Source: Magallana gigas
Lineage: Eukaryota
Length of the DNA: 64,000 bases
Assembly (NCBI RefSeq): GCF_963853765.1
Contig: NC_088859.1
Location: 22,258,001 to 22,322,000, forward strand
Direction: 5' to 3'
A model generated the notes under the pieces. The model had not been told where the DNA came from. It worked only from the letters and a program-made list of their open reading frames with translations, and ran no database searches. The number at the start of each line of letters is the position of its first letter. Positions within the stretch are counted from its first letter, which is position 1. The position numbers were made by a program, and so were the translations under genes. Below, one piece after another: positions 1 to 64,000 of the stretch.

Positions 1-709
1 CTTCTTTCATGCCTTTTACTCATGGTTATATGTATTATTTATAATTAAAATACTTTGAAAACTTTTCTCAATTTATTTATTTTAATAAGATTAAGAAACG
101 GACTATAGTTAATGCACGTTTTCAAGAGTTGTCTCTCTTGGGGACAATAATGAATGCTCCCCAGGGTTCATGACCCTGAATATTGAGTAGGCTGTGAGGT
201 GAGCCCCGTACGTATTTCACCAATTAAAAGCCAGCTCCAATAACAAAATTATAAAGCATTTTACTCTACCAATATAAATACACCCCCAAGAACCCCCCCC
301 CCCCAAAAAAAAACAACAAACCTGCGATTAGAACCATTTTGACAAGAGCTTGGACTTTTGGTAGTTGTGTCAAACTTCAATGTGACCTACATGTATACCT
401 GTCTATTTTATTAGTAATGGCTCTTTGAAATCAAAAAGATTTTACTGGCTTGTGAGCCAAGATCACGCAATTGATGCATTGAAACCAGCGTTTTTAACTT
501 GTTTTGATGCAAGATAAAGATAGTTACATAGTTCTATAATGAATCAATATAAATCTACAAATTTTTCATATGTTTGCTATTCTTTCTGAATAACGAATTT
601 CTTACATAGGTTGCGAATACATTATTTTCATATGATAATAAACATGGACATAGCAATACTTAATTCTATTCTCGGTCACGAAATCCTAACCTTTCTTATA
701 AAATTTCAG

Positions 710-2424
710 AATTTTGAAGAACAGTTGTCGGCCGTCTCGTCTTTTATGACTCATATCCCACAGAACAGAACAAAGGACGAGGTTAATATCAATATGTAAT
801 GAAAATATTTTACTGAGGTAGTCAAAGTATGAAATTGTCCATACTTTCGTACTGCAACACAAACCGGTATTTCAGACAAAGCCAAATAAAAAGCGCACAT
901 GGCACCGCAATAGAGTGTGGCGCAAGGACGACCCACAAACACGAGTTTTGGGAGAACCCAGGGTAAACAACCCTCATGTACGGCCAATAAAGGTCAAGAT
1001 CGATGTAAGTCAAGATATCTTTAGATATGACGAGGTTATATCGATATGCAATGAAATATTTTTCTAGTGTAGTCAACATTTGGAATTAATAATTATATTT
1101 TTACACCCAACATATACCTTTTTTCAGTCAAAGCCAAATAAAAAGCGCACATGGCACACAATAGAGTGTGGCGCAATTAAGGACGACCCACAAACACAGG
1201 TCGGAGGAGATCCCAGGGTCAAGGACATTCCTGACCGGCCAACTAAGGTCAACGTCAATGTAAGTCAAGGCTAATTAGCTTATTTTGGTGTTAATAAAAC
1301 TTGTAAACCATGTGATGAAATGCAGTGTTTCTCTGTTAAATGTATAGACTTTTACTTAAATTGACTAAGAACATTACACATTCAGATATTATATATGTTT
1401 TTCAGAGTAATTCTGAAATATTATGCTATAAAAAGTAATTATAATCAATGAATGGTGCTCAAATAGTGTTTTATTCACACAGAATCAATTACAAAATGAT
1501 GAGAAATTAGTAAAGGAGCCACACCAAAAGGTAAATTCATTAATCTATCTATATCCCTCCCCAATTGATAAATTATTTTTGCTCTAACGCCAATCAATTC
1601 ATAATGATGATGAACAATTAAAAACGTCTTGATAATGCCACTTTTAGAAAGTCCTCTTACACTTTAATTTTACAAGGTTATACCTCTCTTTTTGCAGTCT
1701 GGGCTTCGAAGGTGGCGCTATAACAGAATATGGCGGAGAGACTTTGTCTGGAAGAAAGAGCTGAATAACATACAATTTTTTGTCTTTTAAACACAGCATT
1801 GCACATTGCAATCTTTTTCGTTAAACTTTTCAGCATTCCGATAAACCGGCTTGCATTTCTACGAGCTTTGTGCATCCTGCACCCTCCGCAGACGTTGTAG
1901 CCCCCCACAGCAGAGTCAAAGCAACTTCTTTGTCAAATACTGACCCTGCTAAGGCGATTGCTTCTAGCATCTCAACCACGCCTACCACCGCTTCTATCAG
2001 CACGACCGCGCCCACCACCGCTTCTATCATCACCGTCACGCCCACCACCGCTTCTATCAGCACGACCACACCCAACACCGTTTCTATCTGCACGACCACG
2101 CCGAGCACCGCTTCTGCGTTAAAATCAGTTACACGTCAGTTTGTGGCTCCACCCTCTAAAGCGACTGTGTCCAAGACAGTGACAAGCACCATCTCCGTAC
2201 TCAGTGAAACGACATCTCCAGTACTGTGTCGGGGTCAACTAATAAGGCCAATACGACTGTTTCGAGTGATGGTCAAATTACGACATTCAATGAAAGTCTT
2301 ACTTGTGATGACAAGATGGCACCTATCACAGCCACCTTTTGCACTACTCCCTTTAAAAAGGAGACGGGAACTAGCTCTGTCAACGCACTCCGATCTTCTC
2401 ATACGACAGAGGAGTAAATGGTAA
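710..2424 (+). CDS. 5'-partial multi-exon gene, unknown protein with duplicated basic/Trp-rich exons and a Thr/Ser-rich (mucin-like) exon
   Basis: Phase-0 exons with AG/GT sites and open frames: 710-781 (NFEEQ...KDE), 876-1004 (TKPNKKRTWHRNRVWRKDD...KID), 1128-1259 (SKPNKKRTWHTIECGAIKDD...VNVN) and 1834 onward (HSDKPAC..., in frame with ORF 1870..2424). No start codon identified; possible frameshift near 2226. Confidence 0.55.
1954..2118 (+). repeat. 30-bp coding tandem repeat (about 5.5 units, TTASISTTxP)
   Basis: Units begin at 1954, 1984, 2014, 2044, 2074 and 2104, e.g. accaccgcttctatcagcacgaccgcgccc. Confidence 0.9.
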
Positions 2425-2666
2425 ATTTTCAAAACTGATAATTCATATTACCTATTATTAACTGCTGATTTTTTGTGTGGCAAGAATGATGGACTTACTG
2501 TCTTATCGTATTTACTGCAGTAAATTGATATCTTTTTTTAACTGATGTCACACGTTTGATTTTAATTGATGATATCATTTACTAAAAAAGATGATATAAG
2601 AATTTCTCAAGTAGATGATTCATAAAAATGAAAACCAGGAGGGGAATCATTTACTCCGAAAACAGG

Positions 2667-2943
2667 GCCAATTTTGATGCTTACCGTATTCAGTTATTTA
2701 AAAACTGAATATGTGATGCAACCTATTAATTTTAGAAAGGTGATTTCGCTAAATTCTCGATATAAATAATTGATACTAGTATCTCCTATTTGATAAAAAA
2801 AAAAGAGCCAATTTTGATGCTTACCGTATTCAGTTATTTAAAAACTGAATAGGTGATGCAACCTATTAATTTTAGAAAGGTGATTTGGCTAAATTCTCGA
2901 TATAAATAATTGATACTAGTATCTCCTATTTGATAAAAAAAAG
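2667..2943. repeat. 140-bp tandem duplication
   Basis: gccaattttgatgcttaccg... starts at 2667 and again at 2807; the two copies are nearly identical. Confidence 0.95.
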
Positions 2944-4090
2944 ACATTTTTTAAAAGAATGATTTCTTGAATTAGTGATATCTATTCGGGCGTCACTTAT
3001 TCGAATAGATACATCCTTTTTTTCAATATAAATAGATGAGTCGGCCTATTCGATGTCAATTATCAAATCATTTCTTTATAGAAAGACATGTCTTTATTCT
3101 ATTCTAAGATCTGTATAATATCTTAACATTGGACTTTTTTTGTTGTCATATTTATATAATAGTGCTGTGTTGTGCCTGTACTATGCCTAAATAGTAGTCA
3201 AGGTTTGATACATATGAACGAGTCGGAGATAGAGATACAATCTGACAGGAGGCATAATAATGGCTGATAGATGAACTAGTGTAAGTATCATCAGAAAGAT
3301 GGCAGCCTGGTTGAATAAAGCAATCTCATGACTATATATCTTGATTTAAGTCCTCTGGAAAGAAAGATGTACTATTCATATTTGTTTGTTGATGAATTTT
3401 AGTGTCGCTGGCTGTGGTCCGTAGAGACACTGATGGAACTGACAGCTCTGTTTGGTTTTTGAAGGCTTTTCTCTCTGAGTCTTGGCGGGAGGCCTTTCAT
3501 TGTTTGTATTGTATCATACTGATTGTTTATGCATTGAGACAGATATAGTTTGAATGAGCCCGCCACCTTATTTAAGGGGGGAAGGGGTTGTTTTTATACT
3601 GGAGTTTTTTTTAAAAGGGGGGGGGGGTGACTGTAACACACATACTTTTCAGATAAATGTTGGCATATTTACACATACTACATGCACTTAACTCTACTTT
3701 ATACTTCTTCTGTCAGCTATTCTAATATTCCTGTGGACATGTTTTTATTCTTAAAAAATTTCTTTCTCTGGTGTGTTGGTTTGACGATCACTATCTTCTG
3801 ATCATGGCAGCTATTATTTTATCTTAAATTTGTTATTTGGGCATCATTATCAATATTTTTTATGCATCTAATTATTTTATTTTTATTGGAATAAATAAAG
3901 TAAAAAATGTCTGTGTGTTTGTTGTTTATATCTGGAATTAAGATTTTGTTTTTGTTGTGCGGAAGTTCTTTAGTATAAGTCGACTAGCGTTACCACTGGT
4001 AATCACTCACCAAGAGTCAGATTCTGCCACCTTTGGAATACAATTTCAACAGAAAAAGCGATTTGCAGCTAATATTGAGTGTCATTATAT

Positions 4091-4465
4091 AAATAGTGCT
4101 TGTTTGGGCGGGTACCAGTTGAAATTGACACCCCGAGAAACCCCCAGAAAACCATTGTCAACCGACGCCATGCGGAGGTTGACAATGGTTTTCGAGGGGT
4201 GTCAATTTCAACTGTTATCCTCCCAAACAGGCACTATTTATTTTGTTATACTGAATGTGATAATTTTAAAGAAAACTCAACTGCTTTTACATAGGAATAA
4301 CGTGAATTCAACGGCGAACCGTACGCGCATAATTTTCGCGCATGTAACAATTTTTAATGTTACCCGTTGCTAAGTGCGTTGCTAACGCTGAGGGTAATAG
4401 AAAAAATTATGAACTGCGTCTAAACCAATCAGATTTCAGTATTTAACATGAAAGTATAACAATAA
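4091..4465. mobile_element. Non-autonomous element with long central palindrome (family A, copy 1; hairpin 4091-4239)
   Basis: Arms aaatagtgcttgtttgg...aaaaccattgtcaacc and ggttgacaatggtttt...ccaaacaggcactattt; reverse-complement copy at 5013-5152. The right boundary is approximate. Confidence 0.7.
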
Positions 4466-4559
4466 TAGATGTTTGAATAATAAAACGCATCTCAGAACAA
4501 AACTTATTCCCTTGCAATACATTCATGAAACAATTTACTTGTTTCAATTTAAGGTTTTT

Positions 4560-4876
4560 AGAGCTGTTTAAATTTTTTAAGAGCAGGTGCCCTCTGATGA
4601 TTATATCTTAGTTATTACTGGTCCTAACTTCACCAAACTTGCATGGATGATGTGTCTAATGATACTGATGCACCCGACAGGCTCGAATGCTGAATCGGAG
4701 CCCTAGGTTTCGGATAACTGATAATAGTACTATACAAGCTTGCATAGTTGGTTTATCTATAATATAAATACATCGCAGAGGTAGAATCAGATGCGGAGCC
4801 TGGTCTCCATTATCAAGGATGCTAAACAAACTCATTCCTCACTCAAACTTGCTTGATAGATGTGTCTGTTCTTAAA
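4560..4876 (-). mobile_element. Helitron/HINE-like fragment, inverted relative of 25167-25467
   Basis: ctcactcaaacttgcttgatagatgtgtctgttcttaaat is the reverse complement of atttaagaacagacacatctatcaagcaagtttgagtgag at 25167; caccaaacttgcatggatgatg is also shared. Confidence 0.6.
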
Positions 4877-5012
4877 TGATATAACATGTTTCCTATTGTA
4901 TAGTATTGTATGAAATAATACATACTGTTATATGATCCAATATCAATAACTTCATTTTTATATAAAAGCAGTAAAAATGTCTTTAAAATTAAGACATTCA
5001 GTATAATAAAAT

Positions 5013-5152
5013 AAATAGTTTCTGTTTAGGAGGGTCACTGTTGAAAATGACACCCCTCGAAAACCATTGTCAACCTCCGCTTCGCGTTGGTTGACAATGG
5101 TTGTCTCGGGGTGTCATTTTCAACAGTAACCCTCTTAAACAGGGCACTATTT
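5013..5152. mobile_element. Palindromic element, family A, copy 2 (inverted relative to copy 1)
   Basis: Arms of about 60 bp; loop tccgcttcgcgtt contains GCGAAGC on the minus strand. Confidence 0.75.
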
Positions 5153-5199
5153 TTATAATGTTGTATCAAATAATATTGTATTATATACGATACAATTTC

Positions 5200-5234
5200 A
5201 TACTATTACTTATTAGGTTAGTTACTGACTCACT

Positions 5235-5271
<37 letters not shown>

Positions 5272-5284
5272 ATGCAAAGCAGAT

Positions 5285-5319
<35 letters not shown>

Positions 5320-5580
5320 CAGTGAGTCAATAACTAACCTAATAAGTGTTTTGCTTTCCCGAGGACTATCAAGCGACATATTCATTCACGTCCAATTAAA
5401 CTCATTTAAACTCTTCAAAATTAACAATATCCCCTTTCAAATACGCTTTAAAAATCTTCGCTTCACCCATATTACTTACAATATTTTGGTGCTATTCAAT
5501 TTTAAACCTTTGCAGAGATTTGAGCAAATTTTGACGCTGCCATTTTATCTGCTCCAGACACAACAAGGTGACGTCAATGT
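5200..5580 (+). mobile_element. Palindromic element, family B, copy 1 (hairpin 5208-5347 plus tail ending gtgacgtc)
   Basis: Arms of about 62 bp (acttattagg...catagatgg / ccatctatg...cctaataagt); homologous along its length to 23975-24410. Confidence 0.8.
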
Positions 5581-5589
5581 TTGCAATTG

Positions 5590-5990
5590 AATGTTGTGAT
5601 GTATTATGTGATATGATATTGTAACATATGATACTATAGTGTATCATATATTATATTTTATTATGTGATCAAATACAATAATGTATAACACGATACAATA
5701 TCGTATCATATTATATAAAACAATATCATATCTTAATACAATATCATATCATGTTACATTTTCCTATTGTATCATTTTATATTACAGTATTATATTGTAT
5801 CATATGATATATTGGATAGTATGATAAGATGCAAGATCATATTTTATATTATTGTATTGATAAACATTGTATCTTACAATACTGCTTGAAATCATCTAAT
5901 GATATCAAACCATTATTTAACATATGATATATATGATATTGTGTCAAAACAGTTTCCATCATTTAATCTAATTTTTATATAATATGATAA
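5590..5990. repeat. Degenerate pentamer (ATATC/ATACA-like) array
   Basis: Clear 5-bp periodicity; its reverse complement matches the array at 23480-23975. Confidence 0.7.
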
Positions 5991-7224
5991 AGGTGGTGTT
6001 ATAAAGGTGACGCCTCATGAAGTTGATGCCTCGTCTCGGTGAGCTTTGTAATCTGTGATTATCTACATTGTATATTTGTTATATACAATTTATACCCATT
6101 AAATGCCCATAGGAAGAGGCTGGGGGAGTGTTAACCTTCAACTGTTGGCTCCAGCAGTGATATAATAATTTTAAGTAAAGGTTCAAAATAATAAAACATC
6201 ATGTTGCCATTTCTGTTTATTTGTACAAATACATTCCTGTTGCCAAAGGAATCAATATTTTTTTTCTAATTTTACATTACACTGAAAAAGTTATTCTTCA
6301 AATAATTTTGTTTGAATTTAAAATTACAAAAGTAATAGAAAACCAAGTTAAAAAAAAAATTAAACGAAGTATAAAGCATCCAATTATGTTAGCAACAAAT
6401 CACTTGACAATTGAACAAAATGTACAGTACAAACAGTGTATGCTGATAGAATAACCACATGAAAGACATGATTTGTGATGAAACTGGAAATGTAAAACAT
6501 AGTACATGTAGTAGTAAATTAAATATTGCACTCAGAGTAGTGGCGGTACAACTCACTCCCCTAACAATGGAATCTAGCCCTACCAGTCTAATGGACTATG
6601 AATACATCACTAACACAATTAATGATATGTATGATTTTGCTGAGGTTTAATAAATAGCCTATTGTATATACAAGTGCCCTCTCATACACACACAGGGATA
6701 TACTGTACTCTAGATTACCTACTTCGGCCCTCTAGCTACAGACATAGCTTTTCTTCTATTGATTGTCTATCTATTGAAATAACTTTGTACTATTTTATCT
6801 AATCAAGGTACGTGTAATGCCAGATTACTACACCATTAAGACGTTAATTCAGTAGCAAGCCAAATTATTCTAAGAAACTGGGTTGGGGTAGGTTTTACAA
6901 TATAACTCTAATGTTGTTATTATAATAAAGCTTAAACTCTGCAAATATATTTGAAACTTGTTTTCTTTTTTATAATTTAAAATGATCGTTTTTATTAATA
7001 AATAATTTTTTTCAAGTCCATCAAACAGTGCATTACTAAATATAATTTTTGAAAACAATATATTTCATTAAAGCACTTGTTATTAATATTTGCTTGGTGT
7101 GATTGAATATCTAAAGGCTGCTATGTCAATGATATTTTATCCAACTCTGCTGTCATGTATGCAAGAAAGCAAATTTAAAAGTAACAATATATATATATGT
7201 TAAAGCCAGCTTCTACAACTAAGT

Positions 7225-7227
<3 letters not shown>

Positions 7228-7285
<58 letters not shown>
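7228..7285. repeat. (CT)n microsatellite
   Basis: Direct reading. Confidence 0.98.
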
Positions 7286-8051
7286 TATACAACCATTAAA
7301 AAATAAAACAACATATTCTTGATAAACGATTGTGGAGATAATTATGGATTTATGTTATCCAGTGGCCAAAGATATCATATACATGTATTATATAACGGTG
7401 ATTAAGGACCTTAGTGTTTAAACTCTGTGTAGCAGCTTATGTCAATGATTCAATCTCTATAGAATCATTTACTACAATAATCACAAAAATATATATGCGA
7501 CATGTTAATCATAAGTAGGTTTGATGCCTGGTACCATTGTTTTTAAACACAACTTTTAAATTGGTTAAATCCTTCACATTTTAATCTCCTCCTTTTTCAA
7601 GAATAAAGAATAAATACGTTAAATGTACATGTGGATTCAAGATGAAGGAATGTGCGATGTTTTGGCTGCAAGCCCAGGTTACTGGATTTCAAAGGTATGA
7701 GAATATGTTATAATAAATAATATGCCATCTACAATATGTACAAAGAACATCCAAATGCATTCTATGGTAGAATGTAAAGTATACAATAAAATTGTTCTCT
7801 CTCACTCACATAAAACTATAGCTCCATGAAATGTCACAACAATGGCACAATGTTCAACTTGTTCACAACTTGTTTGAATAAATGCAGTGTCAGAAAGACA
7901 GATCTGATCAGAGCTGAGTATCAGTCTCACGGGCTGTCACCGTCACAGAAATGATGGACACCAACACATACAATGTTGTATACAATACACAATCCTTGCT
8001 GCTTTGTTGGTTTTTTGCTGAGTATAACAAGTTCACACACAACTTCCGAGG

Positions 8052-11000
8052 TTACACCCGAGTTTCACTTTGATTGGGGACTCCATTTCTTATCAGTAAT
8101 TGTTCTGTCTCCTGGTGTCCTCCATTTGTAGCTGTATTAGGTCCCGGGCTCTGTGATCGAAACTACATAATTTAAAACAAAACTGTTAATTCTTTATCAT
8201 TCTTAATTGACTTGATGAGAACTTTTACCTTAATGTAAATGAGTTAATTAGGAGCACCAACTTATAAAATCTAAGGGTAAATCAATATGTCATTAAATAT
8301 CAATGTATTTCTTGATTTCATATGTATTGATAATCCACAGCATATCAAAATGACACTTAAAATTACAGTATGTATTGGTCACATGGTTTCATGAAATTTT
8401 GTAAGAATAGTTTATAAAAGAGCAAATACAAATAATTCAGCAATTGTTGTCAATAAAAGTGTTTTGAAAATCTAATTACTGTTGAAGCAGAAATATTCGA
8501 TGAGGATTTAATTTCGTTATTTTCATTTGCAGTATGAATAATGAAATTAAATCCATGCCGAATTTTTAACTAATTTTTAAGTGTTAATGAATACAAAAAT
8601 ATTACGATATGATGAAATTAAATGCCTATGAAATTTTATTTGTTTTAGAAACAACAAAATTTTGACCCAACGAAAATATGTGCTTCTACAGTACTTAAAA
8701 TTTATACAGAATGCATAATTTCAGTTTTGTTTTAACTAATTTTTAAGTGTTAATGAATACAAAAATATTACGATATGATGAAATTAAATGCCTACAAAAT
8801 TTTATTTGTTTTAGAAACAACAAAATTTTGACCCAACGAAAATATGTGCTTCTACAGTACTTAAAATTTATGCAGAATGCATAATTTCAGTTTTGTACTT
8901 TTAAAAGTATATTCTAATTAAGCAATAATCAAATAAAAGATTCAATAATTTATGTTTTCTTAGTGTAGAAATGTGATAGTTTGTGATTATAATCGCCAAA
9001 GTCCATAAAAACAGACAAACACAGAGTGGAAAGAGCTATAGTGCATGGTAGGCTTTTCCACGTACAATAGTGTTGACATTCACCCGCAATACAGACTTTG
9101 TTTACACACCTGTAAACTCAATACTGACTATATAAACGTACCTCTTTTTCGCTTTTTTCCTTCTCTTTTTCTTGTGCTTTCCTTCTAATATACCTAAATA
9201 AAAATATAGGTAGATTAGTACATGTAATATATGTATTGTTGGTAACAGATCATATACATGTATCACCTTGTTTTTACATTTTGTGATTCTGCATTTCTTT
9301 GGCCTAACTACAAAATTCATATGCCACACTTAATGATTTTATATTAATGAAGCTATCAACATATTCGGTTGAAGTGGAGAATAATAACAGTTAAAATAAC
9401 TGGTTCAAAACCTTTGAGATATCATCAGCACAGTCCTACCTTTTGCGCAGCACAAGGATGCACACAATGACCGTCACAAAGAGCACAATGCCCACTACAC
9501 TGGCTGCTATGGCCGCTGCCTTTACATGATCTTCTCTTTCCCCTGTAAAACAGAGCACATTTTTAAATCTTAAATCACAGTCACAGATCATTACATGAGC
9601 TGTGTCAAGACCAGACTTACAGATCAGTCTTTGATACAGGCTAATGCACACAATTATCAATGCTTAGTATAGTGTTGCCGCTAGGAAATATGGAATTTAT
9701 TTACCTCAATAATTCATTAGATAAAATATAAGTGAAATGAATATATATATCAAATACTTTTACTGATAGAGTTGACATCCAAAAATATAGAATGTTATTC
9801 ACTTACAGTTAAAAGAAAATGAGGCAGAAATATGAATACAGTAGGAAAAAATAAGCATTTCGTAGATCATTAATGGCAAATTAATTGTGACTTTATCAGG
9901 AGGATGAATGAATGAGTAAACTTGCAAAAGGACAGTTTCATTAATCTTTAGCTACCTCACTTTAAAGTAATTGTTAAGATCAGTCCTACAATCAGCAATG
10001 CACATAGAGAGGATCTGATATGTAAATACATGTGTTAATAGCTTTAAAAATCTAAAACAGTTTAATTTGTTTACCATAAAAAGGTCACTAATAACATTAT
10101 AAGAAAAAAGATTTGAGATATACTGGTAACATATATGAGATTAGTGTGTTGTACATGTATTTTTTGGTGTGCAGCTATATATAGCCAAAATACCAAGAAG
10201 ATGAGCAATAATAATTTGTGAAACTCATTCTTTCAGTTTAATACTATAGCTCACAGTAAAACTTGCCAATCAATCAATTTAATCCTACTCTTTTTCTATT
10301 TGATTGATGATAGTTCTGGTAAAAAAAAATTAAGGTGGTTGGGACACCTCCATATTGTGACCCACTTCCTATTGAAATGAACACAAAAAAATCAAGTGAT
10401 TATTACTAATTTTTTTCTTTCCCAAAATTGTTACCTTATAAGACTGTAGCGCAATGGGTTAATTAGAGCATTAACTACTAAGTTTTGAGTTTGAATTCCG
10501 CTGGGGCTTTTATAATTTTTACCTTTCCAAAAAAAAATTAAATATTTTTGGGTCAAATATTGCATAATTTGAAAATTCTAAAACAGTGAAAGCATATTGA
10601 TTACAATGTACATTAATATTGACAAGTCTGCCAAACAAACTTAAGTGTATATAATATAAAATGCAGAACTATTATTCATAAGACAAGGCAAGTTAAACTG
10701 CTGGTAAATTAGGTAAAATTTGCATTTATATAGTAAGGCTAAGCAAAATAAAAAGTGTAAGTTATTTCAACTTTTTGTTATGTCCCTTTGCTCACAGAAA
10801 AATTAATTTTATTATACCGGCAATAGGCATTCGAAGAGTAGATTTAGAAAATGTTAGAATAGTATAGAATTTTACACTTACACAGCGATCCTACAATACA
10901 TCAATGAGTTAACAAACATATTTAAGATGGTTAAATTGCATCTAAAAGCTCAACATATGTAGCTAGGATATATGGCATTTCTGTGAACAATGTTGCTTTT

Positions 11001-14000
11001 GTGACTGGGTGCCTTAACAATTAGGTATTCAATAGATCAAAATATTGTCCTATGAATGGCATGCATGGGCACCAGATGATCAAAAATAAAACTTACCAGT
11101 AATTAACCAATTGAAGAAAAAATTAAGCTTGCAAATCAACTTGTCCAAAGATATAATTGTGAGTTGTAAACATCTATTCAATGGTATGCAAATTAATTTT
11201 AAACTCATGTACCTATTTCATATCAGAGAGCTTGGAAAAAATGCTGGATGATATATTTGTGATTTAATTTAATTTAGTGTTTGGTAATGGGACAAATTTA
11301 AACACACATTTTTCAATTCTTTTTCCTATATGCATATAAATTGTATTGAATTCCTCACCGATTAAATGCTACGGCTGTATTTGTCTTTGGGGAGTCCTAA
11401 ATTAACTGATATTGTGGAAGTGCAAACTATTTACAACGTTTTCTAACAATTAAATGCACCTGTTGTTAGTGTGGAAAATTAAAAATAAAATCCATGAAAA
11501 TTTAAAAAGCCAGTTACAACAGATGACAGTAGTAAGGGATTAAATTTCTCTCTTTTATGAATAATTCACAGAAAATCTTATAAGCTAGTTTTTCATGTGG
11601 TTGAGTTTTTTAAAAAAAATGTCCTCGCAAATAGTTTTCTTGCTGTTGTTAGCTAATAGATGTTTCTATGAACAAAGAAGTTCCTTTGTTAATTTCTTCA
11701 ATGCTATATTAAATAATGCAGCCTATAGGTCTAATACAAATGTGAAATGACACACTACCATATAAAATGTCCTGGAGTAAAACAAAACGTAGCCACAACA
11801 CAAAGAAGACTAGATTTGCAGCAAAAAGGTGTGACTTAAAATAGAGTGAATTAATTAAGCGAAATTAAAATATGCATTAACTATTCATTAGTATTTTGTC
11901 TGCTGTACACTTACGTTGAAAGATCAATGTTGGATCAATGTAAAAACAGGTTTTCCCAATGTAGTTCTCTTTACAGCTAAAAAGAAAAAGATATTCAAGT
12001 GAAAGACCCAGTATAAAGAAGCTTCATTTATAACATTAAATTAAAGATATTTCTTTCAAAAACATTCAATCAAGAATATTTCTTTTGGAAATATTTTAAC
12101 AATAGAAAGCAGAATTTGTCTTCATTTATAAATGTAATCTAGTATATACAAATATATAATTTAGGTCTTTTTTTACAAGTTGTTTTTCTTATGAATGGTG
12201 TCAGGTAATTGAATTTACAGAAACTTTATATAAAATTATATTTGAACAAGTTTTCCATTGGGAAATTTACTTTGAATATGTCATGTTTATGTAAAAAGTC
12301 TTGAAAAAACACTCATAAATAACATGAGCTTATCATCAGTTATGAATGTTAGTGTTTATTTTATAGCCACTATTCTACGTTCTGCCTTTCCTTTCAGAGT
12401 TGGCATTCCAAAATTAAATTTACTGAGACTACTGTTCCAGTTTCTTCCCATTATTGATTGATGAAGACAAAGTGTTTCACATCTTGTAAAGTTAATTAGC
12501 GAATAAAGTTAGCAAATAAATTTGTACGTGTATTATGTTGTCTCTTTTCAGCATTAAATATTGATGAACGACGGGTGTTTTGATCATATCATCATTTACT
12601 GTATACATGTATTGTTTGAGAATCTTCCAGGGCTGTCATAACTCACTTATAACTCAACAAATGACACTCAAATTTTGGTTGCATATTAAAGATGACTTAC
12701 TGAAGCATTTGTAAACATTAAAATCAGAGAAATAATTTTTGACCAAAATCGTGACCATGCCCCTTTAAAATGTCTAAGAATAGTGATTTTAAAATAAGTA
12801 CCTTCTATTCATACATAGACAGAGGAATTTGCATTAGTTCTTTTCAAACTCTCATGGAAAAAGGATAGGGTTTCTATATCTTTTTTCATCTTTTACTGAC
12901 AACATATATCATCAAATGATTGACAGATTTTTCCCTTTATATTTCCTCAGAGAGAATATTTTGTAGGTTGTTTCTTTTTTTTTACTTACTAACAATGGGT
13001 TGTTCTATGCCCTTCTTCAAACTCCATGACGAAACAGGTTCCTCCATTGAGACAACCTTGTGACACAGTTTCATTTTGTGTGCAAGGTTTCCTGTTACTG
13101 ACAAAAGAGGTAGTTGTCACTGGTGCAGCAGTGGTGGGGCGGGGGGTGGCCGGCGTTCTACCACAACCATCTACAACAGGTAATATATAACATTCAACCA
13201 TCTACAACTGGCAGTAGAACACGAATCCATAAAACATTCAACCATCCATAATATGTAATTTGACGTTCAACCATCTACAGTAGAACATTTAACCATTAGA
13301 ACCGTAGAACATATTGTATCTTTAACAACAGGCAATAGAACATAAGGCAACAGAACATTGTGTCTTCAACAGCAATTAACAAAATGCAGGCTATTTTAAA
13401 CAACCATCCACAACAAGCAACAGAACCTTCTACCTTAAACAACAGGCAATAGGTGTCTTAAAAACATCTTCAACAGGCAGTACAATATTCTTACTTCAAC
13501 AATCATCTACGATAGGCTATAGAACATTCTTTTAGCTGGTTAAAAAAAGACTTCAAAAACAAGACTTCAAAATATAGATTTGATGCTTACACCATACCTT
13601 GATCATCACATAATTCCTCAGAACATGCAGACAAACAGACAAGTAAAAGAAGCAGCATCACCTCCCTGAGACACATGTTTAAACGCATATTGGGAAAATA
13701 ATGAAATATAGATGCCTTGACGCCTACCTGTAATAATTATATCTTTTTATATGTTCTGTTCTTGAGCTTTGAAGACTTTGATCTATGATACAGATGATTG
13801 ACCTTTTCTACCTGTGAAAGTGTTCGCATACTTTGCAGACACGTAATGGAATCTTAATCCTGCTTGAATGTTTCCTCTGATAATGCATGTATGTCGATTA
13901 TGTGTATGCTGTGTACATTAAATAGGTTAAATCATTTAAAAAAAAGGAATTCAGGAATAGTGTAATTTATTTGCGAGCACAGAAAATTCAATATTTTATA

Positions 14001-14522
14001 ACAATTAAAATTAAAGACTTTTCAGAGTGAAATGAGTGTACGTTCCACATACTTTTATGTGACGTTTTTGGTACATGTGAGTGTAGATAATCTGAGGATA
14101 TGATCTAGCATGTGACTGTTAACAGTGTAGACCAATGAAGGATATGATACACATTTGAAAGTTATAACTGTGCAGACAATCTAATTAACACTTGAATATG
14201 TCAAAATGTTACCTCTGTTGAAAACCTGAGAGTAAGACAGTTACACAGGACAAACTAACTTAAAAAGTGTAGACAATCAGTGGACACGATACTTAAACTA
14301 AACTATGAGATATCTGACTGATTTAAACAGCATGGATAATATGAGGATATAATGGGATGTGACAATGAGCACTGTAGACAATATCATCAATATGAGTATT
14401 TAATGGGATGTGACAATGAGCACTGCAGACAGTATCATGATGTGATACATGTACTTACATGTGATGGTAAACAGAGTAGAACACACAGTCCAGATGATGT
14501 ACTGGGGCAGCAGCTGATGCAT
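8052..14522 (-). CDS. EGF-family ligand precursor (TGF-alpha/HB-EGF-like; signal peptide, one EGF domain, TM, cytoplasmic tail), 190 aa
   Basis: Exons 14459-14522, 12990-13170, 11915-11976, 9440-9542, 9142-9193 and 8052-8162 all have GT-AG junctions and matching phases (573 nt). Protein: MHQLLPQYIIWTVCSTLFTITYG...CTQNETVSQGCLNGGTCFVMEFEEGHRTTHCYCKENYIGKTC...AAAIAASVVGIVLFVTVIVCILVLRKR...SETRV*. In-frame TGA just upstream of the ATG. Confidence 0.92.
8478..8896. mobile_element. MITE with TACTGT(A/T)GAAGCA termini (8478-8693) plus a 166-bp tandem duplication of its right part and flank
   Basis: tactgttgaagcagaaatattcg ... cgaaaatatgtgcttctacagta; duplicated unit starts at 8565 and 8731. Confidence 0.75.
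10330..10630 (+). mobile_element. TTAA-flanked (Kolobok-like) non-autonomous element fragment with a degenerate tRNA-like internal segment
   Basis: Start ttaaggtggttgggacacctccatattg is shared with 58279 (ttaaggtggtatggccacctacatattg). The family is recognised, not searched. Confidence 0.45.
13170..13530. repeat. Degenerate minisatellite (caaccatctacaac...agaacatt-like) in the EGF gene intron
   Basis: Recurrent caaccatcta / caatagaac motifs. Confidence 0.55.
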
Positions 14523-17500
14523 TCTTCACCTCTCCTCGCTCTGGTGTACACTCATTTGGATGTATCAGGATCTGAAGAGTAAAACAGTTATTAGTAATAA
14601 ATCAAAATTTTTTCATATATATTACTGTACTTTATTTGCAGCTTTATTCTAGGAATAAGGGGAGTTGAACAGTAATTCATCTCTAGTCATTGCAGGGGAT
14701 TTGATTTTGAAAACAAAATCCTCTTTGCAATATCTGATATACACACATGAGTATATCAATACTTTGTTCTATTCCATTATATCATACCAGTATCTGGCAT
14801 CTCCGTCGGATCATTTTCCAGATGAATTGGTAACATTTTAGAGTGATTTGTAATTGTTGAATGTAAAGTGATTATCAAACGGAATGCAATCTAAATCTGA
14901 CAAAAACTCTACTCCCACCAGTAGGTTTACTCAGGTCTATCATTCATTACCTGACATTCATATTTCTGCTGAATTAAATCATGATGATCGAGATAAATAT
15001 CAGTGCAACATTAAAAAAAAATGTGGGTTTTTTTAATAACTTAACAAATTTTGAAATTTTTATTTTGAGAAGGAAAATGATTTAGTAATATAGATCACTT
15101 AAATTAAGGCATATGCTGTGATACTTATGGGATTAAATGCTATATGTTTTTGAGAAAATTAATCATTTTACAGTTACATAAAATTTTAATCTCGTACTTT
15201 TGTTCAGAAAATGCACTATGTGTGTTACATATCAAAATATTGGATTCATTGTTAAAAACTATATTATTTTGTACATCTGATTTTATATAAAAAGTTTGAA
15301 ATGTTGATCTGCAGACTAATTTAAGACTAGCAAGATCCAATGCCAAATGAATATAGACACAGTGCAAATTTCACAAACAATATACATGTAGTTTCCATCT
15401 CAATATTTGCAATGAGAAAAACTTTGTCATTGCATTAGATTAAAATATTGCTCATGCATTGTTCAAATTGTTTCTATTAATTAAGACCAAGTGTACGTTA
15501 TATTTGGCTATAGCATACAGGAAGACAATAATGACAAAAGTGGACAGGCCTGATCTCAGAAGTCAATTAATACAGTCACACAATACTAATATTTTAAATG
15601 CTCCTTGAGTTAATAGACCAAAAGATTCTTGATTCTAAAAAAATAACCAGGAAGAAATTAATTCTGTCGACATCATGTAGGTTACAAACCAATTTAAAAT
15701 TCATGAGAAATATCCAACTTTTCAACAACAACAAAAAATGAACTACCGTATTCTATTTGCAGGTACAGGTATTAGCAAATTGATATTTTTATCTTTTAGA
15801 TTGAAGCATTTTGTAGAATGATGTGTACTTGGCAAACACTGTCTACTTGATTGCTTCCTCCCTGCCCAGGGGCTGTGACTGTCTGATAACGCCCCCACAT
15901 ACCCACACCACATATCATCTAATCCGACTGCCTACACAGTCCACAGAATGTGTGGCTCTTACAGGGATCACATGCTGGGTTAAACTGATTCAAACAAGCA
16001 TATAGATTTCACAAACAAATTTTGATAAAACTCAGTCTGCGTAACATTCTTTATACTCATTTCAGAAAATTGCGTTAATGAAATCGCAAAATCCTCCCAC
16101 TGCATCATCTCAAGTTACCGTATAACTTTCAATAGTTACTCAATTTAGTTACAAAAATACAAAATGTACCTTAAATTAGGTATTACAATTGTATAGCTTT
16201 GGATTTTACCAAACTTGACTCTAGCATTTGATTAAGTACTTCAGTACTACTCCGGTATATCCATGAAGGTATATCTTGTACCAAAAGAAAAGTATATATG
16301 TATTTATCTAATGTTCCTTATCACTGGATTTAACATAGACACTATAAGCACAACAATAGTGACTTTCTTGCAATGTCTCTATTTCCTTTAGCCCCCCCCC
16401 CCCATTCCTTTTTTTTTATCTGCATGAAGCAATTTCCAACTATAAACCATACATGCAATTTACTGATAAGTAGCATATGAATGAAAACAGTTACACTTGC
16501 AGTTGCTGTTGTAAATAATCAAAAATTATTTTCTCCAAGAAAATATTACAAATATCAAGAACACCAATTTTTATGTTCAAGTATTGAAAAAGAGCTTGGG
16601 AGGTCACTTAAATACTGCAGGTTTATATGGCTCCTTTCTATTTTGACTCGATATATAAATCTGTTCTTCTTGTGTTCAAAACTGTAAACTATACATCGCT
16701 GAAATCTAATGATGTGTGTACAGACCAAGTGTAAATGATTTCAATAAATGAAAGTGGAGAGGACAGCATTCACAGGAGACCACAAGGAGTACCGACTGTT
16801 ACGCATCAGTTCACTTCTGGTGAGGAAGCCTAACATCTGCAATTTAGCCATTGAATTAATATTCATAGGAAAACAACAAGGTCTTTTACACAATCAAAAA
16901 CTCTTCCTTGTTAATAGAGCAAGTTCTAACAGGATCCTCAATAACCATCATTAAGATAGGACTGGAAATAAAATGACCAACATAATTGAAATAGAGAAAT
17001 TGATTTGATCCATAAATAGTTTATAAGCTTAGGCATGGTGTCAGAGCACAAAATTAAGTCCCTCCGAACTGAACGAGCAACGTCAGGACGAAAGACAAAA
17101 ATCCTGCTAAACAGCAACATGACTGAAAGACGTTTGCCTGAGTCTAATGCTTTAATTAACTCTGTAATTGCTCCAATCAATCACAGTAATTAGGCTTTGA
17201 TCGACTCTCAGAAGAATGAAAGTGCAACTATGGATTTGTTACAGTTTTTGATGCTAAATTATAAATTAAATGGTTCTCATTAGGTTTGAAATAAAATTCT
17301 TTTCTCTCCATGCATCACAAAACTTTTCATCAAAGACAGCTGGAGCAATTGCATATTTACTTATTACTGTGTAATCTGCAGTATATAAAATTTCTCAGAA
17401 TCTGAATATAATTAAATTTAAGGCTGTCAAAAACTTAAAAACTCATCACATTAAAGGCATGGTGCATTTACTGTAGCTATCCTTCCGCATAAAAATGATA

Positions 17501-17602
17501 ATGCCATTGCATCACATATATTGCACAACAAACTCATGTGATGTGCAAATTCAACAAAACGATATTGTGATGCCCGAGTTTAGCTTGCTGAGCTTCACTT
17601 AC

Positions 17603-17750
17603 CTGCAGCTAATTCCATCTCTATCTCTGGGTTTGCGATCACCCTGCCTTTCTGATCCACAATGACCCAATCAATATAGAGGTGGCTTGATTTCCTATAC
17701 CTTCGCAGTCAGCAAGTTCACACATTCTGTGGTTACTCAACTATCTCCTT
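17603..17750 (-). other. Candidate 5'-UTR exon of the EGF-family gene
   Basis: Consensus donor CAG|GTAAGT at 17603/17602. The ATG exon starts at an acceptor (14571), so an upstream UTR exon is needed. A second candidate exon lies at about 20991-21077. Confidence 0.35.
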
Positions 17751-20700
17751 TCTATTGCCAACTCATAAATAGTTTGCTTTCTGTCTAAATGATGCTCTAA
17801 TTAACAGTGGGCTGCTGATTGCTCCTCAAAGCATCTGCTTGTATTCATTAACATATAGGTACTGGTATCGACATATATACATACCAGTACAATATACTAG
17901 TATGTTGGACATAATGAATATATAGGTACAATGGTTTTGGGGTTACGTTTACTTAAAACAACAATACAGGTGCCAGTCTGTATACAAGCAATGCTTTTAT
18001 CTCTAGATCATAAAAAGGAGAGTGTTATAAATTTCCATTTACACATCTTTGTGGTTGGTTGTGACCAATTTGCAAGATATAGATGAAATTGTTTATTAAT
18101 TTTGATATGTTGAGCTTATCATTTTAGTGGTACATGTATGTCTTTATCGATTGACAAGTATGTATACATGTATACTAAAAAAAAATTGTTTAAATACTGC
18201 ATCATCTGTTGCTTTTTAGTATGCTTTCAGCCAAAGAGCTTCAACGCTAAGTAATATACACTGTACTTTGTGAGCTAGGGTAAATTCACCCAGACTAGTG
18301 AATGCAAAGTGTTCAATTTAATTAGCATGTGAAACATCCTTTATAGTGAATAGTTTGTTTATTTGTCATTCTCATGCCCCCCCCCCCCCTTCCTTTTAAG
18401 CTCTCTCTATATGATCTGACTTTTATCTTAATCAAGAAATTATTTCTGCTCTTTCAAACAGATTCAATCACCAAAATCAAACAGAAAGTCAAGCCAATTA
18501 AAGTTAGATTTCCTGATTTGCTTGCGTATATCAATGAATGCCTTTAGAATCTTTATATCACCTCATCTATGGGGTCATGGTCTAGTTTCATTCTTTAAGG
18601 ACATTTATTCAATGCTTCATTGAATGCCATGGTAAGTAATAGATAAATATAGAGCTTAGGGGTACTTCATGCTACCAAACATTGAATCTATCACATAACA
18701 TTATAATCTATTGAATTTTAAACCATGTCATTAGGTTGTGCATGACTAGACTTGGTCACACAATGATATATCCACAGTCTTTCTATACTGAGGGTTGTTA
18801 TATAATGCATAGATAATGTTATGTTCTCGGGAGTACCACCCCCACCACAATTACAGGTACCTTGAAAATACCCTCTGTCTTCAAAATCCAGTGTGACCAC
18901 AAAAAATGTAGAAAATGTAAACTATGTGGGTGAGGAAATCTTCAGATGAGTATACATGCATCATTGTAAAACTTGTCTCACCTTGGTTTAGATTAGATAT
19001 AATGAATTCCAGAAATCCTTCTGTCTACTTGATCCTCAAAGGTTTGCAATGAATCAGTCAATGTTGATCAGACGTCCTACAAAGAAAACAGTGCATTGTT
19101 ACTATTTAGATGGTTCAAAGCAGTGCATGCAAAAGGTCACCTAATTACAGAGACAATTCATCTGACAGTTCAAAGGTAATTAATCCTGTCATCTAATCAC
19201 TCAGTCCTAATTACTGGCAATAATTAGCTTAATTGTTAAAACCACAACACGTACATGTATGGTCACTTAATTCTGCTGTTAAGTTGATGAATAGGCATTT
19301 AGTAATACTTTGTTTCCTAAATGATAAAAAATAAGATGCCATTCAATAGATTGCATAATTCTAGATAGCATTCAGATACTGGAAAGGAATTTAGGGAAAA
19401 AGGAATGGCATTTTATGATTAAACAGAATGCAGAATTCACATATGAAAAGATTGGATACTGCCCAAAGGTATTATAAAGATGGAAAAAAGAGATAGAACA
19501 TTTGGGGAATGTTTCATTCACATATAATACTGAACTTCAAACAAAGCATTAACACAATATCAAGTAAATCAATGAGACATTAAAGCTTACGGCGAATGAA
19601 ATATACCATGATCCTCACATACCAAATCCGTGATTCAAGTTACTCCATAGTTCCAGGAATAACATGGGAGCTAGTTGATATTTTCATGAATTCCCGTGAA
19701 TAAATCAAGAAGTTTGTAAAGAACACTCACTGAAGATGCACCATTAATTCCATCAATTATTAAACACAAACTCGAGAGTAACATGTGCTTGGCACATCTC
19801 CATGACAAAGTGTACAACTTGCTACCTGTTCCGACCATGTGCACACCCTGCCGTTTGATTTACTCCTCAGCATAATGATAACAGACAAGTGAAAATCTAA
19901 TGAATGAGAGCTATAGTAGCTAAGGGAACTCATTTAATTACCTTTGAAAAAAACCAGCTAAATATATAGTCCTTCATTGTCTGAAATCATTTTTTGATCA
20001 TATACATTTGTAATGACTGGTTTATCAATGACAGACCCATATTATACTAGCTGGTATAACTACAATAGTGGTATGTAAGTAATTTGATCTCTTCACCAAA
20101 AGGAAGTAAATGTAATTATCCAGGACAAGCCAATAGTTTCTCAATTAGAAAAGCATTGTAATAATTTAAAGTCTAGGACAACTTTCTGTGTTCTGTTGGG
20201 TACCAGTATAGAATCGATGGGTTGTTATGATCATAAATCTCTTCACAACTTAATGCCCACAAATATGTGTATACAGCTTTCAATCTAAATGTAAATATAA
20301 AATAAATTCATGCACTGTAGAGCTTAGATTTAAATTTATATTTGCGTAAAGGACATGTAACAGCTATAGAAGACTTATCAGATTGTATTTGTCCATTCAT
20401 TCATCTGAATAATGGGTCTTATATTCAACTGTAGAGAACTAGATGAAAAAATGTCTCTGTGAAAACCCACATTCACATAATTTAACTGTACTGCCACTAT
20501 CATTTGACATTCTTGAAATAGTTGAGGTAAGGTTTCTGACAAACCTGCATTTAATGCTTACACAGGTATGTGTATACTACACCTGGACCAGGTTTACACT
20601 TGTTCACAGACAACAGGCATACACATGTTAAGGTGAAAATCAAATACTGTACCTTTTGGACAGTCATGAGCAGTCATATCCACACGATTTATACCATTTT

Positions 20701-23479
20701 TTTTTTTTACGTATATATCACAACCCTTTAAGTTCCAATTAGGTCAACACCACACAAATAGTACTGTTGCTGTCCAATGAATTCTTATGAAAGAAAAGTA
20801 ATCCGAAAGGAAGGTCATTCATAAAATAAGGACACCATGCTTCTCAACAAGCCAGCACTGGGACAAGTTTCATTTACGCCTATATTGAGGTCAATATCAT
20901 CTCCTTCTATAGTCAGGTGGACCGAGGCAGCCATGCATGTTGTACTGTACAACAGAGGTCTTATCTGACAAACCTAGGCCCAGTCTTACCTTTAAATGAT
21001 ATATTGTCTTGTTTGTTTTCCCACAAGGTTGTCCCGAGTTGACTATATAATATGAGATTCTTGAACTTGACCAAGCTGAAAAAAAAAGGAATCAAACTTT
21101 TGAAAAAAGACATGCATGCACACCTCTTTTAAATAATAATTGTTATCCTTAGATATTATAAGTTGTTTATATTGATTAGTCATTTTAGTTTATCTTGGTG
21201 ATTTAAGAATGATACAACCAATCTTTAATTTTCACATCTGAGTTAATGACCAATGGTAATTAATACTATTTTTCTTTTAATTTGCAAGATTAAAAATCAT
21301 TCAATTAATTTCACACTGATATGAATGAAATAATTCAGAGCATTGTTAATATTTACCTTGTACTTTAAAAATAGTACATATAACATATATATGAACCTAT
21401 AGTTCAGGGAGAGCACGGAGAGGGGAAAGGAATTTGTTGCAAGTGACAAGCAGGAAAAAGCCACCCAAGTAGATTGAAGATTGAAAGTGGGTCCAATTCA
21501 AACATAAGCACAGTGAACGACCGAGACACGTGCATTGTCATCGCTACAGTACCACACCGTTACATTCCTTCATCATGAATCTTAAATCGGGGGCTAAAAC
21601 TGCAAGAGGCTTTGTGGGTTTATCTGGAAGATGTCACTGACACCCTATATCAATCTCAGTTCATTTACAATGAATTTTAGGAAACCATTTCAAAGAAATT
21701 AAAATTTGTGTGTCAGTAATTCTTACAATTCATTTTTTATTTTTTATTGATCAATCTTGATTGAAAATAAACATTTTTTTCAGTGAATCTAATTTAGGCA
21801 AATGTTTATGGTGCATCTAAAATAATTAAACTCACACAAGTTTCTTCGATAAATGATGACATGTATTTAATTGCATATGAGTATCTAACCTGTACAACAG
21901 GCAATAGACTAATTAATTAATACCTACTGTGGACTACACAAGAGAGCAGCGCTGGATTGTACAGAGTCTGTTAAGCCTACAGCTATTTAGCTTTAATAAC
22001 CACTACTTTTATCTTCCTAATAAAATTAGCTCCACCCACGACTGGCTTCGTGTTTGAGAAGCATTTCCTTGGGCATTACGTGCTCTAACATCACTCAAGA
22101 GGGTTTCCTCCATATTTAACCAAACAAACCTTGTATCCATACAAACCCTGATCTGTGGAATGTTTTAGTGTTCAGGCGCCAATCACTGCTGGTCTCCAAC
22201 CGTTTATAAATACTTGGCAATTGAACTTCAGATTCATCCACGATGAGCCAATATATTTATCATTAATTTTTCAAAGCTGCATGGAATTTCACATATTTAA
22301 TACAAACATCTGACTTAAGTTCATCAGCACACTTAAAAATAAGCTAATATTTTAAAAAGTAATAAAGTTTTTGATTCAAATACCAGCCAATTACTTGGCA
22401 ATATGGTAATTTTCACTGTACTGTGTCTCAAGAGTTCCCATTTTCCCTTAGAAAAATTAGATGTTTAACATTCTTGCATTTAAAAATACATAATGATTAT
22501 ATAACAAACAAATAGATACATATTAATCATAAATAACACATAGACAAAAATTATTCAAAAAATCCTTACATCACCTACTAAATTAATAATATCAACATAC
22601 CAGATATTATTAGCTGCTGTTGAATATTATTTTAATTCAAAAATTCTGGTACAAACGATCAATCTAAAGATAGAAGTGTATAGTAATCTCTCTCTCTCTC
22701 TGGGTAATACCAGTACAAATGTTCTAGATCAATCATTGTCTATACGATCATTGAGTTTATATCCACACCAAGCATCAACAGCTCCTATTCCTAGTGGCTT
22801 ATGGGTACTGTGGTAAATGATACTTAACGTCTCAAATCCAAATGTCATTTGCCAATCTACTCTGATATAATAAAATTATTTTTCTACTTCAAAGATACCA
22901 TTTAATTGAATAACAGAGGAATAAAAATGAAGCCAAGATTTTGATCTTTTAGATACTGTCACTAAAGTAACAATGAGTAATTTCTATATAGCATATATCA
23001 AACCATAAATGCAATTCATAATATCATAATATCGCTGAGAGCTTAATGCATCTCAGTGGACTGGCTGCTTGATGTAGTGTTTGTATGTGTATTATCACAA
23101 TTCATACAGAAACATTCCTATTTACTGCAACCAATTTTAAATTTATTGGTTCATATGAATCATGCTAGCCTCACCATGAATCAGTCTATAACATACAAAA
23201 TTAAAGTTAATATTTTACAATATCTACACCAATATTAATTAAATTTAATACATTGCTATAAAACATGAAGTTAATATACAATAATTAATCTTCTTTTGCA
23301 ACACTGTGTGGGTATATATACATAAGGATCTTTTCAGATGACGAAATAATGCATGAATTTTGGTGTTGATCACTATTTTTTGTAACTCTCCAAACCTGTC
23401 TGAAGATTTCAAAACCATATTTATGTATATAATTAATTATTGTATGGGAAAACATTATGCAGGTGACCCATAGGGGATT

Positions 23480-23975
23480 CATGGATACTGTTTTGACACA
23501 ATATTGTATATCATATGTTGAAAAATAGTTTGAAAATCATATGATCATTTCATACAGTATTGTAAGATACAATGTTTATCAATAAAATAATTAAAAAAAA
23601 AGATCTTGCATCCTATCATACTAGTATACAATATATGTCATATGATACAATATAATACAGTAATATATAATGACACAATATGATATTGAACATGAACAAA
23701 ATATCATACAATATAATATCATTATATACAATAACTATACATTATACTATCATATGATAAAATATCATATCACATAATACATCAAAATATTGTAACATAT
23801 AATATTATATTGTGTGATATTGTATTGTATGCTATTGTATCAAATATAAATCATTCTTCATATGATTTGCATTAAATGATAAAATATAATAATTGTATGA
23901 CAAAACATTGTTATCATTTCATGATATCGGGTGAACTATTTATGTATCAAATAATACAATATCATAATATACAAT
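23480..23975. repeat. Degenerate pentamer array (inverted homolog of 5590-5990)
   Basis: atcatatgataaaatatcatatcacataatacatca at about 23750 matches the reverse complement of 5598-5635. Confidence 0.7.
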
Positions 23976-24410
23976 ACTATTACTTATTAGGTTTGTTACT
24001 GACTCACTACAGAAATATATGGGGTTGATCAATCTCATAGATGGTGATCGAGGCGAAGCCAAGCCGTCTATGATCAACCCCATATATTCTGTAGTGAGTC
24101 AGTAACAAACCTAACAAGTGTTTTGTTTTCCCGAGGACTATCAAGTGACACATTTATTCACAAAAGCGATGATCTACGCAAACCCATCTATACAAGTTCC
24201 CTAACATCTCGTCCAATTTAACTCATTTATACTCTTCAAAATATTAACCTCACCTTTTAAATACTCTTTGAAAATCTTCGCTTCACTAATGTTTTCTTAC
24301 AATGTTTTGTTGCTATTCAATTTTAAAGGTTTCTTCCCTTTCCTCTGCAGAGATTTGAGCAAATCTCGAAGCTGCCATTTTGTTCACAACACAACAATGT
24401 GACGTCGATA
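23975..24410 (+). mobile_element. Palindromic element, family B, copy 2 (hairpin 23982-24119, loop with GCGAAGC at 24053-24059)
   Basis: Homologous to 5200-5580 with a few internal insertions. Confidence 0.8.
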
Positions 24411-25166
24411 TTCAAAGGGCAACTACTCTAATTTTAAAGAATTTTAAAGGGCAACTACTCTAAATATTTTAAGAACTTACGGAACACGGTTTCTGTGTTA
24501 AATAATATGAAATGTCGAGTAGGCGAAGCGGCGGCCAATGACGGCCATATTGCCTAATATTAATCCTCATCGAACCTACATAGAGATATATGAGGCAATC
24601 ACGTGCTATGTTTAAACCAATCAAAGTGTGGCATTTCAGTCCGAGGGAAAACAAAGTATCATATGATACAACATTATATATCACATGATAAATCATAATA
24701 AGTCAATAATGAAGTGTTTTTGGAAAAATTAATAATTTTAATTGCTTGATGTCAGTCAAATACATGTATATCTACGTTACATATATATAAATACCATAGA
24801 TAACATTATCGGCTTAAAAAGCTTAGCGGTAACGCGTTGGGCTTTAAGCTGGAATGATTTTAGCGTCGTGAGTTTGAAACCCGATGTTGGCGATTGGAAG
24901 ATTTTCATTGAAAACAGTTGCCGTGCTCTATTTTGGCATAGTACGCATACACTATATATAAATCCTTTGATACTATGCGAAAATAGATGAGTATTGAATA
25001 TATAGTGACAAACTGACAGGAGACATAATAAATAACAATATCATATGAAACAATACCATTTGAGACAATAATGTATAATACAATATCAAATTATACAATA
25101 TTGTATCTCATAAAACAGTGGCTAAACATATCATACATTACTATATAATAGAAATTATGTTATATA

Positions 25167-25467
25167 ATTTAAGAACAGACACATCTATCAAGCAAGTTTG
25201 AGTGAGTGCAACAAAATCTTTAACATGCTCCAAAACTTTAACCTCCTCCAGCATCTGAAATTCATGGCCCAGATTCAGCATCCAAGTATATCAAGTCCAT
25301 AAGTACGGTAGGTCCAGATGCATCATCCATGCAAGTTTGGTGAGGATAAGACAAGTAATAACCTAGATACAGGACCTGTAACAAAAACTTAAACCAGGTC
25401 CGGACGCCAATGCGGACACCGATGCCGTGGGTATAGCTCCACCGACTTCATCTCCGTGAGCTAAAAA
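25167..25467 (+). mobile_element. Helentron/HINE-like 3' fragment ending in agctc...gagctaaaaa hairpin
   Basis: Terminal gctccaccgacttcatctccgtgagctaaaaa resembles bivalve HINE ends; inverted relative at 4560-4876. Confidence 0.6.
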
Positions 25468-26425
25468 TGAGAGAATGTGTTCCACTGGATAAACTATCCA
25501 ATAATTGAACTAATATAGAATGTTTTGATGTTTAAAAAATATCCATATATCAGCTCCAAGACACACAAGACGTTCCTCACTTTTAGATAATTTTCTTGAT
25601 ATATTTTCTTCATTTGCATTTAAACCTGTTACCATAATGCCCAAAAATTCAAGGTGCATTACAAGGAAATTTTTGGAGGTAGAATACATGTAGTTCGGAT
25701 TTTCTTAATAGCATGCAAAATGCAATTGAATGCTTATTATAATAATAAAGTCATAGTATATATTTTCAATTGAAACTCTATTTCCAAGTAGAAAAATATT
25801 ATATAACACGAAAAATATAATTATGGAATGACATAGTGGAAATCTTCACATATAGCAGAGATAAGTAGAAATTAATGGAAAATAGGTCGCATTTGACCTA
25901 ATATTTTTCAATTTGATATTGCTGATTTATTGAAAATATTATTGAAGTTATATTTGATAAAACAAGCAACAAAAAAAAAGATCAGTTATCTCTCTTTGTG
26001 TCACCTTGTGAAATCTCACTAATATATATATATATGTGAATGTAATTGAAAAAGGATTAAGGTAGGGTGGTTAAATAATAAAAATGTGTGTGTGTGTGCA
26101 TTTGTGTGTTTCATCATATAAATCTGTTTCTATCCCATGCAACTTACACAATAGAAAATTTTTGGCTCATAATATTCTTTTTTATTCAATATTTAATATT
26201 AAGCGGACAAGTCAAAGAAGAGATTTAAAAACATATATATAATTATAAATACAAATAATGTTAAAAAAGGAAAAAAAATCCTCCATAATTTTGCATGACT
26301 ATTAATAAATGTACGACAAAATTTCCCTTAAATGCAAATATAAAACATAACACTTTTAAATCCTCTTATTGACAATAAATTTATTCAAAATCTTTTAACA
26401 CCGAGTACAAATCTTTTGTTACAGT

Positions 26426-28629
26426 TCAGTTGTAATATCCAAGCTCTTTCAGTTTTGGATCTGCGTCTTCCCTTCTTAACACTGCATTAAAAAAAAAATT
26501 TCATTTAAAACTATAACGGTAATTTATTCAGAATTTCTTTATAAATGCTGTGGTCATCCCTTTATTAACATGTATCATAGATACTGGCTGGTGATCATAC
26601 ATTTAAGCAAAATCACCTATTTTGGTGATACATGCAGGTTTCATACCTTGGCAGGCATTGCAGAAAAAATACATAACACATTATGATCGTTATGTACATT
26701 TTTTTGGCAACATTTCCTACCTTCATAGCCCTCATTCTTCAAATTATTGAATAGATCATAACAAGTAAGTAAGATAACCATATTAAAGTACATTAGATAG
26801 AATAAATAGCAAATTCCTTCTATATGGGAATTTGAGTCTGACATAATTTTGCACAGTCTATCAATTTAATGCACAATGCAGCAAATTTAAAACAGTCCAT
26901 TATAATATACGGCCTGGCCTACATGTCCTGACAAACAGTTCTTTGCTTATGATGGTTATAGCAGTAGGTTCAATGAAAATCTGTTGCCATCTAATTAAGA
27001 TAGAAGTCTTACCTCTGTAGTGACCATGATAAGCTTTTTCTACAAAATTGATACGATCATGAAGCCTTAGCATTGGATAAAGTCCTCCCAATACTGTAAG
27101 GAATTAAGACGACCCTGATTAGTGATTACACTGCGTTTCATCATAAAGCATGTACAAGTTGTAATTATCAAGCTGCCTGTAAAGTTTGCTGACTCTCTTC
27201 ATTGAAAGGTCTTACTTTCGCTTTATTTTTTTAAAAAGTTTATTTTTTGGGAGTTGATTTTAATCAACTCTCCTAAGCAGATACTCTGCAAAACCGGAAC
27301 TGAAACAGTGTTTTGACCTAAGCACAAATCATCACCGCTGACAAGACTTAGCTCTTAAAAATAATCGATAAATTCGATGTAATGTATCAGAGCATTGTGT
27401 TTTAATGAAACTTATTTATAAATACCTTGAAAATAGTCAGATTTTAAAAAGTTTGAACAATTTCGATATTTTTTGCAGTCATATGTATTCCTACGCCAGA
27501 GTTCAATATAGTCTTGTTAAACCATCGGCTATCTCCGTAATTCTCCGACAAGCAGAGAGTCATTCTATATATAGAGGTCACGTCATCAAACTATTACGTG
27601 ACCTGGTGTACACATTCTCTTGCTTGTTGGATATTAATGGAGGGAGACAGCCGAGAATCTGGTTGAATGAGACTAAAGTGCATTATTGCTTGGATCCATA
27701 CAATTTTTGAAGTATTTTGATTACTGATACATATTATGATGGATTCAATTCTATTTTTAAATATAACACAATATGATTCATACGGGGTTTTTGAAGTTCT
27801 TGTCAGAAAAGTCTGAGAATTCATATTATAAAAATGCGAGTAATTCAAATACAGATTATAATCTACTTGACAAGCAAAATAACATATAGTTGATTTTAAA
27901 ATTAATAATAATCGATAAATCAACTCCCCTCAGTACTTCAGTACTTTGATTTAACAATGGGCCCAGGGGCCACATCGCTCACCTGAGCAACAATACCAAA
28001 TTGACAACTTTGATCTAAACAGCCTTTATTAATAAATCAAATATAAATATATACATACAATTTTGCAGATTCTTTTAGCCCACTTTTTATCATTTAGTCC
28101 CTCATTAAGAATGAAGAACTTTATTGGCAGGCCTCTCACACCTATTTTGGTACTGGGGTCAATGGATTGGGCAAAATGCGACGTTTTAATAGAAATTGGT
28201 AATTTTTTCCCTTGTTTTATGTACAGTCCTCTGAACAAAAAACTAGGGTAGATTGATAGGATTTTTAAACTGAGAACACGTGTGTAATAATGAGAAGGAA
28301 AAAGGTTATTCACAGTGAGTGATACAAGTTTGTTAATGAAGATGTAAAATTTCCCAAAAGGTTTCTGTGCAATTAATATATGTCAAATGGCAAAAAAAAA
28401 TGAAACAGTTTTTTTAAAGAATTTTTAACAAAAAGTTATCTTATTTGTATTAACATAAACTCTAATCTATTTTTGTATATATACCTTTTACAGATAAATG
28501 TATCTTGATTGTGTAAGCTTTATTAATGACAATATAACTTTTTTTTTTATAAAATCAGTCTCTGTACTTCTGTGCATTTTGGGTATTAGACCAACCCTTT
28601 GACCCACTTACTACCGTTTTGTAGAGGAT
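26426..28629 (-). CDS. Small unknown protein, 5'-partial (xPLQNGILGGLYPMLRLHDRINFVEKAYHGHYRVLRREDADPKLKELGYYN*)
   Basis: Phase-1 exons 28612-28629 (18-nt microexon, tentative), 27013-27093 and 26426-26481 with canonical splice sites; AATAAA about 45 nt after the stop. Confidence 0.55.
27190..27955 (+). mobile_element. Non-autonomous element (ends cagtacttcagtactttgatt) with nested TA-flanked palindromic MITE 27509-27675
   Basis: Reverse-complement copy at 58775-59460 with matching flanks around the nested palindrome. Confidence 0.7.
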
Positions 28630-30353
28630 CTGTTAGACAAACATTTTTATAATAATTTTAACACTTATTGCAGAATTATAAACTATTAACAGTTTATCAC
28701 CTAACTGTAATATCAGATTTAAAAGTAATAAACATCGTTTTTTTTTAATTACAATGTCTCTGTCTGAAGAAATTCTGGATAGTTACCGATCACAAGAAAC
28801 AGTTTACAATGCAGTAGTGTTGCACATGTTTCTCAGTGCTTTTATGACTGCTAAATATACATGATATATATTCAGAATAAGTATGATTTTCTTTTAACTT
28901 ACATTTTTTATTTTAGGCAATCTTAAATTGGGAAAAATACACTCAATTTTGGGAAAAAAGATGCCTTTTTCACGTTGGGAATGGGGCTGAATATTGACCC
29001 AAATCAAAGAGAATCGAGAGGCCTGATTGGCCAAATAATATTTGAAAAGATTTTTTAAAATGTCAATAAATGTTCATTATTTCCTAATAATGTATTTTTC
29101 GGGGCATATGTCGATGTGGGGCATAGGCCAAATTGCTAATTTTTAGACAAAATTCAAGAAAAATCCTTAGACTAACCTAATTGGGGGATAAGCCGATTTT
29201 CAATCAATGATTACTATAGTGAAAGTATGACCGCTGATTAAGAAAGTCACCGTATTAAGTATATACTTTCAGAATATCGATGTAGAAAGTCAAAAGAGTA
29301 ATTAAAGTTATTAAATTTGCTTTACATATATATTTCAAGCAATTTTTAAAAATTAATCTGTGTTTTGTGGCTGTTTGGTCTCTTCCGTATTCGTCGGTGT
29401 ATCGTTGTGTATCGTAATTTTACATAGTGAAAATTTAATTGCAACACCAAACTCCGTGGTTCTGTCTTGTAGAACTAAGTATAATATTTTACCAAAGCTT
29501 TTATATTTTATCAATACCTTATTGCTAAATCTCATTTAATCAAGTTATACTTTGAAAGCTACTTGTAAATACGGGGTATGGCGTCCATTAGCTCAACACG
29601 TGGTTTCATATTCAAATAGAGTTATCCCCCGTAATCGCTATGAATGAGAAAACGAAATACCAAACATTTGTGTTCTTTCCATTAATTAATTAAATAGTGA
29701 CTTGTCGTTATGCAGAGAAGTTGTAATGTTAAAAACACAGTTAATGCAATGAAGTGTAATGGTGTTCACTAGGCTACGTGCCCCCAGGCTGTGTTTTAGT
29801 CACGGGTTTCACACCTTTGTATATACACACGACACCAGAATACCGTTATTTCATCCAACAGAAAATTAATTGTAAAAACACATAGCATTTGATTTATTCT
29901 ACACCCAAGACCAGTGATTCCTACCAACGCAGACATGAAGAATTCACCAAAATTCCGTCATATTACCGGTACATTCTACTCGGTTTCGTTTTCTTTTTTA
30001 CTACACAATAATAGTTTCCAGGGTTCATACACGAACGTGGGAAAAAAATTCTTTTGATTTGGATTGTAAAGAAATATCTTGTACAGTACTGTACATTTTA
30101 TTACTCACGATGTCATTACAAAAATTATCAACGGGACAACTATCGAACAATAGTTCAAACGGATGAAAAAAAAACAACCCTCATAATAAATTGCTACAAC
30201 AGTACAACGGATAAAAACAGTGGATTTTATATTTTACTGTTAACTTTGAGTCTAAGAATAGCCAATCCTGGGGGATAGGCCGGGGCTCGCTCATTGGAGG
30301 AAAAAATACCGGCCTTTGCCCCGAAAAATACGGTAATCTCCCTTTTCAGCGGA

Positions 30354-30356
30354 GGT

Positions 30357-30388
<32 letters not shown>

Positions 30389-30566
30389 GACCCAGGGAAG
30401 CTTTGTGCCAAGTTTATTTGAAATTGGCTCATTGGTTCTGGAGAAGAGGATGAAATGGTAAATGATTGGTTGACAAAAACAACGCTAACACCAAGGACAA
30501 CAACAGACAATGGACATATTTTGATAAAAAAGCTCTCTTAAACCTTTGGTACAGGTGAGCTAAAAA
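30354..30566 (+). mobile_element. Helentron/HINE fragment with one Cg170-like satellite monomer and 3' end (aaagctc...caggtgagctaaaa)
   Basis: ggcccttcatttgaacaaacttgaatc...gccaagtttatttgaaattgg and the terminal hairpin, recognised as an oyster HINE motif. Confidence 0.65.
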
Positions 30567-31689
30567 GCTCATTTAAACATGAAATGTGTTTTATTCTGTA
30601 GAGAATTGTTAAACTTAAATTGTTTTTATTTTATGATCATTAAGCATGTAATTAAATACACCCAGGTACATATGTATCATTATGATAAAATTAGAAATAA
30701 GCATGGTTTACAAAATGGATGCATCAACACAATAAAAAAAACTAATAGAAAATGAAATACATTTTTTGTCTTCTTTTTTTTTTAAATACCTTGATAATTA
30801 TTTATAAATTTTATGCTCTAGTATTTTAGCATTACAATATATTTTAATATTTTGATCAATAATGAGAAGTTAAACTGGTTTATTATTAGTTGCATCTCCA
30901 GTACAATGTTTCAATGCAGAGTTCTATCCCGTTTAAAAATTGATTGTGATGTTAGATTTCACGTTGGCACAAAACTGTTGGTCAGATTTAATGACCAAAT
31001 ATTCAATATGTCAAATGGGGGCCCAGGTTCCAATTTTTCTCATCACCCAGGCATTGTCGTTAAAAGCGCAGTGCTTGTCAGCTCTTCTCGATGGTGAGCT
31101 GAGATTGCATGGTGGTAATTACTTGCTATTTTTTACACTTTCACAGTGAACAGAGTGTTAAATAAATGTAACAAAATATATAATGCATGCCAAAACCAGT
31201 AACGAGAATCATAACATTTTCTAAATTTATCATACTTCGAATTTTTCACATTTTGGATTTCTGCCTTCATATTTTATGAAGCTATATACATGCAAATAGT
31301 ACCTTGAACAAATGAATAACGATTAATAATTGCATTCTTAGAATATTCAAAATCAGTATACTTCATTCACTCATCTCAGTATCGATCAGCATGACATCAT
31401 GTCAATAATAATACAGATTCTAAAACTTATCTTAAACAGAAAACCACACATCATCTGGAGTTCTTTTGCCAGACTCTGAATTTATACAATGTAATAACGT
31501 GCTACTTACATAAAAAGGAGGCTGCCAACATGAATGTTACTCCGTTGTAGTAACTGGCGTTAAATTTCAATTCAGCTCGCCCTTTGAAAATTAATATTCA
31601 CAGTTAAAATGTAAAACACTCAAGAACACAATAAATACATTATTCATATTTATACTTACGGAACATCTCAACTACCTTATGTAGATAAT

Positions 31690-31835
31690 TTCATTACATG
31701 ATGATACTTTAACATTACATGCTTATATTTTTATATAACATGCTGACACTTTAACATTACATGCTGGTACTTCAACAATACATGCTGGTACTTCAACATT
31801 ACATGCTTATACTTCATTACATGATGGTACTTCAC
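31690..31835. repeat. About 21-bp minisatellite (ttcaacattacatgctggtac)
   Basis: Direct reading of repeated units. Confidence 0.75.
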
Positions 31836-32366
31836 TATGCGGTGGTTCTAAAAATAGGGAAACGACACCTTGGGGTTGAAATACACTAAAATTCCAAACT
31901 CCTGGATGCCTGTAAACTCTGGGCTGTTTCTCTGTTTCAGAGATTGATCAGATAGGACTAAGGTTCACTGAGATTAGTTTAGATCAAGATACTCAACAAA
32001 GTCTACTATTTGATGTGTTGTCTTTTATAAGGGTCATTAAAAAATGCCTGCTTGCTTGTGAGAGCATTGGTGCTTGTGATAAGCACATAAAATCAGGGTA
32101 CTAACAGTCCACGAGGGGATATTTGGTCTCAAAATGTGCATTCTTTTGGTGCTTTCACAGTGTGGACCACTTAAAATATTAACAGCACCTAAACAAAGAC
32201 TTCTGTCATTCAGGTTAGATTGGACTTGTGGGGATTGATGGGTTCTCCCTGGAGATCCACGCGTAGGAGTGGGTAATGTAAGCACTGATTTTTTCGACAG
32301 TACAGTTATTGCTAAAATCAGTTTCAACAGCACACATAATATCTGATATTTGACTTCATGTAAAAT

Positions 32367-33508
32367 ACTGTAAATGTATTACATTTTGCTGTGTATTCTT
32401 TTTAGCGTTTTTGGGGGAAAACGGTGTCTGCTAAATCAAGTACATTGCCAAATGTAAAATATATAAGTAGATTAATAGGTACATTCAGAAATGCGCTAAA
32501 TCAAATCCACGCTAACTTGTTAAAAATTCATATTCCACCAAATATCATACACGCTAAATACTGTAAAACGAGAAAATTTGGCACATACGTATTTTAGCGC
32601 AAACGCAAGTGCCAGTACATTAGCGCAATTATATTTTAGCGCATGCATGTTTTCTTTAAAAAAGAATTTTAAAAATGTTGTTGCTTGATAAACGATCACG
32701 CCCAAAATATAGTTCTGTGTTCACTCAAGCAGGTGAACACAACGACTTTGATTTCTATCTCGCATGCACGGTAAACTGTCATTGAGAACAATACACTTAC
32801 TTTTGTGTAAATCGTCAGTAGATAGATATGAAAGCCTCATTTATTGGCAATGATGTGTAATTTTTGTTGGTAAACAAATTTGAGCTATCGGACTTTGAAT
32901 TTAATGTGTCCACTTGGATAACACTAGAAGAGTCCCGAAACTAAAAGTGAAATCGAATGCTACATTTACCATGAGTTTCGATCACCATGAGAGAATCTTT
33001 TTCACAGTAATTTTACATTAAAAAACACAAAAAATAGGTATCGTCTTGTTATCTTTATATCCACTAATCAGAGATCAAAGAAATTATGATCAACATGTTT
33101 GTCAGCGTTAACGATCGCCACGCTTAATCACATTTTCACCTCGAGGCGCTAAATGAAAGTGGCATGGGGAGAAGCCCAATTTTCAAGGTGCTAATGAAAG
33201 ATATTAAAATGCAATTGAAACTGAATTAATTAATCCATGTTTGGGCACTTATACCCGATAACCCATACCGTTTTCCTGTGTAATTGTTTAAACAAACAGA
33301 ACTGACAGCATCTGATATTTAAATGAACACTTCTATATAGCCTTAAAAATGGACTGACGTTATTGTTTTGCAACTTGAAGAAATTTAATACATATGGAAA
33401 ATCGTTGGCGCACTACTAATTTTAGCGCTCAGAGGCAGTTGCGCCAAAGGCGCTAAAATTTGTAGTGCGCCATATTTTCTCGTTTTACAGTATAGTACGT
33501 TTACAGTA
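32367..33508. mobile_element. Nested TA-flanked TIR elements (inner tactgtaaaacgagaaaat 32570 / 33491; outer tactgtaaa 32367 / 33508)
   Basis: The inner TIR is an exact reverse complement over about 19 bp; the outer pair is short and less certain. Confidence 0.55.
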
Positions 33509-36028
33509 TTGCAATCTTGAGAACGAAATGCATAAATAATGTAATGTCGGAAAATACAATATGTTTGGGTGTAACGGTAATGTATTAAGGCATATGACAA
33601 CCACACATGCTGCTTATAAATAATATAGACGGAACAACTGCCCCCCCTCCCCCCAATTTTCTATTTACTTTCCAAGATTGAGGGGTAGGTCTGCCCCTTC
33701 CCCCCCCCCCCCCCCCCAATCATTATTTTTTATAGATGCTACATGCGTGCACTGGGATCTACTGGATGATTGCTCATGCTCTGATTCCCTTAAAGAAACA
33801 GTTAGGCACTGCTTCATGGCATAGAACCACCAAAATCAAGGGGCATAAATAAGCGCTATTTGAAGGTGCCTGCCGGCAGGATTAAAACAGACAACCTACG
33901 ACATAAAACGTACTTATGAATAAAATTGACATCAAATTTGAAGGCGCCTGAACAAGGACGCATATTGATAAGGGGACTGGGGGTCATTTGACACTAAGAG
34001 ATTTCGGCGCATGTTCCAACAAATATAATGAAGGTGTCAGTGCCTCCATTCCCTCTAGAATCCAGTTTCACCTGAGTGACGCAAGCCCTAGTTTTGGCAA
34101 CATAGATATTATTAATAATAAATCGGGTTCAAAGAGTGTCCATTTTTAGCCGGGCTCTGCTGAAAGCAGAGTCCTGGCTGTAGGCAGGCAAATTGCCAAT
34201 GTTACTATAAATAGCACAACTTCAAAAGTAAACAAAAAACCAAACATCGTCAAAGTAAAAGCTTCCGCTATACCAAATACTTACACAAAGAGCCATGTTT
34301 TGTCAAAAGTGTTGGCATTTTTTTTCTTTTTTTTTAATTTCGAGAGAATTGTCCATCTTTTTCATTTTTTTTATTAATAACGTGTTTTAAAAACAAGACT
34401 ATGCAATTTGGACACATACAATGGGCATGAATTTCCATGAACTACTTTGCTGCGCATTGAAGAAACGGGGATTGAATATATAACGCTTGTTGCAAAATTC
34501 AAGGCAGCAACTGTTAAACTTTTTTCTTCTAGACAGACATATTTTTGTATATAGCCGCTTACAAAATTTGGTCACTCTCTGACGCTTTGCAGACAGGCAT
34601 GATCGAGAGAGAGAGAGATTTTCAGTCTTAACTACAAAATATGCAAAAAGACACACCAAAAAAGCCCGGCTTTCAGTACTTCAGTACTTTGATTCTATAA
34701 GGAAATAAACATAAATGAAACTTGTTGAATTGTTGAGTAGTTTGAATTTAGTCCTATACTCTCTTCTTTGTAATATCCCTGAGTTTTACGAAATCACGAT
34801 CCTGCTGCCTATTGCTAATTTAGTACCAACGCATACTGAAATACAATCTTTTTTTGAAATATTAACATGTAATGTTAAAAAGACAGTACAGCGCATCTTA
34901 TTAAAAACCGACTAGAAAAAATTTTCTACACTCATAAAAGTATAAGCTTTCAAAAAAAAGTTCTCCATGAAATAAATCTAATTATTTCATTAAAATTGAT
35001 AATTATGTATAACCAATAAATATATACATCGCAACGTGTTACAATTTCAGCCTTCTATAAAATTATGTATGCGTATATACTATAAACAAAACACATGCTG
35101 GGCTCGCGAAGATTCTTTTTGACAGTTTTGTTAAAAGAAATATTATAAAATAACCAGAATTATTATTTTGTAAGCATGTATTTTGTGGTTTTATCACAGA
35201 AGTTGCTACAAACTATATTATATTTATAGTTTTTAAGTGAGGCTCCTTATTATTTGACCTTCAAGTATTTATGTCTGTTCATTTTAAATGAACTGAAATT
35301 GGTAAACCATTTATCATTAAATCATCAAGAAAGTGATGACTTGTTCCCATTAGAGAGTCCCTTTTACCTCGATAGTATTCCATGATGACTGTAGTCGGAC
35401 GAAGATCTTGTAGTTTTCAGCACGTGTCAATTACTGTCAATCAAAATCCACGTGGTACAAATGAACAATTTAAGATTAATCCAGTTTGTACGACCCTTAG
35501 ATGTCCGGAAGCTCATAATTACATTAATTAGGTATGAGAAAGGGATTTTTATGAACTTAAACTGTCAAAATCGACGTTATTTCTTATTTCCTAACAATAC
35601 AATGGGTAAATCTGAAATTAAACACAAATGTGTTTTCAGCTTTACTGTCCCTTTAAAGTATCAACATATAATGAAGACATATTAGCATATAATGAAGACG
35701 AATCAGCATATATAATAATGAAGAAGTATCAACATATAATGTTAAAATACATGTATCAGCATGTAATGATAAGGTATCATATAATAAATATAATGAAGAA
35801 GTATCAGCATATAATGTTGAAGAATCAGCATGTAATGTTAATGCATAAAGGGTTGTCTCTAAAAATTCATATATGGCCAGAAATTAGTCCTGACTTTTAC
35901 CCCTTTCTATTTGTAACCAGTAACATTGGTTACATCGGTAACAATGTTTAATTATGAATGATTTTCAAACTTTGATGTATCTGTGACAGGTTACAGTGGT
36001 TACTGGTAACATTGGTTACAAGACAGAG

Positions 36029-36132
36029 TTAGGTTTGGGTTAGGGTAAGGGTTAGGATTAGGGTTAGGGTTAGGATTAGGGTTAGTTTAAGGTTAGGGTT
36101 AGTTTAGGGTTAGGGTTAGGATTAGGGTTAGG
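36029..36132 (+). repeat. Interstitial (TTAGGG)n variant array, about 17 units
   Basis: gttagggttaggattagggttagggttagg... Confidence 0.9.
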
Positions 36133-36173
36133 TAACCATTGTAACCAATGTTACCAATGTAACCAATTTAAAA

Positions 36174-36540
36174 AAGACCCCCTGTAAATCATGAAAATGA
36201 CTGTCACCTCTGTTACCCTATGTCACAAAGAGAATATAGCTGTTACCATTGTAACCAAATAAAATAAGACCCTCTGCTAAACAGAAAAAGGCTTGTCACC
36301 TCTGTTACCTCTTGTCACCAATAGAATATAGCTGTAACCATTGTAACCATTGTAACACATAAAATAAGACCCCCTGCTTAACAGAAAAAGGCTCGTCACC
36401 TCTGTTACCTTTTGTCACCAATAGAATATAGCTGTAACCAATGTAACCACATAAAATAAGACCCCCTGCTAAACAGAAAAAGGCTCGTCTCCTCTGTTAC
36501 CTTTTGTCACCAATAGAATATAGCTGTAACCATTGTTACT
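36174..36540 (+). repeat. About 92-bp minisatellite, 4 units
   Basis: aagacc starts at 36174, 36266, 36366 and 36458. Confidence 0.85.
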
Positions 36541-37202
36541 GGATGAAATTAAACCATCCAGCGGAAAGAAAATAATCAGTTTTGTCATATATGTTACTTT
36601 TGTCACCAGAAAACAGTGCCTTGTTACTGGTTACAAATGAAATGGGGTAAAAGTCAGGACTAATTTCTGGCCATATCTATAAAAATTGAAGTAGACTGTA
36701 GAAGGAAGAAATAAAAAAGTAGAAGGGGGTCTGGGGGTCTAGCTTTTAACTACATTGTGTTAACCGTGATATAAATATGATATATAAATGCATATTATAC
36801 TATTAACACCTGTAATGAATTCACAAGTCCAAAAGAGCTACAATTGAGAAAATTCGAACTATTGTACTTTTCCTCGTTTTTCCAACTATTCTTATTTGTT
36901 TCGGTAAACAAAAAGTTTGAAGCTTACTTGCAGGTTTGAGATATGCTAAATAATTTCGCATTGTGAACTCGTATGGATTATTTGCAGGTCCATACTTCTT
37001 CGCTCCTCCCGTTTCCTTTGACATTGTTGATATTCAGACTATTCAGTGAATAATTCACTTTGCGGGATCGTGTAAACTGGGAACGGGACGTTTCGCCCCT
37101 ATTGACGTTTCGCCCTGAGACGTTTCGCTCCTAAAGACCTTTCGCGCTGAGACGTTTCGCACCTATATTATTTATTATATATATATTGCGATGTTTTCAG
37201 GC

Positions 37203-37233
<31 letters not shown>

Positions 37234-37686
37234 TTGACTTTATTGAAAACATATCTACAAATGATCATGTTTAATGTGGTACATTCACTGATAAGTTTAA
37301 TAATGTAAAAAGCGATTATCCTATCCACGTTCAAATATAATTATGTTTGTTTAGCAATCATTATTAAGTGTCTGAATCGGTTTTCTAATTAAGATATTAT
37401 AACTAATTTGGAGGCTCTCCATGTCAAGCTAAAGAGGAGAAATTAATTATGAGACGGGTGTTAATTATGAGAACTAGCGGCTACATATGCGAAGATCCCT
37501 TCTCCATTTTCATCATCATCAATTCAGTGTTGAAGTTGAAAGATTCATCTGAGAATGTCTGGTAAGTAATATAAATTTGTTATAAGTTATTGTTAAAGCA
37601 ATATGAGCTGTATTTTTTTATAATTTAATTTTGCTGCAAAAACCTGCTAGTTTGATAAGTCTGTGTTTATTCATTATTTTTTTCAG

Positions 37687-37942
37687 GGATCGCAGGATGA
37701 ACGTGAAGGCCCAAGGACTCTCTCTTCCTTTATATCACCTGATCCCCCTGCTGCTGAGGGAAGCAGAGTTGGTGAAGACAAGGATCGCCGCATGTGACCT
37801 GGAGAGGAACGTGAGGCAGATAGTGACCACCACCCAGAAGAAGATTGAAGATGCGGCAGCCAGGTACATGGAGGACATCATCACCGCGTCCCATTTCGTG
37901 AAGGTCTGCGGATCTATCTACGCTGGTGTGTTCGACGTTTGA
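37687..37942 (+). pseudogene. C-terminal remnant of a MULE transposase
   Basis: RRMNVKAQGLSLPLYHLIPLLLREAELV...KKIEDAAARYMEDIITASHFVKVCG resembles the post-catalytic tail of invertebrate MULE transposases (recognition); GC-rich coding composition; lies inside the TIRs. Confidence 0.7.
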
Positions 37943-38279
37943 GGTGTGATGTGATGTACTGTGATGTACTGTGATTCTGTGAAACATTGTGTTTGTGTTG
38001 AGATAACCTCCTTATTCATGTTTGTATACGATATTGATTATGTATGTGTTATGTATTCATGTTTGCAGTTTGCAGTTGAAAACAATGAAAATAAAAAGGA
38101 ATATTTATTTTGCCTAGTTTTGTTGTTTTATCCAGGTGTTATCTCTAAATCATTGTGAAGGAAATATTATTTCATTTATACAAAATATTATAATTTGAGT
38201 AAATATAATGAGTAAATATTAATATGAAATATATCATAATTCATCATATAAAAATTTATAACTATTTATATAATCCGAT

Positions 38280-38282
<3 letters not shown>

Positions 38283-38362
<80 letters not shown>
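38283..38362. repeat. (TA)n microsatellite inside the MULE
   Basis: Direct reading. Confidence 0.98.
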
Positions 38363-38368
<6 letters not shown>

Positions 38369-39375
38369 TAATTTGATTAGCCAAAGGTGTTAAGGTCAAG
38401 ATCTAGTAAATGATTCCAGACAGTCTTTTTGGTGCTAGAACTATTATGACGTCATAATTGATTTGATGAATTTTTTTCCCGTATTTTACGGCTTTTAAAG
38501 AATTGTGTGTAAAATAAAACAATATTTTGACATTCTATATTTAATCACGGGATAAGTAATTCCGGTACCTATATTCTATATGACATCATTTTAAAGAGGA
38601 GGTCAAGAGCTTGTATTGTATAATGCCGTTTTTGGAGAGACGGTAGGCATTCTAGATATATTTCATTGGTCAAAAATGGACAAAACTCCGAGATTTGTTA
38701 CTTTTATCCTTCATATTGCATAGAAAACGATTGTTTAAAACATGATTTTTCATTGTTTTTTTCCAAAAATTTAAGCCCCGGTACACCCTATCAAATAAAG
38801 AAATAAATATGAAGCATCATTAAAAGAATTTATATCCTGAATTTCATAAACCTGTAGGCACCTTACATTTACTAGATCTTGACCTTAACTTATTTGGAGG
38901 CTCTCAATGGTAGGTTAATATCAATTTACTGTTACCACATAATTAAAAGCCGCAAAACATCTAAATCAAGCAATCATAATTATGTGTCTCATCAAATTTC
39001 TAATTACCCTAAGGTGTTATAACTCATTATTTGGAGGCTCTCCATGCTGATATCAATTTACTGTTACCACATAATTAATAGGCGCGAACCATCTCGGGGC
39101 GAAACGTCTCAGCGCGAAAGGTCTTTAGGGGCGAACCGTCCCGCACTCGTGTAAACTTAGGGGACTGTATAATGACCTAAACTTCGGGACCAATAAAACA
39201 TGTAAATTAAGGATAGAAAACTAATGAGCGCCTTGTGAATTGAGGAGGGATAGCTTATGAGTGTCTTTTCTATTTAATCTGTTTTGTTTCACATCATACA
39301 TTTATTGGTTATGATTGTTTATAGGTATATCGAAATATTCCACGTACAAATTTCTAATAGCTTGAGACACCAAAG

Positions 39376-42300
39376 ATGGCTGCGCCCAGAGAGGACGACT
39401 CAGATCAAACAGATTATGGGTCTGCAAGTAAACCCTGCACGTCCAGAACATGTTTTGATTTTTCTACATTCATGAAAATGCAGGGAAAGAAAATTGAAGT
39501 AGGTATTATTCGAGTGATAAGTAACAATAGGTCAAGAATGATGTGTGTATTTGAAACATGTTGAGGTCATTATCTAGAATAAGTTAATATTTTACGCCGC
39601 TGTGGCGAGCCCAGCAAGAATCACAGGGGCTTGGTTGTTGGATAGTTAATTTCCTAATTATTTGTTCCCGAAGAAAAAATTGATTAAAATTGGTAATCTT
39701 ATGTGTATTTCTGTGTATTGCAATAAATAAATTCACTGAAACCCCCCATTTCAGTCATGTTAAAAAAAAGTATTCAATGTACATTTAAAAAAGTAAAGGG
39801 ACGACACTCACCATCTTGGATTTATAGGGGGTCCTCGTTTCAAGCTATGTTTTAAACAAGTTCTTCCGTTTCTCCAACGATTTCTGACGAGATCTAGGTT
39901 GGAAAATATTCAAATGACTTATTCCTATCGTCTGACTACATCTGTATGCTGCATAATAAACACATCATTCCGAAATGTACTACATACTTGCCAAACTTAT
40001 CAAAAGCAACGGAAGTTTACTTTTGAGTGACGTAAATTCTCTATATAATCACTGAGATATTCCGAAAATGTATGATAAATCTAGAGAGAGCAAAAATTCC
40101 GTGAAAAGATATTCCTCTTGGTTTATCCAATGCTTTCGGATCTCCTCAGTGATTACATGGAGAGTTTGCATCAACTTCCGTTGCTTTCGATAAGTTTGGC
40201 GAGTATCTAGTACATCTCGGAACGATGTGTTTATTATGCAGCATACAGATGTAGTCAGACGATAGGAATAAGTAATTTTAACATTTTCCAACCTAGATCT
40301 CGTCAGAAATCGTTGGAGAAACGGAAGAACTTGTTTAAAACATAGCTTGAAACGAGGACCCACTATTAATCCAAGATGGCGAGTGTCGTCCCTTTACTTT
40401 TTTTAATGTACATTGAATACACTTTTTTAACATGACTGAAACGGGGGGTTTCAGTGTATATATTTAATGCAATACACAGAAATACATCTAAGATTACCAA
40501 TCTTAATCAATTCTTTCTTCGGGAACAAATAATTAAGCACTTCACTATCCAACAACCAAGCCCCTGTGGCAAGAATTACACATTCCTTGCATCATTGTCA
40601 ACTTTGTGTTATTTAGTTTTTTCATTTTGAGAGAGAGAGAGAGATAATTACATATCTTATAATTATTAGATTATTACATAATTATTCCATATTATTTCTA
40701 AGTTAAAAAAAATTCTTCCAAAATACAAAGACTTGATTCCCTTAAACCTTTCTTTACTTTTTGAGAGAATTGATCAGTATGTAAAATATAATTTGTGTTT
40801 AATTTGGTCAAAAGTGTTAAAGCTGCTTGGTCCGATTTTTTTGTTATTACAGTATCAAAATGTTTTCCATACAAATCATTTATCTTAGAAAGTTATGGAC
40901 TTTCTCCTATTTACACCAGCAGAATCAGTCTCCTTTCAAAGTTAGAAATATTCAAAGTAAATAAAAATAATTTCTCTTTGGGCAAACCAAAAAACAAACC
41001 AAAATGCATCACAGGAATTTTTAGAAAAGGAAACCGCTTGGTTTTGTCCCCCGAATGATTGGGGTTATTCAACCCGCATGCTATGCATCGATTGTAAAGA
41101 AAGCAGACTTTGGAAATATTAGCGAACAAAACGTACAAATGTTTATTTGTAATTTGTCTGATCATTTCGGCCTTTATTTAAAGCGATGTCAAAGTCGTAA
41201 TACAACCATACCCGTCTCGTCATCAGGGGTGAAATTTAACATGAGGCGAAATAACGCGGTACCTTTTAATGTCGTTTGTTTTGTTAGCAAATTTTGTACA
41301 CATTTTTCTTCATTGAAATTTGGCATAATTGACGTGTAAAACTACTGCAATGTATATCATTATACATATACTAAGCATAGCCATTGTTTAAAAGCGTGTA
41401 TAAAATTTGATATAAAATCGGACCAAGCAGCTTTAATGATAAAAGCAGTATTTTTTTTTTCATTGTACCTTATTTTTTCCTGGTTCATAATTTATAAATA
41501 TATTTATTTTATATTTTATAGTTTATTTAAACTGTGAACAATACGAAAAGGTATCATGTAAATATAATACGAAAAACCATTGTCTTAGTTACCCTTTTTT
41601 AAACAAACTATTTGACGACATGACCAGCCAAAAAAAACCCACAGAAATCAAAAATCTATGAGATAGAAAAATCTCTGGAAACTTGTGTCCTATACCATGT
41701 CAAAATTGCAAAATGCATGCCATCTCCAGGGAAGTGCAGGTAATTTGCAACAAAAATATGAAAATTCTAAGTAAATTCTAAGAATCATAACTATTTATAA
41801 TTAATCTCGGTACCGCAGAAAATATTACCGGTACTTACTAGTTCTATTTTAAAATTAATGTTTATTAAGTTTAATAATTTACACTATAAGCAAGATTTTC
41901 TGAGCATGTAAAAATTCCTTCTTTTAAATTCAAAATTAAGAATTAAAATATTGTTAAAAGCAATATTAAGCATTGAAAAGTTTGATAATCTTTTAAAATT
42001 TCCTTCTCTACTCCTTGACATCTTTGAGATAAACTCTGCAGGTAGTAAAACAAGAAATGATATTTTCCAACAAAATTATGATATCCATGATCAGACCCTG
42101 CATGGGTAAGAGGTTTGGACAGCAATTCATGTAATTTAAACATGTATCTAACGTTTATCTTGGTATCCTTTTCGGTTCCATTTCTTTTCTGAACGGTACT
42201 GGGTGGTTCGCTCCGATCACATGTTTTGAACAAGCCTAGCTAGTATAACAGTCAAGCCAAAGAAACAACTAGGAAAATAATCTTTATTATCACAGGACAT

Positions 42301-42384
42301 TATTTTGCTGCCATTATAAACATGAAAGACATAGAATTCAAACATTGCATTCCAGTTTACACAGAAGTCAAGCTAGTACATCTA

Positions 42385-42437
<53 letters not shown>

Positions 42438-45180
42438 AACATGGAGATTATGTGGAGTCCAACATTTAGTCAGACCATTTTCTGATGCTGAATGTATTGT
42501 GTTTGCTGGGATTGATATACTCCCGGCCATTCATCACAACATACACTGCACATCCACTCGGCAATTTGAAAGTAACTGGCCCCAGTTGCTTTCCAAACAT
42601 CTGCTTTGGTCCAAGGATGAATTTTTCTTCCATCAAAGTTTTTACGTGGCCATCAATGGCCATTACATTCACAGCAAGTCTTATTAAAACCTCCTTGGAA
42701 GGCTGCATATCCACTGTATAGGTATCCATCTGCACTCTGGTCTGTACATCATAGTAACCAGTAGATGGCAGCACCAAATACTTGTTCTCTGACAGATCTA
42801 CCCCGCCATGTACGTAAGTGTTCTTTTCAGTTTGTGTCCAGCTTAAAATTCCTATGGATGAAAGATTGAAGGTAAACAGTGCCTAGATACGGTACACAAA
42901 AAGTGAATAAGTACAATGTATTCCAACATATATCCAACTCATTTACCATGTTTTTTCTTGGAATGTCTATACTGTAGTAAGGCAACAGGACTGTGGGTTA
43001 GAGTTCTCACTAGAAAAAAAAAGTCATCATCAACATCATCATCATCATCATAAAAATCATATATATCATCATTGTCCTATCATATATAATCATCAATAAG
43101 AACCAAAGAATTTAAAGATTACAAAGCACTTACGTGTGTTGTTATTATCCAAAGAGTTTGTTGGGTATGCTATAATCTGAAAAATACAACAAATTGAAAG
43201 TGATGCCAGACGGTTTTTTTTTTCAAAATGGATAAGTTTTTGTTATGCAATGCATTAATAAAATATCAGTCATTGTAAAGTTTAAACACACCTGGAAATC
43301 TAGAAAAAGGTATGCAATTAAGAGGAAACAGGAGGCTTCAAAAGAATGCATGGTCATTAACGAATGACTTCAAGCTGTTGAAGAATAATGTCTTGAAACG
43401 ACAGAATGACTTTATATATATGTAGTATTTCTATATCTCCCTTGTTACTATATTTGATTTAAGTTGTCATGCATTTTTAGTAATTACCTACACCGACGTT
43501 GAGTAATGGCTGTGAATTCCCGGACTGATTCTGGAATAAGCATGCACACCTTGGTCTCTTTACAGACAAAAAAAAAACGGACATCTAGTTGTACACACGG
43601 GTACCACGTAACGTAAAATCCCCGCGCGGAATGATATCATCCACAAAGCAAGCCATGCAGAGCGCCTCCGGTATATTGGTGTCAAATCTATTAAAAGGAA
43701 TAAAAGTAAATAGTAAAATTCAATTTTAAAAAATCTGAGAGAGAGAAAAAGGAAGGTAAACAATCGTACAATCCCCTTCTGTCAATGAGACGAGTCACTA
43801 TCGGATCTTCACGCTAGAGCTAACGGGCAAGCCTTTCTTCACCTCTTTCATTTATTTGGTAGTTAGTGTATTTTGCATATTGAAATTTAGTTTTTGCAGA
43901 CGTAAGGTAGAATGATAGGTGGGCGTAGAGTGGTTTTTCTGAACTATTTAAGATATGTAACCATTGTGTTGGTATCCCTATTGCTGGGTTCATCACCCGT
44001 CACACAGAGCGACCGACTCCTACAGATTTAATTTAATCGATTTAAAATTAACGGGAGTTTTGCGGGGCTGTAGACTATATGACTGCGTGGTTTTGCCATT
44101 TTGATTTGACCATGATAATGAGTTGGCGACCTTCGAGTTTTATGATATGCGCTCTCCGAGACGTCTGCAGTGAATTTCATTTTTCTTTACATCTATATTA
44201 TTATCTATGATAAGTTCACATCATTTGAAAAATTGAATAACCATCATCAGGAGAAAAAAGATTTTGGAGACATTAATATTTACCTACATGAGTAAAACTA
44301 CTATGTAAAAATGTAAATAAACTAGTTGCCTTCTTTTGGTTCTCTTGTTTTTGTTTAAGAATTTGTCTGCTAATTACGCACTGTAAATTGATATAATACG
44401 CGTGCGATAAGCATCTGCCAGATGCGTAACTTACTGAACCTAGTTCCTTATTTCTGTTTTGTTGAGATCACGAAATTTTTAGACACACGTTTCATAGTTC
44501 ATAGCACATGCAAACTGTCAACCAATTAAGAAACGTATCGCACAAATGCTACAAGAACAAATGTGAAAATTCAGTATAGTTGTATACCTTGCAGCCATTA
44601 CGTTCAGATGAAAGCAATTTGATTTTCTTGCGAAATGTTTGAAAAATACAAATGAAATACCCAGTTGATTTAAATATAGTGCAATATTGTATTGAATTGT
44701 TTTCCTTCCAGAAAAAAATGGAAAATAAGAAGAAAGAGGAAGAGAAGCCTTGTCCGCTAGACAAGGATAGTCTGGGCCGGAGTACCTGGGCATTCCTCCA
44801 CACCATGGCGGCTTACTACCCCGACAAACCCACGCCCAATCAACAGAACGACATGTCCCAGTTCATTCATCTATTCTCGAAATTCTTCCCCTGTGACTAT
44901 TGTGCCGAGGATCTCCGTAAAGAGTAAGAGTTTTTTAAAGCAGAGCATTGTCAAGGCCGTCTAAAACAACGTCTCATATCTAATTAATGTTCTGTAATTT
45001 CCTCTCCCTTTTTCCAGGCTAAAAACAAACAAACCACAGACATCATCGCGTGAGGAACTTTCTCAGTGGATGTGTAGATTGCATAATCAAGTGAACAGAA
45101 AGACTGGGAAGCCAGAGTTCGACTGTAGCCTCGTGGACGAGAGATGGCGAGATGGCTGGAAGGACGGTAGCTGTGGCTGA
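39376..45180 (+). CDS. GFER: FAD-linked sulfhydryl oxidase ALR/Erv1, 165 aa
   Basis: Exons 39376-39498, 44712-44923 and 45018-45180 are phase-consistent (498 nt). Motifs: [27 protein letters not shown], active-site [49 protein letters not shown] at 45400. Confidence 0.95.
39622..40568. mobile_element. 947-bp foldback DNA transposon with long TIRs (about 400 bp) and 8-bp TSD gcaagaat
   Basis: cacaggggcttgg ... ccaagcccctgtg; TSD at 39614-39621 and 40569-40576. Confidence 0.92.
40821..41432. mobile_element. TTAA-TSD non-autonomous element (Kolobok-like), TIR agctgcttggtccgatttt
   Basis: TTAA at 40817-40820 and 41433-41436 with matching TIRs; inverted relative at about 54946-55500. Confidence 0.85.
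42392..42435. repeat. (CT)n microsatellite in the 3' region of the TNF-like gene
   Basis: Direct reading. Confidence 0.98.
42466..43357 (-). CDS. TNF-superfamily ligand-like protein with predicted signal peptide, 185 aa, nested in GFER intron 1
   Basis: Exons 43292-43357, 43134-43176, 42947-43009 and 42466-42851 are phase-consistent (558 nt); in-frame TGA upstream of the ATG. Protein: [30 protein letters not shown]...SPVALLQY...ILSWTQ...[27 protein letters not shown]...[10 protein letters not shown], matching the TNF pattern A-x-L / L-x-W / G-V-x-L / L-V-x-P-x-x-G-x-Y-x-V. Confidence 0.8.
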
Positions 45181-46926
45181 CCATTTAAAAAACATTCCTG
45201 GGGAAAAGCGACTGTGATACATGTATATGGAAATTCATTTTGCCTCCATGACATGCACAATTTGTCAGTTATTTGTTTTGATATACAATTTGACGCTGTT
45301 TTTAAGCGATATTGTACATTTTTGCATGCAAATCTTTATCTCTTTACTAGATTGATGTTTGCATCAGTTAGTATTACACTAACAAATATGGTTGTTCGGA
45401 ATAAAATACCTCAAGATTAAACGATATGCATTGTACATGTTGTTGTGGTGTTGGCTTTTTTCTATGTCGATGATGCAGTTAATTTCATTTATATTCTCCC
45501 TCACTACGTTCGTCCGAATATAAAACAATAAAGTGCTAAATAAATAAAACCAACAAGTACTACATAGGTACGCTGCTCGCTAGCGTTATTTTATTTATAC
45601 ACAAAAACACATATTAAACACCCATCTGTCAGCCAAAAATCAACACTTTCCATGTAATCTGCAGTCATTTTAACTACTTCTTCTAGCGAGCGAGCTTAGA
45701 GTGCCACGCCACCGCATGGTCCTACTATTTATTTTACCTGACCACGTGACCCAAAACCCATTCGAGTACGTATGAAAACCCATCACGCACATAATTTTAA
45801 TTGTATACGTCTGTCAATAAGGGTGGAAATGCATTGTAAAGCAGGCTTTACTGTAACGCTAGTATAGAAATTTTCGATCATTAAATTTCGGGTGTTTTTT
45901 GAGGAGAGGGTTGACGTTAAGATTGAAGATTTTAAAGTACTGGAATATATTTAAATATATGCACTTGATAATCAGAAGTCTTGTTTTAAAATCTACCGAT
46001 TATTTAAACATGTATTGTGTAAATGTGCTTATTTGCGTGAAATTCGGATTTCTTTTTTTTTTTTTGGAAGTTATGTATATTTTATGCATGTATTGCTGTT
46101 CATAATGTGGAACATAATGCCAGGTAATGTGGGAGCGTGAGGTATGTGTGCCTGCCCGCGTTGGCTTTCTTTTCATATCGGTACAAGCCACAGACATCTG
46201 ACGTCAAAATGTTTTCTTTTTATCATAAGATAATTCCCTGAACTAATGCTATTACGTAATTATAGTTCATAGAATTCTCTTACTTAAAAAGAAATATTTT
46301 TAACGTCAGATGCCTGTGGTAAAAATGTACTTATAATGATAACAGTATCTGTATAAAGATCTGTGTATAGTTTTTCGAATATTTCAATGAATGTTCACTG
46401 CGTATTAATATATTTAATCGAACCAAAGATATAGAAACCCACCAGAAGCTATATTGTATGGACAAACAAGTACCACTATCTTTCCTTATATATTTACCAA
46501 CTTCCATAAAAAATCGTATGTGTACATTTTTTTCAATCCATTATATAAGCATAAAGTATGATTCCACACGATGTATCACTGCAGTTCCTGATGATGCGAA
46601 ACGTGTAGCATTAAGTCCTTTATTTATTGCATAAGACGTCACGCTGTCTCTTGGCAGTGACCAGTTGGCTAGCTAAGAACCATAGACTGGAATCAGACTT
46701 GCATCAAACATTATATATATTTGAGATTTTGATTAAATGCACGAGTCTTAAATAATACAAGGCTATACCATTCCAGTACACAAGCCCTTAGCAACAAGTT
46801 CACTTGATTATTGAAAGTATTTTACAAGTTACATCTATATTAATTAAACATTTAGACACAGGTCTATTATCAGATGGTCTCTGAAAGTTTTGATTGGGAG
46901 CAAAATCTCCCCAGATGACGTCATCT

Positions 46927-49509
46927 CTACATCCTGTATGGAACCCGGACGTAGGTAGTCTGTACGTCTGAAAACTGAGCTCTGTTCAGAAACCTGGCTC
47001 TTGGTCCGTGGCGCGACACCTGGTAAAACAAAACAAATACCGAAATCTTAACATAGAATAATGAAATTAAACGTCAATTTAAGAACGAAAGTAGGCAAAT
47101 ATTATATTGTTGGTTAAAAAACCATAGCTGCCCGGTATATTGAATAAGACCTAGAAATTAGAAATTATCTAGCTTTTTATCCACAGTCTTCAACCGAAAC
47201 CCTTTTTGGTAAAGAATTTTGCGTATGGAAAGTACATAGTTCAAGCATACAAAGATATAACTTTCCGATTATTTTATCATCGTATCGAAACCATACATAG
47301 ATACTTTTTTTTAAAACTTTTATTCGTCGTAAATTTTTTATCAATTAAAATAAGACCTACTGCTGTGTAAAACATAAGACTTTTTGAATTCCTTATTAAA
47401 TAATATCCGTGTTGCGCATTTAACCGGGTTTTCCAACGGAAAAATCCGGTAATTGAAATGGTGAAAAAGGCGGGCGGGCGGCTGCCAAAAGGGTACCCCC
47501 ATTGCACGGATAACTCCTTCTACAGTTTTCAAGATAGGAAGTTGTTCTTTTGCAGATCAATTGTACATATATCGGAGGTGTGCATATTACTAGGATTTTG
47601 ATTTCCGATAATTTATGAAAAAACTACCAGCTTTTGAACTTAGTCATTTTTTGGCAAAATATTGCATATAGGGTACCCTCATTGTACGGATAACTCCTCC
47701 TACAGTTTTCAAGATAGGAAGTTGTTCTTTTGCAGATCAATTGCACATATATCAGAGGTGTTCAGATTACTAGGATTTTGATTTCCGATAATTTATGAAA
47801 AAATTACCAGCTTTTGAACTTAGTCATTTTTTGGCAAAATATTGCATATAGGGTACCCTCATTGTACGGATAACTCCTCCTACAGTTTTCAAGATAGGAA
47901 GTTGTTCTTTTGCAGATCAATTGCACATATATCAGAGGTGTGCATATTGCTAGGATTTTGATTTCTGATTATTCATGAAAAAAATACCAGCTTTTGAACT
48001 TAGTCATTTTTTGGCAAAATATTGCATATAGGGTACCCTCATTGTACGGATAACTCCTCCTACAGTTTTCAAGATAGGAAGTTGTTCTTTTGCAGATCAA
48101 TTGCACATATATCAGAGGTGTGCATATTGCTAGGATTTTGATTTCTGATTATTCATGAAAAAAATACCAGCTTTTGAACTTAGTCATTTTTTGGCAAAAT
48201 ATAGCATATAGGGTACACCATTTCACTGAATACGGGTTGACATGGAGTATGGATACAGTTCACATAAAAGAAAACCCGGTTTGCTTTCACATTGACAGCT
48301 TTTCACTTGTTTAAAAACTAGTTTGAAACTTTCGCATATTAATTCCATTGTAATCGTAACGTGATTTATTATGCGATTTTTATAAACTATTACAGGAGGT
48401 TCTTTACTTATTTGAGAAAACCTTGCGTTTTGTTCACAAAAAGTAAAACTCACTGTGATTTATCAACCATAAGTAATATTTGACTGGTGCATTAGTTGGT
48501 GTGCATGCACACATATAGTCTGTAAGACTGAGATAAGTAACCAATGCTTTGCGGTAGCTGTTTGATTGACTCACCAGTGTCATCTGTCTGAGGGCAGGAT
48601 TGTCACAAACCCACGGGTTCCCTGCAATCACAAAAAATTTTTTTTAGACAGTTCTGGATTGTTACTATAACTCGTTAGCGCTTGTCCGAACAAATCCAAG
48701 GCGTGTACTCGTTCTTCTAGTTTGGTCGACTTTAAAAGAATTTAGGTTTCTGAATCGTAAATCAAAAAGGATGCCCATACGATCATGATGACATCTTAAA
48801 GAACTGGACAAAAGACCATGAAATTGTCAATGTTTCCACACAAAAGTTGCATTTTACGTACCGATACTGTATATATGATCAGGAAAAATACTGTTGAACC
48901 ATAAAGAAACATTTAATTAAGGAGAAAATTTAATGAACTTGATACGTACTATTTTGAATGGCCCCTGCCGTTTTGGGTCGACCGACTTTAAGATCAAGAG
49001 GATAATCCAGACTTATGCTTGACCGGGGGCGCTCCGGCCGCCGATAGAGAATGTCCGGGTGCCAGTCAAACTAGTGGAAAATACGTACCACAATCTTAGA
49101 TTTACAAAACATATACGGTTGATATACAATCAATTCGAGGTACCTTATAAACGGCGTATCGATGACTAACCGAGTGAAGCATCGCTACACGTCACTTATT
49201 AAATTTGTCGTCATTTTCTGAGCTTGCCGTCACCATTTTGTAATTTTATAACTTATTGAGTAATTACATAAATTAGTGAATTTCAATGTATTTTGTGCTA
49301 CTCATGGACAGAAATATTAAACCCATGAAATAAAACTCCTGCTCTATCACTTTGTTTGAAGAAAAATTCATATATCTATAAACCGCTATATTTACCTCTT
49401 CCTCTTTCGCTCCCAGCTTGACGAGCAGTTCGCTTTCCGCTCGATGTTTGAGTTCCGAAGATTCAAACTCCGCCTTGTAGGGTGGGCGTCTCTGTCCAAT
49501 TTCCGACAT
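46927..49509 (-). CDS. Unrecognised 124-aa protein
   Basis: Exons 49396-49509, 48950-49070, 48575-48621 and 46927-47019 have canonical splice sites and matching phases (375 nt): MSEIGQRRPPYKAEF...FDWHPDILYRRPERPRSSISLDYPLDLKVGRPKTAGAIQNRNPWVCDNPALRQMTLVSRHGPRARFLNRAQFSDVQTTYVRVPYRM*. Confidence 0.8.
47419..48312 (+). mobile_element. Helentron-associated HINE carrying four 180-bp satellite monomers
   Basis: Sub-terminal inverted repeat aaccgggttttc (47422) / gaaaacccggtt (48270); 5' hairpin ccgggttttcc-aac-ggaaaaatccgg; (GCGG)n microsatellite; monomers at 47491, 47671, 47851 and 48031; T-rich ends. Confidence 0.88.
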
Positions 49510-51408
49510 TGTCTTCTAGGGCCTCAGTCACACCATAGTTTCTGATTTATTTGTCCTGGTGAAAAAAAAATCAAAACCGTTTGGTACAGAAATCAATCGC
49601 TCATCATATACTAGCTTAAGAAAAGCAGATAAGGCGTTTTTACTTTCTTTTGAATCTTTATCTCTCTTTTTTTTTTTTTCATTCGAGACGTGGGTTACAC
49701 ATGTCGATTGAATGTCAAACTACCCAGTAATCCAAGTCTTCACGGGCATTCAACTACTTCTGTTTGATCATTTAAACGTTCCTATCCAATTATATAATAC
49801 AAGAAAAAAATCTGAATAATAATAGTGTCGTTTATTGAAGTAATATCTGGATTAATTTCGCCTTTGTTGGCCAAATGTTCAGTTACAAATTAAACATATA
49901 GTGGTTCATTCATATGTATAATATAATACACTTAGCAGAATTAAATATTTACCAATTTATCTATACAAATGTTCAGCAAAACCCAGCTATAGGCCCAAGT
50001 GAAATCGTTTGCTGTGTGTTCTGTATCTGTTTATTTTAGTGATTATCTGAAACGGGAATCACCATGCATTGCCAAATAAATTGCAAACTTGGTGTACATT
50101 TCCATTACAAATTGAGCCCATGTCACCATCTCAACTCATATCTTGCCGCTGAATAAATATCTTAACATATCGGCATGCAACATGCAATTTATCTTCAAGA
50201 AAACTATGGTTGAAAATAGATTGTTACCAAGCACTAATGGCTCATCTAAAACTCATGAAGCAAGCATGCAACAATTTTTATTTTGAAGTAGTTTTTATTC
50301 ATACATAAAATGCATATTTACCTTACAGAGAGTTTGACTCGAGAAAATTTCATCAAAACCTAATCAAATTTGATGTTTTATGATCTATTAATAAAACTCA
50401 ATATGCAAGACCTAAAATTTTAATATAACTTTATGATTCGGTTGCCAGGACAACTAGATTACGGAAATAAATATACAAAATACATGTACCTACCTTTACT
50501 TCACAAAGCGACGAAGACCTCTGAGCTATGTCGACCCGTATCGATACAACATTGCCAAACGCCACACTTAGTCTTTGAACATATCAATTTGCATACAAAC
50601 GCTGATAAAATGAATCTATTCGAGGCCACAAATAACTTTAAAAGACTTTCAAAGGGAAATCAATATAGAGAAAACGTAGCCAAAGTTTATGCATACAGGT
50701 TGTTTTCTGTTCAAAAATAAAACCGGTCCTGCGATATAGCAGGTGGTTCTCGCATCCCTATACCCCCCCCCCCCCCTTCTTTCCACACATGCGCGCGCTG
50801 AGTGCACTAGGATACTACTTCATTTAGTCTGCATGATCTATGCAGTCTCCTGTATTAATGCATGTGCCCCATTCCCAAATATTGCATGTTTGTGTGTGGA
50901 CACTGGGTTGTGAATAACACAACTGTATGGTCCTTATGCGTGTACATTAAATGTAATAGAGACGGTTTGAGTGATTTTTTTGAATTCTATTGGGTTCTAT
51001 TGATATTTTTTATGGCTCTGAAAATGCCGGTAATAGTTTTCAAATATGAATATATTATGAATGTTAACATATTACAGAGCTCAATTTGTAATTTAAGCAC
51101 GGTTAAATTACAATCAATGATAGACGTGTACATTGTATACTATTCACACACACAGTCTGACTTTAATATAATTATCCCTATTAAGCATGTTAAAAATATA
51201 GCACTTTCCAGATTATTCATAACCTATTTCAATGTATACAGGTATTCATAGGCGCTTGGGTCAGATCTCAATGTCAATTCAGTGTATTCGCTAAAACCAT
51301 GAAATGGTACATGAGGTCAATCATTATATACTGTTCAAAAGTCAGAGGTACATTTAATAAATTAATAGATACGAAGTAGATAAATGGTAAATAAGCATAA
51401 CTATACTT

Positions 51409-64000: not shown

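Follow-up and report, generated by a model that had tools for sequence, protein, structure and literature searches.

A TNF-ligand-like gene on the opposite strand within the first intron of the oyster sulfhydryl oxidase gene GFER/ALR

The window analyzed here, a 64,000-nucleotide stretch of the Magallana gigas (C. gigas) genome, carries two protein-coding genes in an opposite-strand nested arrangement, best explained (probability roughly 0.8) as two separate functional genes that have likely stayed together through intronic trapping and not mutual need. The host is GFER/ALR, whose three coding exons encode the FAD-linked sulfhydryl oxidase that serves the mitochondrial disulfide relay. The guest is LOC105328518, a TNF-like gene. 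It has a promoter region (starts around 43830–44005) and a poly(A) signal of its own, which together with its four coding exons lie within intron 1 of the host. The layout would have arisen, or been undone, by a rearrangement at the DNA level within the oyster family, leaving Crassostreinae and Saccostreinae nested and Ostrea edulis not, and would persist, in all likelihood, because an intronic gene cannot easily leave. Cohabitation is probably largely neutral, with each gene regulated on its own.

The host gene and the repeats in its first intron are as follows.
39376..39498, plus strand: GFER/ALR coding exon 1, 41 codons, for the N-terminal shuttle arm and its Cx4C motif (CTSRTC).
39499..44711, plus strand: GFER intron 1, the host intron, 5213 nt, GT..AG, removed at the joint 39498→44712 in RNA contigs.
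39622..40568, no strand assigned: foldback (long inverted-repeat) element with 396-nt arms that are 93% complementary.
40817..41436, no strand assigned: multicopy MITE-like element with perfect 23-bp terminal inverted repeats.
44712..44923, plus strand: GFER exon 2, which encodes the first half of the Erv1/ALR domain including the CDYC redox center.
45018..45180, plus strand: coding part of GFER exon 3, the second half of the Erv1/ALR domain, with CX16C and a stop codon at 45178–45180.

The start codon of GFER is located at 39376 and the donor GTAGGT follows directly after 39498, with the 5′UTR reaching back to at least 39350 (contig L014) or 39172 (contig L013). Four independent RNA contigs (runs X2 and X4, and Logan mRNA contigs L013 and L014) carry the joint 39498→44712; the X4 contig comprises 39369–39498, 44712–44923, and 45018–45165, and the joint 44923→45018 is present in raw reads and contigs. 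The spliced coding sequence is 100% identical to XP_011427735.2 / XP_052688690.1, named FAD-linked sulfhydryl oxidase ALR in RefSeq, and exon 1 is conserved in Saccostrea, Ostrea, C. virginica, and Pecten (tblastn). The earlier note on this DNA, made from the letters alone, had placed exon 1 at 39376 ahead of a 5.2-kb first intron, and the RNA contigs bear out both statements. It had also considered that GFER transcripts might start downstream of 43700, with 39376–39498 belonging to another transcript; the transcripts found join 39498 to 44712. The 3′UTR extends to about 46674 in the alignments of L013 and L014. An apparent 3′UTR intron at 45490–45804 was rejected as an insertion/deletion difference, the mRNA contigs carrying about 29 other letters there.

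Exons 2 and 3 match Pfam PF04777 with 65.5 and 57.3 bits, respectively, and the proximal CxxC (CDYC) and structural CX16C motifs can both be read from the translation. Exon 2 additionally has an in-frame internal ATG (KKMENKK). The N-terminal shuttle CxxC is absent from the exon 1 product, which has CTSRTC (Cx4C) at this place, and CTARTC in S. cucullata; judged from sequence, the arm is a spacing variant in which the cysteine pair has not been lost. Within intron 1, the MITE-like element is abundant in RNA libraries on both strands, with depth and loose ends at 40817 and 41436.

The guest gene is composed of the following features, all on the minus strand.
43292..43830, minus strand: first exon of the TNF-like gene in its productive form (L016), with 5′UTR 43830–43358 and CDS 43357–43292.
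43688..43769, minus strand: optional 5′UTR intron of 82 nt, GT-AG, from the alignment of L019.
43488..43492, minus strand: alternative 5′ splice sites of the first exon, from contigs and RefSeq models.
43134..43176, minus strand: coding exon 2, 43 nt, from contig alignment.
42947..43009, minus strand: coding exon 3, 63 nt, where the TNF homology domain begins.
42411..42851, minus strand: last exon; CDS 42851–42466 covers 127 TNF homology domain codons and the stop, followed by the first part of the 3′UTR.

The coding sequence (43357–43292, 43176–43134, 43009–42947, and 42851–42466) has canonical GT-AG borders and encodes 185 amino acids, identical to XP_011427734.2 (RefSeq: uncharacterized protein LOC105328518 isoform X2). 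Exactly the same four-exon splicing is found in contig L016, and a joint 42850/1→42946/7 in RNA shows CT..AC, equivalent to GT-AG on the minus strand. The four-exon minus-strand CDS at 42466–43357 proposed in the earlier note is therefore correct by both protein and RNA, and the RNA joints of the two genes likewise uphold its placement of a complete TNF-like gene antisense in GFER intron 1. The transcription unit is longer than the CDS, with a 5′UTR reaching 43830–44005: L016 starts at 43830 and further contigs at 43855–44005. The guest contigs L016 and L018–L020 cover 44005–42411, wholly inside 39499–44711. Contigs break within a (GA)n tract at 42381–42443, and an AATAAA is found on the minus strand, the side of the TNF-like gene, at 42288–42283.

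The first exon is spliced in more than one way. Donors are found at 43292 and 43488; a third, at 43492, belongs solely to RefSeq model isoform X1 (ATG at 43584) and had no supporting contig or joint among the RNA data examined. In the productive form, the 5′UTR at 43830–43358 holds three upstream ATG ORFs, and 43357–43292 encodes a 22-residue hydrophobic N terminus. The joint 43488→43176 occurs in four of the five Logan contigs (L017–L020, from four different runs) and in the X2 contig, a tally of few assembled contigs that is not a count of molecules. This junction has a TAG in frame and lacks a start codon and a signal sequence or hydrophobic N terminus; contigs using the 43488 donor have no full-length ATG ORF, only a 42-residue upstream ORF and an 87-residue C-terminal fragment. 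Together with the finding that L016 alone encodes the 185-residue protein, this favors a reading in which the TNF-like gene is regulated mainly by unproductive splicing, or is turning non-coding, and secreted protein is made only when the 43488 donor is skipped. We regard this as possible but doubtful: contigs do not give molecule numbers, and the exon of the TNF homology domain is under strong purifying selection, with an omega of 0.05–0.11 in nested and un-nested lineages alike. Isoform X2 of O. edulis also has an annotated hydrophobic first coding exon, so that maintenance of a protein product is clear. Unproductive splicing is in any case compatible with, and not opposed to, the explanation by two separate genes. 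The loss of the start codon in the commonest assembled splice form is relevant to the annotation of oyster cytokines.

The guest protein is a divergent member of the expanded TNF-ligand family of oysters, as revealed by Pfam, PDB profile, and AlphaFold/Foldseek searches. It matches Pfam PF00229 with 25.8 bits against a cut-off of 23, over profile positions 1–121 of 127, and its O. edulis ortholog carries a precomputed match to the same family. A PDB profile search returned TNF ligands as 44 of 46 matches, with weak E-values (0.005–0.4). The AlphaFold2 model is confident for residues 90–194 (pLDDT 80–92), and all of the top 50 Foldseek hits in the PDB are TNF ligands (RANKL, TL1A, FasL, TNF, LT-α, and CD40L) with a probability of 1.00 and target TM-scores of 0.58–0.71. 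A three-copy model scored 0.82 where the best control scored 0.00. The scale was calibrated with two copies: 21 of 30 proteins solved as one-chain pairs came up to this mark, and 0 of 23 single-chain ones did. The score may reflect a memory of solved TNF trimers. Contact agreement between the three-copy runs was at least 84%, with partner pLDDT of at least 76. The N terminus contains no basic residues, and only seven residues precede its hydrophobic run; it may act either as a signal peptide or as a short signal anchor. The gene forms a single-copy, oyster-specific orthogroup known to RefSeq only as "uncharacterized protein"; it is a conserved, strongly constrained, and unnamed member of the oyster TNF expansion.

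The comparison across bivalves suggested in the earlier note gave a divided answer. The TNF-like gene is nested in GFER, with the same flanking genes, in five Crassostrea and Saccostrea species: C. gigas, C. angulata, C. virginica, Saccostrea cucullata, and S. echinata. In O. edulis (OX387707.1), however, both genes are intact but about 7 Mb apart, with GFER near 51.04 Mb and the TNF-like gene near 58.08 Mb. Neither a TNF gene nor a remnant of one was found at the GFER locus of this species or at those of Pecten, Sinanodonta, and Solemya. Nesting is consequently lineage-specific and neither gene needs it. It is dispensable because O. edulis keeps the two genes apart while the domain exon remains under purifying selection (omega about 0.1). 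Nesting would be ancestral, and lost in Ostrea, under two of the three possible topologies. The GFER protein tree did not order the three oyster clades, giving 80–88% support on very short branches, Nei-Gojobori dS values between Crassostrea and the other oysters are saturated, and published results on the order of the oyster subfamilies conflict (PMC10848854; PMC4177229). Sequence flanking the TNF-like gene of O. edulis has matches in this genome only to dispersed repeats. The nested layout, as a rare genomic change, could itself help to order the disputed subfamilies.

The persistence of this layout across two oyster subfamilies (five species) is a counterpoint to neutrality, since a useful arrangement would be expected to persist as well. 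It is the first of several points in favor of nesting as a regulatory device, in which antisense transcription of the TNF-like gene, for instance in challenged haemocytes, would hamper elongation or splicing of GFER, or its promoter would drive a divergent short GFER, linking an immune signal to the disulfide relay. Guest transcripts begin only about 700–900 bp from GFER exon 2, the in-frame ATG of which could serve an induced short form. A precedent is ceh-10/polq-1 of C. elegans, where a gene nested on the other strand is able to switch on a short host form (PMC12274878). Transcriptional interference by nested genes is known in human cells (PMC3192792), and mammalian ALR has anti-inflammatory roles in the literature, which holds nothing on cis-coupling in oysters. 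Contig L017 runs unbroken from 44924 to 43488 and then continues into the spliced guest exons; taken as a real molecule, it would mean antisense transcription over a host exon, a counterpoint to the separation of the two genes. It was set aside as such a transcript because its end exactly at the exon 2 donor resembles an assembly-graph join between GFER pre-mRNA and a guest transcript. No reads were found for a GFER start inside intron 1, sense depth upstream of exon 2 being at most about one read, and O. edulis retains both genes intact and un-nested. A regulatory role for the nesting is judged improbable.

The explanation by two separate genes is supported by two stranded poly(A) runs (X19 and X20, about 1% of each), in which GFER is expressed and the TNF-like exons have zero depth. 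As for the "convergent overlapping transcription" of the earlier note, the antisense layout stands, but no exon-exon overlap was seen and the guest is wholly intronic. Its suggestion that the two genes could be coupled or antagonistic found no support in the present data. The most specific form of coupling, a bidirectional switch at the TNF-like promoter of cupped and rock oysters through which immune or stress induction would alter GFER, by interference or by a short form from the exon 2 ATG, is in our view highly improbable. Such a putative short form would be comparable to the short form of mammalian ALR, and the switch, if real, would build a fixed link between a cytokine signal and mitochondrial redox import.

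Compared with the GFER/ALR/Erv1 oxidases, the host has the same Erv1/ALR domain, CDYC, CX16C, and cysteine-bearing shuttle arm on an exon of its own, and its three-exon structure is common to other bivalves. It differs from vertebrate and yeast ALR/Erv1, which have a CxxC arm, in the Cx4C spacing of CTSRTC (CTARTC in Saccostrea). The guest resembles the TNF ligand superfamily (PF00229) in its jelly-roll TNF homology domain, short N-terminal hydrophobic segment, and stalk, and may, as predicted, also form a homotrimer, whereas it is only 14–24% identical to solved TNF ligands, with a Pfam score barely above threshold. The protein has only 185 residues, and its 22-residue hydrophobic N terminus, which lacks a cytoplasmic tail, may be closer to a signal peptide than to a type II anchor. 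As in the expanded TNF repertoire of C. gigas (PMC4346834), its family has grown within the lineage, and paralogs are located on another chromosome.

A description of a GFER host with a TNF-ligand guest was not found in the literature searched by locus and accession names (LOC105328518 and the XP accessions). RefSeq already contains both genes, and the pair is an ordinary case of a gene within a gene: the guest unit lies in one host intron and both genes are transcribed, with the caveat that L017 reaches 44924. As in other metazoan opposite-strand nested genes (C. elegans ceh-10 in polq-1, PMC12274878; human, PMC3192792), the guest is a complete multi-exon gene with its own promoter and encodes a protein unrelated to that of the host. 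Host-guest interaction in the oyster pair, in contrast to ceh-10/polq-1, is only a proposal. Among human nested genes, about 63% are oriented opposite to the host (PMC3192792), and surveys of human and fly nested genes revealed no consistent correlation of expression (summarized in PMC3192792). Since Crassostrea and Saccostrea have the same orthologs nested that Ostrea has un-nested, the oysters provide a natural experiment on how nesting relates to the expression of host and guest, with Ostrea as the control.

Spliced RNA confirmed that the TNF-like gene LOC105328518 is nested in antisense orientation within the first intron of GFER, as the earlier note had proposed, on the evidence of the GFER joint 39498→44712 and the spliced guest transcript contig L016 (SRR24058832). 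The features of the locus, and of the corresponding C. angulata locus, are as follows.

Features of the nested locus
39376–39498, plus: GFER exon 1, from the ATG, 41 codons followed by GTAGGT (from sequence)
39499–44711, plus: GFER intron 1, 5213 nt (RNA joint 39498→44712)
39622–40568: foldback element with 396-nt arms, 93% complementary
40817–41436: MITE-like element, 620 bp, with perfect 23-bp terminal inverted repeats
42288–42283, minus: AATAAA (from sequence)
43357–43292, 43176–43134, 43009–42947 and 42851–42466, minus: TNF-like coding exons, canonical borders, 185 aa
43769–43688, minus: optional leader intron of the guest, 82 nt, GT-AG (contig L019)
44712–44923, plus: GFER exon 2, one half of the Erv1/ALR domain (PF04777, 65.5 bits)
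45018–45180, plus: GFER exon 3, the other half of the domain (PF04777, 57.3 bits)
C. angulata, locus coordinates: GFER exon 1 10001–10123, exon 2 from 16165; guest 14825–13702, minus

The GT..AG joint 39498→44712 was found in both RNA-contig runs, which come from separate studies, and a single contig of one of them (X4) spans 39369–39498, 44712–44923 and 45018–45165. Contigs L013 (SRR15293271) and L014 (SRR5830809) carry the complete GFER open reading frame with identical joints, a 5′ end at 39172–39350 and a 3′UTR extending to ∼46674. A GFER start downstream of 43700, the condition under which the earlier note would have been refuted, is thus ruled out, as the transcripts join 39498 to 44712. 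The spliced product of 165 aa corresponds to FAD-linked sulfhydryl oxidase ALR (XP_011427735.2, XP_052688690.1) and is 100% identical to the C. gigas and C. angulata RefSeq entries. GFER is broadly expressed, with 38 transcript contigs on record and presence in all four RNA runs examined; in X19 and X20, the two stranded poly(A) runs, every GFER read has a minus-strand first mate, the pattern that libraries of this type give for plus-strand RNA. Exon 1 encodes the N-terminal shuttle cysteines with Cx4C spacing (CTSRTC, 39433–39450), and the CTARTC at the matching position in Saccostrea cucullata indicates that this spacing is conserved in oysters. Within the 3′UTR, ∼310 bp of the window (45491–45803) are replaced by ∼29 unrelated letters in two mRNA contigs; an intron was rejected here in favor of an insertion/deletion by which haplotypes or strains differ.

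XP_011427734.2, annotated as uncharacterized protein LOC105328518 isoform X2, has the same sequence as the 185-aa guest product, which is 100% identical to C. gigas RefSeq entries. L016 aligns at 43830–43292, 43176–43134, 43009–42947 and 42851–42411 and contains the complete guest reading frame after a leader of 474 nt in which three upstream ATG reading frames occur; joints of minus-strand type, read as CT..AC on the plus strand, are also present in run X2. All guest contigs terminate at 42410/42411, within a (GA)n tract, and these ends together with the position of the AATAAA place the guest unit, ∼44005 to 42270, wholly within GFER intron 1. The guest is rare in RNA data, with zero depth in both poly(A) samples and few contigs in other data.

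The choice of donor, 43488 or 43292, determines whether the guest start codon and hydrophobic N terminus are retained. Four contigs from four runs (L017–L020) and an X2 contig join a first exon ending at 43488 to 43176, with an in-frame TAG immediately ahead of guest exon 2, so that the start-less form makes up four of the five public guest contigs. Neither the start codon nor the hydrophobic N terminus is present in these transcripts, whose longest ATG reading frames encode a leader peptide (42 aa) and a C-terminal fragment (87 aa). RefSeq isoform X1 (ATG 43584) ends its exon at 43492, four bases upstream of 43488, a donor for which no support was found among the RNA contigs and joints examined.

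The last guest exon matches Pfam PF00229 over nearly the full profile at 25.8 bits, narrowly above the cut-off of 23 bits. Searching the PDB with a profile built from oyster orthologs and two paralogs gave TNF ligands for 44 of 46 matched sequences, with weak E-values. In the AlphaFold2 model (pLDDT 80–92 over residues 90–194), all of the best 50 Foldseek PDB matches were TNF ligands (RANKL, TL1A, FasL, TNF, LT-α, and CD40L) at probability 1.00. A three-copy model scored 0.82 against 0.00 for the best control, with contact agreement of at least 84% and partner pLDDT of at least 76 across runs, a pass that may stem from solved TNF trimers memorized by the model; of the proteins used to set the mark, 21 of 30 with structures solved as one-chain pairs reached it, and none of 23 with single-chain structures did. 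The N terminus has no cytoplasmic tail and hence could act as a signal peptide instead of a type II anchor.

The comparison across bivalves bore out the nesting for Crassostrea and Saccostrea only. Besides C. angulata, it occurs in C. virginica, S. cucullata and S. echinata, and in these four species GFER is flanked on both sides by small genes with products of ∼101–102 and 122–128 aa, as compared by product length, with direct flank sequence matching for S. cucullata. In all four, the gene for the ∼101–102-aa product and GFER are arranged head-to-head, with a few hundred bases between this gene and the GFER start (corresponding to ∼38900–39350 in the window), which suggests a bidirectional promoter region common to both; the small gene is absent from the genes called at the Ostrea edulis GFER locus. 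At that locus (intron 1, 2.7 kb) a six-frame profile search found no TNF-like sequence, and the guest ortholog, LOC125668166, sits ∼7 Mb from GFER on the same chromosome, its flanks matching only repeats in the genome studied here. In Pecten maximus, Sinanodonta woodiana, and Solemya velum, too, no TNF-like gene was found at the GFER locus. Nesting may have arisen in a common ancestor of Crassostrea and Saccostrea or else have been lost on the branch to Ostrea; the oyster subfamily order, which bears on this choice, is disputed (PMC10848854) and is not resolved by the GFER tree. As judged from codon comparison, the guest domain exon is under purifying selection, nested or un-nested, with ω of 0.05 between the two Saccostrea species and ∼0.10 for Saccostrea against Ostrea; dS is saturated in comparisons against Crassostrea.

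The two genes are most likely regulated independently, with a stretch of DNA in common. Opposite-strand nesting is common in animals, and surveys of human and fly pairs revealed no consistent expression correlation (PMC3192792); the un-nested state in O. edulis shows that both genes can do without the nested layout. The earlier note, correct as to structure, had also proposed regulatory coupling, a function that is unsupported here and appears unlikely. Interference or host induction is known for particular nested pairs (PMC3192792; PMC12274878), and the guest starts just 0.7–0.9 kb from GFER exon 2, which contains an in-frame ATG. The sole hint of coupling is that L017 runs from GFER exon 2 into the spliced guest; however, the end of this contig coincides with the exon 2 donor, and an assembly join is the best reading of it.

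Other RNA in the intron was also observed. Plus-strand poly(A) RNA covers 41489–42284 in X19 at a depth of 1–3, comparable to the GFER exons and with first mates likewise on the minus strand, and falls to ∼0 at 42285; the stretch lies just past the guest 3′ end, on the opposite strand. No splice joint was reported for this RNA, which may derive from GFER pre-mRNA, from an alternative terminal exon, or from transcription reading out of the neighboring MITE. The MITE itself is hugely represented in RNA libraries on both strands (summed contig depth to ∼63,000 in X4), with reads breaking precisely at both of its ends. The arms of the foldback element are 155 nt apart, and the spacer holds a second, shorter inverted repeat.

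The nested pair is already implicit in the RefSeq annotation, and a literature search found no paper describing it. Its value lies mainly in the natural comparison of nested and un-nested states and in the splice form that skips the start codon of this conserved but unnamed TNF-like gene of oysters. Elsewhere in the genome, on another chromosome (C8), are one paralog 34% identical to the guest (5.09 Mb) and a tandem array of weaker relatedness, comprising at least six weak matches to the TNF domain (19.90–20.04 Mb), in agreement with the TNF gene expansion already known from C. gigas (PMC4346834).
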